A stretch of DNA of 64,000 bases from an uncultured Candidatus Rokubacteria bacterium (GCA_963708025.1 CAVPSB010000049.1:1-64000); one strand, 5' to 3'; numbered from the stretch's first letter, positions 1 through 64,000 are shown. The notes: generated from the sequence alone by a model not told the origin. Made by a program: numbers and translations.

Positions 1-112
1 CGGTCGCCTATCACTGTTCCGGCCGGCGTCCGGGGCGTGGCGGGGCCGCCAGGTGCCATCTCCCCTCCGCCATGTGCCGCCCTCCGCCGGCGCCACCAAG
101 TGACCCGCGCCC

Positions 113-695
113 TTGACACCACAGACCTGGCGGACCTTTCTCGACCACCACGTCGGGAGCCTCGTCTCCGTGGACTTCTTCACCGTGCCCACCGTGATGT
201 TCAAGGTCTTGTTCGTCTTCGTGGTCCTGGCGCACGACCGCCGACGCGTCCTCCACATCAACGTGACCGACGCCCCCACGGCGCAGTGGACGGCCCAGCA
301 GCTCGTGGAGGCGTTCCCCTGGGAGACCGCCCCACGCTACCTCCTGCGCGACCGCGATGCGGTCTACGGGGTCGCGTTCTCCAGCCGACTCCAAGCCCTG
401 GGGATCCTCGAAGTCAAGACGGCGCCTCGGTCTCCTTGGCAGAATCCCTATGTCGAACGCCTCATCGGCACCCTGCGCCGCGAGTGCCTCGATCACGTCG
501 TCGTCCTTCCACGAGACCCACTTGTGTCGCCTGCTGCGCGACTACCTCGTCTACTACCACAGTGCCCGAACACACCTTTCCCTCGACAAGGACGCCCCGG
601 AGCCCAGACCTGTGGAGCGCCGCGATCAGGGCAGGGTCGTCGAGACGCCCCTGGTCGGCGGCCTTCATCATCGCTACAGCCGGCTGGCGGCGTAA
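113..695 (+). pseudogene. Integrase-core (rve/DDE) IS transposase, 3' remnant with frameshift near 505
   Basis: QTWRTFLDHH..SVDFFTV..YLLRDRD..SPWQNPYVERLIGTLRRECLDH continues in another frame as HLCRLLRDYLVYYHSARTHLSL..GGLHHRY; N-terminal part absent. Confidence 0.85.
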
Positions 696-1229
696 GCTCC
701 GGCCTGGGGTGTGCCCGCCACGCGGAACTCGCCGGGCGGCCGGTCAGTACGGTCCGCCTGGGTCTTCCTCGGCCTTGCGTCTGAAACTCCACACGGTCCA
801 CGGTAGTGCACGCTGGGTGTCCCTCGGAACCAAGGCCCGGTGCTCCTGACGAACGGCCGCAGCCGGTCCTCCGAACACCTGGATGGGTCAAACGGAAGGG
901 ACACGCCCGCCCGCGCCCGCTCCGGTAAGCGCCAACACGCTTCGTGGCGAGCCGGCTCTCCCGGGGCCATCCCCCCCACACCTTCCCCCGTCTCGGATCG
1001 CTTTCCTAGAGGGCTCCTCGCCGCTCTCAGCGACCGTGCGAGCGGGTGTCGCGCCGTCCCGGCCGTGTATCCCGTCGGGACCGACGGGTCGCGCCGCGGG
1101 GCCCGCGGGACCCCCGTGCGAAGCGGACCAGCTCGAGAACAGGCAAAGTACGGGCAAAGTCGGCGGGATCCACCGAGTGAGGCCGGGTGACGTGCACGTG
1201 GTAACTATGGGATTTCATGGCGATCGAGC

Positions 1230-1306
1230 TGGTGCTGGTGGCGGGAGTCGAACCCGCACTGGGCCGATTTTAAGTCGGCTGCCTCTGCCAATTGGGCTAC
1301 ACCAGC
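1230..1306 (-). tRNA. tRNA-Leu(UAA), short variable arm, CCA encoded
   Basis: Reverse complement GCTGGTGTAGCCCAATTGGCAGAGGCAGCCGACTTAAAATCGGCCCAGTGCGGGTTCGACTCCCGCCACCAGCACCA folds as a cloverleaf with anticodon TAA. Confidence 0.95.
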
Positions 1307-1307
1307 A
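1266..1307. repeat. att core repeat, copy inside the intact tRNA-Leu
   Basis: GATTTTAAGTCGGCTGCCTCTGCCAATTGGGCTACACCAGCA, identical to 8567-8608. Confidence 0.95.
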
Positions 1308-1327
1308 GCCCCTTATCTTCCCGGAGG

Positions 1328-2401
1328 TTAGTCTACACGCGCGGGCGCCGTTCCCGCGATGCCCGCCGGCGCCGTCAAAGTTTTCTCGAAGTTCTGTAGC
1401 GGGTTGACGAGCCGCTCGACCGCCTGGTGGAGATGGGCGGGGGCGAGGTGGGCGTACCGCTGGACCATCGCCAGCGTCTTCCACCCGCCGAGCTCCTGGA
1501 CGGTGCGGAGATCGACGCCGGCCATCACCAGCCGGCTCGCGAAGGTATGCCGGCACCCGTGCCACGTGAAGCCGTCGAGCCGGCTGGTGTCATCCCCGGC
1601 CTCGCGGCGCTGCGCCTGCGCCAGTACGACCGCGCGGCCGAGTGCCCGGTTGACGGTGCGGTACGCGAGCCCGAAGACCGGCTCGTCGGGATCATCGGGC
1701 CGCCGGCGCCGGGACGCCACATCGACGAGCACAGAGCGGACCACCGAGTTGATCGGCACCCGGCGCCCGTAGCCGTTCTTGCTCCGCCCTACGCCGATGG
1801 AGCCGACGAGCACGTCAACGTCGCGCCAGAGGAGCGCCGCCTGCTCGGACCAGCGCAAGCCGGTATGGAGTGCCGCGGTGAAGGCGGGCCGAAACTCCGG
1901 GGGAAGGCCGTCGCGGACGGCCGACTCTTCCGGGGGCATGAGGTAGAGGATCCGGCCCCCCGGTTCCTTGCTCTTCGGGATTCCCCGGGCCGGGTTGCGC
2001 TCGACCAGGCCGAGCCGGATGGCGCGCTTGAACATCCCCGACACCCGATCCCGGTAGCGGTTCACCGTCGAGGGGGACAGCGGTGTCGGCGCCGTGCGGA
2101 GCGCCGTCAGGAACTGCTCGACGTCGGCGCTGGTGATTGAGTCGAGCGGGCGGCTCCCCCACGCGGCGACTACTCGGGCCACCTCGCCCCGCGCCGTTTT
2201 GCGGCTTCGATGCACGGTTGCCGACCACGCGAGATAGTCGGTGGCGTACGCGGCGAACGTCACGTGCTCCCGGCGCGCGTCCGCTCGAGCCGCGCGGCGC
2301 TCGACGGCCGGGCACCAGCCGGGCTCGTGGGCGCGGCCGCGCCGGTCGTGGTAGCGCTGGATCGCCTCGCTCTTGACGGGCCCGATCTTTTCCTGGTGCA
2401 C
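1328..2401 (-). CDS. int: Tyrosine recombinase / phage integrase (start uncertain; frame open to 2614)
   Basis: Catalytic motifs TGLRWSE, SKNG, HGCRHTFASRL, LGGWK, RYAH; SAM-like region STVNRY. Confidence 0.93.
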   Translation of the reverse strand: MHQEKIGPVKSEAIQRYHDRRGRAHEPGWCPAVERRAARADARREHVTFAAYATDYLAWSATVHRSRKTARGEVARVVAAWGSRPLDSITSADVEQFLTALRTAPTPLSPSTVNRYRDRVSGMFKRAIRLGLVERNPARGIPKSKEPGGRILYLMPPEESAVRDGLPPEFRPAFTAALHTGLRWSEQAALLWRDVDVLVGSIGVGRSKNGYGRRVPINSVVRSVLVDVASRRRRPDDPDEPVFGLAYRTVNRALGRAVVLAQAQRREAGDDTSRLDGFTWHGCRHTFASRLVMAGVDLRTVQELGGWKTLAMVQRYAHLAPAHLHQAVERLVNPLQNFEKTLTAPAGIAGTAPARVD

Positions 2402-2440
2402 GTGCCCCTGATCGCCGGCGAGGCACGCTGGCGCGATGTC

Positions 2441-3043
2441 GTGTCGCGCACGACGCCCGCCGAACGCCGACGCCTGCTCGGTCTCCTCGCCCCATCCCTG
2501 CTCGAGCTCGGCGAGGGGGCCCGGCGCCTCGCGGCCCGACCGGCGAACGGACCACGCCCGCCCGAGACACCGGCGGCGCTCCGACGCCGGGTGCGGGAGT
2601 CGCTCCAGTTCCACGGCGATGAGCCGATGTTCACCCTCGCGGTCGACGCGCTCGCGGGCCTCGTCCCTGACCCGGTCCGTCGCTTCGTGCTTGAGGAGAT
2701 CGCGATCGTCGCGTCAGGCTGGAGCACGCGGGGCTGGACGGCGCCACTCGGCCTCGTGCATCCGGACCGTCGCCCCCGATCGTACGTAATCGTCCTGTCA
2801 GGCATCGAGCGTGATGCCGAGGCCGTGACCCTCGTGCTTCTCCATGAAGTCGCGCACAACTGGGAGTCGTCCCCCCGCTGTGCCGTGACGCCCTTGGCGT
2901 CCGGCCGACAAGCGCTCGCCGCGCTCGCCCGGGAGCAGGCCTGGCCGGCCCTCGCCACGCGCGCCGACAGCGAGCACCGCGCGGACACGCTCGCCCTCGC
3001 CTGGCTGTGCGCGGCAGAGCCCGAGAAGCCGGCCGATGGCTGA
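2441..3043 (+). CDS. Hypothetical protein with HExxH zinc-peptidase motif (ImmA/IrrE-like?); start 2441 or 2627
   Basis: VLLHEVAHNW followed by SEHRADTLA (E..A motif). Confidence 0.6.
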   Translation: MSRTTPAERRRLLGLLAPSLLELGEGARRLAARPANGPRPPETPAALRRRVRESLQFHGDEPMFTLAVDALAGLVPDPVRRFVLEEIAIVASGWSTRGWTAPLGLVHPDRRPRSYVIVLSGIERDAEAVTLVLLHEVAHNWESSPRCAVTPLASGRQALAALAREQAWPALATRADSEHRADTLALAWLCAAEPEKPADG

Positions 3044-3129
3044 GGGGTGGGGGCTTAGGTTCTTCCGCCGCGTCCACGGAGCGGAGGGGCGGAGGCGCGC
3101 CGCCGGGGCACGCTGGTAAGGCGCCTTAG

Positions 3130-3972
3130 ATGACGACCCAGGGGCTGACCCGGCACGAGTTGTCACACCACTTGAAGATCTCGGGCTCTAGCGTCAACCG
3201 GCTCATCGCCGCCGGGCTCCGCCCGGTGGGGACCCGCGGCCCCGCCAAGCTCTACAGCCCGACCGCCGCGCGCGCCGCCCTCCGCCGAGCCGCGGCCGCC
3301 GGGCCCGGAACCGAGTACGGCGCGGCCCTGCTGTCGCTCTTCCTGGCGCAAGCCGAGGAGGCCCGCGCGCGGGAGGGGGAGCTCCGCCGCCAGCATATCC
3401 ACGAGAGCGAGTGGGTCGTCGGGCTGCGCCTCGAGCTCGCGGCCGTCCGCGAGGTCCTGGCTGAGTGGCTCACCACGGCTCCGGATCGCGTGGCGGCGAT
3501 CGCCCGGCCCGGCGGCCCCCGGGTGTTTCCGGGCGATGATCCGCGCGCCATCGGGTATGCCGTGCAAGAGCTCGTGAGCCGCCCGCTGCTCGAGGCGATC
3601 GCCGCCCGCGTCAACGCCCTCCCGCCGCCGCCCGCGCCGGCCGGGTCGTCGCCGGGTCGTCGCCGGCCGACGACGATCGCCGAGGCGCGGGCCGCGCTGC
3701 TCCGCGCCCGCGGCGCCGTCGCGCAGCTTCGCGCCGACATCAAGAGCGATCGCGCCTGGCGCCCGCGCCCGGCGGTCGAGCGGGGCCTCGGTGATGCGCG
3801 CGCCAATGCCCGCGACACGATCTGGACCGGCCTCCCCGCCACTGTCCTGCGCGGCCGGGCCGACGACCGCCGCGGCACCATGCCCAGCGTCCTCCAGGCG
3901 ATCGCCGCCGATTGCGGCGAGGCCCTCGAGGCCGCGCTCCCCCGGCGGCCCGGGGGCCGGAGGCGTCGATGA
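3130..3972 (+). CDS. Nu1/terminase small subunit-like wHTH and coiled-coil protein
   Basis: N-terminal LTRHELSHHLKISGSSVNRLIAAGL..KLYS and AQAEEARARE..LAAVREVL resemble the lambda gpNu1 architecture. Confidence 0.55.
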   Translation: MTTQGLTRHELSHHLKISGSSVNRLIAAGLRPVGTRGPAKLYSPTAARAALRRAAAAGPGTEYGAALLSLFLAQAEEARAREGELRRQHIHESEWVVGLRLELAAVREVLAEWLTTAPDRVAAIARPGGPRVFPGDDPRAIGYAVQELVSRPLLEAIAARVNALPPPPAPAGSSPGRRRPTTIAEARAALLRARGAVAQLRADIKSDRAWRPRPAVERGLGDARANARDTIWTGLPATVLRGRADDRRGTMPSVLQAIAADCGEALEAALPRRPGGRRRR

Positions 3973-4160
3973 GCGCCGCGGACTACCGGGTGGTGCTCCT
4001 CAAGCGCTTGGAGCTCCGCGTCCAGGCGGACTCCGAAAGCGAAGCGATCGCCTGGGCCGTCGCGGTCGCGGACGGTGAGGCGAGTCCGCGCGTCCGCGCG
4101 CGCGTGGCCTTCGTCGGCAAGCGCCTAGTCGTCGAGCACGTCGAGGCGCCGGCGCCGTGA
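3969..4160 (+). CDS. Small hypothetical phage-type protein
   Basis: ATGA overlap with upstream gene and GTGA overlap with downstream gene; MSAADYRVVLLKRLELRVQADSESEAI. Confidence 0.6.
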   Translation: MSAADYRVVLLKRLELRVQADSESEAIAWAVAVADGEASPRVRARVAFVGKRLVVEHVEAPAP

Positions 4161-4438
4161 GGGACAAGCGACTCGCCGACCTCCCGCTGGTGACGGTCAA
4201 CCCCGGCGACAACCTGGGGGCGGCCCTCAAGGCCCTCGATAAGAGGGTGCAACAGAGCGGGCTGCCGGCCGCCCTGGTCCGGAGCCAGATCGCCTCCCCG
4301 CGCGAGCGCCGCCGGTGGAAGCAAGCCCGGGCTCGCGCCCGAGCCGCGCGGTCGGCCCAGCGGCAGGCCGAGGCCGAGAGCGCCAAGGGGGCGTCGCGAG
4401 GACCCCTGACGGTTGACGATCGCCCCGGTCGGCCTTGA
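4157..4438 (+). CDS. Divergent ribosomal protein bS21-like protein
   Basis: PLVTVNPGDNLGAALKALDKRVQQSGLPAAL..SPRERRRWKQARARAR follows the bS21 pattern V.V....AL+..++....G+......P..+R+.K..A..R. Confidence 0.6.
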   Translation: MRDKRLADLPLVTVNPGDNLGAALKALDKRVQQSGLPAALVRSQIASPRERRRWKQARARARAARSAQRQAEAESAKGASRGPLTVDDRPGRP

Positions 4439-4917
4439 GCAAGCCGCGCCCGGATTGGCCGGGCGTTCCCGTCGGCGGGTCCCGGCCCGCCCGGCGGGGG
4501 CCGGGACGGATGTCGTTCGGGACGGGCGGCCGACGGGGCGAGCCTCAGCGGGCGCCTCGGCCGCCGGGTGTGGGGGCGCGGCGGGCGCGTCAGCGGGCCG
4601 GGAATACTGAGTGGCCAGGGCGCCGTCCGGCTCGATCCTGGAGGCGCTTGGGGCGCGCTGGCGGGATTCTAGGGCGCGCTCAGGATGCGCAGGCGGCCTT
4701 GGCCGGAGCGCCTTTCCCGGGGATTGGGGGGCATGGTAGGCTCCCGGGCTGGGGGGGGTCCTGTCGCTTTTGACCATCCTCGATTCCACCACGCTGGCCC
4801 GGGCGCTGCTCGAGTGGGCCCAATCATGAGGCTCGAGCGAAGCCGGCGCCCCAGTTTGAGCTCGCGTGAGGCGCCGGCCGAGACTGCCCCCCCGGCGGGG
4901 GCGACGGAGGGTGAGCC

Positions 4918-5256
4918 ATGCTGAGGTGTCGTGTTGGGGCGATGATGCTGCTCGCCTGGGTCTTATGGGTTCAACACGAACAACTCAGCGATAGTGCTGT
5001 GGGGCAAGGCTACCGGAGGACCTGGGCTCCCGAAACTGGTTACCCCGATGACGGCTACAGCGACTGTGTACGGGATGCTCGAACCCTCGCAAACCGTCAA
5101 GCCGAAGGAGAGCGGGGGGCGAACGTGGAATCGATTGAGGTAAAGGAACTCATCGGGAATCGGTTCAGTGTCAGCATCAAGCTGAAGAAGGGCGGAAGCA
5201 TATGGCAGCGGTACGTCTGCTTCCCGCACACGGTTAAGCCTGAGGGTGCTGAGTGA
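4918..5256 (+). CDS. Small secreted hypothetical protein
   Basis: Hydrophobic N-terminus, two Cys (SDC..YVCFP), GGAGG upstream, lower GC. Confidence 0.6.
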   Translation: MLRCRVGAMMLLAWVLWVQHEQLSDSAVGQGYRRTWAPETGYPDDGYSDCVRDARTLANRQAEGERGANVESIEVKELIGNRFSVSIKLKKGGSIWQRYVCFPHTVKPEGAE

Positions 5257-5314
5257 GCGACCTGGCCTTTCCCTAGTTGACTCTCGGCCAGGCATTTGCC
5301 GCGGGAGGTGACCC

Positions 5315-5908
5315 ATGTGGCGGTCGTACCTCGAGGCGGTCCCCGTGCTCTTCGCTCATCCCTTCGTAATCGCGGCCTTCGCAGCCCTCATGGCGTACCT
5401 CTTCGCGGAGAAGTGGCAGCGGTGGCGCCAGCGTCGAGACTTTCAGTACCGTGCAACAACCACGCTGTCCAGCGCCAGCGCCACTGTCCTCAAGGTCCTC
5501 TATGAGACGTGGGGGATGCACGACGGCGGCTATGATCGCGAGCACCACCAGGAGCTGCGACGTGAGTACCGGGTCCAGATGATGCCGCTCTTGTCCCTCG
5601 ATGCCGACTTTTTCGCGACGTTCGAAGACGAGAGCCTGCAGGCCGACCTTGGCCATTTGACCGGTGTTCTGAACGCCGCTCACAAAGAGTTGTTCAAAGC
5701 TGGTCGGCTCGGGTCCCTCGATCAGCCCCAGAAGGACCGCGCGCGAGCCATCCTGAAATGCGCGACGGCACAACGGCGCCTCATGATCGCCAAGATGAGT
5801 CGAGAGATGGAGCTCGTGCGCCCCACAGACGATCTCCTTCGGAAGCTTGAGCGACGGGCTCACGACCTCCCAGATGGTGTCACCATTCCCCCCTTAGAAG
5901 ACGCATAG
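5315..5908 (+). CDS. Membrane-anchored helical hypothetical protein
   Basis: SD GGAGGT; one N-terminal TM helix; 197 aa. Confidence 0.7.
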   Translation: MWRSYLEAVPVLFAHPFVIAAFAALMAYLFAEKWQRWRQRRDFQYRATTTLSSASATVLKVLYETWGMHDGGYDREHHQELRREYRVQMMPLLSLDADFFATFEDESLQADLGHLTGVLNAAHKELFKAGRLGSLDQPQKDRARAILKCATAQRRLMIAKMSREMELVRPTDDLLRKLERRAHDLPDGVTIPPLEDA

Positions 5909-5979
5909 AGTGGGGACAGTCGGCCCCGGGCGCCGGCCGGGCGCGATCCTGGGGGCACCGGGGCGCGCTGGGGGGGATG

Positions 5980-6675
5980 CTAGGGGCGGACGGGGCCTGC
6001 TCCCCATGCGAGCGAGGTCTCACGCGCCACGCCGGCGGGAAGCTGCGCCGCAGGAAGGTGGATCACCCCATGGGGACGCTTGATCTCCCACGCGCGCTCG
6101 AACCGGGTGCGCAACTCGACATTCACGGGATCGCGCAGCCTGGCCACATACCAGGCGAAGTGCCCGTTGACGTCGTCCAGAATCTTCTCGGGATCGAGGA
6201 ACACCGCGCTAACTTCGCCGGTCGTCATTGAAACGGACGGCGTGATCGGAGCCGCCATCGGCCTCAGGAGAATGCCAGCGCCCGTGAGGTTGTTGTGAAA
6301 GAGGCCACACCGACCCGATTCGTAGAGTTTCTTCGCCAGGTTCCTCATGACATCGGCGGCCGCTTTCCCGGCCGGCGTCCATCCGACAGCGCGAGCGCCC
6401 TCGGGGGGAAACACGTCGAGGAAACCTGCCGTGAAAAAGCGCTCGGACTTGTGACGGCTGTCCTCCCCGCTCGCGTAGATCCAATAGGTCTCGAAGTAGC
6501 CGATGGTGAGGGCCAGGGCCGCGTGGGCCGAGTGCGGCTTGTCGAGGAGGTATCGCGCCTGGGCGAAGAACCAGCCCTGCATCTGATCTTCGAAGACGTC
6601 GATCTTGTCCTCGATGGCGCCTGACGCCAGCTTGTCGGCCGTGTACTTCGGGCTGACTTGCATTACGAGGCTCAT
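5980..6675 (-). CDS. Hypothetical protein with RxxxxH (HEPN-like) motif
   Basis: Helical protein with LYESGRCGLFHN; natural amino-acid composition. Confidence 0.7.
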   Translation of the reverse strand: MSLVMQVSPKYTADKLASGAIEDKIDVFEDQMQGWFFAQARYLLDKPHSAHAALALTIGYFETYWIYASGEDSRHKSERFFTAGFLDVFPPEGARAVGWTPAGKAAADVMRNLAKKLYESGRCGLFHNNLTGAGILLRPMAAPITPSVSMTTGEVSAVFLDPEKILDDVNGHFAWYVARLRDPVNVELRTRFERAWEIKRPHGVIHLPAAQLPAGVARETSLAWGAGPVRP

Positions 6676-6739
6676 CCCTTCCGCTTCCCCCACCGCGCCC
6701 GCGCGGCCTTCCGGGCGATCGCCTGGCGTTCCTCGGGGG

Positions 6740-6979
6740 TCAAGCGCGGGTCACGACCAGGTAGTCCAGCCCGCTCCAGCTCGCCGGCGGGGGTCCGCGT
6801 CGAACCCGGCGGCGCCGCTCCTGTGGGGACGGATGCGTCACGCCGCGCCGCTCCTCAATCCGACGGTCCCAGATCACCTGGACCAGGTCGCGGGCGAACG
6901 TCGCTGCCAGGATGGTGAAGCAGTCCGCTTGGCCACGGCGCACAATCACCAGGAAACGCGGCGGGTCGCCGATGCTCAT
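6740..6979 (-). CDS. Small hypothetical protein with DRR..ERR..ERR repeats
   Basis: MSIGDPPRFLVIVRRG..VQVIWDRRIEERR..QERRR; GGAG upstream. Confidence 0.6.
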   Translation of the reverse strand: MSIGDPPRFLVIVRRGQADCFTILAATFARDLVQVIWDRRIEERRGVTHPSPQERRRRVRRGPPPASWSGLDYLVVTRA

Positions 6980-7019
6980 GCCCTCTCCGGCGTTGCGATC
7001 ACCTGTCCCCAGGCGCAAC

Positions 7020-7196
7020 TCAGCGCTTCTTCTTGGCCAGCTCCCACCGGGCCCGGGCCGCCTTCCGGGCCAGCGCGCTTCGCTCCTCGGGGGGGACGTT
7101 GGCCCAGCGGGCCGCCGCGGCCTTCTTGGCGCCTTTCGCGGCGCCCTTCTTTCCGAGCGCAACCGCGTGAGGGTTCTTCCGTCGTTTCTTGGCCAT
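7020..7196 (-). CDS. Small basic protein (KNPxAVALG..ARW type), putative nucleic-acid-binding regulator
   Basis: MAKKRRKNPHAVALGKKG..EERSALARKAARARW; extended -10 TGGTAGAAT 7 nt upstream. Confidence 0.7.
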   Translation of the reverse strand: MAKKRRKNPHAVALGKKGAAKGAKKAAAARWANVPPEERSALARKAARARWELAKKKR

Positions 7197-7203
7197 GTCC
7201 GGG

Positions 7204-7267
7204 ATTCTACCATGCATGCGACGGCGGACGCAGATGCTTGACATGCATCCGGCGCCGGATGCATGAT
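7204..7267. promoter_or_regulatory. Divergent promoters with palindromic operator(s)
   Basis: TTGACA 7238-7243 and CATGAT 7262-7267 (+); TGGTAGAAT 7204-7212 (-); perfect 24-bp palindrome 7242-7265. Confidence 0.7.
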
Positions 7268-7354
7268 GAGGCCGGAACGCAGGTGCCCCGGCGAGCGCGC
7301 TAACGCTCCCGGGGCGTGGTCCGCCACCACCAGCACCCTTGTGAGGAGACGACA

Positions 7355-7573
7355 ATGGCGAACACCCGTAGTGTACCCCGCCCCCCGAGCCCCCGGAAGC
7401 CGCTCCCGCGGCCCGACCGCGCCGCCCAGGGCGGCACGGACGCCTACCTCGCCGAGCTCGCGCGAGCCGTGGCCCAGTTGCGGGCCGTCGCGGACCGCCA
7501 CAACGACGCGATCCGGCTCCTGGAGGTCGGCCTCCAGCGGGCCGCCGCGACCCTCGAGGAGGTGACGCGATGA
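7355..7573 (+). CDS. Small coiled-coil hypothetical protein
   Basis: SD GAGGAG, ATG at 7355, ATGA coupling to the next ORF. Confidence 0.6.
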   Translation: MANTRSVPRPPSPRKPLPRPDRAAQGGTDAYLAELARAVAQLRAVADRHNDAIRLLEVGLQRAAATLEEVTR

Positions 7574-8328
7574 GCACCCCGAAGCGCCGCCCCGCAGCGA
7601 AACCCGTCATCAGGCGGCCCGACCGCGCCACCCGAGAGCCTGGCCTCCCTGGCGCGCGACCTCCAGGGCGACGTCGGCTGCGTCCGCGCGATCGCGATCA
7701 GCCTGCACGATCTGCAGTACCAGTACATGCCCTGCCGCACGGCGGAGCAGTTCGATTGGCTCCGGTCCATCCTGCTCGATCGGCTGCAGGAGGAGAGCGA
7801 CGAGCTCGCGCGGACGGCCCGGCAGCTCGTCCAGCTCGCCGGCGAGGTGGCTCAGTGAGCCCGCGCGCGGCCGCGCCCGCCCGCCCGCCGGATCCCGAGC
7901 GCCCGGCGCCCTCCGCTGACGACGTGACCCTGGCCCTGGATCGGCTGGCCGCGGGCCTCTGGCTCCTGGACGCCGTCCACTACGGGGAGTTGTCGCTCCT
8001 GTTCCGGAAGAGCGAGAAGACCGTCGGCCTGGTGGCGCGCGTGGCCGTTCCCTATGCGACCGGCCAACCTGAAGGCCTGGCTCGAGGACATGGCGCTCAA
8101 GTACTCGGCCGAGGCGCTCCACGAGAGCTACGGCGAGCTCCGCAAGCTGGTGGCCCGGCTGCAGCCGGAGGAGACGCGGGCCCCCGACGAAACTTGGGGC
8201 CACGCCCCCCCAAGTTTCAAGAAGTCAGGTGGCGCCGGGACGCGGAAGACGACCGAGCTCGAGGACCTCGAGAAGCACGGACGCGGACCTGGTGGGAGGC
8301 GCTGAAGGCCGAGAGGACCGCGCCGTAG
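7570..8328 (+). CDS. Two small helical hypothetical proteins (about 7570-7858 and 7855-8328), apparently frameshifted
   Basis: Protein-like segments switch frames (ESLASLARDLQGD..GEVAQ*; DDVTLALDRL.. to NLKAWLEDMALKY..). Confidence 0.4.
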   Translation: MSTPKRRPAAKPVIRRPDRATREPGLPGARPPGRRRLRPRDRDQPARSAVPVHALPHGGAVRLAPVHPARSAAGGERRARADGPAARPARRRGGSVSPRAAAPARPPDPERPAPSADDVTLALDRLAAGLWLLDAVHYGELSLLFRKSEKTVGLVARVAVPYATGQPEGLARGHGAQVLGRGAPRELRRAPQAGGPAAAGGDAGPRRNLGPRPPKFQEVRWRRDAEDDRARGPREARTRTWWEALKAERTAP

Positions 8329-8566
8329 GTGAGCCCTGGCCGAGCGCGGCCGGGGGGGGTGACGCCCTTGGCCGCGCCGGCTCCCCTTCCCCGGCCCCCG
8401 TTTCCCCGTCGAAGTTTCGTCGAAGTTCTACACCTCATTTGGCCTCATTCGGTGTCACTCCCGCTCGGAAGGCTCACGCTGGTATCCGGGCCGAGGTGCC
8501 CGTCAGGATTGAGCGTTTCGCACATGGAGTGAGCGGGAGTGATACGGAGCGAGAGGCGGCCGACCG

Positions 8567-8608
8567 GATTTTAAGTCGGCTGCCTCTGCCAATTGGGCTA
8601 CACCAGCA
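8567..8608 (-). repeat. att core repeat, equal to the orphan 5' half of tRNA-Leu(UAA) at the original operon position
   Basis: 42-bp identity to 1266-1307; includes D-arm and anticodon loop, no T-arm. Confidence 0.95.
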
Positions 8609-8663
8609 CGCGGCTCCCCGGAAAGACGACGGGGGACCCGCCGGCGGCGGATCCCCCGAGCGC

Positions 8664-8739
8664 TGGAGGCGGCGGGCGGATTCGAACCGCCGAGTAACGG
8701 TTTTGCAGACCGTCGCCTTAACCACTTGGCTACGCCGCC
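8664..8739 (-). tRNA. tRNA-Cys(GCA)
   Basis: GGCGGCGTAGCCAAGTGGTTAAGGCGACGGTCTGCAAAACCGT..GGTTCGAATCC..CCA. Confidence 0.97.
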
Positions 8740-8799
8740 GCAAATCGTCTTCTAATGCAGGACCGGCCCCGGCGATCGACCGGGGCCGGTCACGACGGC

Positions 8800-8874
8800 T
8801 GGAGCGGGAAACGGGATTTGAACCCGCGACCCCAACCTTGGCAAGGTTGTGCTCTACCCCTGAGCTATTCCCGC
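8800..8874 (-). tRNA. tRNA-Gly(GCC)
   Basis: GCGGGAATAGCTCAGGGGTAGAGCACAACCTTGCCAAGGTTG..GTTCAAATCCC..CCA. Confidence 0.97.
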
Positions 8875-8887
8875 TCGACGACGACTG

Positions 8888-8916
8888 ATTCTAGCAAAGC
8901 CCTCCGACCGGGTCAA
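8888..8916 (-). promoter_or_regulatory. Sigma70 promoter of the Gly-Cys-Leu tRNA operon
   Basis: TTGACC-17 nt-TAGAAT just upstream of tRNA-Gly. Confidence 0.8.
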
Positions 8917-8935
8917 ACAGCCGGCCGGCCCGCGG

Positions 8936-9928
8936 TCACGCCCCCGGGGCGTCCCGCAGGAAGCGCGCGGCTTCCTCGGGGGGCGTCGGGTTGATGAAGA
9001 ACCCGGTCCCCCACTCGAAGCCCGCCACCTTGGTGAGCTTGGGCATGAACTCCAGGTGCCAGTGGAAGTGGTCCAGCTCCACGAGGCGCAGGGGCGCCGT
9101 GTGGAGCGCGTAGTTGTACGGCGGGTCGTGCAGGACCCGGTTGAGCCGCTTGACCAGCTCGCGGAGGATCCGGGCCAGCGCGTCCACGTCGCCGGGCCCG
9201 ATGCTCTCGAAGGTCGCCCGGTGGGCGATGGGCAGCACCCACGTCTCGAAGGGGAAGCGCGGGGCGAACGGCGCCAGCGCCACGAAGCCGCCCTCCTCCA
9301 GGATGATCCGCGTCCCGTCCCGGCGCTCCTGGCTGAGGATGTCGCACCAGACGCAGCGCTCCTTCATCCGGTAGTAGCGGCCGGCGCCCTCGAGCTCCTC
9401 GACCACCAGCTCGGGGAGGATCGGCGTCGCGATGAGCTGCGAGTGGGGGTGCTCGAGCGAGGCGCCCGCCGCGGCGCCCTGGTTCTTGAAGATGAGGATG
9501 TACTCGAAGCGCGAGTCCTTCTTGAGATCGGTGAGGCGCTCCCGGTAGGCGTGGAGCATGTCGGCGAGGGCGCCGATCGAGAGGGTGCCGAGGTTGGCGA
9601 AGTGGTCGGGCGTCTCGATGATCACCTCGTGGGCGCCGACCCCGTTCATCCGGTCGTAGATTCCCTCGCCGGCCGGGCTCAGGTCGCCCTCGATCTGGAG
9701 CGCCGGGTACTTGTTCGGCACCACGCGCAGCGTCCACTGCCCGGTGCCGCCGGGACGGAACGCCAGGATCGCGGCCGGCGTCTGGTCCTCGTTGCCGGGA
9801 CAGAAGACGCAGCCGGTGGGCCCCTTGAGCACGGTCGGCTCCGGGGCGAAATCGGACGGGCGCCGGGCCCGCTCGCTGGCGATGATCACCCAGCGGCCGA
9901 CGACGGGATCCTTACGCAGCTCGGGCAC
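8936..9928 (-). CDS. galT: Galactose-1-phosphate uridylyltransferase
   Basis: ELRKDPVVGRWVIIA, CVFCPGNE, GASLEHPHSQ. Confidence 0.93.
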   Translation of the reverse strand: MPELRKDPVVGRWVIIASERARRPSDFAPEPTVLKGPTGCVFCPGNEDQTPAAILAFRPGGTGQWTLRVVPNKYPALQIEGDLSPAGEGIYDRMNGVGAHEVIIETPDHFANLGTLSIGALADMLHAYRERLTDLKKDSRFEYILIFKNQGAAAGASLEHPHSQLIATPILPELVVEELEGAGRYYRMKERCVWCDILSQERRDGTRIILEEGGFVALAPFAPRFPFETWVLPIAHRATFESIGPGDVDALARILRELVKRLNRVLHDPPYNYALHTAPLRLVELDHFHWHLEFMPKLTKVAGFEWGTGFFINPTPPEEAARFLRDAPGA

Positions 9929-9936
9929 GTGGGCGG

Positions 9937-10965
9937 CTACCCGGACGTGCCGGGCGAGTCGTCCTCGGGGCGGACCTCCCGGCTCAGGAGGGTCGTGAGC
10001 GCCTCCCGCGGGGGCTTCCCCTCGAACAGCACGGCGCCGACCTCGGCGGTGATCGGCGTGGCCACCCCGGCCTTCCGGCCAAGGGCCAGCGCCGCCCGGG
10101 TCGTCAGCACGCCCTCGGCGACCGAGCGGGTCCCCGCCTGCCACTCGGCGAGCGAGGTGCCGGCGGCCAGCGCGAGGCCGAGCGTGCGGTTGCGGGAGAG
10201 CTGGCCGGTGCAGGTCAGGATCAGGTCGCCGATCCCGGCCAGCCCGGCGAAGGTGCGGGGTCGGGCGCCGAGCGCCACCCCGAGCCGGCTCATCTCGGCG
10301 AGCCCGCGCGTGAGCAGGGCGGCCCGGGCGTTCATCCCCAGATCGAGACCGTCGGAGATGCCGGCGGCGATCGCGATCACGTTCTTGAGCGCGCCGCCCA
10401 GCTCGACACCGGTGACGTCGGTGTGGGTGTACAGGCGGAAGATCGGCGTCGCCAGCGCCCGCTGGAGTCGGCCCGCGAGCGCCGGATCGGGCGACGCCAG
10501 GACCGCCGCCGTGGGCCGGCCCTGGGCCACCTCCAGCGCGAACGTGGGACCCGACAGGACGGCGATCCGGTCGCGGTGGCCCGCCGGCAGCACCTCGGCC
10601 AGGATCTCGGAGACGCGGGCGTGGCGATCCTCCTCGATCCCCTTGGCGGCCGAGAGAATCACGGCGCCGGGCGCGAGATGGCGGGCGAGGTCGGTGGCGA
10701 CCCGACGGACGGCGTGGGACGGGACCGCCACCACGACCAGCTCGGCGCCGGCAGCCGCCTCGGCCAGCGACCCGACCGGCCGGACCGGCTCGGGCAGGCG
10801 AACTCCGGGCAGGAACCAGGCGTTCTCCCGCGTCTCGCGGAGCACCGCCAACAGGTCGGCCTCGTAGACCCACAGCCGCGGAGCGTGGCCCGCCCGGGCT
10901 GCGTGGATCGCCAGGGCGGTTCCCCACGCGCCCGCCCCGATGACGGCCAGCTCCGGCCCCGTCAG
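9937..10965 (-). CDS. gpsA: NAD(P)H-dependent glycerol-3-phosphate dehydrogenase (start codon unclear)
   Basis: VIGAGAWGTALA, LSGPTFA, GVELGGALKNVIAIA, GDLILTC, SRNR. Confidence 0.95.
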   Translation of the reverse strand: MTGPELAVIGAGAWGTALAIHAARAGHAPRLWVYEADLLAVLRETRENAWFLPGVRLPEPVRPVGSLAEAAAGAELVVVAVPSHAVRRVATDLARHLAPGAVILSAAKGIEEDRHARVSEILAEVLPAGHRDRIAVLSGPTFALEVAQGRPTAAVLASPDPALAGRLQRALATPIFRLYTHTDVTGVELGGALKNVIAIAAGISDGLDLGMNARAALLTRGLAEMSRLGVALGARPRTFAGLAGIGDLILTCTGQLSRNRTLGLALAAGTSLAEWQAGTRSVAEGVLTTRAALALGRKAGVATPITAEVGAVLFEGKPPREALTTLLSREVRPEDDSPGTSG

Positions 10966-10969
10966 CGCC

Positions 10970-11602
10970 TCACCCCGACGCGGCGACCCGGCTGACAGGC
11001 GGCGCCGGCGGCCGGCCCCCTCCCCCGAACCGGTGCTCGGTGCCCGACAGGAGCCGCGCGATGTTGTCGCGGTGGCGCACGCTGACGATCACGGCGACCG
11101 CAGCGGCCGCCGCCGCCAGCGACCGCGGATACCCGAGCACGAGGACGGCGATCGGCAGCCCGGCGACCGCGCACAGCGAGGCCAGCGACACGAAGCGGAA
11201 GGACGTGGCCAGGGCGACCCAGACGACCGCCGCCGGCAGGAGCGCCCACGGGGTCACGCGGAGGAAGGCTCCTAGCCCGGTGGCCACGCCCTTCCCCCCG
11301 CGGAAGCCGAGGAAGACCGGCCAGCAGTTGCCGACCACGACGACCACCGCCGCCAGGGCGGCCCAGCGCGGGCCGGGGCCGGCCAGGCCGCCCACCCAGG
11401 CGCCCAGGTAGCCCTTGCCGATGTCCGCGAGGAGCGTCGCGACGGCCGGACCCCGCCCGAGACTCCGGAGGACGTTGGTCGCCCCGATGTTCCCGCTGCC
11501 CGACCGGCGGATGTCCATGCCGAAGAGCCGGGCCACCAGGTAGCCGATGGGGATGGCGCCGATGAGGTAGGCGAGGACGAGCGCCCCGAGCGTCAGCGCC
11601 AG
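10970..11602 (-). CDS. plsY: Glycerol-3-phosphate acyltransferase
   Basis: GSGNIGATNV, FRGGKGVAT, HRDNIARL. Confidence 0.95.
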   Translation of the reverse strand: MALTLGALVLAYLIGAIPIGYLVARLFGMDIRRSGSGNIGATNVLRSLGRGPAVATLLADIGKGYLGAWVGGLAGPGPRWAALAAVVVVVGNCWPVFLGFRGGKGVATGLGAFLRVTPWALLPAAVVWVALATSFRFVSLASLCAVAGLPIAVLVLGYPRSLAAAAAAVAVIVSVRHRDNIARLLSGTEHRFGGGGRPPAPPVSRVAASG

Positions 11603-12171
11603 CGATCGTCCTCCCGGACGAGGGCGTCGATGTCGCTCCCACGGAAGAAGCGGACGAAGTAGTCGAAGCCGGAAACCACGGTGAGCGTCAGCGCCGCCCA
11701 CAGCATGCCGCGGGAGATGTAGGCGTACTCAGCCTCCAGGCCGACGGGGACGCTCCGCTCCAGGATGAGCAGCGTCACCGCCAGGTACTGGAAAGCGGTC
11801 TTGTACTTCCCGAGGTCGGAGGCGCCGATGACGATGCCCTGGGCCGCCGACACGCCGCGCAGGCCGGTGACCGCGAACTCGCGGCCGATGATCAGGACGA
11901 CGATCCAGGCCTCCACCCGGCCGACCTGGACGAGCGAGATGAGCGCGGCGGCGACGAGCAGCTTGTCGGCGACCGGATCGAGCAGCTTCCCGAGGGTCGT
12001 CACCTGGCGCCGGCGGCGGGCGATCATGCCGTCGAGCCAGTCGGTGAGCGCGGCGGCGCCGAAGATGATCGCCCCCACCAGCGCGTGGATCGACTCGGCG
12101 GAGATCAGGAACACGACCACGAGAGGCGCCAGACAGATCCGCCCAAGGGTGAGATAGTTCGGCAGATTCAC
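11593..12171 (-). CDS. pgsA: CDP-diacylglycerol--glycerol-3-phosphate 3-phosphatidyltransferase
   Basis: NLPNYLT, DWLDGMIARR..GKLLDPVADK. Confidence 0.95.
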   Translation of the reverse strand: MNLPNYLTLGRICLAPLVVVFLISAESIHALVGAIIFGAAALTDWLDGMIARRRRQVTTLGKLLDPVADKLLVAAALISLVQVGRVEAWIVVLIIGREFAVTGLRGVSAAQGIVIGASDLGKYKTAFQYLAVTLLILERSVPVGLEAEYAYISRGMLWAALTLTVVSGFDYFVRFFRGSDIDALVREDDRWR

Positions 12172-12238
12172 GCGTCGCCTCCGCCCGGCTCGAGCCGCCG
12201 CGTTCCATTATGGCGGCCGGCGCCGAGCGGTGTCAATC

Positions 12239-13023
12239 TTACCGACCCGTCGCCTCCGCCCCCCGGCCGCGCGCCGTCGCCGCGGCCGGCCCGGTGGGAG
12301 GCACCCGGCGGACCAGCCGCCCGTCCTTCGCGACCGGCACCACGTCGAAGATGTCGAGGGCGACGCAGAGGGGCAGGTCCCCACCTCGTCCCTGGGCCGT
12401 CAGGAGCCGCGCCCAGGTGGCCTCGGCCAGCATGGCGCCCAGGTCCCGCTTGTAGCGGGCATAGAGAAGGGCAGCGGCCCGGGCCGCGTCGGAGAGCACC
12501 GCCCCCGGCCAGGCGGCCTGCAGGCGCTCGACCAAGAGTCCGGCGCAGGTCGCGTCCTCGAGACAGAACCGCCCCGATTCCCCGGCGCAGACGAAGAGCG
12601 CGCCGCCCGGCGCCGGGGCGAGCCAGCGGACGATCGCGGCGGCGTTGACGAAGGCGGCGACCGCGACCTGCTCGGCCCCCGCCAGCGCGAGGAGGGCACG
12701 GGTGCCGTTGGTTGTCGTGAAGATCAGCCGGCGGCCCGCGACGCGATCGGGCGTGTACTCGGCCGGCGAGTTGCCGCAGTCGAAGCCCGGCGGCGGGGCC
12801 CCGTCCCGCTCACCGCCGAGCAGGGTGTCCCCGTCCGGCCAGTCGCGGGCGCGGGCCACCGCCTCCTCGGGCGTGGCCACCGGGACGACCATCTGGGCCC
12901 CGTTGGCGAGCGCGGTCACGATCGTCGTCGAGGCGCGCAGGGCGTCGATCATCACGGCGGTCACGCCGGGGAGGGAGACGCGGGACAGCTCCTCCAGGGT
13001 CAGGGCGACGTCGACCGAGCCGC

Positions 13024-13027
<4 letters not shown>
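12239..13027 (-). CDS. comB: 2-phosphosulfolactate phosphatase family protein
   Basis: [30 protein letters not shown]. Confidence 0.9.
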
Positions 13028-14234
<1,207 letters not shown>

Positions 14235-14238
<4 letters not shown>

Positions 14239-15158
14239 GGCAGCACCCCGGGTCCGCCGAGCAGCGTCACCAGGACGGCCTTCTGAACGTGCAGCCGGTT
14301 CTCCGACTGGTCCAGCACGGCGCTCTGGGGCCCGTCCAGCACGGCGTCGGTGATCTCCTCGCCGCGGTGGGCCGGCAAGCAGTGCAGGACCACCGCGCTC
14401 GGCTTGGCCAGCGCCAGCACCCGGTCGTTCACCTGGTAGCGGCTGAAGGCCTCGAGTCGCCGCTCGCGCTCGGCCTCCTGCCCCATGCTGATCCAGACGT
14501 CCGTGTAGAGCGCGTCCGCGCCCGCGGCCGCCTCGCGGACGTCGGAGGTCACCGTGACCCGCCCGCCCAGCGCGCGGGCCGTCTCCAGCACGGCCGGGGC
14601 CGGCTCGTACCCCGGCGGCGTGGCGACCGCCACCTCGGTGCCGACCAGGGCCGCCAGCAGCAGGACCGAGTGGCAGACGTTGTTCCCGTCGCCGATCCAG
14701 GCCAGCCGGAGGCGGGCGAGGTCGAGGTCGCGCTCCCACAGCGTGAAGAGGTCGGCCAGCGCCTGGCACGGGTGCTCGTGGTCCGAGAGCCCGTTGATCA
14801 CGGGCACGCCCGCGTGCCGGGCCAGCCGCTCGACCGTGGCCTGCTCGAAGGTCCGGGCGACGACCCCGTTGACCCAGCGGCCGAGGTTCCGGCCCACGTC
14901 GGCCACCGACTCCCGGCGACCGAGCCCGATGTCCTGGGCGCTCAGGTAGACGGCGGCGCCGCCCAGTTGGGCCATGCCGACCTCGAAGGTGACTCGGGTG
15001 CGGAGCGACGGCTTCTCGAAGACCAGGGCCAGCGTCCGGCCGGCGAGCGGTGCGTCGTGCCGGCCCGCCTTGAGCCGCGCCTTCCCCTCGGCGGCCAGCC
15101 GGAACAGCTCTTCCACGTCGCTCCGGGAGAGATCCGTGATCGACAGGAGGTGCTTCAT
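14235..15158 (-). CDS. argF: Ornithine carbamoyltransferase
   Basis: [22 protein letters not shown]. Confidence 0.96.
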
Positions 15159-16357
15159 CCCGCGCTCCGGCCCAGCACCCGCTCGACGATCTCGACGGCC
15201 CGGTCCACGTCGGGCTCCTCGACGACCAGCGGTGGCGTCATGCGCAGGATCGCGTCGCCGGCCGTCAGGACGAGCAGACCCTGGTCCCGGCAGCCGCCGA
15301 CGACCCCACCGGCCGGCCGGTCCAGGTCGAGACCGAGCAGCAGGCCCTTGCCGCGGACCGCCTTGATGGCCGGCACGCGCTTGGCCGCCTCCCGCAGCCG
15401 CTCGACGAGGTAGCCGCCGACCCGGTCGGCATGCTCGGGCAGCTTGTCCTCCAGCATGGTGGTGAAGGTCGCCACGCCCACCGTCGTCGCGAACGGGTTG
15501 CCGCCGAACGTGGTCCCGTGGCTCCCCGCGAGCATGACCTTGGCGCAGTGCTCCCGGGCCAGCATGGCCCCGATCGGGATCCCGCTGGCCAGTGCCTTGG
15601 CGAGGGTCATGACGTCGGGCTCGACCCCCCAGTGCTGGTACGCCCACAGCCGGCCGGTGCGGCCCATCCCGGTCTGGACCTCGTCGAACATCAGGAGAGT
15701 GCCGGTCGCGTCGCACAGCCGGCGCAGCCCGGCCAGGTAGCCGTCGGGCGCGATGTTGACGCCGCCCTCGCCCTGGATCGGCTCGACCAGGACCGCGGCC
15801 GTCCGGTTGTCGATGGCCTGCTCGGCCGCCCGCAGATCCCCGAACGGGACATACTTGAAGCCGGGCACCAGCGGCTCGAAGCCGTGCTGGTACTTCTCGG
15901 TCGGCGTGGCGGAGAGCGCGCCCATCGTCCGGCCATGGAAGGCCCCGCGCATCGTCACGATGTCCACCCGATCGCTGGAGAAGACTTCCTTGGCGTACTT
16001 CCGCGCCAGCTTGATGGCCGCCTCGTTGGCCTCCGCCCCCGAGTTGCAGAAGAAGGCGCGGTCGGCGAAGGAGTGATCGCAGAGGAGCTTGGCTAGGTGG
16101 ATCTGCGACGGGATCTGGTAGAGATTCGAGACGTGGAGCAGGGTCGTCGCCTGCTCCCGGATGGCCCCGACGATCTTCGGGTGACTGTGGCCGAGGGCGT
16201 CCACGGCGATGCCCCCGACGAAGTCGAGATACTCCTTGCCGTCCGTGTCCCAGAGGCGCACCCCTTCACCGCGGACGAGGCACAGCGGGGCGCGGGCGTA
16301 GTTCTGCATCAGGTAGCGGTTGGCCCATTCGAGGAGAACCTTGGTGTCCTGGCTCAT
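15155..16357 (-). CDS. argD: Acetylornithine aminotransferase
   Basis: [30 protein letters not shown]; arg gene context. Confidence 0.95.
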
Positions 16358-16657
16358 CGTGTCCTCCGGATGTCGGCGGTCAGCCGAGACGAAGTCGCGG
16401 AAGCGATCGCCGCGTCAGGCGGCGATCCGGCCCCGAGCGAGAGTCCCCGGCGCGGAACGCCGCGCGAGCCGACGTCCCCGGCCGGGGCCGGGCCTCATCC
16501 GGAAGTGGGCGGGTCGCATGGCTGGATATCTTACCGCAGATTCGCGCCAGGGGAAGGGGGCCCGTCCGGGGGACGCCGTCACCGACCGCGGACCCGGCGG
16601 AGCCCTCAGTGCCCGTGAGGCAATGCCTGCGGGTCTTCCGAGACCCCCCGACAATCC

Positions 16658-17026
16658 TCAGTGGGCGGGCTGGAACAGCTCGATGGGGTTGCCGGAGGGG
16701 TCGTCGATCAGGATCTGGGCGCCGCCGGGGCCCCGGACGATGTCGTTGCGGAACGAGAGCCCGGCGCGGCGGAGCCGTTCGACCTCGGCCACGACGTCCG
16801 TCACCACGAGCTGAATCCGGTTCCAGCCGCCCGGCCCCGGCCGGCGGCCGTCGGGCATGGCCCGTCCGGCCGAGCTGGTGGCTCCACTCAGCAGGAGCCG
16901 TAGGTCGCCCCGGGTGACGTCCGCAAAGGCGGGGGCGGCGCTGGAGAGGAGGGTGAAGCCCAGGTGGGCGGTGTAGAACGCGACCGCCGCTTCGACGTCA
17001 TCCACCATGTACCGCACATTCACCAT
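16658..17026 (-). CDS. VOC/glyoxalase family protein
   Basis: VRYMVDDVEAAVAFY..DPSGNPIELF. Confidence 0.9.
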   Translation of the reverse strand: MVNVRYMVDDVEAAVAFYTAHLGFTLLSSAAPAFADVTRGDLRLLLSGATSSAGRAMPDGRRPGPGGWNRIQLVVTDVVAEVERLRRAGLSFRNDIVRGPGGAQILIDDPSGNPIELFQPAH

Positions 17027-17134
17027 GATCTCACCTCACTCCGGCTACTCGTCCGAACCAACCGCTCGGAGCCTCCACGCGGAGGCTGCCGGCTCCGATT
17101 CTACCGCCCATCGGCTTCTCGCAACGCTCCGGTC

Positions 17135-17230
17135 CGGCCACACGGCAGGGGTGTTCCGCTTCGAGCCGCGGCTTGCCGCGGCCTCCGAGGGGGGGACTCG
17201 GGGGGGTCGTCCGAGACCCCCCCGATGTTC
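17135..17230. repeat. Palindromic intergenic repeat family B (also 16631-16651 partial, 25741-25838, 57505-57584, 63812-63912)
   Basis: Shared CGAGC(C/G)GCGGCTT(C)GCCGC..GGGGGG..TCGGGGGGGTCTTCCGAGACCCCCCCGA. Confidence 0.85.
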
Positions 17231-18108
17231 TAGAGGACGATCTCGGTGCCGATGCCTTCCTTGGTGAACAGCTCGAGCAGGATGGCGTGGGGAATCCGGC
17301 CGTCCAGGATGTGGGCCTTGGCGGTCCCGCCGCCCAGCGCGCGGAGCGCCGATTCGACCTTGGGGAGCATCCCGCCCTCGATCACGCCTTCGGCGACGAG
17401 CCGCCGCGCGTCGGCCTGCGACAGGGTGGAGATGAGCCCGCCCCCCCGGCCCTTGATCCCCTCGACGTCGGTCAGGTGGATCAGCTTCTCGGCCCGGAGC
17501 GCCGCCGCCACCTCGCCCGCCACCAGATCGGCGTTGATGTTGTAGGTCTCCCCGTCGGCGCCGACGCCGACCGGGGCGATCACCGGGATGTAGCCGTTCT
17601 GGGTGAGCAGCAGGATGGGCTCGGGATTGACCGCCTCCACCTCGCCGACCAGGCCGATGTCGACCGGGTCACCGCTGGGAGTCTTGTGGGTCATCTTCCG
17701 GGCTCGGATCAAGGTGGCGTCCTTGCCGCTGAGCCCGACCGCCCGGCCGCCGTGGTGGTTGATCAGCCCCACGATCTCCTTGTTGATGCGCCCGACGAGC
17801 ACCATCTCGACGATCTCCATCGTCTCCTCGTCGGTCACCCGCATGCCGCCGATCCGCTGGGGCTTCTTGCCGAGGCGCTTCATCATCGCGTCGATCTGGG
17901 GGCCGCCGCCGTGGACGACCACGGCGTTCATCCCGACGTAGCGGAGCAGGATCACGTCGAGCGCGAAGCCCTCGGTGAGGTGGGGCGCCTCCATGGCGGC
18001 GCCGCCGTACTTGATGACCAGGGTCTTCCCCCAGAAGGCGCGGATGTAGGGCAGCGCCTCCATGAGGATGCTCGCCTTCTCGACCAGCTTCTCCATCGCT
18101 TCCTTCAT
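17230..18108 (-). CDS. argB: Acetylglutamate kinase
   Basis: IKYGGAAM, VHGGGPQI, NINAD, GGMLPK. Confidence 0.97.
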   Translation of the reverse strand: MKEAMEKLVEKASILMEALPYIRAFWGKTLVIKYGGAAMEAPHLTEGFALDVILLRYVGMNAVVVHGGGPQIDAMMKRLGKKPQRIGGMRVTDEETMEIVEMVLVGRINKEIVGLINHHGGRAVGLSGKDATLIRARKMTHKTPSGDPVDIGLVGEVEAVNPEPILLLTQNGYIPVIAPVGVGADGETYNINADLVAGEVAAALRAEKLIHLTDVEGIKGRGGGLISTLSQADARRLVAEGVIEGGMLPKVESALRALGGGTAKAHILDGRIPHAILLELFTKEGIGTEIVL

Positions 18109-18150
18109 GGCCGTACCTCGCCCTCCGCTCCCTCGTCAGGCCCCGAGCTC

Positions 18151-19517
18151 TCACAAGATGTAGCGGCTGAGGTCCTCGTCCCGCACGACATCGGCCAGGC
18201 GGGCATGGACGTAGCCGGCATCGATCGTGAGCGCCTTGCCGGGCATGTCGGGCGCGTGGAACGAGATCTCTTCGAGCAGGCGCTCGAGGATGGTGTAGAG
18301 CCGCCGGGCGCCGATGTTCTCGGTCTGCTCGTTCACGCGGGTGGCGATCTCCGCCACCGACTCGACGGCGTCGGGCGTGAAGTCGAGCGTCACCCCTTCG
18401 GTGCGCAGGAGCTCGACGTACTGCGTGATCAGCGCGTTCCGCGGCTCGGTCAGGATGCGGACGAAGTCGTCCTTGGTCAGCGGCTCCAGCTCCACCCGGA
18501 TGGGAAAGCGTCCCTGCAGCTCGGGGATGAGGTCGGACGGCTTGGCGACGTGGAAGGCCCCGGCGGCGATGAAGAGGATGTGATCGGTCCGGACCATCCC
18601 GTACTTCGTCATCACCGTCGAGCCCTCGACGATCGGGAGGAGATCGCGCTGCACGCCCTCCCGCGACACGTCGGGCCCGTGGCCCCGCTCCCGGCCGGCG
18701 ATCTTGTCCATCTCGTCGAGGAACACGATGCCCGAGTTCTCGACCCGCCGGATCGCCTGGCCGGTGACCTCGTCCATGTCGATGAGCTTCTGCGCCTCCT
18801 CCTGGGCCAGGATCCGCTTGGCCTCCCCGATCTTGACCCGGCGCTGCTTGGTCCGCTGCGGAAGCATGTTGCAGAGCATCTCGCGGAGATTCTGATCCAT
18901 CTCCCCCATGCCGGTGGCCGAGAAGATCTCGACCATCGGCGTGCTCTGGGCCTTCACCTCCAGCTCGATCGGCCGCTCGTCCAGCCGGCCGCTCTGGAGC
19001 TGGCCCCGGAGCTTCTCCTGGTCGCGGCCCGGCTCGCCTCGGGCGACACCGCGTCCACGCCCTCGACCCCGAACGCCTCCCGCGGCCGCGTGCGCGGGAG
19101 CAGCAGCTCCAGCAGCCGCTCCTCGGCGGCCTGAGCCGCCTTCTCGGCCACGGCCTCGGTCATCTCGGCCTTGACCATGTTCACGGCCAGCTCGATCAGG
19201 TCCCGGATCATCGACTCGACGTCGCGGCCGACGTACCCGACCTCGGTGTACTTCGAGGCCTCCACCTTGAGGAAGGGCGCCTGGGCGAGCTTGGCGAGCC
19301 GGCGCGCGATCTCGGTCTTCCCCACCCCGGTGGGGCCGATCATGATGATGTTCTTCGGCGCCACCTCGTCGCGGAGATCGGGCGGCAGGTTCTGCCGGCG
19401 CCAGCGGTTCCGGAGCGCCACCGCCACCGCCCGCTTGGCCTTGTCCTGGCCGATGATGTAGCGGTCCAGCTCGACCACGATCTGGCCCGGGGTGAGCTGC
19501 GCGCCTGCCGGTCTCAT
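18151..19517 (-). CDS. hslU: ATP-dependent protease ATPase subunit, frameshifted near 19030 (probable sequence error)
   Basis: [15 protein letters not shown] in the 5' [14 protein letters not shown] and [11 protein letters not shown] in the 3' ORF. Confidence 0.95.
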
Positions 19518-19563
19518 GGAACGTCCTCCCCCGCTCCCCGCCAGGGAGCGGGAGCCACCACCA

Positions 19564-20103
19564 TCATAACTCTTCGATGGTCACCTGATCGTTCGTGTAG
19601 ACGCAGATGCCCGCCGCGATGCGCATGGCCTCGGCCACGACCCCTTTCGCGTCGAGGTCCGAGTGGGCGACGAGCGCTCGCGCCGCCGCCAGGGCGAAGG
19701 GCCCGCCCGTGCCGATGCCGATCAGGCCGTCATCGGGCTCGATCACCTCGCCGGTCCCGGAGACGATGAACGACGTCTCGGCGTCGGCGACGGCCAGGAG
19801 GGCCTCCAGGCGTCGCAGGACCCGGTCGGTCCGCCACTCCTTGGCCAGCTCGACCGCCGCCCGTCGCAGGTTCCCCCGGTACTCCTCGAGCTTGCCCTCG
19901 AACCGCTCGAAGAGCGTGAAGGCGTCGGCGGCGGTGCCGGCGAACCCGGCCAGCGCGCGATCGTGGTAGACCTTCCGGACCTTTTTCGCCGTCTGCTTGA
20001 CGATGGTCTGCCCCATGCTCACCTGGCCGTCGCCGCCCATGGCGACCCGGCCGCGGTGGCGGACGGCAAGGACAGTGGTGGCGTGAAAGACGGCGGGAGT
20101 CAT
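19564..20103 (-). CDS. hslV: ATP-dependent protease peptidase subunit
   Basis: [24 protein letters not shown]. Confidence 0.96.
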
Positions 20104-20105
20104 CG

Positions 20106-20987
20106 TCACAGCGCCCGGGGATGGGCGGCGTCGTATACCTTCATCAGCCGATCCGTGGTGACGTGGGTGTACTTCTGGGTCGTCCCGAGCCGGGCGTGGC
20201 CGAGTAGCTCCTGGATGAGCCGCAGGTCCGCGCCGGCGTCGAGGAGGTGCGTGGCGAAGGTGTGGCGCAGCGTGTGGGGGCTGACCCGCCGGGAGAGCCC
20301 GGCCGCCCGGGCCCGGCCCCGGACGATCCGGTGCAGGCTCCGGACCGTGAGGCGCCCGCCGCGCCCGTTGAGGAAGAGGGGTCCCCCCGCTCGGCCCCCG
20401 AGATACGCCCGGAGCGCCTGGACCGCCTTGCCGCCCACCGGCACGATCCGCTCCTTGCTCCCCTTGCCGAGGACCCGCACGGCGCCGTCGCGGAGGTCCA
20501 CGTCCTCCACCGACAGGCCGGCCAGCTCGGCGACGCGGACGCCGGTCGCGTAGAACAGCTCCAGGATCGCCCCGTCCCGGCTCGTCGTCGCGGTCGCCGG
20601 GCCGTCCGCGCGCAAGAGCGCCTCCGATTCGTCGATCGGCAAGTAGGTCGGGAGCCGCTTGGGGAGCTTGGGAGACGAGAGCTCGCGCGCCGGGTTGCCG
20701 CGAGCGTGACCCCGCCGGACCAGGAAGTGGTAGAAGCTCCGGAGGGCGGCCAGGCGCCGGGCGACCGAGCTCCTGGCCAGCCCCCGCTCGTGGAGGTCGG
20801 CCAGGTAGGCGCGGAGAACCCGAGCGTCCGCTGCGACCAGGGCGCCCAGCCGGCGCCGCTCCAGGAAAGCCGAGCAATCAGCGAGATCGGTCCGGTAGCC
20901 CCGGAGGGTGTGATTCGACGCGCCCCGCTCCACCGCGAGGTATTTCAGGAAGCGGTCCACCGCGCCGCCGACCTTCGCCGCGGCCAC
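20106..20987 (-). CDS. xerC: Tyrosine recombinase XerC
   Basis: [32 protein letters not shown]; topA-xerC-hslVU context. Confidence 0.9.
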
Positions 20988-21002
20988 CGCCTGCTCTTTC
21001 AG

Positions 21003-23258
21003 CTACGCATCCTCAGCATCGCGCCGATAGTCGCACCCCTCCCGCCAGCACGCGAGGAATCGCTTGCCCCGGTTGGCGCGGGCGAGGAGGAAGGGCGCCC
21101 CGCACTTCGGGCACGGGCTGCCGACCGGCCGCTGCCACGCCACGAACTTGCACGCCGGGTAGTTCGCGCAGCCGTAGTAGAATTTCCCGCGCTTGCTCCG
21201 CCGCTCGGTCAGCTCGCCGCCGCAGCCTTCCTGGGGGCACTTGATCCCGATGGTGATCGGCCGCGTGGTCTTGCACTCCGGGTACCCCGAGCAGGCGATG
21301 AAGCGCCCGAAGCGCCCATCCTTGAAGACCATCGGCTTGCCGCAGGCCGGGCAGTCGATGCCGGCCGGCTGGGGCTCGGCCGGCTGGCCGTTGTCACCCA
21401 CGTTGCGGGTGTACTTGCAGTCGGGGTAGCGCTCGCAGGCCAGGAAGCGGCCGAAGCGACCCCAGCGCTCGAGGAGCTGCCCCTCACCGCACTGGGGGCA
21501 GACCTCCTCGGTCGGCTTGCCCTTCTTGAGGTCGTCCATCTCCCGGTGCGCGCGCTTGAGGTCCTTGGCGAAGCGGCTGTAGTACTCGCGCACCGTCTCC
21601 ACCCACTTGCGCTCGCCTTCCTCGATCTCGTCGAGCGACTCCTCCATCTGGGCCGTGAACTCGACCTCGAGGACGTCGGGGAAGGCTTCGACCAGGAGGT
21701 CGGTGACCACCTCGCCCAGGTCGGTCGGCGACAGCGCCCCCCGGTCGCGCTGGACGTACCCGCGCTTCTGGACCGTGCTGAGGATCTGGGCGTAGGTGGA
21801 CGGCCGCCCGATTCCCTTCTCCTCGAGCTCCTTCACCAGCGAGGCCTCGGTGTACCGGGGCAGCGGCTGCGTGAAGTGCTGCTTGGGATCGAGCCGGACC
21901 AGCCCCAGCCGCTGGCCCACCTCCAGCGGTGGCAGCCCCGACACCTCGCCCTCCGCCTCGTCGGCCCGCGACTCGCTCTCGTCCGGCGCCTCGATGTAGA
22001 CCGCCATGAACCCGGGCTCGCGGAGCGCCGAGCCTTGGGCCCGGAACAGGTACGCGCCGGCCGCGATGTCCACGGTCAGCGTGTCGTACACGGCCGGGCG
22101 CATCTGGCTGGCCAGGAAGCGGCCCCAGATCAGGCGGTAGAGTGCCTGCTGATCCCGTGTGAGGTGCCGGGCCAGCTCGTCGGGCCCCTGGGCGATGAGC
22201 GTCGGCCGGATGGCCTCGTGGGCCTCCTGGGCCGACTTCCGCGCCCGGTAGAAGGGCGGGCGATCGGGCAGGGTCTCGACGCCGTAGCGGGCGGCGATCA
22301 CCTCGCGGGCCTCGGTCTGGGCGTCGGGCGCCACCCGCGGGGAGTCGGTGCGCATGTAGGTGATGAGGCCGACCGGCCCGTCGGCACCGATCTCGACGCC
22401 CTCGTAGAGCTGCTGGGCGACCATCATCGTCTTCGAGGCGGAGAAGCGGAGCTTCCGCGCCGCCTCCTGCTGGAGGGTCGAGGTGATGAACGGCGGCGCC
22501 GGGTTCCGCTTGCGCTCGCTCCGGACGACGTCCTTGACGACGAAGGGAACGCCCTCGACGTCGGCGATGACGGCTCGGGTGTCGGCCTCGTTGGTGAGGT
22601 CGATCTTCTCCCCGGCCTTCTCCCGCAGCGTCGCCTCGAACTCCGGCGGGACGGCGCCCGTCAGGTGGGCGTGGAGACTCCAGTACTCCTGGGGGACGAA
22701 GGCGCGGATCGCCCGCTCCCGCTCCACGACCAGGCGGACCGCGACCGACTGGACGCGGCCGGCCGACAGACCCCGCCGCACGCGCTCCCAGAGGAGCGGG
22801 CTGATCTTGTATCCGACCAGGCGGTCCAGCACGCGCCGGGCCTGCTGGGCGTCCACCTTCTTCATGTCGATCTTGCCGGGCCGCGTGAAGGCCGCCTTGA
22901 CCGCCTTCTCGGTGATCTCGTTGAAGAGCACGCGGTGGACCCGGTCGCTCGGGAGCTTCATCTCGGTGGCCAGATGCCAGCCGATCGCCTCGCCTTCCCG
23001 GTCGGGGTCGGTCGCGACGTAGAGCGCCGGGGCGCCGCGGGCCGCCTTCTTCAGCTCCTCCAGCACCTTGGCCTTCGCCTTCAGCGTGACGTACTGCGGC
23101 TTGAAGTTCTTCTCGACGTCCACGCCGAGCTTGTTGGCCGGCAAGTCCCGGACGTGCCCGAGCGAGGCCTTCACCAGGAAGGTCTTGTCCAGGTACTTCT
23201 GGATGGTCTTGACCTTCGTGGGGGACTCGACGACGACCAGCGAGCGCTTGGCGGCCAT
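21003..23258 (-). CDS. topA: DNA topoisomerase I with C-terminal zinc ribbons
   Basis: VVESPTK, ATDPDREGE, SAGRVQS, ITYMRTDS. Confidence 0.97.
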   Translation of the reverse strand: MAAKRSLVVVESPTKVKTIQKYLDKTFLVKASLGHVRDLPANKLGVDVEKNFKPQYVTLKAKAKVLEELKKAARGAPALYVATDPDREGEAIGWHLATEMKLPSDRVHRVLFNEITEKAVKAAFTRPGKIDMKKVDAQQARRVLDRLVGYKISPLLWERVRRGLSAGRVQSVAVRLVVERERAIRAFVPQEYWSLHAHLTGAVPPEFEATLREKAGEKIDLTNEADTRAVIADVEGVPFVVKDVVRSERKRNPAPPFITSTLQQEAARKLRFSASKTMMVAQQLYEGVEIGADGPVGLITYMRTDSPRVAPDAQTEAREVIAARYGVETLPDRPPFYRARKSAQEAHEAIRPTLIAQGPDELARHLTRDQQALYRLIWGRFLASQMRPAVYDTLTVDIAAGAYLFRAQGSALREPGFMAVYIEAPDESESRADEAEGEVSGLPPLEVGQRLGLVRLDPKQHFTQPLPRYTEASLVKELEEKGIGRPSTYAQILSTVQKRGYVQRDRGALSPTDLGEVVTDLLVEAFPDVLEVEFTAQMEESLDEIEEGERKWVETVREYYSRFAKDLKRAHREMDDLKKGKPTEEVCPQCGEGQLLERWGRFGRFLACERYPDCKYTRNVGDNGQPAEPQPAGIDCPACGKPMVFKDGRFGRFIACSGYPECKTTRPITIGIKCPQEGCGGELTERRSKRGKFYYGCANYPACKFVAWQRPVGSPCPKCGAPFLLARANRGKRFLACWREGCDYRRDAEDA

Positions 23259-23263
23259 GATCC

Positions 23264-24382
23264 TTACCGGCGCACGTACCGCTGACCCGGCAGCTGGCGC
23301 ACGAGGCCCCGGAGCTCGAGGGTCATGAGCGAGGCCGCCACGTCGCCAGGCGCCAAGCCGCTCCTCTCGATCACGGCGTCGATGGGCACCGGCTCGTCGC
23401 CGAGGAGCGGCAGCAGCCGGTCGCCGGCGGGAGCGGCGGCGGTGGCCGCCGCCGGCGGGGGAGCGAGGGGACGCACCGCCGCTCGCCAGACCGGCGCCAG
23501 CTCGGCCACCACGTCCTCCGAGTCCCGCACGAGGCAGGCGCCGTCCTGGATCAGGCGGTTCGCGCCTTCGCTCATCGGGGAGGAGAGGTTCCCGGGCACC
23601 GCGTACACCTCGCGCCCCAGCTCGCCGGCCAGGCGCGCCGTGATGAGCGCGCCGCTCTTGTCACCCGCCTCGACCACGACCGTGCCCAGGGTCAGCCCCG
23701 CAATCACGCGGTTCCGGATCGGGAAGTGGGCCGGCAGGGGCGCCGTGCCCATCGGGAACTGCGACACCACCGCTCCCGCCGCCGCGATCGAGCGTGCCAG
23801 GTCACGGTTCTCCGGTGGGTACACCACGTCGAGGCCGCTGCCGAGGATGGCCAGGGTGCGACCCCCGGCGCCCAGGGCGGCGCGGTGGGCGGCGGTGTCC
23901 ACCCCGCGCGCGAGCCCGCTCACCACCGTCATGCCGCGCGCCGCGAGGTCGCCGGCCAGCCGCCCGGCGTGGCGCAGCCCGTAGGCCGACGCCTTCCGGG
24001 AGCCGACGACCGCGATGGAGAGAGCGTCCTCGCGGACCAGGGTCCCGCGCACGAGCAGGAACGGCGGCGGCAGCGGCACGCGCTTGAGCGACGCCGGATA
24101 CTCCGCATCCTCCAGCGTCACCAACCGCGCCCCGACCTGCTCGGCCGCCTCCCGCTGCCGGGCGGCGACCCCATTCGCATCGAACGCGCGAAGCTTCGTG
24201 GCCAGGGCATCCCCCATGCTCGCCGTCAGCGCGCGTCCCGAGGCGCGGAACAGCTCCGCCGGCGACGCCACCTCGAGCAGGTCGTGGTAGCGACGGGAGT
24301 CCCAGCCGACGCCGGGCGCCAGCATGAGCGCCACCCATGCCCATCGATCATCGGTCGTCATCTCTTCATCACCATACACCAT
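23264..24382 (-). CDS. dprA: DNA-processing protein DprA/Smf
   Basis: AVVGSR, VSGLARGVD, FPIRNRVIAG, SGALITA. Confidence 0.95.
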   Translation of the reverse strand: MVYGDEEMTTDDRWAWVALMLAPGVGWDSRRYHDLLEVASPAELFRASGRALTASMGDALATKLRAFDANGVAARQREAAEQVGARLVTLEDAEYPASLKRVPLPPPFLLVRGTLVREDALSIAVVGSRKASAYGLRHAGRLAGDLAARGMTVVSGLARGVDTAAHRAALGAGGRTLAILGSGLDVVYPPENRDLARSIAAAGAVVSQFPMGTAPLPAHFPIRNRVIAGLTLGTVVVEAGDKSGALITARLAGELGREVYAVPGNLSSPMSEGANRLIQDGACLVRDSEDVVAELAPVWRAAVRPLAPPPAAATAAAPAGDRLLPLLGDEPVPIDAVIERSGLAPGDVAASLMTLELRGLVRQLPGQRYVRR

Positions 24383-24568
24383 CGTGTCAAGATCGCCCCT
24401 TCGGCCGGGTCGGCCGAAAAGTAGCCGCCATCCTACACGCGTGGTCGAACGCCAGTCAAGAAACGGACACGGGCAGTCCAGGATCGGGACATTCGGGCTG
24501 ACAGAATCACGGGTTGGACCCGGCCGGCGTTCCCGGATGCGGCCGGCGCCCCGAGCCCCGAGGGCACG

Positions 24569-25474
24569 CTACCGGTCGGCGGTCGTCCCGGGCTTGGCGG
24601 CGCGGGGGACCTCGCGCAGCGCCAGGCGCGCCCGCTGGGCCGCCTCGGTCTGTGGGAAGTCGGCGATGAGCTGGGTCCAGGCGTCGCGCGCGCGGTCCTG
24701 GCGCTTCAGCGCGCGGAAGGCGAGCCCGAGCTTGTAGAGCGCCTCCGCCGACTTCTCCCCCTTGGGCGCCATCTCGACGGCCTTTCGGTACTCGACGGTG
24801 GCGTGCTGGTAGTCGCGGGCGTTGTAGTAGGCCTCGCCGATCAGGAACTGGGCCGTCCCCGCCAGCGGGTGCGAGGGGTTCCGCGCCACGAAGTCCTCGA
24901 AGTCGAGGATGGCCTGGGCCAGCTCCCCGTTCTTGAAGCTCTCCGTGCCGCGGGCAAACAGCTCGTCGGCGGCCATCGAGGGGGACGCCGCCCGCGTCGC
25001 CGGCTTCACCCGGGCTTCCCGCCGGGGCGGCGGCGCGCTGTTCGCGGTGGACACCGTCTCCAGCTTGGCGACCTGGTCGGACAGCCCCCCGACCGACATC
25101 TCGACGCCGCGCACCGCCCCGGCCAGCGCCTCGAGCCGCCTCTCGGATCCGGCGACGCGCTTGCCCATCGCGTCGACCGCCTCTCGCTGGCGCGCGTCGG
25201 CGTCTCGGATCGCCTGCTCCAGGTCGCGTCGGATCGTGTCGAGCTGGCCACGGACCCCGGCCAGCTCCTTGCGAAGCTCCTCGGTGGCCCGCTGGACCTC
25301 GACGAGTCGAACGTTGGTGTGGCGGGACTCTTCCTCGAGCAGTCTGACCGGCTTGGAGGACGCGCACCCGGCGACAGCCACCGCCAGGAGGAGGGGCGGG
25401 ACCAGGATGGGCGCCGCCGGCCACCGGTGCAGCGCTAGAGCCACTCCTCGAACGCCCCTCCCGTCACGTTGCAT
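24569..25474 (-). CDS. cpoB: Tol-Pal TPR lipoprotein CpoB/YbgF-like
   Basis: Lipobox VAGC, coiled coil, AQFLIGEAYY..EALYKLG TPRs. Confidence 0.8.
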   Translation of the reverse strand: MQRDGRGVRGVALALHRWPAAPILVPPLLLAVAVAGCASSKPVRLLEEESRHTNVRLVEVQRATEELRKELAGVRGQLDTIRRDLEQAIRDADARQREAVDAMGKRVAGSERRLEALAGAVRGVEMSVGGLSDQVAKLETVSTANSAPPPRREARVKPATRAASPSMAADELFARGTESFKNGELAQAILDFEDFVARNPSHPLAGTAQFLIGEAYYNARDYQHATVEYRKAVEMAPKGEKSAEALYKLGLAFRALKRQDRARDAWTQLIADFPQTEAAQRARLALREVPRAAKPGTTADR

Positions 25475-25526
25475 CCGGCGGCACCGTAGCACCCGGCGGA
25501 AACCCGTGTCAAGTTTCTGGCGGGCC

Positions 25527-25681
25527 GGGCCGATGAGCGTCGCATCGCGTCGTCGTGCGGACGGCCTTCGGCCTTCGGGTCGTCGCCGATCCTCGGCGTA
25601 CTCGGAGTACGCCTGCGGTCGGCGACTCCCTGCGTCCATTGGACGGCCTTCGGCCCGTGGGCGCTGCTCGCTCCTCGGCCC
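25527..25681 (-). repeat. Intergenic repeat family A (MITE/REP-like), inverted copy
   Basis: Reverse complement closely matches 43867-44001. Confidence 0.85.
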
Positions 25682-25837
25682 CGCCCCAGGAACTTATCCC
25701 CTTCCCAGCGCCCATCGGCTTCTCCTGACCCTCGGGCCCTGGCCACGCGGTCATGGTGTTCCACTTCGAGCCGCGGCTTCGCCGCGGCCTTCCGAGGGGG
25801 GGCCTCGGGGGGGTCTTCCGAGACCCCCCCGAAGTCT

Positions 25838-26704
25838 TCAGCGGGGGACGACCTGAAGCTGGAGGAAGATCTGGGCGCTCTCCGACAGGGGATAGGGCAC
25901 CTCGCCCTTCGGCCCGAACCACCGGTCGTAGAGCTTCTGGTACTCCCCTCGCTCGATCGCCTCCATCAGCGTGACGTCGACGAGGTTCCGGAAGTCCGAG
26001 TCGTTCTTCCGCATCGCCATCCCGTAGGGTTCGTAGGTGTAGAACTCGCCGACGACCTCCCACTCGGCCGGATTCGGAGCCCGGATCTTGAGGCCCGCGA
26101 GCTGGACGCCGTCGTTGGTGTAGGCGTCGATCTTCCCCTGAACGAGCGCGGTGAAGGCGGCCGGCTGGTCGGGGAACACCAGGAGCTGGGCCTGGGGCTG
26201 CTTCTCGCGGAGCACCTTCTCGTTCGTCGAGCCCTGCTGGGCCCCGATCTTCCGGCCAGCCACGTCGCGCAGGCCCTTGATGGGGCTCCCCTTCTTCACC
26301 AGGAACTGGGCCCCGGTCACGAAGAACACGAGGCTGAAGTCGACGCTCTCCCGCCGGGCCCGGGTCACCGTCATGGTGCCGGCGATCAGGTCAACGGCCC
26401 CGCTGGTCAGGAGCGGGATGCGGGTAGCCGGCGTGGACTCCTTCAGCTCGAGCTTCACGGGCTTGCCGAGCTTCTTCTGGACGCTGGCGTTGACCAGCCG
26501 GGCCAGGTCAACCGAGAAGCCCACCCACTGGTTCTCCCGGTCGATGAAGCCGAACGGGGGCGAGCCGGTCCGGGTGCCGACGACGAGGGTGCCGCTGCGG
26601 CCGATCTTCTCGAGCGTCGTCTCGGCCCCGACCGGCCCGGCGGCGGCCCCGATGATGGACAGCGCCAGGACGACCACGGCTCCCTTCCGTGCTGCGGTGC
26701 TCAT
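25838..26704 (-). CDS. Polar amino-acid ABC transporter substrate-binding protein (GltI-like)
   Basis: GTRTGSPPF, TRIPLL, VDFS, EPYGMAMRKND; signal peptide. Confidence 0.9.
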   Translation of the reverse strand: MSTAARKGAVVVLALSIIGAAAGPVGAETTLEKIGRSGTLVVGTRTGSPPFGFIDRENQWVGFSVDLARLVNASVQKKLGKPVKLELKESTPATRIPLLTSGAVDLIAGTMTVTRARRESVDFSLVFFVTGAQFLVKKGSPIKGLRDVAGRKIGAQQGSTNEKVLREKQPQAQLLVFPDQPAAFTALVQGKIDAYTNDGVQLAGLKIRAPNPAEWEVVGEFYTYEPYGMAMRKNDSDFRNLVDVTLMEAIERGEYQKLYDRWFGPKGEVPYPLSESAQIFLQLQVVPR

Positions 26705-26738
26705 GTCACGCCTCCTTGTTCGGGTCACTGTTCGCAGA

Positions 26739-26810
26739 CCTCCCACCTCCCCCAGCCGCCCTCCCCCACCGCTGGACGGCCTTCGGCTTGGGGGGAGGGG
26801 GGGGCGGAGG
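26739..26810. repeat. C-rich/G-rich palindromic repeat family C (also 42308-42365, 52630-52691)
   Basis: CCTCCC..CCCCCA..CCCTCCCCCACC..GGGGGGAGGGGGG..CGGAG. Confidence 0.8.
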
Positions 26811-26842
26811 ACGACCCTCCCGGAAGCTGCGCTCACCGGCCT

Positions 26843-27652
26843 TCACGGTGTGCCGACCACCGTCGCGGAGGAGAGCCGGAGCGTCACGACGAGGTCGGCG
26901 AGCATCCGCAGGGCGGTCGCGAGGACGAGGACCGCCAGCAAGAGCCGCAGCCCGCGCGCCGGCACGCGGCGGCTCACGGTGGCTCCGCTCCAGGAGCCCG
27001 GAAGGGCGCCCACGCACAGAGCCGCCGCCCACGGCAGGACGATCTGACCGGTGGAGAGCTTGGCCACCAACCCCGCCAGCGAGGAAACCAGCACCACCCC
27101 CAGGGAGCTGCCGATGGCGGCCCGGGTCGGGATGCCGAGGAAGTAGATCATGACCGGGATCGTCAGGAAGGCGCCGCCGACCCCCACCAGCCCGGAGAGC
27201 ACGCCGATCGCCACCGCGGTGCCGAGAGCAAGCGGGCGGGAGAACTCGCGAGCCGGCCCCGCGCCGATCTCGTCGGCCGGTGGCGGGACAAACAGGAGGG
27301 GCGCCGCCGCCAGCGCGAGGACGACGAAGGCCCCCTCCAGCGCGGTGAGCGTCGCGTACTTCGACGCCACCCCGCCGGCGGCGGCGCCCACCGCCATGCC
27401 CGGGCCCATCCAGCGCACGACCTGCGGCCGGGTGGCCTGGCTCCGTCGGTGGACCAGGAAGCCGAGCAGCGCGGCGGCGAACACCTGGACGATGGTGATG
27501 CCCGCCACGTGACGCATGTTGAGGGAGGGAAACCCGAAGAGCTGCGGCACGTAGAGAAGGAGCGGGAACAGGACGATGCCGCCCCCGACTCCCAGAAGGC
27601 CGGAGAGGAAGCCCCCGACGAAGCCGAGGCCAGCCAGGAGGCCGAAGAGCAC
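26843..27652 (-). CDS. Sulfite exporter TauE/SafE family permease
   Basis: Repeated SGLLGVGGG / SGLVGVGG motifs, multi-TM. Confidence 0.88.
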   Translation of the reverse strand: MLFGLLAGLGFVGGFLSGLLGVGGGIVLFPLLLYVPQLFGFPSLNMRHVAGITIVQVFAAALLGFLVHRRSQATRPQVVRWMGPGMAVGAAAGGVASKYATLTALEGAFVVLALAAAPLLFVPPPADEIGAGPAREFSRPLALGTAVAIGVLSGLVGVGGAFLTIPVMIYFLGIPTRAAIGSSLGVVLVSSLAGLVAKLSTGQIVLPWAAALCVGALPGSWSGATVSRRVPARGLRLLLAVLVLATALRMLADLVVTLRLSSATVVGTP

Positions 27653-27742
27653 GGTGCCGCGAGTATAGCCCGGCGGTCGGAGCCCTCACAACCTCCCCGC
27701 GCGTGCTTGTCGTCGAGCGTGGGGCGGGCTAAGATCACGCGC

Positions 27743-28768
27743 GTGGACGCCCCGTCCCTGCCGATGGTGGCGACCGCCCTCCTCGCCGGCCTCGCCTTCG
27801 GCTACGCGGCGCAGCGGGGCGGTTTCTGCCTGATGCGCGCGCTGTCGAACCTGGTGCTGATGGGCGACAGCTCGATCGCGCGCGCGTACGTCCTGGCCCT
27901 GCTGGTCGCTGTCGTGGGGACGTTCCTGCTGACCGTGGCCGGCGCCCACCTGCCGCTGCTCGAGTTCGCGGAGGAGATCCCGGTCCGGTCCTTCCGCTGG
28001 CTGGCCAACGTCGTCGGCGGCTTCGTCTTCGGCATCGGCATGGTCCTGAGCGGCGGCTGCGCCGGCAGCACCTGGTACCGCCTCGGCGAAGGAGCGGTCG
28101 GTGCCGCCGTCGTTCTCCTCGGCTTCGCGCTGGGCGCGACGGCGACCAACGTGGGGATCCTGGCCCCGGTCCGCCAGACGCTCCAGCAGCACGAGGTGAT
28201 GCTGGCCGACCGGCCGCCGACGCTCTACCTCGCCGCCCAGACCCTCGGCGTCTCCCCGTGGGTCGTGCTCGCCGTCGTCGTCCTCGCCGTCGGGCTCTGG
28301 CTGGCGCGCGGCCGCGCGGAGCCTGGGCACAACAAGTGGCGCTGGCCGGTCACCGGCAGCGTGATCGGACTCATCATCGTGCTCGGCTGGTACCTCTCGT
28401 CGTTCGGCGGCCCTCCGGTCGGCATCACCTTCGCCGAGAACACCGGCCACCTCCTCACCTACCCGCTCGTCTGGTTCCCGAACCGGATCACCTGGGGGAT
28501 GGTGCTGCTGGTGGGCGTGCCGGTCGGCGCCGGCCTGGCGGCCTGGCTGAGCGGCGATTTCGCGTGGAAGCTGCCGGCGGCCTCGACCGGGATCCAGCTC
28601 TTCGCCGGCGGCCTCGTCATGGGCGTCGGCGCCCTGATCGCGCAAGGGTGCAACATCACCCAGGGGCTCACCTACGCCTCCACCCTCTCGGTGGGGAGCC
28701 TGACCGCGCTGGCCGCCATGCTGGCCGGCGGCTGGGTCGCCCTGTGGGTGATGTTCCTCCGCAAGTAA
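27743..28768 (+). CDS. YeeE/YedE thiosulfate transporter family protein
   Basis: RGGFC, SGGCAG, QGCNI conserved Cys; TTGTCG-17-TAAGAT 7 nt before the GTG. Confidence 0.9.
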   Translation: MDAPSLPMVATALLAGLAFGYAAQRGGFCLMRALSNLVLMGDSSIARAYVLALLVAVVGTFLLTVAGAHLPLLEFAEEIPVRSFRWLANVVGGFVFGIGMVLSGGCAGSTWYRLGEGAVGAAVVLLGFALGATATNVGILAPVRQTLQQHEVMLADRPPTLYLAAQTLGVSPWVVLAVVVLAVGLWLARGRAEPGHNKWRWPVTGSVIGLIIVLGWYLSSFGGPPVGITFAENTGHLLTYPLVWFPNRITWGMVLLVGVPVGAGLAAWLSGDFAWKLPAASTGIQLFAGGLVMGVGALIAQGCNITQGLTYASTLSVGSLTALAAMLAGGWVALWVMFLRK

Positions 28769-29075
28769 CGCGCGATATCAGGCCGGGCCGCCACGCTTCC
28801 CGAGCGTCAGCCGACACCATCGCCAGACCAGGCACATCGACAGGGCCAGCGGCACCGTCACCAGGATCCCGGCCGCCGCGAACACGACGAACAGATACGG
28901 CCACTCCAGGCCTCCGATCCCGGCGATGTCGTAGAAGAAGCGGTTCGCGAAGAGGAGGCGGTGCGTCCCGCCGTCGGGCGGCCACCGGGGCGCCATCGTC
29001 CCGGTTGTGTCCGCAAGGCGTGCGCGAGGCGCTCGCTCAGAAGCTAGGAAACGCCAGCCACGATGAGCAGCCAGC

Positions 29076-29775
29076 TCAGCACGGCAGGGTAGCTGCCGAG
29101 TAGCGGCCGAGCTCCCACACGCGCGTGCTGCCTTCGACTGTTCCGCGCGCCGTCCTCGGAAAGTCCTTGAAGAACTCTTCGAAGACGGGGACGGCCGGCG
29201 ACGCCCACCGCGTGGAGACCGTCGGTGGCCTCGTCCCACTCGAGGAGCACGGCGGCCAGCGGCAGCTCGGCCGGCGGCTGGAGGGGAACGGCGCCCCGCG
29301 CCGGATCGAAGGCGCTCCCGTGGACGCAGCAGGTGATGATGCCGCCCCGCCCGGCCACCGTCGCCGGCTGGTCGGCGGGGAAGTAATGGATCATCGCCGC
29401 CTCGCGCGTCGGGTGGGTGTAGGTGTGCGGGCAGATCGCCGCGTAGGCCACGATCGACCGGCCGCGCCCGACGCCGCCCGGCCAGGCGTAACTCCCGCCG
29501 TCGCGGAGCGTCACCTGCGCCGCCGGCACCGGCCGGCCGAGGTCGAGCAGGAAGCAGGGTGTCCCCTCGAAGGGATAGAGGAAGACGTAGTCCCGCTCGG
29601 GGACGAGCTGGGACGCCCGCAGAGCGGCGCCGCCGTCGAGGACGAGCTGGACCCGAGTCCCGCGCTGCCCCTGCGCCTCCGCAACCCCAAGCTCCCCGAC
29701 CGGACACGCCCCCCGGAGCAGCGCCATCCCAGCGACCGCGCTACACCCGAGGAATCCTCTCCGCCTCATGATCAC
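29076..29775 (-). CDS. Tat-exported Rieske [2Fe-2S] protein, frameshift near 29190
   Basis: RRRGFL; AICPH and TCCVHGSAFD; C-terminus VFEEFFKDF..TLPC* in a shifted frame. Confidence 0.85.
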
Positions 29776-29788
29776 CCGGGCAACCAGC

Positions 29789-29904
29789 GGGCCGAGACCC
29801 GAGCAGCCCTAGGACGCAGGGCTGGCGCCCACCGGAGGCGTACGCCCTGGTACGCCGAGGATGGGCGCCGGCCGAGGACGACGGGATGCGACGGGTATCG
29901 GCCC
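29789..29904 (+). repeat. Intergenic repeat family A, minimal copy
   Basis: GGGCCGAGACCCG..GAGGCGTAC-n5-GTACGCCGAG..CGGGTATCGGCCC. Confidence 0.9.
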
Positions 29905-29909
29905 GCTGG

Positions 29910-31193
29910 CTAGGCGCCGAACATCTCGCGCCATAGCCCCTGCTCCCACGCCTTCCGGAGCTGGGCAAAGCTCGGCTTCGGCGCGTTGTCGACCGTCACC
30001 TTCGTGTTGACCTGCACCTTCCCGTCCTTCGTCTCGTAGCTCCAGTCGGCGCGAGTGAGGATCGCCTTGTCGCTCTCGGTGTACGGGTAGCAGATGTTGT
30101 GGGGCGGCGCCGGGTCCGGCACCGAGGCCCCCATCCCCTTGGCGATGTAGGTGCCGACGATCTTGCCGCTGATGGAGGCCGTATAGGCGCTCTTCGCGTA
30201 GGGCGTCTGGGCGGCATCGCCGACCGCATAGACGGACGGGTTCTTGGTCGAGCGGAACGTCACCGGGTCGACCTCGGCGTACACCGCGCCGAGGCCGGCC
30301 TGCTTGATCAGGTCGGCGGCCTTGTTGGGCGGGATGATGCTCAGGAAGTCGAACCCCAGGTCCCCGGCGTCGGTCTTCAGGACCTTCTTCTCGCCGTTGA
30401 CACCCGTGATCTTGGTCTGGGGCCGGTACTCGAGCACGTCCTTCCGGGCCGCCATGGCGTCCAGGAACCCCTGGGCGTTCGCTGGCGGGATCGGCGACGG
30501 CTTGGCGTCGAGGAGCACGATCTTCGCCTTGAGGTTCTTCTTCTTGATGTGGTCCGCCCAGAGCAACGCGTACTCGTACGGTCCGGGCGGGCACTTGTAG
30601 GGGACGGCCGGTGCGTTGAGCACCACGGTGCCCCCCTGGAACGCGTCGATCCGGTGCCGGGTGTCGATGATCGGCGTGCCCTTGTCGTAGATGCTCGCGT
30701 TCAGGTGGTAGGCCTCGGGGAGCCCCGGGATGTCCTCGTAGGCCAGCCGGATCCCGGTCGCGATCAGGAGCTGGTCGTAGTCGAGGGGGCCGTGGCCGGT
30801 GACCACGCGCTTGGCATCCGGCTCCACCGCCACCACCTCGGTGCGGATGACCTTGATGCCCTTGCCGATCAACGGGGAGTAGCCGAAGGTGATCGTGTCC
30901 AGCGAGTTCAGCCCGAAGACGTACTCGAGCGTGGCCGGGCACGAGAGGAAGAACGCGGAGCGCTCCAGGATCACCACCTCGGCGTCCGGCACCAGCTTCT
31001 TCACGGTCAGCGCGGTGAAGTTCCCGCCGAACCCGCCGCCGATCACGACGAGCCGCTTCCCCGCCGACTTGGGGAGCACCTGGGCGAGCGAGGGCGTCGG
31101 CCGGCCCACACCGATGCCGCCGAGGGTCGCCGCCGCGCCGCCGCCCACTGCCGCCGTCCTCAGGAAATCGCGTCGATTCAGCTTCATCGCCAT
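29910..31193 (-). CDS. Flavocytochrome c sulfide dehydrogenase flavoprotein (FccB/SoxF-like)
   Basis: Tat NRRDFL, GGGFGG, LSCP, YKCPPGPYE, NICY. Confidence 0.88.
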   Translation of the reverse strand: MAMKLNRRDFLRTAAVGGGAAATLGGIGVGRPTPSLAQVLPKSAGKRLVVIGGGFGGNFTALTVKKLVPDAEVVILERSAFFLSCPATLEYVFGLNSLDTITFGYSPLIGKGIKVIRTEVVAVEPDAKRVVTGHGPLDYDQLLIATGIRLAYEDIPGLPEAYHLNASIYDKGTPIIDTRHRIDAFQGGTVVLNAPAVPYKCPPGPYEYALLWADHIKKKNLKAKIVLLDAKPSPIPPANAQGFLDAMAARKDVLEYRPQTKITGVNGEKKVLKTDAGDLGFDFLSIIPPNKAADLIKQAGLGAVYAEVDPVTFRSTKNPSVYAVGDAAQTPYAKSAYTASISGKIVGTYIAKGMGASVPDPAPPHNICYPYTESDKAILTRADWSYETKDGKVQVNTKVTVDNAPKPSFAQLRKAWEQGLWREMFGA

Positions 31194-31237
31194 GCCCTCC
31201 TCGAGCCCACGCGTCGCTCCGCGGGACGCGCGCGCGA

Positions 31238-32035
31238 TCAGGCGAGCCGCTGGTCCGCTTCCCAGCGCTCGCCCCGATTGTTGACGAAGACCACCCGCAG
31301 CACCGCTCCCGGCGCCGCCCTCACGAAGAACCGCAGCTTGGGGTCGGGACTGACGGCCGATGTCAGCACGAACTCGCTCACGCGGTCGTCGCCGAGGAAG
31401 ACCGTGGCCCGCTCGACGAAGTACGGCGGTCGCTCCGGGACGAAGGCCCCGTTCTTCTCGACGAGCCCGGTGTGGGAGGTGTGCTTCAGGCTGGCCCAGA
31501 CCGCCACCGGGTCGCCGGGCTTGGCGCGGCCGTCCACCCGCAGGGACGGGCTACCGCCACGCTCCCGGGTCACGGCCCCCGGCGCCACCGCGCAGCCCCC
31601 CGGGGCGACCCGCACGGCCTGCCGCGTCTCGAAGCGGCCGTGCCGCGTGCACTCCGCCTCCAGCATCAGCTCGCCCCCCTGCCCCGAGCGCATCTGGTAG
31701 GCCACCGATGCCCGACCGCTCCGGGGCGTGAAGCGGAAGCTGCCCTTCCGGGGCACCGGGTCGCTGGCCAGCGTCACGTCGAGCCGCGCGATGTAGTGGT
31801 CGGGCTCCATCGGATGGTCGACCGAGACCGTCAGCGGTACCGCCACCGGGTCGTCGGCCAGGATCGGGACGTCCACGTGAATCCGGTGGGCCGCGTCGGC
31901 GGGAGCCGCCCGGAGCGGCCCCTGGGCCCACCCACGACCCGGCCAGGCCGCGACCAGGCCGCCGGCCAGCAGGAGCTGGACGAGCTCGCGTCGCGAGCAG
32001 CAGAGAGGGATGTTCTCGCTAAACCCCATAGACAA
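31238..32035 (-). CDS. SoxY-SoxZ fusion sulfur carrier protein
   Basis: SRRELV signal, VPILADDPVAVP, internal GGC, KHTSHTGL, AVSPDPKLRF. Confidence 0.85.
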   Translation of the reverse strand: MSMGFSENIPLCCSRRELVQLLLAGGLVAAWPGRGWAQGPLRAAPADAAHRIHVDVPILADDPVAVPLTVSVDHPMEPDHYIARLDVTLASDPVPRKGSFRFTPRSGRASVAYQMRSGQGGELMLEAECTRHGRFETRQAVRVAPGGCAVAPGAVTRERGGSPSLRVDGRAKPGDPVAVWASLKHTSHTGLVEKNGAFVPERPPYFVERATVFLGDDRVSEFVLTSAVSPDPKLRFFVRAAPGAVLRVVFVNNRGERWEADQRLA

Positions 32036-32040
32036 TGGTG

Positions 32041-32069
32041 ACTATAGTCTGCAGCGCCGATGCTGTCAA
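32041..32069 (-). promoter_or_regulatory. Sigma70 promoter for the soxYZ-flavoprotein-Rieske unit
   Basis: TTGACA-17 nt-TATAGT. Confidence 0.8.
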
Positions 32070-33298
32070 CCGTGATGGGATGTTGCGGTCGCCTCGCTGC
32101 GAAGCAAGATCACCTCGACAGGCTGGCCGGGCTCGAGCCGGGTGTCGGGAGGAACGACCGCCAGGCCGTCCGCCAGGAGCATGGACCGGAGGATCCCGGA
32201 CCCTTGCTCTCCGGTCGAGCGGGCGACGAGCCGGCCACCCTCTTGAGCGAGGCGCACCCGGAGGTACCCCTGGCGGATCCCCGGGTTGTCGAGGACATCG
32301 GCCATCCACGCCGTCGCCCGCGGGCGGAAGAGGCGGGGATCGCCGGCCATCCGGCGCAGCGCGGGGCGGACGAACAGCTCGAAGGTCACCATCGAGGAGA
32401 CGGGGTTCCCGGGCAGGCCGAAGAACGGACGCCCGTTGAGCCGGCCGAAGGTCAGGGGCTTGCCGGGCCGCATCGAGACCTTCCAGAAATCCAGCTCGGC
32501 TCCGAGCTTCTCCATGACCTCTCGCACGAAGTCCCGGTCGCCGACCGACACCCCGGCCGAGGAGACGAGCATGTCGGCCGGGAGTCCCCACCGGACGTGC
32601 GCCTCGAGGTCCTCCCGCGAGTCGCGCGCGATCCCGAGGTTGACCGGGATGCCGCCCGCCTCCCGCACCTGGGCGGCCATCGTGTAGGTGTTCGAGTTCG
32701 GGATCTGGCCCGGCCCGGGCGCGGTGTCGAGGTCGACGAGCTCGTCCCCGGTGGAGAGGATCGCCACCCGCGGCCGCTGGTGGACGCGGACGAGCGGCCG
32801 GCCCAGCGCCGCCAGGACCCCCAGGGCCGCCGGTGTCAACACCGTCCCGGGCGCCAGTACCGATTCCCCCGTGCGGATGTCCTCGCCGCGTGGGCGCACG
32901 AAGTGACCGGCCGGCACGGCCCGGGGAACGACGACCACGGCCCCGTCCCGCCCAACCTCCTCCTGCGGGATCACGGCGTCGGCGCCGGGCGGCATCGGGG
33001 CGCCGGTCAGGATCCGGTAGGCGTCCCCGGTGGAAACCGCACGCTCGGCCACCGCGCCGGCCGGGATCTCCCCGAGGAGGCGCAGCCGGGCGGGCCGCTC
33101 GGCGGTGGCGGCCGCCGTATCGGCGGCGCGGAGAGCGTAGCCGTCCATCGACGAATTGTCCCAGGGCGGGAGATCCCGGGTGGCGAGGACGCCCTCCGCG
33201 AGAACGCGGTGGAGAGCCGCGGGGAGCGGGACCGTCTCCGATCCGAGCACGGGGATGGCCGCTAGGACGCGAGCCAGGGCTTCTTCGACGGAGAGCAT
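32066..33298 (-). CDS. moeA: Molybdopterin molybdotransferase
   Basis: SSMDGYA, ILTGAP, STGDEL, RPGKP, LPGNPVS. Confidence 0.96.
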   Translation of the reverse strand: MLSVEEALARVLAAIPVLGSETVPLPAALHRVLAEGVLATRDLPPWDNSSMDGYALRAADTAAATAERPARLRLLGEIPAGAVAERAVSTGDAYRILTGAPMPPGADAVIPQEEVGRDGAVVVVPRAVPAGHFVRPRGEDIRTGESVLAPGTVLTPAALGVLAALGRPLVRVHQRPRVAILSTGDELVDLDTAPGPGQIPNSNTYTMAAQVREAGGIPVNLGIARDSREDLEAHVRWGLPADMLVSSAGVSVGDRDFVREVMEKLGAELDFWKVSMRPGKPLTFGRLNGRPFFGLPGNPVSSMVTFELFVRPALRRMAGDPRLFRPRATAWMADVLDNPGIRQGYLRVRLAQEGGRLVARSTGEQGSGILRSMLLADGLAVVPPDTRLEPGQPVEVILLRSEATATSHHG

Positions 33299-33354
33299 CG
33301 GAAGCCCAGTCTACCGTCCCGGTCCCACCCGGGCAACCGACGGCCGAGGGGGGG

Positions 33355-34521
33355 TCAGCCTTCGATGCGGGAGACCAGACCCAGGCGCGGGACGAAGACG
33401 AGGAAGGAGAGCGCGAAGAGGGCGCCGAAGCCGGCGGTCACGAGGAGCCCGACGACGACCGACCCGAAGCCGACGTGCCCGACGCTCGCCGAGGGGAAGA
33501 CGAGCACGATGCGCTCGATGAAGATCGCCAGCAGGCTGAGGCAGCAGATCCCGATCAGCACCCGGTGGCTCTCCGGGGGGCGCCCGGTCAGTCGCCCCAG
33601 GAGGTACCCGAAGGGGATCAGCCAGCCGAGGAAGAAGGCGGTCCAGGCCAGCACCCGGTACGGGTCCTCGAAGAACCGGGCGATGACGAAGCGGGTCTCG
33701 ATCGGGACGTTGCCGTACCAGATCACCAGGTACTGCGACCAGAAGAAGTACATCCAGAAGATGGAGGTCGCGAAGACGAGCTTCGCCAGGTCCTGAACCT
33801 CCTTGGGCGGCATGATCCAGGTCGGCCGGCCCATGCTCCGGATCCCGACCAGCACCGTGAGGAAGGCGAACCCCGAGTAGAGCGCGGTGACCAGGATGTA
33901 CCCCCCGAACAGGCCGCTGAACCAGGTCGGATCGAGCGACATGATCAGGTCGTAGCCGAGGAGCGACAGGACGACGCCGTAGAGGATGAGCAGGATCACG
34001 GCCAGCCGCGCCCGCTCCCCGCGGCCCGGCTCCTCGGCGGGTCCGGCCGGGGAGGCGTGCACCGCCCGGGCGAACCGGATGCTGACCCAGTAGAGGGCAG
34101 CCACCTCGACCACCGTGCGCAGGATGAAGAAGGTCGGGTTGAGCCAGGCCGCCTTCTTGGGCAGGGGGTTGGTGACCCAGGGGTAGAGCACCGGTAGACC
34201 GGTCATCAGGACCAGGAACAGAAGGAAAGAGACGGGCATGAACGCGGCGGTGCTGGTGGCGATCCGGCGCAGGCGCGCCCCCCACCGTCCCTCGGTCACC
34301 TCGATCATCCCGGCCACCGCCGGCCCGGTGGCGGCCAGCCCGGACCAGAAGATCAGGTTCACGAGGAAGATCGCCCAGGTGCGCCGCCCAGCGCCCCCGG
34401 CGATCCCCAGCAGGAAGGCCAGCGCCCCGAGGCCGACCAGCCCGGCCAGCACGCCCACGATCGTCCGGGACGTTGCCGGGGTCCCGGGGGCGAGCGGAGC
34501 CGTCGGCGGGTTCGTCGCCAC
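33355..34521 (-). CDS. actF: Alternative complex III membrane subunit ActF
   Basis: MSLDPTWFSGLFG, QDLAKL, WSQYLVIWYGNVP. Confidence 0.88.
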   Translation of the reverse strand: MATNPPTAPLAPGTPATSRTIVGVLAGLVGLGALAFLLGIAGGAGRRTWAIFLVNLIFWSGLAATGPAVAGMIEVTEGRWGARLRRIATSTAAFMPVSFLLFLVLMTGLPVLYPWVTNPLPKKAAWLNPTFFILRTVVEVAALYWVSIRFARAVHASPAGPAEEPGRGERARLAVILLILYGVVLSLLGYDLIMSLDPTWFSGLFGGYILVTALYSGFAFLTVLVGIRSMGRPTWIMPPKEVQDLAKLVFATSIFWMYFFWSQYLVIWYGNVPIETRFVIARFFEDPYRVLAWTAFFLGWLIPFGYLLGRLTGRPPESHRVLIGICCLSLLAIFIERIVLVFPSASVGHVGFGSVVVGLLVTAGFGALFALSFLVFVPRLGLVSRIEG

Positions 34522-34527
34522 GGAGGC

Positions 34528-35028
34528 CTACTTCTGCGCCAGCGTCCGGACGTAGTTGACGAGGTCCCAGCGCTCGCCGACCGAGAGCGCCTCGCCGTAG
34601 GCCGGCATGATGGCGCCCCCGTACCCGATGTAGTAGGCGATGTGACCGTCGGTGCGCCCCTGGATCTGCGGGCTGGTGAGGTCGGGCGGCGGGATGAAGC
34701 GCGGGGTCACCGGCCCGTCCCCCTTCCCGCCCGGCCCGTGGCAGGGCGTGCAGTAGATCCGGTAGAGCACCTCGCCCCGCGCCACCGAACCCCGGCCCGG
34801 TGGGACCGGGTTCTTGCGGCTCGCGTAGGCCGCCCGATCGATCAGCAGCTCGCCGCCGCTTCGCGGCACCGTGCCCGGCGGCGCCACGAACCGGGCCAGG
34901 TCGGCCTCGCCGGGGACGATCTTCACGTCCGCCTGCATGCTCGTGAGCCACCGGTACCCGACCAGGAGCCCCATGACGCCTCCGGCCCCGGCCACCAGCA
35001 GCAGGCAGAGCAGGAAGACCCACTTCAC
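34528..35028 (-). CDS. actE: Alternative complex III monoheme cytochrome c ActE
   Basis: PPGTVPR, CTPCH, GKGDG, MPAY. Confidence 0.85.
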   Translation of the reverse strand: MKWVFLLCLLLVAGAGGVMGLLVGYRWLTSMQADVKIVPGEADLARFVAPPGTVPRSGGELLIDRAAYASRKNPVPPGRGSVARGEVLYRIYCTPCHGPGGKGDGPVTPRFIPPPDLTSPQIQGRTDGHIAYYIGYGGAIMPAYGEALSVGERWDLVNYVRTLAQK

Positions 35029-35537
35029 GCCCGCACCTCCTCGGCGCCCGCGCGCCGGAGGATCTCTTCCACCGTCCGCACCTGGTCGGGCGGACAGACG
35101 ACCTCGACGCCGAACCGGTCGGCGGTGAAGCGGGGATCGTACCGTCCGGCACTCCCGAGGCTGGGCAGCCGGCTGGTGATCAGGAGGCCCAGCAGCGTGC
35201 ACAGGCCGCCGAAGAGGATCGTCAGCTCGAACGCGATCACGACGAACGGCGGGATGGAGACGACGGGCTTCCCCCCGACGATGAGCCCCCACTTGAGCGA
35301 CGACCAGATGGTCAGCCAGAAGCCGGTGGCGGTGCCGGTGAGCCCGCCGACCAGGGTGAACAGCCGCACCGGGCTCCGGGGGAGCCCGTGACCGGTCAGC
35401 GCCTCCTCGATCTCCTCCAGGGGCACCGGGCTGTAGGCGGAGATCGACGGAAAGCCCTTCGTCCGCAGCTCGCGGATCGCGTTGACACACGTGTCCACGT
35501 GGGCGAACACCCCGAGGACACCGGCCGCCGGCGCCAT
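35025..35537 (-). CDS. actD: Alternative complex III subunit ActD (DUF3341)
   Basis: AYSPVP, VGGKP, FELTILF, YDPRFTADRF. Confidence 0.88.
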   Translation of the reverse strand: MAPAAGVLGVFAHVDTCVNAIRELRTKGFPSISAYSPVPLEEIEEALTGHGLPRSPVRLFTLVGGLTGTATGFWLTIWSSLKWGLIVGGKPVVSIPPFVVIAFELTILFGGLCTLLGLLITSRLPSLGSAGRYDPRFTADRFGVEVVCPPDQVRTVEEILRRAGAEEVRA

Positions 35538-35556
35538 CAGTCGCCTCGACTTGGCC

Positions 35557-35768
35557 GGGCCGAGAACCGAGCAGCCCCCCAAGGCCGAAGGCCGTCCGAT
35601 CGACGCAGGGCGGCGCCCACCGCAGACGTACGCCCTGGTACGTCGAGGATGGGCGCCGCCCGAGGACGACCATAGGTCGGGACGGACGCCCCCAGGCCGG
35701 AGGCCGTCCTGATCGACGCAGGCCGAGCGCGTCCCGACCGAGATGAAGATCGCGAAGGTTATCGGCCC
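35557..35768 (+). repeat. Intergenic repeat family A, long copy between actC and actD
   Basis: Same termini and core plus an extra arm GGTCGGGACG..CGTCCCGACC. Confidence 0.9.
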
Positions 35769-35773
35769 GGCCA

Positions 35774-37147
35774 TCAGTGGTGGGCGTGACCATCCCGCAT
35801 CGGGTGCGGTATGGTCTCCTTCACCTCGACGATCGACACGGAGGGCAGGACCTTGATGAACGCCAGGAACAGGATGAAGAACCAGGCGAAGCTGCCGATG
35901 ATGATCATCGTGTCCACGGGCGTCGGCACATAGGTTCCGAAGGTGTACGGGTAGAAGCCGTGACCGAGACCGGGGACGATGATGTTGAAGCGCTCGAGCC
36001 ACATCCCGATCAGGACGAGGATCGACACCGCATACAGGGTCGGGACGTGGACCCGCGCCCACCGCCAGAACAGGATCAGCGGCACCACGCTGTTGCAGGC
36101 GATCTGGAGCCACCACCATGGCGCGTAGACCCCGACCCACTTGAACAGGTACGAGGCCCGCTCGGCCCGCTCCCCGCTGTACCAGGAGGTGAACCCCTCG
36201 CAGGCGTAGAAGTAGGTCAGGACGAGGCTGGTCACCAGGATCAGCTTCGCCATCATGTCGAGGTGGCGGTCGGTGATGTAGGGATGGAGATCGAAGAAGT
36301 ACCGCATGGGGATGAGCAGGACGAGCACCATGGCGAAGCCGGAGAAGATCGCCCCGTCCACGAAGAACGGGGCGAACAGGGTCGAGTGCCACCCCGGCAC
36401 GAGCGCCATGGCGAAGTCCCAGGACACCACGCTGTGGACCGAGAGGACGAGCGGCGTCGCCAGGGCCGCGAACAGGCCGTAGGCGCGCCGGTAGTGCCGC
36501 CACTGCCGGTCGCTCCCCCGCCAGCCGAGGGCCAGCACGGTGTAGATCCGCCGCTTGAGCCCGGTGGCCGCGTCCCGGAGGGCGGCGATGTCGGGGACCA
36601 GCCCCACGTAGAAGAAGACCGCGCTGATCGTGAAGTAGGTCGAGATCGCGAACACGTCCCAGAGCAGCGGGGACCGGAACGCCGGCCAGAGGTAGCGCTG
36701 GTTGGGATACGGGATCAGCCAGTAGGGCAGCCACATGCGGCCCAGGTGGATCATGGGGAACAGCCCGGCGGTCATGACGGCGAAGATCGTCATGGCCTCG
36801 GCGCCCCGGTAGATCGACGTCCGCCACTTCGCCCGGAACAGGTACAGGACCGCCGAGATCAGGGTCCCGGCGTGGCCGATACCGATCCAGAAGACGAAGG
36901 TGGTGATGTACATGGCCCACATCTGCGGGTTCCGCTTGCCGGCCATGCCCATGCCGTAGTAGATCTGCAGGATCCAGGCGAAGATCCCGCCGGCCAGCGT
37001 CACCGCCACGAACGACATCCAGCCGAAGTAGAGGTTGCCGGGGAACTCGAGCGTGCGGATGACGTCGCGGTTGACGTCGCCGAACGTGCGGCCGACGGTC
37101 ATCGAGGCCGACCGCGTGTCAACGGTCGGGACCGGCGGCGCGCTCAC
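35774..37147 (-). CDS. actC: Alternative complex III NrfD/PsrC-type subunit ActC
   Basis: FVFWIGIGHAGTLISA, HLGR, PLVLSVHSVVSWDFA, GWHST. Confidence 0.93.
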   Translation of the reverse strand: MSAPPVPTVDTRSASMTVGRTFGDVNRDVIRTLEFPGNLYFGWMSFVAVTLAGGIFAWILQIYYGMGMAGKRNPQMWAMYITTFVFWIGIGHAGTLISAVLYLFRAKWRTSIYRGAEAMTIFAVMTAGLFPMIHLGRMWLPYWLIPYPNQRYLWPAFRSPLLWDVFAISTYFTISAVFFYVGLVPDIAALRDAATGLKRRIYTVLALGWRGSDRQWRHYRRAYGLFAALATPLVLSVHSVVSWDFAMALVPGWHSTLFAPFFVDGAIFSGFAMVLVLLIPMRYFFDLHPYITDRHLDMMAKLILVTSLVLTYFYACEGFTSWYSGERAERASYLFKWVGVYAPWWWLQIACNSVVPLILFWRWARVHVPTLYAVSILVLIGMWLERFNIIVPGLGHGFYPYTFGTYVPTPVDTMIIIGSFAWFFILFLAFIKVLPSVSIVEVKETIPHPMRDGHAHH

Positions 37148-40100
37148 GCGTGGGACTCCTTGACGACCTTCGGCAGGTACGTGATCGCCGGAGCGCGTGC
37201 CCAGCTCGCCCAGCACGTGATACCCCCGCGGCGAGGCCGACAGCTTCGAGACGCGGCTCCGGGGGTCCTTCAGGTCGCCGAAGACGATGGCCTGCGTCGG
37301 GCAGGTCTGCTGGCAGGCGGTCATGATCTCGCCGTCCCGCGGGCGGCGCCCCTCGTCCTTCGCGCGGTCCTTGCCGGCGATGACGCGCTGGACGCACATC
37401 GTGCACTTCTCCATGACGCCGCGGTCGCGGACGGTGACGTCGGGGTTGAGCGCCAGGGTCATGGGGGCCGGCCACTCGTAGCGATACCAGTTGAACCGCC
37501 GCACCATGTAGGGGCAGTTGTTCCCGCAGTACCGGGTCCCGACACACCGGTTGTAGACCTGGCCGTTCAGCCCCTCCTGGGTGTGGTAGGCGGCGAACAC
37601 GGGGCAGACCGGCTCGCACGGCGCGACCTCGCAGTGCTGGCATAGCATCGGCATGAACCGCGCCCGCGGCGGTCCGCCGGGCCGCGCCGCCGCGCCGTGG
37701 CCGGCGTCGGCCCCGTGGCCACGGTCCCACCATCGCTCGACCCGGAGCCAGTGGAGGCTCCGGCCGTAGCTCACCTGCCAGCGACCGACCGCCGCCACCC
37801 GGTTGGGACCCGAGGGGGGCATCGGCACGTCGGCGAGCCCGACGATCGGCACGTTGTTCTCCGCCACGCAGGCGACGACGCAGGCCTGGCAGCCGGTGCA
37901 GGCGTCGAGGTCGATGGTCATGCCCCAGCGGTGGTTGGGGTACTTGAGGTCGGGGTACATCGACGGGAGATTCGCGTGCTCGGGCGGCTTCCCGCCCTTC
38001 TCGGCCTCGATCGCCTCCTTGACGGAGACCGTCTCGATGATCTCCCGCTCGTGGTCGACCTCGGTCACCCCGGCCGGCGAGGCCAGCGCCTCCCGCCGCC
38101 CGGTCTTCTCGAGCGTCACGCGGACCGCGAGCCAGCGGGGCCCGCCCGAGGCCGGATCCGGCTCGCCGGGCAGGAGCCCGAGCGGACTCTGGCCGACCGC
38201 TCGCGCGAATCGTCCGTACTCGGAGTGGCCGAGGCCGAGCGGGATGGCGACCGCGCCGGGATGCAGGGTATCGGACACGTACACCGGCAGCTCGATCCGC
38301 CCGTGAGGCGACACGACGCGGACCACGTCGCCGCCGGCAAGGCCGAGCCGGCGTGCCGCCTCGGCGCCGACCTCGACCCAGGAGTCGTAGACCACCTGGG
38401 TGATGGGATCCGGTGTCTCGTGGAGCCACGGCTTGTTGGCGCTCCGCCCGTCGTAGTAGCGCGGCGAGGGCACGACCATGAGCGCCAGTCCCTCGCCGGG
38501 TCCGGCCAGGGCCTCCCGCGCACCTCCGAGGCGGAGGCCGGCGGTGAGCTGCACCTTCGCGGCCGGCACCTCGGTGAAGACGCCACCGCGACGGAGCGCC
38601 TCCTCCCAGAACTGATCGAACGCCCCCGCCGGGGCCGCGCTCTTCCCGATGCCCTGCCAGGCCTCCCGGAGGTGCTCGGCGAAGGTCTTGGCGCGGAACG
38701 GGCCCTTGTCGGAGCCGGGGACCAGGGCGCGCCCCGTGTCCAGGAGCAGGTCTCCGGTCGCCTTGGTCTCGACGCCCGGGAAGACGTGAGACGGGCGGTC
38801 CCCGACCAGATCGAGGACGTCCTGCCGCCGCTCCCCGACGACCGGGACCGGGCCCATCGCGGGCTGCATCAGACCCCAGACCCCCTCGCGGGGCGAGTAG
38901 TCGCCCCAGGACTCGAGCGGGGTGAGGTCGGGCAGGAGGAGGTGCGCCCGCGCCGCGGTCTCGTCCAGGTGGCTCGACAGGCTGACGACGAACGGCACCT
39001 TGGCCAGGGCCTCCGCGAAGCCGGCCCGGGGCGGCAGCGTGAACGCCGGGTTGGCGTCCTTCACGAGGAGGACGGCAATCTCGCCGCCCGCCATCGCCCG
39101 GGTCAGCTCGACGAGCTCCGCGTAGCGGCTGGTCCGGCCGAGCGCCGAGTTCGGGCCGAACCGGACCGTCTGGCCGACGTTCCCGAGGGCGTAGTTCAGC
39201 GTGTTGATCGCGACCAGCGCGTCCGTCGCCCCCGGCCCGGTGACGGCGACGCCGCCCCCGACGACGAGGCTCGGGGCGCCCTTGGCGAGCGTCTCGGCGA
39301 TGTGCTTCAGCCGGGCGACCGGGACGCCGCTCTCCTTCGCCGCCGCCTCCAGGTCGACGCCTCGGGCCAGGGTGGCCAGCGCTTCGGCCTCCTTGGGGGG
39401 GAGCGCCGGACCCAGCCGCTCCTCGAGGACGATGCGGAGGAGGGCCAGCGCGACGACACCCTCGCTGCCGGGCGTGTTCGCTACCCACTCGTCGGCGTTG
39501 CCGGCCGTCATCGAGTAGCGCGGCTCGACGTGGATGACGGTGCCGGTCCGCCCGTTCCGCAGCGCGTGCATCCGGTGGAAGCCCTCCGCATACGCCACCG
39601 GCGAGATCCAGGTCTCGAGGTAGTCGGCGCCGAGGGACAGGATCGCCCCCGCCGCCTCGAAGGCGTGGTGAGGGATCGCGTCCAGGCCGAAGACGGCGCG
39701 GTTGGCCGCGCGCTCCGCCTCGTGGGCGAACGGCTCGAACGCGATCCGCGGGCGGCCCCCGAGGGCCTTCAGCCAGTCGTCCATCAGGCGGCCGAGGGTG
39801 CCGCTCTCGAGCTGGCTGATCATCGCGATCCGCCCGGCACCGGCCTGCCGCGCGGCCCCGAGCTTCTCGACCAGGAGCTTCTCGGCATCGGCGACAGCGA
39901 TCGGCTTCCACCCACTTCCCTCCCGGAGTCGCGGGCGGGCGATCCGGTCCGGGTCGTAGGTGCCGAGGATCGAGGCCTGACCGCGCGCGCAGAGCGCGCC
40001 CCGGCCGACCGGGTGGTCCGGGTTGCCCTCGAGCTTCACGACGCGGCCGTCGCGGTTCCTGGCGAGCGCCCCGCATCCGGCCGGGCATTCCCGGCACACG

Positions 40101-40261
40101 GTGGCGAAGTAGGTGGCGACGCCGGGCACGAGGTGCGGGGGCGGGACCACGTACGGGAGGATCCGCTCCGGCGCCCGCGTGCACCCGGCGGCGGTCGCGG
40201 CGGCCGCCGCGCTCACCCCGACGATCCGGAAGAAGCCCCGGCGATCGAGCCCGTCACTCAT
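37144..40261 (-). CDS. actB: Alternative complex III subunit ActB (molybdopterin-oxidoreductase-like plus Fe-S domain); extra base near 37192
   Basis: Tat DRRGFF, KLEGNPDHP, DGRSANKPWLHETPDPIT, CTGCQACVVAC, CQHC..PCEPVCP, RGVMEKCTMC. Confidence 0.92.
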
Positions 40262-40529
40262 CGGTGTCCCTCAGTGGCGTGCTTCGTCCCGGTGGGGAGG
40301 GAGGGTGGAACTCTCAGATGGAACGGCGAGGCCACCGCGATGGTGGCCAGGGTAGCCTGCCCGGCGAGCTGCCTCACGCGCACCCGCATCCGCTCCGTCC
40401 CCGACCCTCCATCGGCTTCCGGCGGCTCTGGAAATCCGCGGCCCGATCAGGCGCAGACCAGGTGGGCGAAAAACCGCACGGATGATAACAGCGGCGTCGG
40501 AACGAGTCAACGAGTTTCTGGCGGACGGA

Positions 40530-41009
40530 TCAGCGGTCAACCGCCGCCGGCGCCGTCGCCAGCGGAATCTCGACGAAGTCCCCTCGCGCCGGCTCCCAGC
40601 TGAACGCCCGCGCCTCGCCGGCACGGCCGCCGCTCACGCCGACCACGACGTAGGTTGCGCCCGGGTACGTGGGCTGCCCGTCGACCAGCGCGTTCCGCCG
40701 GTCGGTCTCCGAGAAATAGGCCCCGACGTCGACGTGGGAGTGATAGATGACGTGAACGGCCCAGCCCCGCGACTCCAGCCGGCTGATCTCGATGAGGTCT
40801 TCGTGCGCCATGTAGTAGGCGGTCCGGGCGTCGCGGGGAAACCGGTCCGGGTCCCGGGCGCGCAAGGCGTCCTGGATGTTCCGGCAGGGGTGGAGCCGCC
40901 GCTCGGCCGCGCCGCCGGTCCTGACCAGCACCACGCCGCAGCACTCGGCCGGGTACTCCGCCTCCGCCTGCTTGCGGATGGCGGCCAGCTCCGCGTCGGC
41001 CAGGATCAC
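40530..41009 (-). CDS. JAB/MPN (Mec-like) metallopeptidase
   Basis: YPAECCG, IYHSH..YFSETD JAMM motif. Confidence 0.92.
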   Translation of the reverse strand: MILADAELAAIRKQAEAEYPAECCGVVLVRTGGAAERRLHPCRNIQDALRARDPDRFPRDARTAYYMAHEDLIEISRLESRGWAVHVIYHSHVDVGAYFSETDRRNALVDGQPTYPGATYVVVGVSGGRAGEARAFSWEPARGDFVEIPLATAPAAVDR

Positions 41010-41302
41010 GATCGCCCGATGGCAGGAGCGCCGCCGGCCAGGGCCGGGATGATCGACACCTCGTCCCCCGCCCCGAGCGCGGTGGCCTGCCCCTGGAGCC
41101 GGCTGATCTCGTCGCCGTTCACGTAGACGTTGACGTGGTGATGGACCTCGCCGGCGTCGTTGCGGACCAGCCCGCGGAGCCCCTCGAAGCGACGCTCCAG
41201 GGTGTCGAGCAGCTCCTTCACGTCGGACGCGTCGAGCTCGACGCGATCCTGGTTGCCGGTGGCCCGCCGGAACGGTGTCGGAATGTACACGCTGACCGCC
41301 AT
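41006..41302 (-). CDS. MoaD/ThiS/CysO-family sulfur carrier protein
   Basis: YIPTPFR, VNVYVNG, SIIPALAGG plus a 7-aa tail. Confidence 0.92.
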   Translation of the reverse strand: MAVSVYIPTPFRRATGNQDRVELDASDVKELLDTLERRFEGLRGLVRNDAGEVHHHVNVYVNGDEISRLQGQATALGAGDEVSIIPALAGGAPAIGRS

Positions 41303-41306
41303 GCCC

Positions 41307-42287
41307 CTACTCTCCTCCGAGGTTGACGCTCAGGTAGCGCTCGCCGGTGTCCGGGAGGACGGTGACCACCACGCGGTCCCGGCCCAGGCGCTCGGCCACC
41401 CCGACGGCCGCCCAGACGTTGGCCCCGGCCGACACCCCGACCAGGAGTCCCTCCTCGCGGGTCAGCCGGAGCGCGGTGGCCAGCGCGTCCTCGTCCCGGA
41501 CCGGCACGATCTCGTCCACCACCGCCCGGTTGAAGACCCCCGGCACGAACGAGGCGCCGATCCCCTGGATCGCGTGCACGCCGAACTTCCCTCCGGCGAG
41601 CACCGGCGAGCGGGCCGGCTCGACCGCGACGATCCGGACGCCGCCGACCTTCTCCCGGAGCACTTCGCCGACGCCGGTGATCGTGCCGCCGGTCCCCACA
41701 CCCGCGACGAACGCGTCGAGCCGTCCCCCGGTCGCCTCCAGGATCTCGAGGGCCGTGGTCCGGCGATGGACCTCGGGGTTCGCGGGATTCTGGAACTGCT
41801 GGGGCATGAAGTAGTCGGGATGGGCGCGGCACAGCTCCTGGGCGGCGTGAACGGCCCCCGTCATCCCCTCGATGGCCGGCGTCAGGTGGATCTCGGCGCC
41901 GAAGCGGGCCAGCAGGCGCCGGCGCTCCTCGCTCATGTCGTCCGGCATCGTGAGGATGAGGCGATACCCCTTGACCGCCGCCACCATCGCCAGGCCGATC
42001 CCGGTGTTGCCGCTGGTCGGCTCGACCACGGTCGCCCCCGGCTCGAGCAGGCCGCGCCGCTCGGCGTCCTCGATCATCGCCAGCGCGATGCGGTCCTTGA
42101 TGCTGCCGCCCGGGTTCGCCGCCTCCAGCTTGGCCAGCACCGTCGCGCCCCCCGGCTTCGGCAGCCGGCGGAGGCGCACCAGGGGGGTGGCGCCGACCAG
42201 GTCGAGGACGCTGTCGGCGATCCGCGGTCGCCCGCGCGGCGCCGCCGCCTTCGTGCCCCCCGTCTCGCGTGTCCCCACCGCTCGCAC
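41307..42287 (-). CDS. cysK: Cysteine synthase
   Basis: NPGGSIKDR, EPTSGNTG, GVGTGGT, IQGIG. Confidence 0.93.
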   Translation of the reverse strand: MRAVGTRETGGTKAAAPRGRPRIADSVLDLVGATPLVRLRRLPKPGGATVLAKLEAANPGGSIKDRIALAMIEDAERRGLLEPGATVVEPTSGNTGIGLAMVAAVKGYRLILTMPDDMSEERRRLLARFGAEIHLTPAIEGMTGAVHAAQELCRAHPDYFMPQQFQNPANPEVHRRTTALEILEATGGRLDAFVAGVGTGGTITGVGEVLREKVGGVRIVAVEPARSPVLAGGKFGVHAIQGIGASFVPGVFNRAVVDEIVPVRDEDALATALRLTREEGLLVGVSAGANVWAAVGVAERLGRDRVVVTVLPDTGERYLSVNLGGE

Positions 42288-42385
42288 CGCCTTCCTCAGT
42301 TCGGGACCTCCCGCCCACCCCCCAACCCCCCTCCCCCACCCACTGGGGGGAGGGGGGGCCGGAGGCCCCAATTCTTCACACGCTC

Positions 42386-42838
42386 TCAGATGTGGTACAT
42401 GGAGCGGCTCGGAGATCGGCGCGCGGCAGCCCGCTCGGCCAGGTCGCCGAACGTCGTCCGGTCGATGACGCCGGCGACGGCGTCGGCCACCTCCCGCCAC
42501 AGGTCGGCCAGGTCCCGCGCGGCATCGCGCCGGTCCCGGGGCCGCCGCCCCGCCACCTCCACGGGGGTCAGGCTGCCCTCCACCACCCGGAGCACATCAC
42601 CGACCGACACTTCGCCCGGGTCGCGGACCAGGTGATAACCACCCGCCGAGCCGCGCTTGGAGGCCAGGAAGCCCGCCCGCTTGAGCGCCAGCAGCACCTG
42701 CTCGAGGTACCGCTGAGGGATGCCCTGGCGTCGCGCGACGTCCTGGATCGGGACGAGGGCCTGCCCGCCCTCCTGATACCTCAGGGCGAGGTCCAGCATC
42801 GCGCGGATGGCATACTCCCCCTTGGCGGAAACTCGCAT
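42386..42838 (-). CDS. Rrf2 family regulator (CymR-like, no Fe-S Cys)
   Basis: KGEYAIRAM, YLEQ, SKRGSAGGY, MYHI. Confidence 0.92.
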   Translation of the reverse strand: MRVSAKGEYAIRAMLDLALRYQEGGQALVPIQDVARRQGIPQRYLEQVLLALKRAGFLASKRGSAGGYHLVRDPGEVSVGDVLRVVEGSLTPVEVAGRRPRDRRDAARDLADLWREVADAVAGVIDRTTFGDLAERAAARRSPSRSMYHI

Positions 42839-42937
42839 ATTCGGTCGAGAAGGTACTGTACACGCCGCCTCGCGGACCCGTCAAGCAACCGTCAGGAAGC
42901 AACCGTCAGGAAGAGCGCATGGATCGGCCCGAGCCGC

Positions 42938-43819
42938 TCAGTCGCGGCGGAGGCGCGGGTTCAGCTGGTCTTGCAGCCCGTCGCCGAGGAAGTTGAAGCC
43001 GAGGACCACGGACAGGATCGCCAGGCCGGGAAACGTCGCCACCCACCAGTACTCGAACTTGGCCTGGCCGGCGGCGATCATGGCGCCCCACTCCGGGGCG
43101 GGCGGGACGGCGCCGAGCCCGATGAAGGACAGCGCCGCGGTGAGGATGATCGCGTTCCCGACGTCGAGCGTGGCCTTGACGACGATCGGCGGAAACGCGT
43201 TCGGCAGCACGTGGGCCAGCAGGATCCGGCCGGCCGGCAGTCCGAGGGCGCGCGCGGCCACGACGTACTCGTTCGACGCCACCGCCAGCACCTGCCCCCG
43301 CATGAGACGGCTGAACTCGGGCCACGAGACCAGCACGATGGCCAGCATGGCGTTCCGGAGCCCGGCGCCGAGGGCGGCGGTGATCGCCATGGCCAGGAGG
43401 ATCGACGGGAAGGCCAGCACCACGTCCACGACCCGCATGAGGACCTCGTCGAGGCGCCCGCCGGCGTAGCCGGCCACCGCGCCGACGGCCGTGCCGACGA
43501 CGCTCGCGACCAGGATGACGGCGACCGCGATCGGCATCGTGATGCGCGCCCCGTAGAGGACGCGCGAGAGGTTGTCGCGTCCGGCCTCGTCGGTACCGAA
43601 GGGATGCCCCACGCTCGGCGGCTCGAGTCGATTCATGACGTCGAGGTCGAGCGGACTGTAGGGAGCGAGGACCGGTGCCAGGACGGCGACCGCGCTCCAG
43701 ACCCCCACGATCAGCGCCCCGGCCAGCAGCGCCGCGTTCCGGCGCCGGCGGCCCTTCCCTGCCGCCGGGATCGCCTCCAGCGACGCCGGAACCGCCAGCG
43801 ACGCCGCGCGGCCCCTCAT
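42938..43819 (-). CDS. Peptide/nickel ABC transporter permease (DppC-like)
   Basis: HPFGTD..GRD, LSFIGLG..PEWG, NFLGDGL. Confidence 0.93.
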   Translation of the reverse strand: MRGRAASLAVPASLEAIPAAGKGRRRRNAALLAGALIVGVWSAVAVLAPVLAPYSPLDLDVMNRLEPPSVGHPFGTDEAGRDNLSRVLYGARITMPIAVAVILVASVVGTAVGAVAGYAGGRLDEVLMRVVDVVLAFPSILLAMAITAALGAGLRNAMLAIVLVSWPEFSRLMRGQVLAVASNEYVVAARALGLPAGRILLAHVLPNAFPPIVVKATLDVGNAIILTAALSFIGLGAVPPAPEWGAMIAAGQAKFEYWWVATFPGLAILSVVLGFNFLGDGLQDQLNPRLRRD

Positions 43820-43866
43820 CGGTCCACCTCGGCGCCAAAGTTGGCCGGCACGCTGAGCGTGGGGGC

Positions 43867-44001
43867 GGGTCGAGACCCGAGCAGCCCCCGCAGGCCGAAG
43901 GCCGTCCGATTGACGCAGGGAGTCGCCGACCGCAGGCGTACTCCGGGTACGCCGAGGATCGGCGACGACCGAGGACGACGGGATGCGACGGGTATCGGGC
44001 C
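43867..44001 (+). repeat. Intergenic repeat family A copy between the permease genes
   Basis: Same termini and core as 29789-29904. Confidence 0.9.
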
Positions 44002-44006
44002 GGGGC

Positions 44007-45023
44007 TCATCGCACCCGGATCCGCGGGTCGAGCACCCCGTAGAGGACGTCGACGACCAGGTTCACGGTGAGGTAGATCACGGCGGTCAGCATCGTGACG
44101 CCGAGGATCGCCGGGTAGTCGAGCCGGGTGGACGCCGTGACGGCGTAGCGCCCGATGCCCGGCCAGGCGAACACGGTCTCGGTGAGGACGGCGCCCGACA
44201 GCAGGCTGGCGAAGTTCAGCCCGATGATCGTGACCAGGGGGATCATCGCGTTCCGCAGGGCGTGGAGCCCGACGACCGGTCCCTCCCCGAGGCCCTTGGC
44301 GCGCGCCGTCCGCACGTAGTCGGCGGCGAGCACCTCGAGCAGGGCGGAGCGGGTCGTGCGCGACACGATGCCCATGATGAACCAGCCGAGGACGAGCGCC
44401 GGCAGGACGATGTGCTGGAGCGCCGAGGCGAAGACGTCCGGCTTGCGTGCCAGCAGGCTGTCGACGAGCAGGAAGCCCGTGACCGCCGGCGGGTACGTGA
44501 GGTAGGTGTCGATCCGGCCGGGTCCGGGGGCCCACTCGAGGATGTAGTAGAAGACGTAGAGGGCGATGAGGCCGGTCCAGAAGATGGGCGAGGCGGACCC
44601 GGTCAGCGCGATGACCCGGGTGGCGTGATCGGGTCCGCGGTTGTGCCGGACGGCGGCCCAGATCCCGAGCGGCACCCCGAAGACCAGGCTGACCAGGAGC
44701 GCCGCCAGCGACAGCTCGATGGTGGCCGGGGCGAACTGCGCGAGGTCCCGCAGCACCGGGCGCCGGGTCGTGAACGATTCGCCGAGGTCGCCGCGAGACA
44801 CGTTGGCGAGGTAGGCCAGGAACTGCTCGGGCAGCGAGCGGTCCAGCCCCCAGCGCTTGACGTAGGCGGCGCGGATCGATGGGTCCTTCGTCGCCTGGTC
44901 GCTCAGGACGGTCGCGAGCGGATCGGCCGGGACCATGTGGGCCACCAGGAAGGCGACCAGCACCACCCCGAACAGGGCGATGACGGCCAGGACGAGCCGC
45001 CGCGCGAGGTAGGTGAGCAGCAT
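44007..45023 (-). CDS. Peptide/nickel ABC transporter permease (DppB-like)
   Basis: GDLGES, DYVRTARAKG, ETVFAWPGIG, LDPRI. Confidence 0.93.
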   Translation of the reverse strand: MLLTYLARRLVLAVIALFGVVLVAFLVAHMVPADPLATVLSDQATKDPSIRAAYVKRWGLDRSLPEQFLAYLANVSRGDLGESFTTRRPVLRDLAQFAPATIELSLAALLVSLVFGVPLGIWAAVRHNRGPDHATRVIALTGSASPIFWTGLIALYVFYYILEWAPGPGRIDTYLTYPPAVTGFLLVDSLLARKPDVFASALQHIVLPALVLGWFIMGIVSRTTRSALLEVLAADYVRTARAKGLGEGPVVGLHALRNAMIPLVTIIGLNFASLLSGAVLTETVFAWPGIGRYAVTASTRLDYPAILGVTMLTAVIYLTVNLVVDVLYGVLDPRIRVR

Positions 45024-45081
45024 CGGAGGGTCGAGGGCGCCGCCGCCGGGGGCGGCGCCCTCCGGTTAACCAGTCAGCCGG

Positions 45082-46692
45082 TCAGCGGCTCAGCTTGGCC
45101 AGGGTGACGAACCAGATGGGATGGATCGCGTAGCCCTTGATCGCCGGGGTCAGCCCCACATAGGACTTCTGCTGGATCAGGATGATGAAGGGCACGTCCT
45201 CCATGACGATCTTGGTGATTTCCTTGTACGCGGCCTCGCGCTTCTTCGGGTCCTGCTCCTTCTTGGCGGTGGCGATCAGGTCCACCACTTTCGGGTTGTC
45301 GTACGCCACCCGCTTGGCCGCCGCCCCGCCCTTCTTGTAGAAGGCGTCCGCCCACGGGTCCGGATCCAGGTAGTCCGGCGTCCAGGAGGCCAGCATCAGC
45401 TGCGGCTTCCCGGCCCGGTACTCGGCGATCATCACCGAGCGCTCCTTTGGCTCGAGAGTGACCTTGATGCCGGCGGCAGCCAGATCCTGCTGGAGCTTGG
45501 CGGCCAGCGGCTCGGTCGGCACGTTGAGCAGCGGCGACGTCCAGTAGTTCATCTTGACGGTGAAGCCGTTGGGCAAGCCGGCGTCGGCCAGGAGCTGCTT
45601 GGCTCTGGCCACGTCGCGCTTCCGCACCATGCTCCTGTCCACGCCCAGGATGCCGAGCGGGATCATCGCAGGCGGCTGCTCCCCGGTCCCGCGGATCAGG
45701 CCCTTGATGATGCCGTCATAGTCGATGGCGTACGAGACCGCCTGGCGGACCCGCTTGTCGGCGAGCTCCTTCGACACTTCGGCGCTCGTGTTGACGGCCA
45801 TGTACACCTGGTTCATGGACAGCCCGGAGACCAGCTTGATCTTCGGGCCCTCCTTGAGCTTGGCGACGATGTCCGGGTCGAAGTCGTGGGCGACGTCGGC
45901 GTCGCCACGCTCCACCATCTCACGCTGGGTGGTACCGTCCTTGATGTGGCGGAAGACGATCCTCGCGAAGAAGGGCTTGGGACCCCAGTGGGTCGGGTTC
46001 CGCTCGAGAACGGCCTCCTCCTTGTTCTTGAACGAGACCAGCCGGTACGGCCCCGAGCCCGCCGAGTTGTTGTTGAGCCACTCGGTCGCCTTGTCCTTGT
46101 CCTTGGCATCCTCGGCGTCGGTCCCTCCCTGCGCCATCACCGTCTTCGAGTCGATGATCCCGGTGGGAACGGCGGCCAGCATCGCCAGGAAGCCGGCGTC
46201 GGCGGCCGTGAGGACGACCTTGACGGTGGTGTCGTTCACGACCTCGACGTCCTTGACCCCCTCCATGAAGAACGACGGGTTGTCCTTCAGGTGCTTGAGC
46301 CGGCGGAACGAGAAGCGCACGTCGGCGGCCGTCAGCGGGTTGCCGGAGGCGAACTTCACGCCCGGCCGGAGGTTGAAGGTGTACGTCAGCCCGTCCTTGG
46401 AGACCTCCCACTTCGTCGCGAGCTTCGGCTGGATCTTGGTGAAGTCCGGCGCCTCCACGGTGACCAGCGTGTCGTAGGCGGACTGGTCGAGCATCTGGGA
46501 GGTGTACTCGTAGGTCCGGCTGGGGTCGTTGGTGACGTAGTCGTCGATGTCGCGGACGATGATCAGCGTCTCCTGCCGGCTCTGGGCCTGGGCGCTCCCG
46601 CCCCACAGCGAGAGCGCGCCCAGGACGGCGAGCGCCAGCGCCAGCGGACCGACGAGCCTCCGGCGTGACCGGGTCAACGGGAACTTCGGCAT
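45082..46692 (-). CDS. Peptide ABC transporter substrate-binding protein (family 5)
   Basis: LATKWEVSKDGLTYTFNLRPGVKF, GSGPY, RVRQAVSYAID. Confidence 0.93.
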   Translation of the reverse strand: MPKFPLTRSRRRLVGPLALALAVLGALSLWGGSAQAQSRQETLIIVRDIDDYVTNDPSRTYEYTSQMLDQSAYDTLVTVEAPDFTKIQPKLATKWEVSKDGLTYTFNLRPGVKFASGNPLTAADVRFSFRRLKHLKDNPSFFMEGVKDVEVVNDTTVKVVLTAADAGFLAMLAAVPTGIIDSKTVMAQGGTDAEDAKDKDKATEWLNNNSAGSGPYRLVSFKNKEEAVLERNPTHWGPKPFFARIVFRHIKDGTTQREMVERGDADVAHDFDPDIVAKLKEGPKIKLVSGLSMNQVYMAVNTSAEVSKELADKRVRQAVSYAIDYDGIIKGLIRGTGEQPPAMIPLGILGVDRSMVRKRDVARAKQLLADAGLPNGFTVKMNYWTSPLLNVPTEPLAAKLQQDLAAAGIKVTLEPKERSVMIAEYRAGKPQLMLASWTPDYLDPDPWADAFYKKGGAAAKRVAYDNPKVVDLIATAKKEQDPKKREAAYKEITKIVMEDVPFIILIQQKSYVGLTPAIKGYAIHPIWFVTLAKLSR

Positions 46693-46899
46693 CGGCGTGC
46701 CCTCCTGTCGGTGATGTGTGCGTCGGGGGTTACCGCGTGAAGCGGACGACCGGCGTCCCGGCGAAGGCGACGTCGGCGATCGCCCGAATCCGCCCGACCC
46801 GCTCCGGCGCCCATAGTAGCACCACGGCGGTAGCGCTGTCCCGGCGCCCCCCGCCGGGACTTGCGGCCCGCGGCGGAGGCGCCGTACCGTAGCCGCGGG

Positions 46900-47931
46900 A
46901 TGCGGCGACCCAGGGATCGCGACTTCGTCGAGACCGCCGAGGGGCTGTTCTTCTGCCTCGTCGGCTATCTGCATCCTCCGGACCGCTATGCGGCCTACCT
47001 CAAGTACGTCCCGGCGGCCACCGGCAAGTGGTCCCGGGGGGCGACCTCCTACCACCGGGAGCTCCCCTACTACCACGTTCGCCACGTCGCCCGCACGATC
47101 GAGTTCCTGCGGGAGCACCATCCCCGCTACGTCTGGCGGGATCCCACCAGCGACCTGACGTTCTCCTTCGTGCCCCGGGAGGCGGTGGCCACTTACTATC
47201 GTCCCGAGGATCGGCTGGCCGAGATCCTCGAGGCCCCCCGGGATCGCCTCGAGGAGGAGGTGGCCGCGCTCGTGGGCCTCCTCACGCGGGCCGCCGGGCT
47301 CCCGCCGTCCGCCTTCGGCATCACGGGCTCCGTGCTCCTCCGGCTCCACAACCCAACGTTCTCGGACATCGATCTGCTGGTCTACGGCGCGGAGAACACC
47401 GCCCGGGTCAGGGCCGCGGTCGACACGCTGAGGGGCGGCGGCATCGAGGCGCTGCCCGCCGAGCGGCGGGCGCAGTGGCGGGGCGAGATTGCCGAGCGCT
47501 TCGGCCTGCCGGCGGACGACGTCGCGTATCTCGAGACGCGGCGGTGGAACTACTTCCTGGTCCAGGACCGCTACGTGTCCATCCACCCCACCCGGACCGA
47601 CGCCGAGATCCGGGAGGAATACGGCCGCGAGCAGTACCGACCCCGGGGCAGCGCGACCATCGAGGCGACCGTCACCGACGCGACCGAGTCGATCTTCCTG
47701 CCCGCCGTCTATCGCGTCGCCGGGGCGGAGTCCGGCGGCGGGCCGGCGCCCGTGGCGGAAGTCGTCTCCTTCGAGGGACTCTACGGTCAGCTCGCCGATC
47801 GGGGCGACCGCATCCTGGCCTCCGGCCAGCTCGAGGAGCGCCAGGACGGCGCCTGCCGGCTCGTCGTGGGCTCCGCGGGCCCCCGCGACGGCGGCTTCAT
47901 CCGCGTCCTCTCCCACCCACCCTCGCCCTGA
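46900..47931 (+). CDS. Predicted nucleotidyltransferase (pol-beta superfamily, COG1665-like)
   Basis: RDRDFVET..VGYLHP, GITGS..SDIDLLVYG. Confidence 0.75.
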   Translation: MRRPRDRDFVETAEGLFFCLVGYLHPPDRYAAYLKYVPAATGKWSRGATSYHRELPYYHVRHVARTIEFLREHHPRYVWRDPTSDLTFSFVPREAVATYYRPEDRLAEILEAPRDRLEEEVAALVGLLTRAAGLPPSAFGITGSVLLRLHNPTFSDIDLLVYGAENTARVRAAVDTLRGGGIEALPAERRAQWRGEIAERFGLPADDVAYLETRRWNYFLVQDRYVSIHPTRTDAEIREEYGREQYRPRGSATIEATVTDATESIFLPAVYRVAGAESGGGPAPVAEVVSFEGLYGQLADRGDRILASGQLEERQDGACRLVVGSAGPRDGGFIRVLSHPPSP

Positions 47932-47954
47932 CCCCGCACCCCGGTCGTCCACCA

Positions 47955-48165
47955 GGCCGAGACCCGAGCAGCCCCCGCAGGCCGAAGGCCGTCCGCCAAA
48001 GGCCGAAGGCCGTTCAATCGACGCAGGGTGGCCGCCCACCGGAGGCGTACGCCCTGGTACGTCGAGGATGGGCGCCGCCCGAGGACGACCGTAGGTCGGG
48101 ACGGACGGGAGGCCCCGGGCCGAGCGCGTCCCGACCGAGATGAAGATCGCGACGGGTATCGGCCC
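47955..48165 (+). repeat. Intergenic repeat family A, long copy
   Basis: Near-identical to 35557-35768. Confidence 0.9.
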
Positions 48166-48170
48166 GGTGG

Positions 48171-49505
48171 TCAGGCGCCGAACATCTCCCGCAGGAGCCG
48201 CGCCTCCCACTCCTCCCGCAAGCGGAGATTCCGGACCGACGCCTCGTTGTCCGCGCTGCCGGCGACCTTCACCTGCGGGACCCCGGCCTCGTCCTTCTCG
48301 AAGTACCAGTCCATCCCGAGCCGGAGAGCCCGGTCCGTCGCCACCATCGGGAAGCAGACGTTGTGGGGGGCGCCCGGATGGGGGCCGCCGTCGCCGACCC
48401 GGGCGTCCAGGGCCCGGGCGATGTGATGACCGGCGATGCGTCCCGACATCGCCGCGGTGTGGGCGGTCTTCGCGTAGGGGGTGTCGGCGGTGTCGCCCAG
48501 GGCGTAGATCCGCTCGTCCCGGGGACTGCGGAACGTGCGGGGGTCCACGTCGACCAGGACCTCCCCCAGCTCGGCCTCGGCGACGAAGGGCACCGCCGTG
48601 TTGGGGGGCACGACGCTGAGCAGGTCGAAGCCGAGCTTACCCGCCTCGGTCTCGACGATCCGGGCCCCGGGGTCCACGGCCAGCACGCGCGTGAACGGCT
48701 CGTAGGCGAGCACCGCCTTGTGAGCCTCGATCGCCCGGAGCAGGCCGGGAGCCAGCGCCACCGGCGGCCTCGAGCGCGACTCGACCAGCGTCACCCTCCC
48801 CTTGAGGCGCCGCCGCCTCAGGTGCTCCGCCCACAGGAGCGCGTACTCGTACGGCGCCGGCGCGCACTTGTAGAGGCTCTGCGGCGTGCTCACGACGACG
48901 TGACCGCCCCGGAAGGCGCCGATCCGGCGGCGCAGCTCGAGCAGGGGCGCGCCCATGTCGTAGGGGCAGAGGTTGACGTCGGGGCGCTCAGCGAGACCGG
49001 GCACGTCCTCGTAGGCCAGGCGCAGGCCCGTGGCCAGCAGGAGCTGGTCGTAGTCCAGGCGCCCGTCGGTCGTGACGAGCTGCCGCCGGTCGCGCTCCAC
49101 CGCCACCACGGTCGTGTGGACGATGCGCAGGCCGGCGGCCTCGATCCCGCCGTATCCCCGCACGATCCGGTCCAGGGGGATCAGCCCGAAGAGGTACTGG
49201 AGGGCGGCCGGCGCGAACACGAAGTAGGAGGCCTGCTCCAGCAGGACGACGTCGGCGTCGGGGACGAGCCGCTTGACCGTGAGGGCCGCGGTGATGCCGC
49301 CGAAGGACGCTCCCACCACGACCAGCCGGCGACCCCGGGAGCGTCCCAGGAGATCGGGCCGGCTCCCGGCCGCGGCACGCCCGGACCCCAGCGCGCCCAG
49401 CGCGACCGCGCCGGCGGTCAGAAGCGCGCGCCGGGTGAGCCCGACCGGATCGGCCGGGCCCCCCGGCGCTGGCGAGGCGATCGGCGGCGGGGCGGCGCCG
49501 CTTAC
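48171..49505 (-). CDS. Second FCSD-type flavoprotein (start uncertain)
   Basis: TRRALL, GASFGG, YKCAPAPYE, NVCF, C-terminal REMFGA shared with 29910-31193. Confidence 0.85.
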   Translation of the reverse strand, partial: VSGAAPPPIASPAPGGPADPVGLTRRALLTAGAVALGALGSGRAAAGSRPDLLGRSRGRRLVVVGASFGGITAALTVKRLVPDADVVLLEQASYFVFAPAALQYLFGLIPLDRIVRGYGGIEAAGLRIVHTTVVAVERDRRQLVTTDGRLDYDQLLLATGLRLAYEDVPGLAERPDVNLCPYDMGAPLLELRRRIGAFRGGHVVVSTPQSLYKCAPAPYEYALLWAEHLRRRRLKGRVTLVESRSRPPVALAPGLLRAIEAHKAVLAYEPFTRVLAVDPGARIVETEAGKLGFDLLSVVPPNTAVPFVAEAELGEVLVDVDPRTFRSPRDERIYALGDTADTPYAKTAHTAAMSGRIAGHHIARALDARVGDGGPHPGAPHNVCFPMVATDRALRLGMDWYFEKDEAGVPQVKVAGSADNEASVRNLRLREEWEARLLREMFGA

Positions 49506-50344
49506 CGCGTCACGACCTCCAGGGACTTCGCGAAGGTCTGACCGCGGGAGTCCTTGACCTCGGCCTTCAGGGTGCCCGGGCCGGACGGGAGGAAGAAGAA
49601 GCGGAAGCTCGGATCCGAGCTGTTGGCGATCGTCGTCTCGGCGGTGAGGATCGGCTTGCCGTCGTAGGTCACGGCCACGCTGGTCACGTAGTAGGCCGAG
49701 ATCGGGTAGAGCTTGATCGGGTGCATCTGGAACCCGGTGTAGTTGGGATGGTTGACGATGAGCTGCAGGCGATTGGGCTCGTTCCGGACGACCGTGTCCG
49801 GCACCCGGATCTGCATCTGGCCGATGCGGGCCGCGGCCGCCGCGATGTCGGCGTCCAGCACCGGAAGCGCGGCGCACCCGCCGGCCGCCTTGACCATCTT
49901 CACCTGCATGTAGAGCTTGCCGTCGGCGGTCTCCGCGATGGCCCGCACCGGGCTGTGGGTGTCCACCCGCATCTCGGTCTCGAGCGTGGCGAGGCCGGTC
50001 TCGCGGGTGAGGTGGAACACCGCCGCCAGCGGCTCCGGGTTCTTGTCGATGACGACGACGATCCGCTTCACGAAGCGCTCCGGCGACTGGGGCGCCGCCG
50101 TCTTGATCGAGACCGGGACCGCGCCCGCGTCATCGGGCCGGAAGGGCACGTCGAGCTGGATGACGCCGTTCGGACCCTCATCGATGGGCCGGCTCCCGAA
50201 CAGGCTCTGCCGGAGCTGCGCCCACTGCTCGGTCTGGAGCTCGGACTGGGCCCAGGCGCTCGCCCCGAGCCCGAGGCTCGCCAGGCCGACCAGCCCCATC
50301 ACCGCCAGCTTCACGCGTGTTGCTCTCATGAGAGCCTCCTTCAC
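49502..50344 (-). CDS. SoxYZ-like fusion carrier (quinoprotein-dehydrogenase-associated type)
   Basis: W..LRQSLFG.RPI, IDKNPEP, MRVD..SPVRAIAET, KAAGGC, HPNYTGFQM. Confidence 0.85.
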   Translation of the reverse strand: MKEALMRATRVKLAVMGLVGLASLGLGASAWAQSELQTEQWAQLRQSLFGSRPIDEGPNGVIQLDVPFRPDDAGAVPVSIKTAAPQSPERFVKRIVVVIDKNPEPLAAVFHLTRETGLATLETEMRVDTHSPVRAIAETADGKLYMQVKMVKAAGGCAALPVLDADIAAAAARIGQMQIRVPDTVVRNEPNRLQLIVNHPNYTGFQMHPIKLYPISAYYVTSVAVTYDGKPILTAETTIANSSDPSFRFFFLPSGPGTLKAEVKDSRGQTFAKSLEVVTR

Positions 50345-50365
50345 CGAACGATCGGTGGTCTTACG

Positions 50366-51493
50366 CTAGGCGCTCGACCTGCCAATGTCAAGCTGGCTGG
50401 CGGCTGGCGCGGGCACATGGCACCCGGCCAGGACGGCCTCCGCCTCGGCCCCGAGCCGCTCCCCGCACGCCGCCCGGCTCGCGCCGCCGGCGAGGACCGT
50501 GCAGATCGGGTGCGCCTCCTCGACGATCGCGCCGGGCGGCGGAACGTCCCGGACGCCGCGCTCCAGCCAGCTGAGCGTGTCGCCGACCGCCACCCGCCGC
50601 GGAGCGTAGACGATGGCCTTGCCCCACGTGCCGTCCGGAGCCGTGACGGGCTCGGGCAGGGTGCCCCGGCACGCCGCCAGGTGCAGCGCGAAGGCCGACA
50701 CCCCGGCGGCCCGGTCCACGAGCTCCATGGACGCGCAGTAGCGAGGATTCACCTCGAGAAGGACCGGCCGCCCCGCGCTCAGGACGAAGTCGAACCCGTT
50801 GAGGCCGTGCAGTCCGAACTCCGAGGTCACCGCCTCGGCCAGCCGGCGCACCTCGTCCAGGGCGGCGGGGGGCGCCTCCAGCGGGAGGATGTTGCCGCCG
50901 TACAGGAAGCCGCGCGGGCCGCGGAGCTGCTCGGTCCACCCCAGGAGGACGCACCGGCTGCCGTCGGCCACGAAGGCAGCCGACGCCGGCGTACCCTCCA
51001 CGTGAGCCTGGAGCATCCGACCGGAGGCCAGCGACTCGCCCGTCCAGACCCGGATCCCCACGCCGCCCCCGCCCCGGATCGGCTTGCTGAGCCAGCGCCC
51101 GCCCGGGGGCGGCGGCCCTCCGGGAAGAATGGTCTCCGGCACCGCGAAGCCGCGGGCGGCCAGGACGGGAAACAGGCGCGCCGGGTCGCGGACGCGCCGG
51201 AGCGTCTCCGGGGCGTTCCCCAGGAGCAGCTTGCCCTTCGCCAGGCGCGCGACCACCCCGGGATGATTCTCCAGCCCCCCGCAGTAGGCGACCGCGTCGT
51301 ACGCGAGGCCGCGGGCGGCCTCGAGGAGCGCAGCCGCCGAGTACTCGACCCCCCGCTCTCGCAGCGACACGTTGGGGCAGAGCCGCTTCTGGTCGACATC
51401 GCCGAAGTGGTCGACGGTGACGACGTCGCAGCCGGCGCGGACGGCCGACTCCGCGACCGCCCGGGTCGTCAGGCCCGCGATCAGGATCCTCAC
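50366..51493 (-). CDS. ATP-grasp protein of H4MPT/methanofuran gene clusters
   Basis: RAVAESA..DHFGDVD, GLEN, LEVNPR. Confidence 0.8.
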   Translation of the reverse strand: MRILIAGLTTRAVAESAVRAGCDVVTVDHFGDVDQKRLCPNVSLRERGVEYSAAALLEAARGLAYDAVAYCGGLENHPGVVARLAKGKLLLGNAPETLRRVRDPARLFPVLAARGFAVPETILPGGPPPPGGRWLSKPIRGGGGVGIRVWTGESLASGRMLQAHVEGTPASAAFVADGSRCVLLGWTEQLRGPRGFLYGGNILPLEAPPAALDEVRRLAEAVTSEFGLHGLNGFDFVLSAGRPVLLEVNPRYCASMELVDRAAGVSAFALHLAACRGTLPEPVTAPDGTWGKAIVYAPRRVAVGDTLSWLERGVRDVPPPGAIVEEAHPICTVLAGGASRAACGERLGAEAEAVLAGCHVPAPAASQLDIGRSSA

Positions 51494-52581
51494 CGGATAC
51501 CGAACTGGGCCCGGACGGCCTCCGCCCCCGCCACGTACAGGTGGTCGAGGAGCGTGCCGCGCGCCTGGCGCAGCCGCATCGCCTCGACCACGTCCCGGTG
51601 TCGGCCGCCCGCGAGCCCATCCGCGATCAGCGCCGCTCCCTGGGCGGCCTCCTTGCACGCTGCGAACCCGCCGAGGCGACGCACCGGCGTCTCGGCGCCG
51701 AGCGCCGCCGCCAGCGCCTCGGCGATCGCGGGGACCCGGGCCAGCCGGCCCGACAGCAGGATCTCCCGGGGCGCCGGGACGCTGACGCGGAGGGCGGCGA
51801 CCATCTTCCCAACCGCCTCGAGGAGCGCGTCCCACGCCACCTTCGCGCGCGGGTCCTCGACGGCCCGTCCGGGGAGCGCCTCCGGGGGCAGATCCGCGTC
51901 GCCGGCGACGAACGCCGCTCCCCCGGTGAAGAGCGCCGACTTCCGGACGCTGCCCAGCGCGTAGGCCAGCTCCCCGTCCAGCGTGCCGAGACCCCGATAG
52001 CCGAGCCCACCGCTGGTGCCGCCGATGCCGTCAACGACCTGGCCGCGGTCGACCGCGAGCGCCGCCGTGAAGACCCCGCCCAGCTCGACGACGATGAAGC
52101 TCGTCTCCCCCGCGGCCAGCGCGAGGCGCCGGGCCTGGTCCCGGATCCCCAGCGCCGCCACGCAGAGCTTGTCGGCGGTGCCCATGTCGACGCGGTTGAC
52201 CTTGCGGTGCGGCGGCACGGTCGGTAGGTGGATGACCCCGGGCAGCAGCACGGCCGGCAACCGGCGCGCGCGCATGAGCTCGATCATCGCCCGCAGCCCG
52301 CCGACCATCTCCGCCTGACCCCGGTCGTCCGGGCGGACGAGGATGAACTGGCCGAGCTGCGCCTCGTCGAGGTCGGCGACCGGGACGAGCGGGAGGCCGT
52401 AGCCAGAAGGGGCGGCGATCAGGTCGAGGGGGAGCGCAGCGGTGAGACGCTCGACGAGCAGCCCCGGGGTGCGGGCGGCATCCGCGGCCGCGATGGAGGC
52501 CTCCAGGAAGACGCGGTCGTCGTCCAGCCCGCAGAGGTCGAAGCTCAGCGTGCCCGGATCGACCCCGATGACACGCGGCAT
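51490..52581 (-). CDS. DUF1464 family (acetate/butyrate-kinase-like fold) protein
   Basis: GVDPGTLSFD, APSGYG, HRKVNRVDMGTADK, VDGIGGT. Confidence 0.85.
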   Translation of the reverse strand: MPRVIGVDPGTLSFDLCGLDDDRVFLEASIAAADAARTPGLLVERLTAALPLDLIAAPSGYGLPLVPVADLDEAQLGQFILVRPDDRGQAEMVGGLRAMIELMRARRLPAVLLPGVIHLPTVPPHRKVNRVDMGTADKLCVAALGIRDQARRLALAAGETSFIVVELGGVFTAALAVDRGQVVDGIGGTSGGLGYRGLGTLDGELAYALGSVRKSALFTGGAAFVAGDADLPPEALPGRAVEDPRAKVAWDALLEAVGKMVAALRVSVPAPREILLSGRLARVPAIAEALAAALGAETPVRRLGGFAACKEAAQGAALIADGLAGGRHRDVVEAMRLRQARGTLLDHLYVAGAEAVRAQFGIR

Positions 52582-52711
52582 GCGCGCGGCTACACGGACC
52601 GGGCGACGCCGTAGATGATTTCTTCAGCACCTCCCGCCCACCCCCCCAGCCCCCCCTCCCCCACCCACCGGGGGGGAGGGGGGGTGCGGAGCATCGATTC
52701 CGTCATTGCTC

Positions 52712-53566
52712 TCATGCCGACCGGGCGATGCCGTAGATCATTTCGAGGTCCAGCACCTCGTCGTTCCGCTCGAACAGCCGGGCCACGCAGGCCTTGTGGA
52801 CCTTCATCTTCAGGCTGCCGACCCCGAGGGCACCGAACACCTTCTTGCCCTCCCGATCGGTCGCCTTGTCGGTGGCCTCGATGCCCTCGATGCCGAGCGG
52901 CGGCACCGCGTTGACGTCGGCCAGGGCGACCAGCGTCGGGTGCCCGGCCCAGAGGGCGCGGCGGAGCAGGGTCGTTCCCGCCGCCCCGGCGGTGAGGCAG
53001 ACGTGCGCGCCTTCGAGCGCCCGGGCCACGCCGGCGTCGTCACGGGCCTCGGCGGGCGTCACCTGGACGCCGAAGCGCGCCTCCAGCTCCCTGGCCACGG
53101 CGCCGGCCCGGTCGAGCGATCGCGACGTCAGGGTGACCGCCGCGCCCTCCCGGGCGAACAGGACCGCGGCGCGGATGCCGACCGGGCCGGTGCCGGCCAG
53201 GATGACCACCCGCTTGCCCTTCAGCTCGACCACCCCGGCCAGCCGCGCCACCGCCGCCGCCGCCGTGGTGTTGCAGCCGTTGGAGTCCATCATGAGGCTC
53301 ACCCGGAACGGCCCGAAGAAGGCCTTCCGTGCTGCCTCCAGCAACGCCTCGCCCGCCGCGGTGTCGCTCCCCCCGATCCAGGCCGCCGTGTGGCGCAGCT
53401 CGGCCGGACCGCGCGTGAAGATGGCGCCGTGGAGCAGCGGCGTCACATCCGCCGGCGCGATGCCCCCGTAGCTCAGCACCTCGTCGGCGCCCGCGTCGTA
53501 GGCGACGATCCGGTCGAAGGCGCTCGGGTGCCTGTCGGAGTCGAGCTGCAGGAGGAGCTTCTTCAT
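52712..53566 (-). CDS. mtd: NAD(P)-dependent methylene-H4MPT/H4F dehydrogenase (MtdA/MtdC-like)
   Basis: LQLDSD..SAFD..YDAG, IFTRG, DSNGCNTTAAA, GTGPVG, DVNAVPPLG. Confidence 0.92.
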   Translation of the reverse strand: MKKLLLQLDSDRHPSAFDRIVAYDAGADEVLSYGGIAPADVTPLLHGAIFTRGPAELRHTAAWIGGSDTAAGEALLEAARKAFFGPFRVSLMMDSNGCNTTAAAAVARLAGVVELKGKRVVILAGTGPVGIRAAVLFAREGAAVTLTSRSLDRAGAVARELEARFGVQVTPAEARDDAGVARALEGAHVCLTAGAAGTTLLRRALWAGHPTLVALADVNAVPPLGIEGIEATDKATDREGKKVFGALGVGSLKMKVHKACVARLFERNDEVLDLEMIYGIARSA

Positions 53567-53647
53567 CGACGGCCTCCAGCCGGAAGGTGGGTGGCGCCGG
53601 GTGATCGCGGGTGCCGGGATGGACGCCATTGTACCGCACTCGCGCCC

Positions 53648-53676
53648 TTGACAGCCCGGCCGGCGCCGCCTACGGT
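53648..53676 (+). promoter_or_regulatory. Sigma70 promoter of the TPR gene
   Basis: TTGACA-17 nt-TACGGT. Confidence 0.6.
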
Positions 53677-53693
53677 GGGCGCTGGAGGCGTCC

Positions 53694-54869
53694 ATGACCC
53701 CCGATTCCATCGTCCGCGCACTGCTCTTCGTCCTGGTCGGGGTCCTCGCGCTGGCCGGGCCCGCCCGCGCCCAGCACTGGGGCCATTCGACGCCCGCGGC
53801 CCCGCCGCCGGCGAGCGGCGACCACCAGGGCCACCAGATGGACCACTCCACGGCCGAGTCCGGCCCGGCGATGTTGTGGCAGATGTACATGGACATCGGC
53901 ATCCAGGCATACCGGCACGGCCTGTGGAGCGAGGCGGAGAAGACGTTCACCTCCGCCGTCAAGGAGGGGCGCACCCTCGGAGCGGCCGATCCGCGGCTGG
54001 CAACCAGCCTCAACAACCTGGGCGAGCTGTTCCGGGTTCAGGGCCGGCTGCCGGCCGCCGAGCAGGCGCTGAAGGAGGCGCTGGCGATCCGGGAGAAGGC
54101 CCTGGGGCCGGATCATGTCCAGGTGGCCGAGACCGTGAACAACCTCGCGCTCACCGCGCAGGCGCAGGGCCGGTCCATGGAGGCGGAGGGCCTCTATCGA
54201 CGCGCCATCGCCATCTGGGAGAGGGCCCTGGGGCCCGACGACCCGCGAGTGGCCGTCGGCCTCAACAACCTGGCGATGGCCTACTGGGAGCGACGCGACT
54301 ACGTCCAGGCCGAGCCGCTCTTCAAGCGGTCGCTGGCGATCCGGGAGAAGCTCCAGGGGTCCGAGCACCCGGAGGTCGCGGTGGCCCTGAGCAATCTCGC
54401 CGAGGTGTACCGGGCGGAGCGGCGGTACGCGGAGGCCGAGCCGCTCTACCGGCGGGCCCTCGCCATCCTCGAGAAGGACCCGGGGCCGGACCAGCCCGGC
54501 GTCGCGGTCGTCCTCGGCGAGATGGCGGACAGCTACCGCGCCCAGGGACGCCAGGCCGACGCCGACGCGCTCTACCGGCGGGCCCTCGCGATCTGGGAAA
54601 AGACGGTCGGCCCCTATCACCCGCGGGTCGCCACCACCCTCAACGGCCTCGCGCTCGTCGAGGAGGCACGGGGCCGCTCCGGCGAGGCCGAGGCGCTCCT
54701 CACCCGCGCGCTCCGGATCTACGACGGCCCTGCCGGCGACCTGCCCGAGAGCCGACCCGCCCAGGCCCAGATCCTGGGGAATCTCGCCACGGTCTACCGG
54801 GCGCTCGGCAAGCCCGACCAGGCCGCCGCCGCCGAGGCCCGCGCCGCCGCCCTGGCTCTTCCCCGGTAG
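53694..54869 (+). CDS. Exported tetratricopeptide repeat protein
   Basis: Signal peptide; about 42-aa repeats LNNLA..AEPLY.RALAI.EK.LGPDHP. Confidence 0.9.
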   Translation: MTPDSIVRALLFVLVGVLALAGPARAQHWGHSTPAAPPPASGDHQGHQMDHSTAESGPAMLWQMYMDIGIQAYRHGLWSEAEKTFTSAVKEGRTLGAADPRLATSLNNLGELFRVQGRLPAAEQALKEALAIREKALGPDHVQVAETVNNLALTAQAQGRSMEAEGLYRRAIAIWERALGPDDPRVAVGLNNLAMAYWERRDYVQAEPLFKRSLAIREKLQGSEHPEVAVALSNLAEVYRAERRYAEAEPLYRRALAILEKDPGPDQPGVAVVLGEMADSYRAQGRQADADALYRRALAIWEKTVGPYHPRVATTLNGLALVEEARGRSGEAEALLTRALRIYDGPAGDLPESRPAQAQILGNLATVYRALGKPDQAAAAEARAAALALPR

Positions 54870-55057
54870 AGTCGGCGAGGACGTCGCGACCACGGGCGAG
54901 GACGCCCCGGCCTCGGCGTCACATGATCAGGGAGTCGACCACCTCGTAGCGGTTCGTCACGACGCTGGCGCCGGTGGCAGCTGAATCACTCCACACCCCG
55001 TATGTCCTCGTCGTGCGCTTGCAGACGCAGCTCGGTGGCGAGGGTCCCCCGAGTTGG

Positions 55058-55372
55058 CTAGCTCCGTCCTCCGCCGGACCTTGCAGATGATGCCCACGTT
55101 CTTGCCAACGCGGTCATGCTCGCCTCGTGTTCAGGCCAATCATGAAGTGTCGCGGGATCGAAGTCCGCCCCGTTCGGCCATACGAGAGTGTGAACCTCGG
55201 GGTCTACGCAGACGGCGTTGAATAGGCCCACGTCACGCAATGGACCATAGAGCTCACCCTCCAGAACTGGGCGCAAGTCGATCGTGCTCGACAGCCCGTC
55301 CCCAGACACGATCCGCAGACGATAGGGTCCGACGATCTCGAAGCCCGTGATCCTGTGAATCGGGTGCCTCAT
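55058..55372 (-). CDS. DUF2442 family protein (putative antitoxin)
   Basis: YRLRI..IDL..GPLRD..TLVWPNGADFDP. Confidence 0.85.
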   Translation of the reverse strand: MRHPIHRITGFEIVGPYRLRIVSGDGLSSTIDLRPVLEGELYGPLRDVGLFNAVCVDPEVHTLVWPNGADFDPATLHDWPEHEASMTALARTWASSARSGGGRS

Positions 55373-55385
55373 GAGAGCTGCCTCC

Positions 55386-55530
55386 TTACCGAAGCGGCTC
55401 GATCTTGAGAGGCGGACGACCCGCCTGCAGGCGCTCCCACCCATCCAGCAGCTCACTCCGGTGGATCTCCGCCGACGCTTCGACGAGACGTTGCTGCCGC
55501 TGCGGCAGTCTGCCAGCGACGAGTTCGCCC
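55386..55530 (-). pseudogene. 5'-truncated DUF4160 family gene (putative toxin)
   Basis: Frame not in the ORF track reads GRLPQRQQRLVEASAEIHRSELLDGWERLQAGRPPLKIEPLR*; N-terminal half not recognisable. Confidence 0.7.
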
Positions 55531-55596
55531 CTGCTGCCCACGGCACAGGGGAAGCGGGCCTTGCCTGTGCCATGGGCGAGCCCGGTGGCGCGAGCG

Positions 55597-56988
55597 TCAC
55601 CCCGGGCGGTCGCGGCGGGGGCCTTCGAGCTTCACCCGGCCGTGGCGGGACTCCTCGGCGGCGGGTGGCGTGAGGTACCCCCAGCGGAGCGGCTGCTCCT
55701 GAACGTAGGTCTTCCCGAGGAGGAGCGCGAGCCGGGCCTTCATCAGCTCCTTGCCGAGGTAGAAGGCGTGCCCGGGATCCTCGACCCCCAGCTGCTCGAA
55801 GAGGGCCTGGATGTCGGTCCCCTGGACGAACAGCCGGTGGTTGAAGACGCAGATGGACTCCCGCGTGGTGTAGATCCGGAAGTTCGGGTCGGTGATGGCC
55901 GCCTGCAGCGCCCGCAGCTCGGCCTCGGTGGCGTACTTCGGGCGGGCGTCCTTGACCGTGAGCAGGCGGTCGTCGATCTTCTTGGGGACGACGCCCCGCC
56001 GGCGGGCGGCATACATGAGCCGCCGGGCCACGTCCACCTCCCGCACGGCGCCGCGCGCCCAGTCGATCACCTCGGTCGTCAGCACGTGGCGGATCCCCAG
56101 CTCCTGGCAGAACCCGATCAGGAGCGCGTTGACCCCGGTGGTGTCGGCCTCGGTCAGCTCGGTGACGTTCCCGATCCCCATCAGCATCTCGGCGTCGGGG
56201 TGCCGGGCGCGCACCTGGACGTAGCGCTCGAGGGCGGTGGGGAAGCCGAAGTTGATCGGCTCGATGATCGGGTCGACGATGTACGGCCGCCCGATCCGCT
56301 CGAGGTGCGCGATGTTCCGGTCGAGGGTGTCCGAGGCCCTGGCCGAAGTCGGGGATGACGACGACCGTGCAGTGCAGCGCCTCGGCGACGTCGAGGTTGG
56401 TGCCGTTGACGCTGAGCAGGTAGTCCACCCCGGCCCGGTCGGCGGCCAGGATCTCGCCGGTGTCGAACGTGTCGATGCTGACCGCCATGCCGCGGGCCTT
56501 CAGGAGCGCCGATCACCTCGGCCGCGTCCTCGAACTTCCGGTCGAGCGAGCAGCCGAGGTCGATGACGTCCGCCCCGCTCGCCCGGTAGTAGTCGGCCAG
56601 GCGGACGACCTCCGCCCGGTCGAGGTACGGGACGTTGTTGATCTCGGCGAAGATCCGGATGTCGTGCCCGCCGTAGTCCTCCCGCAGCGCCGCCTGGCCG
56701 AAGTACTCCGGCAGGTCGCGGAGGTCGGCCGGCCCCTTCTCCACCCGGACCCCCGCCCGGTCCTCGAGGACGCGCAGGTCGCCCTCGCAGAGGCCGGGGA
56801 TCAGGATCCGCTCGACGCCGTCGACCGCTCGGGAGGTGCTTGGCGATCCACGGCGTCGTCATCAGCGCGGCGACCGTGATCCGCATGACCGCGACGTCGT
56901 ACTCGAAGGCCGGCGCCATGGCCTCGAGTGTCGTGCGCAGCGCCGGGGCCGCCAGCTTGCCGGTGACGAGGAGCCGGTCTTGCGCCAT
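55597..56988 (-). CDS. Dihydropteroate-synthase-like H4MPT biosynthesis protein (Orf20-type), about 3 frameshifts
   Basis: VTGKLA..VAALMT; KGPADLRDLPEYFG..GADVIDLG; MGIGNVTELTEADT..HAFYLGKEL..YVQE. Confidence 0.85.
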
Positions 56989-57048
56989 GCCGGCGAGTCG
57001 CCTCGACGTCGGCGCGGCGTTCGCGGAGGCCGGGCCGGCGCGACGTCC

Positions 57049-57430
57049 TCAGGCCGGCTTGTCAGGGCTGCCGCCGCGCACCCACTTGTTGGGGGTCCCC
57101 TCCATGGGCTCCCCGGGCTTCGGCCGCCACAGCGACCGTCTCCTCGATCTTCCGGGCCACCGCGAAGTCCCGGTCGGTGATGCCGTTGGAGGAGTGGGTG
57201 CGGAGCTTGACCCACACCTTGCCCCAGGTGACCTCGAGGTCCGGGTGATGCCAGGCCGCCTCCGCCACGAAGCCGATGGTGTTGACCAGCGCCAGCGTGG
57301 TCAGCCACCCGTCGGTGTTGTACTTGCGGCGGATCCACTTCCCCTCGTACCACCAGTCCGGCAGCTCGTCCTTCAGCCGCTTCTCGATCACGTCGTCGGC
57401 CAGAACGGGCAGCTTCTTCTCCTCGGCCAT
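57049..57430 (-). CDS. Pterin-4a-carbinolamine dehydratase family protein (frameshift near 57133)
   Basis: AEAAWHHPDL, THSSNGITDRDF. Confidence 0.88.
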
Positions 57431-57581
57431 GGTCCACCTCCCGCGATCCGCGGTCTGTCCTATGCGAGTGTCAAAGTGCCGCGTCTCGACCGTGGCAAGC
57501 TTGGAAGGCCCCTCCGAGCGGCGGCTTCGCCGCCGCACCCGACGGGGGGGCATCGGGCGGGTCTTCGGACCCCCCCGGAGA

Positions 57582-58344
57582 CTATCCCATCACGACGCCG
57601 CCGCCGACGAGGAGGGTCTCGCCCGTGATGAACGACGCCTCCGGTGAGGCGAGGAACACCACGGCCGACGCCAACGTCCGCGGGGGTCCCCCAGCGCCCG
57701 AGCGGCGTCGCGCTGCACCACCGCCCGACGCGTCGCGTCATCCGACCTCGTCGAGCCACTCGGTCATGATCCAGCCCGGCGCCACCACGTTCACGCGAAC
57801 CCGGGGCGCGAACTCGCGCGCCAGGCACCGGCTCATCGCCGCCACGCCGCCCTTCGCCGCCGCGTAGATCGCGGCGGTCGGGTTCCCCATCCCGTGCGCG
57901 ACGTGGTCCCACGCGACGTTGACGACCACGCCTCCTTCCCGCTCCCGCATCGCCGCCGCCGCGGCGCGCGAGCCGAGCCAGGTCCCCTTGAGGTCCACCG
58001 CCATCACGCGGTCCCACTTCGCCTCGTCCGGCCAGCCCGCGGCGTCTCCGGTGAGGATGTCCGCCCCGGCGTTGTTGACCCAGGCGTCGATCCGGCCGAA
58101 GGCGGTCAGCACCCCGTCGAGGAGCCGCCGGACGTCGTCCGCGCGGGAGACGTCGGCCGGCAGCGCGACGGCCCGCCGACCCAGATCCCCGATCTCCCCG
58201 ACCACCGCGTCGGCCAGCTCCCGCGAGCGCGCGTAGTTGACGACGACGTCGCGCCCCGGCCCGCGCGAGCGCCAGGGCGATCCCACGGCCGATCCCCCGG
58301 CTCGCGCCTGTCACGACCGCCACCCGGCCCGCCAGGGGACCCAC
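57582..58344 (-). CDS. Short-chain dehydrogenase/reductase, frameshifted
   Basis: TGASRGIG, VNNAG, YAAAK, VNVVAPG, TPLGRWGTPADV spread over several frames. Confidence 0.85.
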
Positions 58345-58360
58345 GTCGTCGCGTCCGGTG

Positions 58361-58903
58361 CTACGGGCGGCGGGCCAGCAGCGCGGTCAGGACGGGGCGG
58401 CCCTCGGTGTCCCAGTCGCGCGAGCCGACGCCGCGCCCGACCCACTGCCCGTCCCGGCCCAGGAGGACCACGGTCGGGGTGCCGGTCACGCGGTAGGCCC
58501 GGGTGACCGTCCCGTCGGTGTCGAGCAGCACCGGCATGCTGAGCCCGCGCTGCCTCACCCACGTCGGCGACGCGGTCCGGCGGCTCCGCGATGTTGATCG
58601 CCCACATCGTCAGCCCCTGCGGGCCCGAGCTCCCGGTGCAGCGTCTCCATGGACGAGGGCAACTCCCTCGTGCAGTGCGGTCACCAGGTCGCCCAGAAGT
58701 AGAGGAACGCCACCCGACCCTGGAGGTCCTCCAGGCGGTGCGCCGGCCGTCGAGCCCGGGGAGCGCCAGCGCCGGCGGCTCGCCCGACAGCGGTCGCAGC
58801 CCGAAGTCCTGAGGAGCCAGGCGACCGAGCCGGACTCGGCGCCGGCGGCGGTGGCCGCCCAGAGGCCCACCGCGATCAGCCCGCCCAGGACCCATCTCCG
58901 CAT
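58361..58903 (-). CDS. TlpA-like thioredoxin family protein, frameshifted
   Basis: Signal peptide; FWATW segment; VLLDTDG..YRVTGTPT..VGSRDW. Confidence 0.7.
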
Positions 58904-58933
58904 GCTCGACTCCTCCGGATGCGCAGCCGGCCG

Positions 58934-59715
58934 TCACCGGGCGTCGCGGACGCCGCCGAGGCCGCGCAGCGGAAGCCCAGGTCCCCGATGCGCCGGTACA
59001 TGTGGTCGGCGGTGGCCCGGTAGGTCGTCCGCGCGTACCGCGCCCCAGTAGTACCAGCTTCCCCCGCGGTTCACGCGGGCCCCCCGGGCCTCGAGGTCCT
59101 CCCGGCCGTCGGCCGCGTCGTAGGGATACGGCCGGTAGAGGGAGGAGGTCCACTCCCAGACGTTGCCGGCCATGTCGAGCGCCCCGTAGGGCGACGCGCC
59201 CGCCGGGTAGCTGCCCGACCGCGGTGGTGCCGGCCGTGTATCCCGCGTTCGCCCGGTCGGGGTCCCGAACCGGTCGCCCCACGGGTAGCGCCGGCCGTCC
59301 ACGCCGCGGGCCGCCTTCTCCCACTCCGCCTCGGTCGGCAGCCGCTTGCCGGCCCACCGGCAGTACGTCACCGCCTGCCGCCAGCTGACGACGGCCACGG
59401 GGTGCTCCGACCTCGCGGGGTCGTCGACCCCGGTACCGGTCGAGACCGTGCAGGCCCCGCCGCGACACAGCGGGGGTAGCGGGCGTTCGTCACCTCGACC
59501 CGGTCGATCTGGAACGCCCCGACGAAGACGCGCCCCGTCAGGCGCTCGTCGTCGTCCGCGTCGGCATCGTCGGCTCCCATGACGAACTCGCCGGCCGGCA
59601 CCGGGACCATCTCCACCTCGTCCCGGCCCGGCATCGCCGGGCTCGGGGTGACGGCCAGGAGCCACGCGCCCAGGAGCCACGCGCCCACGCGCGCCACTCC
59701 GCCAGGGCCGCTCAC
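58934..59715 (-). CDS. Formylglycine-generating-enzyme (SUMF1) domain protein, frameshifted
   Basis: [43 protein letters not shown]. Confidence 0.85.
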
Positions 59716-59761
59716 TGCCCTGCCCTCGGAGCAGCGGCGTCTTTCATGGGCGGGTGGGACC

Positions 59762-60070
59762 GGGCCGCGACCCGAGCAGCCCGCGGACGCAGGCGAGCGG
59801 CGAACCTCCGGGCCGAGACCCGAGCAGCCCGAGGACGCAGGCGAGCGGCCTGCCCCGGGCCGGCCGCGGGTCGAGACCCGAGCAGTCCGAGGACGCAGGG
59901 AGGAGGCGGCCCGAGGCGTGTGCCGCACACGTTGAGGGCCGCCGACGACCGAGGACGAAGGAATGCGACGGGGATCGGCCCGCCGCCGGCCCGGGGCCGA
60001 GGCGGGTGCCGCATCCGTTGAGGGCGCTCCTGCCTCGCCGAGGACGACGGGATGCGACGGGTCTCGGCCC
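59762..60070 (+). repeat. Composite/nested family A repeat (three left ends, two right ends)
   Basis: GACCCGAGCAG.CCG.GGACGCAGG three times; CGAGGACGA.GG.ATGCGACGGG twice. Confidence 0.85.
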
Positions 60071-60113
60071 GGAGGCGACGGGCCCCGGCCCGAGCCACTC
60101 AGCGCCATCGCGC

Positions 60114-60142
60114 TTGTCCCCCCGCCTCGCCCACACTATAAT
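60114..60142 (+). promoter_or_regulatory. Sigma70 promoter, probably leaderless mfnB transcript
   Basis: TTGTCC-17 nt-TATAAT, 8 nt before ATG 60151. Confidence 0.75.
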
Positions 60143-60150
60143 CCCGGCCG

Positions 60151-60851
60151 ATGCGCCTCCTCATCAGCGTCGTGGAGGCCGCCGAGGCGATCGAGGCGGC
60201 GGCGTCCGGCGCCGACATCGTCGACGTCAAGGACCCGACGACCGGGGCGCTCGGCGCGGCGGCGCCCGGCGTGGTCGGCGGGTCCGCGCCGCGACGCCGG
60301 CTGCACCTGCCGGTCAGCGTCGCCCTCGGCGACGGGCCGTTCGAGGCGGCGGCCGTGGCCCGGGCGGCGCTGGCCGTCGCCGGGCGGGGCGCCGCGTTCG
60401 TCAAGCTCGGCCTGCGGGACACCGCCGCCGACCGCGCGCGCGACACCTTGCGGACCGTGCGGGCCGCCCTGCCGGCCGGACGTCGCGCTCATCGTCGCCG
60501 GCGTTCGCCGACTTCGACCGGGCCCACGCGCCCCACCCGCTCGACGTGCCCGGCGCTGGCACGGGAAGCAGGCGCCCAGGGCGCGCTCCTCGACACCGCG
60601 GTCAAGGACGGCCGGGGCCTCTTCCACTGGCTGGACGAGCGCCAGCTCCGGGCGCTTCGTCGCCGCCTGCCGCGAGCCACGGCCTGCTCTCGGCGCTGGC
60701 CGGGTCGCTGGCGGCGGCCGACCTGCCCCGACTCGTCCCGATCGGCCCGGACATCGTCGGCGTGCGCGGCGCCGCCTGCGTCGGCGACCGCGTCCGGGGC
60801 CGCGTGAGCGGCGACCGCGTCCGGGCGCTGGGCTCGCGCGCTCCAGCCGGC
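60151..60851 (+). CDS. mfnB: (5-formylfuran-3-yl)methyl phosphate synthase, frameshifted, end uncertain
   Basis: MRLLISV..EA..GADIVDVKDP..GALGA, VSVALGD, LDTAVKDG, ALAGSL, VGVRGAAC. Confidence 0.88.
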
Positions 60852-61484
60852 TCAGACCACCTCGGTGCCGTAGGTCGTCCCCGTCTCGAGCAGCCGGACC
60901 AGGCGAGCCGGGTGGCGGCCGTTCACGATCCAGCACGGCATCCGCGGCGGCAGCGTCCGCGCGAGGTGGCCGTCGACGACGCCCCGAAGCCTCCGGCGCC
61001 CGGCCCGCGGCACGAGCCGCCGGAGCTGGCCGAGCGCCAGGAAGCCGTCAACGTCCTTGACGAGGACGAAGCGACGGGCGCCCACGGCTCCGGCCACCCA
61101 GGCCCCGATGGAGTCCGAGGTCACCTTCCAGGAGCGCGGCAGCGGATCCTCCCGCAAGAGCCAGGACGACGGGGCGAGGACGTTCAGGCGACCCGCCCGG
61201 ACCTCGCGCCGCCCGCGCACGACCGCCGCCCGGCCGGCGAGGCGGGCCAGGACGTAGGCGTACTGGTCCATCGCCAGGATCGCCATCCAGTGAGCCGCCG
61301 CGTCGCCGAGGCCCAGGCGCCGGTCGGCGCGGCGAACCTGGTCGGCGAACTCGCCGCCGCCGGGCACCACCAGGAGGACGCGGGTCCGCGCCAGCCCGGC
61401 GAGGGCCCGCATCAGCCGCCGCAGCGCCGCCGGCCGCCGGCTCAGGCTTCCGCCGACCTTCAGCACCGCGTCAGGCGTGGCCAC
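60852..61484 (-). CDS. Amino-acid-kinase family protein (MfnE-like)
   Basis: LKVGGSL, VPGGGEFAD, AHWMAILAMDQ, SWKVTSDS, KDVDG. Confidence 0.82.
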   Translation of the reverse strand: MATPDAVLKVGGSLSRRPAALRRLMRALAGLARTRVLLVVPGGGEFADQVRRADRRLGLGDAAAHWMAILAMDQYAYVLARLAGRAAVVRGRREVRAGRLNVLAPSSWLLREDPLPRSWKVTSDSIGAWVAGAVGARRFVLVKDVDGFLALGQLRRLVPRAGRRRLRGVVDGHLARTLPPRMPCWIVNGRHPARLVRLLETGTTYGTEVV

Positions 61485-62487
61485 GATCCAGGAGGAGCCA
61501 CGCGACCGCGACGGCCGGGGCGGCGCTGCCGACGTCCACCCCGAGCAGCCCCGAGAGATCGCAGGAAGGGAGCCCACGGGCGGCGGCCGCTCGGTGGGCC
61601 AGGAACGCGCCCTGCCCGGTGGCGATGACCCGGGCCAGCGGCGCGATGCACGGCGCCAAGCGCGACAGCGCCGCCGCGATCTCCCGGACCTGCGCGTCGG
61701 CCACCGCGGCGGCGATCGCCTCGATCTCCGCGCGGGTGAGCATCTCGACGTCGGCGCAGACGACCCGGGCCAGCCGCTCGGCGGCGAACTCGGGGGTGGC
61801 CGGACGGCCGTCGGGGGTCGGGCAGGTGTATTCCGCCGGCGCCAGGTCGCCGCGCAGGAGGTGGGCGTCCCCGCTGACGGCGAAGTACTCCGCGGCGACG
61901 GGACACTCACCGTCCCACAGGGGGACCCGGGACACGATGGCGGCGACGTTGGTGCGGAGCGCCCCCGTGTAGACGAGCTCCCCGGCCAGGAGCCGCTCGG
62001 GATCGGTGCGACCCCGCGCGGCGACGCGGCCGTCCCGGATCGGGATCAGGTCCGCCGTCGTGCTCCCGACGTCGACGAGGAGGCCGTCCTTCGCGTGGCG
62101 CGCGACGAGGGTCGCCGTCGCCATCCAGTTGGATGCCGCGACCTCGAGCGGGCGGGCGCGCGCCGCGTCCACGTCGAGGAAGCCGGCGGCCGTCGTGAAG
62201 ACGGAGACGCCGCCGGCCACGCGCGAGACGGCGTCCAGCACGACGCCCACCCCTTCGCGCTTGGTGCGGAAGGCGTCGGACAGCTCGGCGGTCATCGTGA
62301 CCGCCGTAGCGTCGGCGGGCCCGAGCTCGGCTCCCATCGCCCGGAGCAGTTCGGGCAGCGCGTCCTTCTCCCGCCAGATCTCGAAGGGACGGCTCAAGAC
62401 CCGCACGCGAGGGCCGCCCGGGCCGGTCTCCACCCGGGCGGCCTTGACGTTGGCGCCCCCGACGTCCCAGCCGACGACCGCGTCCAC
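61471..62487 (-). CDS. Hydantoinase/oxoprolinase-family C1 protein (MfnF-like)
   Basis: GWDVGGANVK, TMTAELSDAF, AASNW, DVGSTTAD, LVYTG. Confidence 0.85.
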   Translation of the reverse strand: MDAVVGWDVGGANVKAARVETGPGGPRVRVLSRPFEIWREKDALPELLRAMGAELGPADATAVTMTAELSDAFRTKREGVGVVLDAVSRVAGGVSVFTTAAGFLDVDAARARPLEVAASNWMATATLVARHAKDGLLVDVGSTTADLIPIRDGRVAARGRTDPERLLAGELVYTGALRTNVAAIVSRVPLWDGECPVAAEYFAVSGDAHLLRGDLAPAEYTCPTPDGRPATPEFAAERLARVVCADVEMLTRAEIEAIAAAVADAQVREIAAALSRLAPCIAPLARVIATGQGAFLAHRAAAARGLPSCDLSGLLGVDVGSAAPAVAVAWLLLDRGHA

Positions 62488-62510
62488 GGGCGCCGTGACC
62501 TCCGGACGCC

Positions 62511-62972
62511 CTACCGCATCGGCGCGGGTACCGCCGAGGAGTGATGGTCCACGATGAGCCAGCCCTTGTCCCCCTTCACGTAGACGAAGCTGTAGCGGGC
62601 CGGGATGGCCTTGGTCTCCCCGTCCTTCACGTACGAGAACGTGTAGTAGCCGCTGTTGATCGCGGTGGTGCCGTACACGCGAATCAGCTGCTCTCCGAAG
62701 CTGACCTTGTGCCCCGGCAGCGCCTTGAAGGCCGCCACGAAGTACTCCCGGAGCGCAACCGGTCCCTGGCGAATGGTCGGCGACAGCGTCCCCCACAAGA
62801 CGGCATCCGGGGCGTCGAGGCCGAGGATGGGGTCGGGGTCGTCGTCGACGAACAGCTCCGTCCACTTGGCAACGGCCGCCGCGACCTCCTCGCGGGCTTG
62901 CGCCCAGGCCACGTGGCCATGGGCGAGCACGAGCAGCGACAGAACCAGGACGACGAGCCGTGAGCTCTTCAT
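62511..62972 (-). CDS. Exported SnoaL/DUF4440 (NTF2-like) protein
   Basis: Signal peptide; AVLWGT, GYYTF, ARYSFVY, HHSS. Confidence 0.85.
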   Translation of the reverse strand: MKSSRLVVLVLSLLVLAHGHVAWAQAREEVAAAVAKWTELFVDDDPDPILGLDAPDAVLWGTLSPTIRQGPVALREYFVAAFKALPGHKVSFGEQLIRVYGTTAINSGYYTFSYVKDGETKAIPARYSFVYVKGDKGWLIVDHHSSAVPAPMR

Positions 62973-63031
62973 GGGATCTCCTCCTGTGGCGCGTTGGGTG
63001 GTGCGGACCGCGTGGTACGATTGGGGCCGCG

Positions 63032-63760
63032 ATGCGGATCGTCCCCGTGCTCGACCTCAAGGGCGGCGTGGCCGTCCACGCCGTGCGGGGCCAGCGGGAC
63101 GCCTACGCGCCGGTCCGGAGCACGCTGGCAGCCTCGGCCGACCCGGTGGAGCTGGCGCGCGCGTTCCGGACCGCGCTCGGCGCCGACGCCTGCTACGTCG
63201 CCGACCTGGACGCCATCACCGGTCGCGGCGATCACGGCCCGGCGATCCGGGCCATCGCCGGGCTCGGCCTGACGGTGTGGCTCGATGCCGGCGTGGCGAC
63301 CGCCACCGACGCCGAGCGCGCGATCGGACAGGGCGCCGGCCGCGTGATCGTCGGGACGGAGACGCTGGCCGACGTGAAGGAGCTTCCCGCCATCGTCGCC
63401 GCTGCCCGTCGCGTTCACGCCGACGTCATCCTGAGCCTCGACCTCCAGGACGGCCGCCTGCTGGGACGGTCGCCGGCCGTCGCGAGTCTCGACCCCGTCG
63501 AGCTCGCATCCTTGGCCTGGGGGGCGGGCATCCGCGCCTTCATCGTGCTCGACCTGGCCCGGGTCGGCGCCGGCTCCGGTGTCGCGACGGGCGCCGCCGG
63601 CCGGCTGCGACAGGCGCTCCCCGACGCGGAGATCGCCGTCGGGGGCGGCGTCCGGAGCGCGAGCGACCTCCGCGAGCTGGACCGCGCCGGCTTCGACGCG
63701 GCGCTGGTGGCCACCGCGCTCCACACGGGCGCGATCACCGCCGACGACCTGTCTCGCTAG
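63032..63760 (+). CDS. HisA/HisF-related protein of H4MPT/methanofuran clusters (Orf17-type)
   Basis: IVPVLDLKGGVAVHAVRG.R..Y, YVADLDAI, LDLARVG, GGGVR. Confidence 0.85.
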   Translation: MRIVPVLDLKGGVAVHAVRGQRDAYAPVRSTLAASADPVELARAFRTALGADACYVADLDAITGRGDHGPAIRAIAGLGLTVWLDAGVATATDAERAIGQGAGRVIVGTETLADVKELPAIVAAARRVHADVILSLDLQDGRLLGRSPAVASLDPVELASLAWGAGIRAFIVLDLARVGAGSGVATGAAGRLRQALPDAEIAVGGGVRSASDLRELDRAGFDAALVATALHTGAITADDLSR

Positions 63761-64000
63761 CCCCAAGTCGAAGCAGGGCGCGTCACGCTTGGCGCGAGAC
63801 AAGCCGTGAAAAGCCTCCGAGCGGCGGCCCAAAGGCCGAAGGCCGTCCATCAGCCGCCGCAACGACGGGGGGGCATCGGGGGGGTCTTCCGAGACCCCCC
63901 CGAATGATCTAGCCTGTCCCATCACCGACTGACCTTTCCTACCGGTCCTGGTGTTCCAGCCGGGCGGTCAGCCAGGCCGCCAGCGTCGTGCCAGCGCGGG

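Follow-up and report, generated by a model that had tools for sequence, protein, structure and literature searches.

Small integrative elements of the actinomycete type (AICEs) use the 3' end of tRNA genes, and elements with a "reverse target orientation" were reportedly described by Zhao and Williams in 2002. In Streptomyces, bldA is a known case of regulation through rare TTA codons. Table 1 of the Islander survey lists 3,760 of 3,919 islands with a 3' fragment of the target tRNA gene and 159 with a 5' fragment, in agreement with an earlier reading of this DNA made from the sequence alone (the sequence-only reading), which held that tRNA islands nearly always carry the 3' part; the same source counts 2,083 islands with an anticodon-centred attP (PMC4383910). 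The arrangement reported here, which we call mirrored, is rare and has already been described. Like the 5'-fragment islands that Islander tabulates, the element encodes a tyrosine integrase and is bounded on one side by an intact tRNA gene and on the other, upstream of that gene, by a displaced 5' fragment of it. The present case differs from those tabulated islands in its uncultured Rokubacteriales host, in its target, which comes third in a tRNA cluster and lacks a promoter of its own, and in a mirrored mode that is common to a whole integrase clade.

The nearest classical counterparts are two anticodon-loop islands of the same family, one at tRNA-Leu(CAA) (L066, genome G010) and one at tRNA-Leu(UAA) on an IMG/VR contig (L073), with integrases that are 48 to 52% identical. 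In these islands, as in our element, the 3' end of the integrase points toward the att site, the tRNA is accompanied by GTAAGT/GGAAGT boxes and tandem repeats, and identity stops at the anticodon loop. They differ in carrying the 3' part, in having integrase and tRNA convergent, and in a tRNA that retains its native promoter. pSAM2 and other AICEs, as portrayed in PMC2440964, resemble the element in being roughly 10 kb long, with a tyrosine integrase beside attP and specific tRNA genes as targets. Unlike them, the element yielded no match to a replication or transfer protein in Pfam, PHROGs or NCBIfam.

The element and its tRNA target

The window, by which we mean the whole 64,000-nucleotide stretch that was analyzed, comes from an uncultured soil or sediment bacterium in which the tRNA-Leu(UAA) gene, the sole UUA-reading leucine tRNA detected, is occupied by a 7.3-kb mobile element. 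ARAGORN and Rfam both identified an intact type I tRNA-Leu(UAA) with encoded CCA (1230 to 1306), tRNA-Cys(GCA) (8664 to 8739) and tRNA-Gly(GCC) (8800 to 8874), all on the minus strand and with Rfam scores of 61 to 70 bits. An exact 42-nt direct repeat, with no other such pair in the repeat search, lies at the two ends of the locus (1266 to 1307 and 8567 to 8608) and spans tRNA positions -1 to 41, reaching from the 5' end past the anticodon loop to include 3 nt on the 3' side of the stem. Both copies lie on the minus strand, so that the element is flanked by the intact tRNA and a co-oriented end fragment. The first copy supplies the intact tRNA with its 5' part and represents the attL core; the second is the attR core, a displaced native 5' tRNA-Leu(UAA) fragment, and no tRNA 3' half was found beyond 8567. 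These tRNA and repeat searches reproduced the geometry and coordinates of the sequence-only reading, which had recognized the repeat as the 5' half of the tRNA to just past the anticodon loop, left dead beside tRNA-Cys, with the complete tRNA 7.3 kb downstream and 21 nt past the integrase stop. The sequence enclosed by the repeats (1308 to 8566, 7,259 bp) is present in a single copy in the 8.17-Mb assembly. Outside it lies a DDE transposase remnant (113 to 784, plus strand; rve_3, E 7e-7), of which bases 122 to 711 recur on three other contigs at 82 to 86% identity; such a repeat accounts for the contig ending here.

The element encodes a tyrosine integrase of 428 amino acids (1328 to 2614, minus strand; PF00589, E 7e-25), in which R254, K279, H352, R355, W378 and Y387 are present and occupy invariant columns of the clade alignment. 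Its stop codon (1328 to 1330) is separated from tRNA position 1 by 21 nt (1307 to 1327). Paired repeats with 11-bp spacing occur at both ends of the element, on the plus strand, as a TCGAAGTTY pair at 8409 to 8428 (P arm) and a TCRAAGTTY pair at 1375 to 1394, within the integrase 3' end (P' arm). The three exact TCGAAGTTY matches in the 64-kb window all fall within these two pairs, and related elements have equivalent tandem repeats 60 to 85 nt upstream of the tRNA. The pairs are probably arm-type integrase sites.

The locus is uninterrupted in relatives, as the sequence-only reading had anticipated: a contiguous Gly-Cys-Leu(UAA) cluster was found in eight of them (L003 to L010; Rokubacteriales, Ca. 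Methylomirabilota), and at another locus (L019) the three genes follow one another in this order, with Cys and Leu 964 nt apart. A GalT-like gene past tRNA-Gly is syntenic in relatives (64 to 95% amino acid identity). Furthermore, a 360-nt metagenome contig from run X1 (depth about 4) joins 1101 to 1265 straight to 8567 to 8673, skipping exactly 7,301 nt with 42 shared letters, and with 4 substitutions and 3 indels. No circular attP joint was seen among the contigs of two metagenome runs, each with only 5% of sampled words. Given the repeat of the tRNA 5' part, the geometry of the integrase, the uninterrupted locus in relatives and the contig joining 1265 to 8567, the 7,259-bp element is, as judged from these sequence comparisons, a mirrored tRNA island.

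Our main reading, to which we assign a probability of about 80%, is that this 7.26-kb element entered tRNA-Leu(UAA) by tyrosine-integrase recombination, through an attP bearing the 5' part, and created a hybrid gene with element-borne transcription. Site-specific strand exchange would have taken place in or beside the anticodon loop of the chromosomal tRNA-Leu(UAA). Because attP would hold a copy of the tRNA 5' part and not the usual 3' part, the native 5' part would be left as a dead fragment beside tRNA-Cys (8608 to 8567), and the working gene (1306 to 1230) would combine the repeat with the native 3' part and with upstream sequence from the element. Transcription would most likely start from a -10-like block 23 nt upstream, possibly supplemented by integrase read-through, and the transcript 5' end would then be trimmed by RNase P.

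Mirrored islands in the integrase clade and in this genome

Among 30 loci with integrase homologues from 27 genomes, 12 were mirrored, 15 were classical and 3 had no tRNA. Close homologues proved likewise to be flanked by 5' tRNA fragments, a matter that the sequence-only reading had raised: the 5'-part repeat is 40 nt and exact at a Ser-UGA gene (L053), 39 nt and exact at Arg-UCU (L055), 38 nt and exact at Cys-GCA (L065), and 39 nt with 95% identity at another Leu-UAA gene (L057). The classical control at Leu-CAA (L066) has a 3'-part repeat of 55 nt. Of 12 clade loci inspected, 8 showed no 5' repeat within the available sequence. For five of these 8 that sequence was a short contig or a short stretch; at the other three (L054, L059 and L060), 20 kb each was searched and contained none. 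In all six mirrored islands that were aligned, identity ends at the 3' edge of the anticodon loop, and from this we infer that the crossover occurs at that loop. In the integrase tree, 8 of 9 mirrored integrases fall within one 11-row clade (SH-aLRT 99), where the present integrase groups with that of a Leu-UAA element in genome G020 and those of three Ser-UGA elements in a 5-row clade (98).

The genome under study itself has four mirrored junctions versus two classical ones. At its Val-UAC mirrored island the repeat takes in tRNA positions 1 to 43 and, with them, 44 nt that resemble a promoter (TTGACA, 17 nt, TAATTT). Since its target has no promoter of its own, the Leu-UAA element, unlike the Val-UAC island, cannot simply copy a native promoter. 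What appears new is an integrase clade that, by sequence, uses the mirrored mode at Leu-UAA, Ser-UGA and Arg-UCU tRNAs; also new are the preponderance of mirrored over classical junctions in this genome and the constant end of identity at the anticodon loop, together with the -10-like block, which is conserved, and the paired repeats of presumed arm type between integrase and tRNA. The mode proves to be common in this bacterial lineage. A broader proposition, which we regard as speculative and rather unlikely, is that in Rokubacteriales the mirrored mode is no curiosity but is inherited within at least two integrase lineages, which would regularly seize the 5' portion of tRNA genes and supply the signals for transcription themselves, and that elements in this way control several tRNAs. 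If it were true, mobile elements here would control transcription of Leu-UAA (the sole UUA decoder), Val-UAC, Arg-CCU and Lys-UUU, and the host would be addicted to them, since imprecise loss of an element would strip the tRNA of its promoter.

Identity of the tRNA and decoding of UUA

The tRNA-Leu(UAA) is of type I, 77 nt long with a 5-nt variable loop, unlike the type II leucine tRNAs of this genome (85 to 89 nt). Nine orthologues, 84 to 100% identical, have four different anticodon stems, all fully paired, and in sister lineages this position is occupied by a type II gene. A comparable mixture is described for Streptomyces coelicolor by Fan et al. (2019, PMC6614811), with a short-variable-loop tRNA-Leu beside type II leucine tRNAs and a single LeuRS; in that organism type I is represented by the CAA species and bldA, the UAA species, belongs to type II, whereas here UAA is type I and the phylum is another. 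In a paralogue test covering 91 TTA sites and 981 pairs, TTA aligned to L in 34%, to V in 14% and to A in 9%, compared with L frequencies of 39% for TTG, 35% for CTT and 27% for CTA, and with F at 24% for TTT as a contrast. The TTA profile matches those of TTG, CTT and CTA. Judging from these alignments and the tRNA structure, UUA still reads as leucine and the gene is a type I tRNA-Leu of ordinary function, with charging by LeuRS predicted.

Twelve codons, each A/T-rich or encoding leucine, were counted, and TTA was the least frequent, with 228 occurrences among 1,951,677 codons; 221 of the 5,137 filtered ORFs contain it. The dependency argument of the sequence-only reading presupposed a single intact Leu-TAA gene, and no second tRNA with a UAA anticodon was found in the assembly, which misses at least eight expected anticodon species, with type I and type II queries or with the anticodon-arm motif in tRNA context. 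That motif is single in 36 of 40 motif-bearing relatives (matches not individually confirmed as tRNAs), including 10-contig genomes (G010 and G011) and a 30-contig genome (G013).

Proposed transcription of the rebuilt tRNA, rival explanations and cargo

A native sigma-70-like promoter (8888 to 8916, minus strand; TTGACC, 17 nt, TAGAAT, with a TG extension) stands 13 nt upstream of tRNA-Gly, with 10 of 12 matches where shuffles expect 0.0. The TTGACC...TGCTAGAAT arrangement is kept upstream of tRNA-Gly in family relatives (G001, G002, G006 and G020), and the TGnTAnnnT motif occurs in all 13 tRNA-Gly upstream regions inspected. Between tRNA-Cys and the displaced fragment there is a 13-bp hairpin (8630 to 8658, minus strand; 11 GC) followed by TCGTCTTTCC, kept in G001, G002 and G006, with the spacer folding at -33.9 kcal/mol; it is a putative terminator-like or processing signal. 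The "operon" of the sequence-only reading finds partial support only, given this hairpin after tRNA-Cys. The separation of the tRNA from its native promoter stands, since the only nearby consensus promoter lies upstream of tRNA-Gly and the rebuilt gene is cut off from it by 7.3 kb. With the native promoter and the hairpin placed in this manner, the rebuilt tRNA is probably expressed from element sequence; the stretch itself was found in no RNA run.

The candidate -10 consists of TG and TAGACT (1330 to 1337, minus strand, with TAGACT at 1330 to 1335) and overlaps the integrase stop codon. A strict sigma-70 consensus scan returned no site in 1100 to 2000, and no promoter at the Val-UAC junction. 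At 12 of the 13 mirrored junctions and at 2 of the 15 classical ones, a block of the form GTGTATCGTAAG / TGnGATACT precedes the tRNA by 14 to 31 nt (0.027 expected per scanned interval), with a pattern defined after viewing the same sequences and with the 13 mirrored junctions representing only about 9 sequence groups. The canonical TGnTAnnnT of the native Gly promoters fits only 1 of the 13. The GGTGTATCGTAAG block also occurs behind TGGACA plus 18 nt upstream of tRNA-Ala(CGC) in the same genome. At the junctions the block overlaps a GTAAGT/GGAAGT box, which classical elements carry as well, beside the tRNA 3' end, and for that reason the block may serve recombination rather than transcription. 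The proposal that transcription is element-derived and starts at TAGACT is thus favored by the conservation of the block in related elements and disfavored by the strict scan.

It is doubtful, although the idea carries some weight, that the rebuilt tRNA lacks its own promoter and is only the tail of an integrase-tRNA co-transcript cut by RNase P, with the block acting as a site for integrase, IHF or Xis. Throughout the mirrored junctions the integrase is co-oriented and ends 13 to 218 nt upstream of the tRNA, and no terminator was called between the two; no -35 is found at 17- to 18-nt spacing, and in classical elements a promoter at the shared box, reading into the tRNA 3' end, would be senseless. 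Against co-transcription, no consensus promoter was found for the integrase gene either, decayed elements with a truncated or stop-containing integrase (L057, L058, L059 and L060) keep an intact tRNA and the block, and the Val-UAC island has a full -35/-10-like pair directly before the tRNA. That the locus is instead a chimeric contig, joined through the 42-bp repeat during assembly, is scarcely credible: the MAG has 8.18% contamination and the window begins at a contig end beside an IS remnant, but both junctions lie within one contig in integration order, the integrase and arm-type repeats are placed as an att site predicts, the same architecture recurs in independent MAGs (L053, L055, L057 and L065) and at Val-UAC here, and run X1 has a 143-nt exact match to 1302 to 1444 (junction unbridged).

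The two remaining alternatives concern the function of the gene. The rebuilt tRNA could be silent or dispensable if a second tRNA-Leu(UAA) lay in the unassembled part of the genome, which we consider highly improbable; the 49-contig assembly lacks Leu-CAG, Asn-GTT and Glu-TTC, for example, and is contaminated to the extent given above, but neither a further tRNA-Leu(UAA) match nor a second anticodon-arm motif in tRNA context was found, and relatives typically have exactly one such motif. Slightly less remote, and still very unlikely, is the suggestion of the sequence-only reading that integration and excision form a bldA-like switch on UUA decoding, or that the arrangement protects the int end from deletion. 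On this view the element would set the level of the only UUA-reading tRNA and, through it, govern host and cargo genes that contain TTA, or it would keep the tRNA hostage, so that losing the element imprecisely would be lethal. The rarity of TTA and the one UAA tRNA in the assembly speak for it, as do two TTA codons in cargo ORFs, which indeed are in frame (4963 to 4965 in ORF 4918 to 5256 and 5894 to 5896 in ORF 5315 to 5908, both on the plus strand). Because the native Leu gene has no own promoter and stands behind the hairpin, expression probably differs between the two states. However, the tRNA is intact whether the element is integrated or excised, so any effect could only be quantitative; the integrase gene has no TTA codon, and the two cargo ORFs, with only two TTA codons between them, are putative and without homology support. 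Moreover, related integrases act likewise at tRNAs that do not read rare codons (Ser-UGA, Arg-UCU, Cys-GCA and Val-UAC), so the mirrored mode is not tied to UUA. The likeness to bldA extends to a high-GC genome, very rare TTA and an apparently single cognate tRNA; regulated tRNA accumulation and TTA codons in regulators belong to bldA, and we saw no evidence of either here, nor of a switch or protection from deletion.

Besides the integrase, the element carries several cargo ORFs. No excision factor was identified among the element genes, although one ORF of 280 amino acids (3130 to 3972, plus strand; GC3 0.91) has an HTH-like N-terminus and is a possible regulator or excision factor, with a weak HTH_24 match (E 0.085) and no Pfam or PHROG family. 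The next ORF, of 93 amino acids (4157 to 4438, plus strand), is weakly similar to ribosomal protein S21 (TIGR00030, E 1.2e-4, 21.9 bits against a cut-off of 28.95; Pfam S21, E 0.11), and no homologue of it was found in related elements. It is followed by cargo of lower GC content (0.62 to 0.65; 4918 to 6693), made up of the two TTA-containing ORFs and a third on the minus strand (5980 to 6693), none with a Pfam or PHROG match. This third ORF resembles unnamed "Rv1289 domain" clusters in the ESM Atlas (score 0.95).

The element and its empty site

Three tRNA genes on the minus strand, tRNA-Gly(GCC) at 8874-8800, tRNA-Cys(GCA) at 8739-8664, and a tRNA with anticodon UAA at 1306-1230, were called by ARAGORN and scored 61 to 70 bits with the Rfam tRNA model. 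An exact 42-nt repeat (1266-1307 and 8567-8608), the sole long exact repeat found within the first 12 kb, begins one base ahead of tRNA position 1 and reaches position 41; it comprises the acceptor 5' strand, the D arm, the anticodon stem-loop, and 3 bases of the returning stem strand. Both copies lie on the same strand, and alignment found no tRNA-like sequence beyond the copy at 8567. The copies enclose an element of 7,259 bp that occurs once in the 8.17-Mb assembly and is bounded by the intact tRNA gene and by a co-oriented fragment of its 5' end. The tRNA-side end of this element is the gene of a 428-amino-acid tyrosine recombinase (2614-1328, minus strand; PF00589, E 7e-25) with conserved catalytic R, K, H, R, W, and Y residues, and its stop codon lies 21 nt ahead of the tRNA. 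ARAGORN, the repeat search, and PF00589 thus showed the sequence-only reading to be correct in its coordinates and its description of repeat, tRNA, and integrase; the interpretation that it built on them is supported in part only. We call this arrangement, with the 5' part carried and the integrase co-oriented upstream of the tRNA, mirrored, and the carriage of the 3' part classical.

The window is the start of contig 49 of a metagenome-assembled genome (MAG), G000, with 49 contigs, 99.7% completeness, and 8.2% contamination. The contig start (113-784) contains a degraded DDE transposase (rve_3). Bases 122-711 are 82 to 86% identical to copies on contigs C44, C18, and C17. Two of these copies lie close to contig ends, and this repeated remnant likely accounts for the contig starting where the window begins.

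The Gly-Cys-Leu(UAA) cluster is contiguous in eight relatives (loci L003 to L010), where tRNA-Leu adjoins tRNA-Cys as it should if the element had split them. One of these loci, L009, comes from an unpublished genome (G055), and the empty-site conclusion is independent of it. At a further locus, L019, the three genes keep their order but have a 964-nt Cys-Leu gap, and the contig of G002 stops within the Leu gene. A GalT/HIT-like gene past tRNA-Gly is syntenic in relatives at 64 to 95% amino acid identity, and nothing of 1308-8566 is present at their Gly-Cys-Leu loci. The proposed search for attP and attB junctions, carried out on two metagenome runs, was successful for attB. In a 360-nt contig of about fourfold depth from a freshwater-sediment metagenome (X1), 1101-1265 runs straight into 8567-8673; exactly 7,301 nt are left out, and the 42 shared letters lie where the two parts meet. 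This contig differs from the window by 4 substitutions and 3 indels and, judged by its sequence, is the unoccupied attB of a near relative sharing the downstream flank. Among the contigs of the two runs, each of which contained at most 5% of the sampled words, there was no circular (attP) junction and no piece bridging attL or attR with at least 31 letters per side; other candidate joints, with 20 to 29 letters on the shorter side, were ignored. No RNA runs were listed as containing window sequence. For free or viral forms, a single-protein IMG/VR scan with the integrase gave only a 27% relative, and a profile scan gave one relative, 48% identical and classical at a type II tRNA-Leu(UAA). A species-collection search with the integrase gave two close matches and a third, distant one (35%) in a Neisseria genome.

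Proposed expression of the rebuilt tRNA

The only consensus sigma-70-like site near the cluster (TTGACC, 17 nt, TAGAAT, with a TG extension) lies 13 nt upstream of tRNA-Gly. Family relatives have kept this site, and TGnTAnnnT stands ahead of tRNA-Gly at all 13 inspected loci. On its length, the 55-nt Cys-Leu spacer is too short for a separate Leu promoter, and transcription of the Leu gene in its native state probably comes by read-through from the Gly promoter. A hairpin (8630-8658; 13 bp, 11 of them GC) followed by TCGTCTTTCC separates tRNA-Cys from the displaced Leu fragment. The hairpin is kept in G001, G002, and G006 (noted at loci L002, L006, and L017), and it could attenuate native transcription into tRNA-Leu(UAA). 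The Gly-Cys-Leu operon of the sequence-only reading is therefore plausible by way of the Gly promoter, but attenuated. Some relatives with Cys-Leu spacers of 144 to 253 nt have TGCGATAYT about 20 nt ahead of the Leu gene.

Integration leaves the intact Leu gene 7.3 kb away from the Gly promoter, and the tRNA is thus parted from its probable native promoter, as was claimed. Because of this geometry, we strongly infer that the rebuilt tRNA is expressed from element sequence. Conserved element-side sequence may take over the role of the native promoter. A TG+TAGACT block lies 23 nt ahead of the rebuilt tRNA and overlaps the integrase stop codon; at the same position the Ser-UGA and Arg-UCU elements alike have GGTGTATCGTAAGT, and other related elements have TGnGATACT-type motifs. 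A relaxed -10-like pattern, written after viewing the same junctions and expected 0.027 times per window, occurs 14 to 31 nt upstream of the tRNA at 12 of 13 mirrored junctions and at 2 of 15 classical ones. The same GGTGTATCGTAAG block is also found upstream of tRNA-Ala(CGC) in G000, where it comes after TGGACA and an interval of 18 nt. Several results count against a promoter at this place: a strict sigma-70 scan found none in 1100-2000, no -35 accompanies the TG+TAGACT block, only 1 of the 13 mirrored junctions fits a canonical extended -10, and the block overlaps a GTAAGT/GGAAGT box shared by classical elements. The main alternative is that the rebuilt tRNA is transcribed by read-through from the co-oriented integrase gene, but for that gene, likewise, no consensus promoter was found. 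In the literature covered by phrase searches, no passage on element-supplied tRNA promoters was found.

Upstream of the rebuilt tRNA, the element also has two TCRAAGTTY repeats with a spacing of 11 bp (1375-1394), and a corresponding pair lies at its other end (8409-8428). The two pairs contain all 3 exact matches in the 64-kb window and fit candidate arm-type integrase sites in both attP arms.

Mirrored integration in the order and in the same genome

Genomic islands land mainly in tRNA genes. Island-finding logic takes it as a rule that the 3' end is replaced, and so do ideas on why tRNA genes are targeted. The locus is a well-documented counterexample from an uncultured phylum. That 3' fragments are the rule, as the sequence-only reading had it, agrees with Table 1 of Islander, which counts 3,760 islands with a 3' tDNA fragment versus 159 with a 5' fragment among 3,919, and 2,083 islands with an anticodon-centered attP (PMC4383910). 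A review, citing Zhao and Williams (2002), describes 5'-distal recombination as "considerably less frequent" (PMC6563490). The window locus has the defining features of this recognized minority kind. What is new is that mirrored integration is common in one lineage and one integrase clade, that the target gene lies inside a tRNA cluster and is without a promoter of its own, and that a conserved element-side sequence may stand in for the native promoter.

The integrase was used to query 183 genomes of the order, and all 30 loci returned were classified. The integrase is co-oriented with the tRNA and directly upstream of it at 12 loci, faces the tRNA 3' end at 15, and has no tRNA at 3. When longer flanks were taken, the expectation that integrase homologs would also be flanked by 5' tRNA fragments proved true at 4 of the 12 mirrored loci of this clade, the window (42 nt) included. 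The others are Ser-UGA in G106 (40 nt exact, 10.5 kb away), Arg-UCU in G051 (39 nt exact, 7.5 kb), and Leu-UAA in G020 (39 nt at 95%, 4.06 kb, with a decayed integrase), the last lying between Cys and Leu as in the window. A second integrase follows the G106 fragment, which therefore belongs to a tandem array. No displaced 5' part was found at the other 8 loci, five of them on short contigs or fetched stretches and three with 20 kb. In all 6 mirrored cases aligned, identity between intact gene and fragment stops at the 3' edge of the anticodon loop, which places strand exchange at the anticodon arm. The G010 integrase, 50% identical, is classical, with a 55-nt 3'-part repeat of tRNA-Leu(CAA).

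A family relative, G001, has a distant integrase (32% identity) mirrored in tRNA-Cys of the same Gly-Cys-Leu cluster (locus L065, contig C86, 2958-3033 and 15265-15302), which is split one gene earlier than in the window; the island is 12.2 kb long, and its exact 38-nt 5' fragment adjoins tRNA-Gly. An integrase tree (quick search, midpoint root) was built from 26 HSP-derived sequences with at least 230 aligned residues, leaving out the shorter fragments L046, L047, L058 to L061, and L064. One 11-row clade of this tree (SH-aLRT 99) takes in 8 of the 9 mirrored rows, and the window element groups with the G020 Leu-UAA element and three Ser-UGA elements (98). The Cys-element integrase lies elsewhere in the tree, so the mirrored state arose at least twice. 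At locus L056 (G079, C22, 4697-6919), a single tRNA-Arg(UCU) lies between two integrases, classical at its 3' end and mirrored at its 5' end.

G000 itself has 23 PF00589 matches, and 6 of them face a tRNA no more than 600 nt away. The mirrored ones number four (Leu-UAA, Val-UAC, Arg-CCU, and Lys-UUU) and the classical ones two (Asp-GUC and the opposite side of the same tRNA-Lys). This local prevalence of 4 in 6 compares with about 4% in Islander; if it holds, island finders and tRNA annotation for lineages of this sort must expect 5' fragments and element-driven tRNA genes. The locus is of value mainly as a tractable case. It brings together an integrase family found in both orientations, a tRNA that can be compared between its occupied and empty states, and a target without a promoter of its own, which jointly offer a direct route to how mirrored elements keep an essential rare-codon tRNA expressed.

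The mirrored Val-UAC island of G000 spans about 25.2 kb (C18, 35299-35385 and 59473-60659; loci L070 and L071), and its integrase ends 13 nt ahead of the tRNA. Its 87-nt repeat, 96.6% identical to the copy 25.2 kb upstream, consists of 44 nt of upstream sequence (TTGACA, 17 nt, TAATTT) and tRNA positions 1 to 43; by its sequence, this island brings a copy of a promoter-like region along with the tRNA 5' half. The strict scan does not call the site because its second hexamer matches at only 3 of 6 positions. The same tRNA-Val also has a classical 3' fragment, 11.6 kb downstream of it. Integrase genes or fragments stand co-oriented and directly upstream of tRNA-Arg(CCU) (C44, 6698-7642) and tRNA-Lys(UUU) (C15, 380852-381927), and an Arg-CCU 5' fragment is on a separate contig (C19, 340741-340778).

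An exact 28-nt copy of the tRNA-Leu(UAA) 3' end, comprising T arm, acceptor strand, and CCA, lies downstream of msrB/msrA (C10, 41168-41195; locus L069, 10169-10196). Together with the bases ahead of it, the copy makes up a small acceptor/T-arm-like hairpin scoring 28 bits, below threshold, with the Rfam tmRNA model. The copy may be a relic of an old 3'-side island. Another idea is that it marks a second, classical island lying past the contig start, but its neighbors are ordinary genes (msrB, msrA, and a response regulator), with no integrase beside it. Among the 50 tRNAs that ARAGORN called in G000, Leu-CAG, Asn-GTT, Ser-GGA/TGA, Thr-CGT, Val-CAC, Glu-TTC, and Arg-ACG are all absent. The assembly of this MAG seems to be incomplete at tRNA loci, and a pile-up of islands and repeats there may be the cause.

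The tRNA, codon UUA, and cargo

The tRNA-Leu(UAA) is 77 nt long with a 5-nt variable loop, and the other Leu tRNAs of G000 measure 85 to 89 nt. This type I form (75 to 77 nt, 5-nt variable loop) was seen in G000 and eight relatives from two families, in a comparison of the window gene (1230-1306) with loci L002 to L010, L019, and L057 that covered both types. The nine orthologs are 84 to 100% identical, and their four differing anticodon stems are all fully paired. The same Gly-Cys-X slot is taken by a type II tRNA-Leu(UAA) of 87 to 89 nt in G020, G023, and G026; the two forms have therefore been exchanged in place. The situation resembles that in Streptomyces coelicolor, for which a short-arm tRNA-Leu and one LeuRS charging both types are documented (PMC6614811).

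Residues aligned to 91 TTA sites across 981 paralog pairs in G000, with TTA masked in queries, were L 34%, V 14%, A 9%, I 7%, and F 6%. This profile is like those of TTG (L 39%), CTT (L 35%), and CTA (L 27%) and unlike that of TTT (F 24%). UUA reads as Leu in G000. Reassignment of UUA, considered for a class I tRNA with a Leu anticodon, was rejected on this result and on the documented type I tRNA-Leu (PMC6614811). TTA is rare, with 228 of 1,951,677 codons in 221 of the 5,137 ORFs that passed a GC3 filter, which itself works against TTA-rich genes. The G000 assembly, from which at least 8 expected anticodons are also missing, has no second UAA tRNA, as the dependency argument of the sequence-only reading requires, as far as this assembly goes. 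The anticodon-arm motif occurs in 40 of 61 genomes and exactly once in 36 of those 40, counted as motif matches and not as individually confirmed tRNAs. Likeness to bldA is limited to codon rarity and the single tRNA copy, and the suggested UUA-specific, bldA-like switch is disfavored because the same integrases mirror-integrate at ordinary tRNAs.

The element carries about nine plausible cargo ORFs. Pfam, PHROGs, and NCBIfam gave no family above threshold for 9 to 10 ORFs, tblastx against related elements gave weak, inconsistent matches only, and one ESM Atlas look-up led to unnamed clusters. A 280-amino-acid protein has a helix-turn-helix-like N terminus. A 93-amino-acid ORF (4157-4438, plus strand) has a full-length, sub-threshold S21 match (TIGR00030, E 1.2e-4, 21.9 bits versus a cutoff of 28.95); no homologs of it were found in related elements or the rest of G000, and in the PDB it matched L9 at E 0.2. 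TTA codons are absent from the integrase gene. A lower-GC block at 4900-6700 (GC 0.62 to 0.65) contains three ORFs, two of which hold, in frame, both of the TTA codons that had been pointed out in the cargo.
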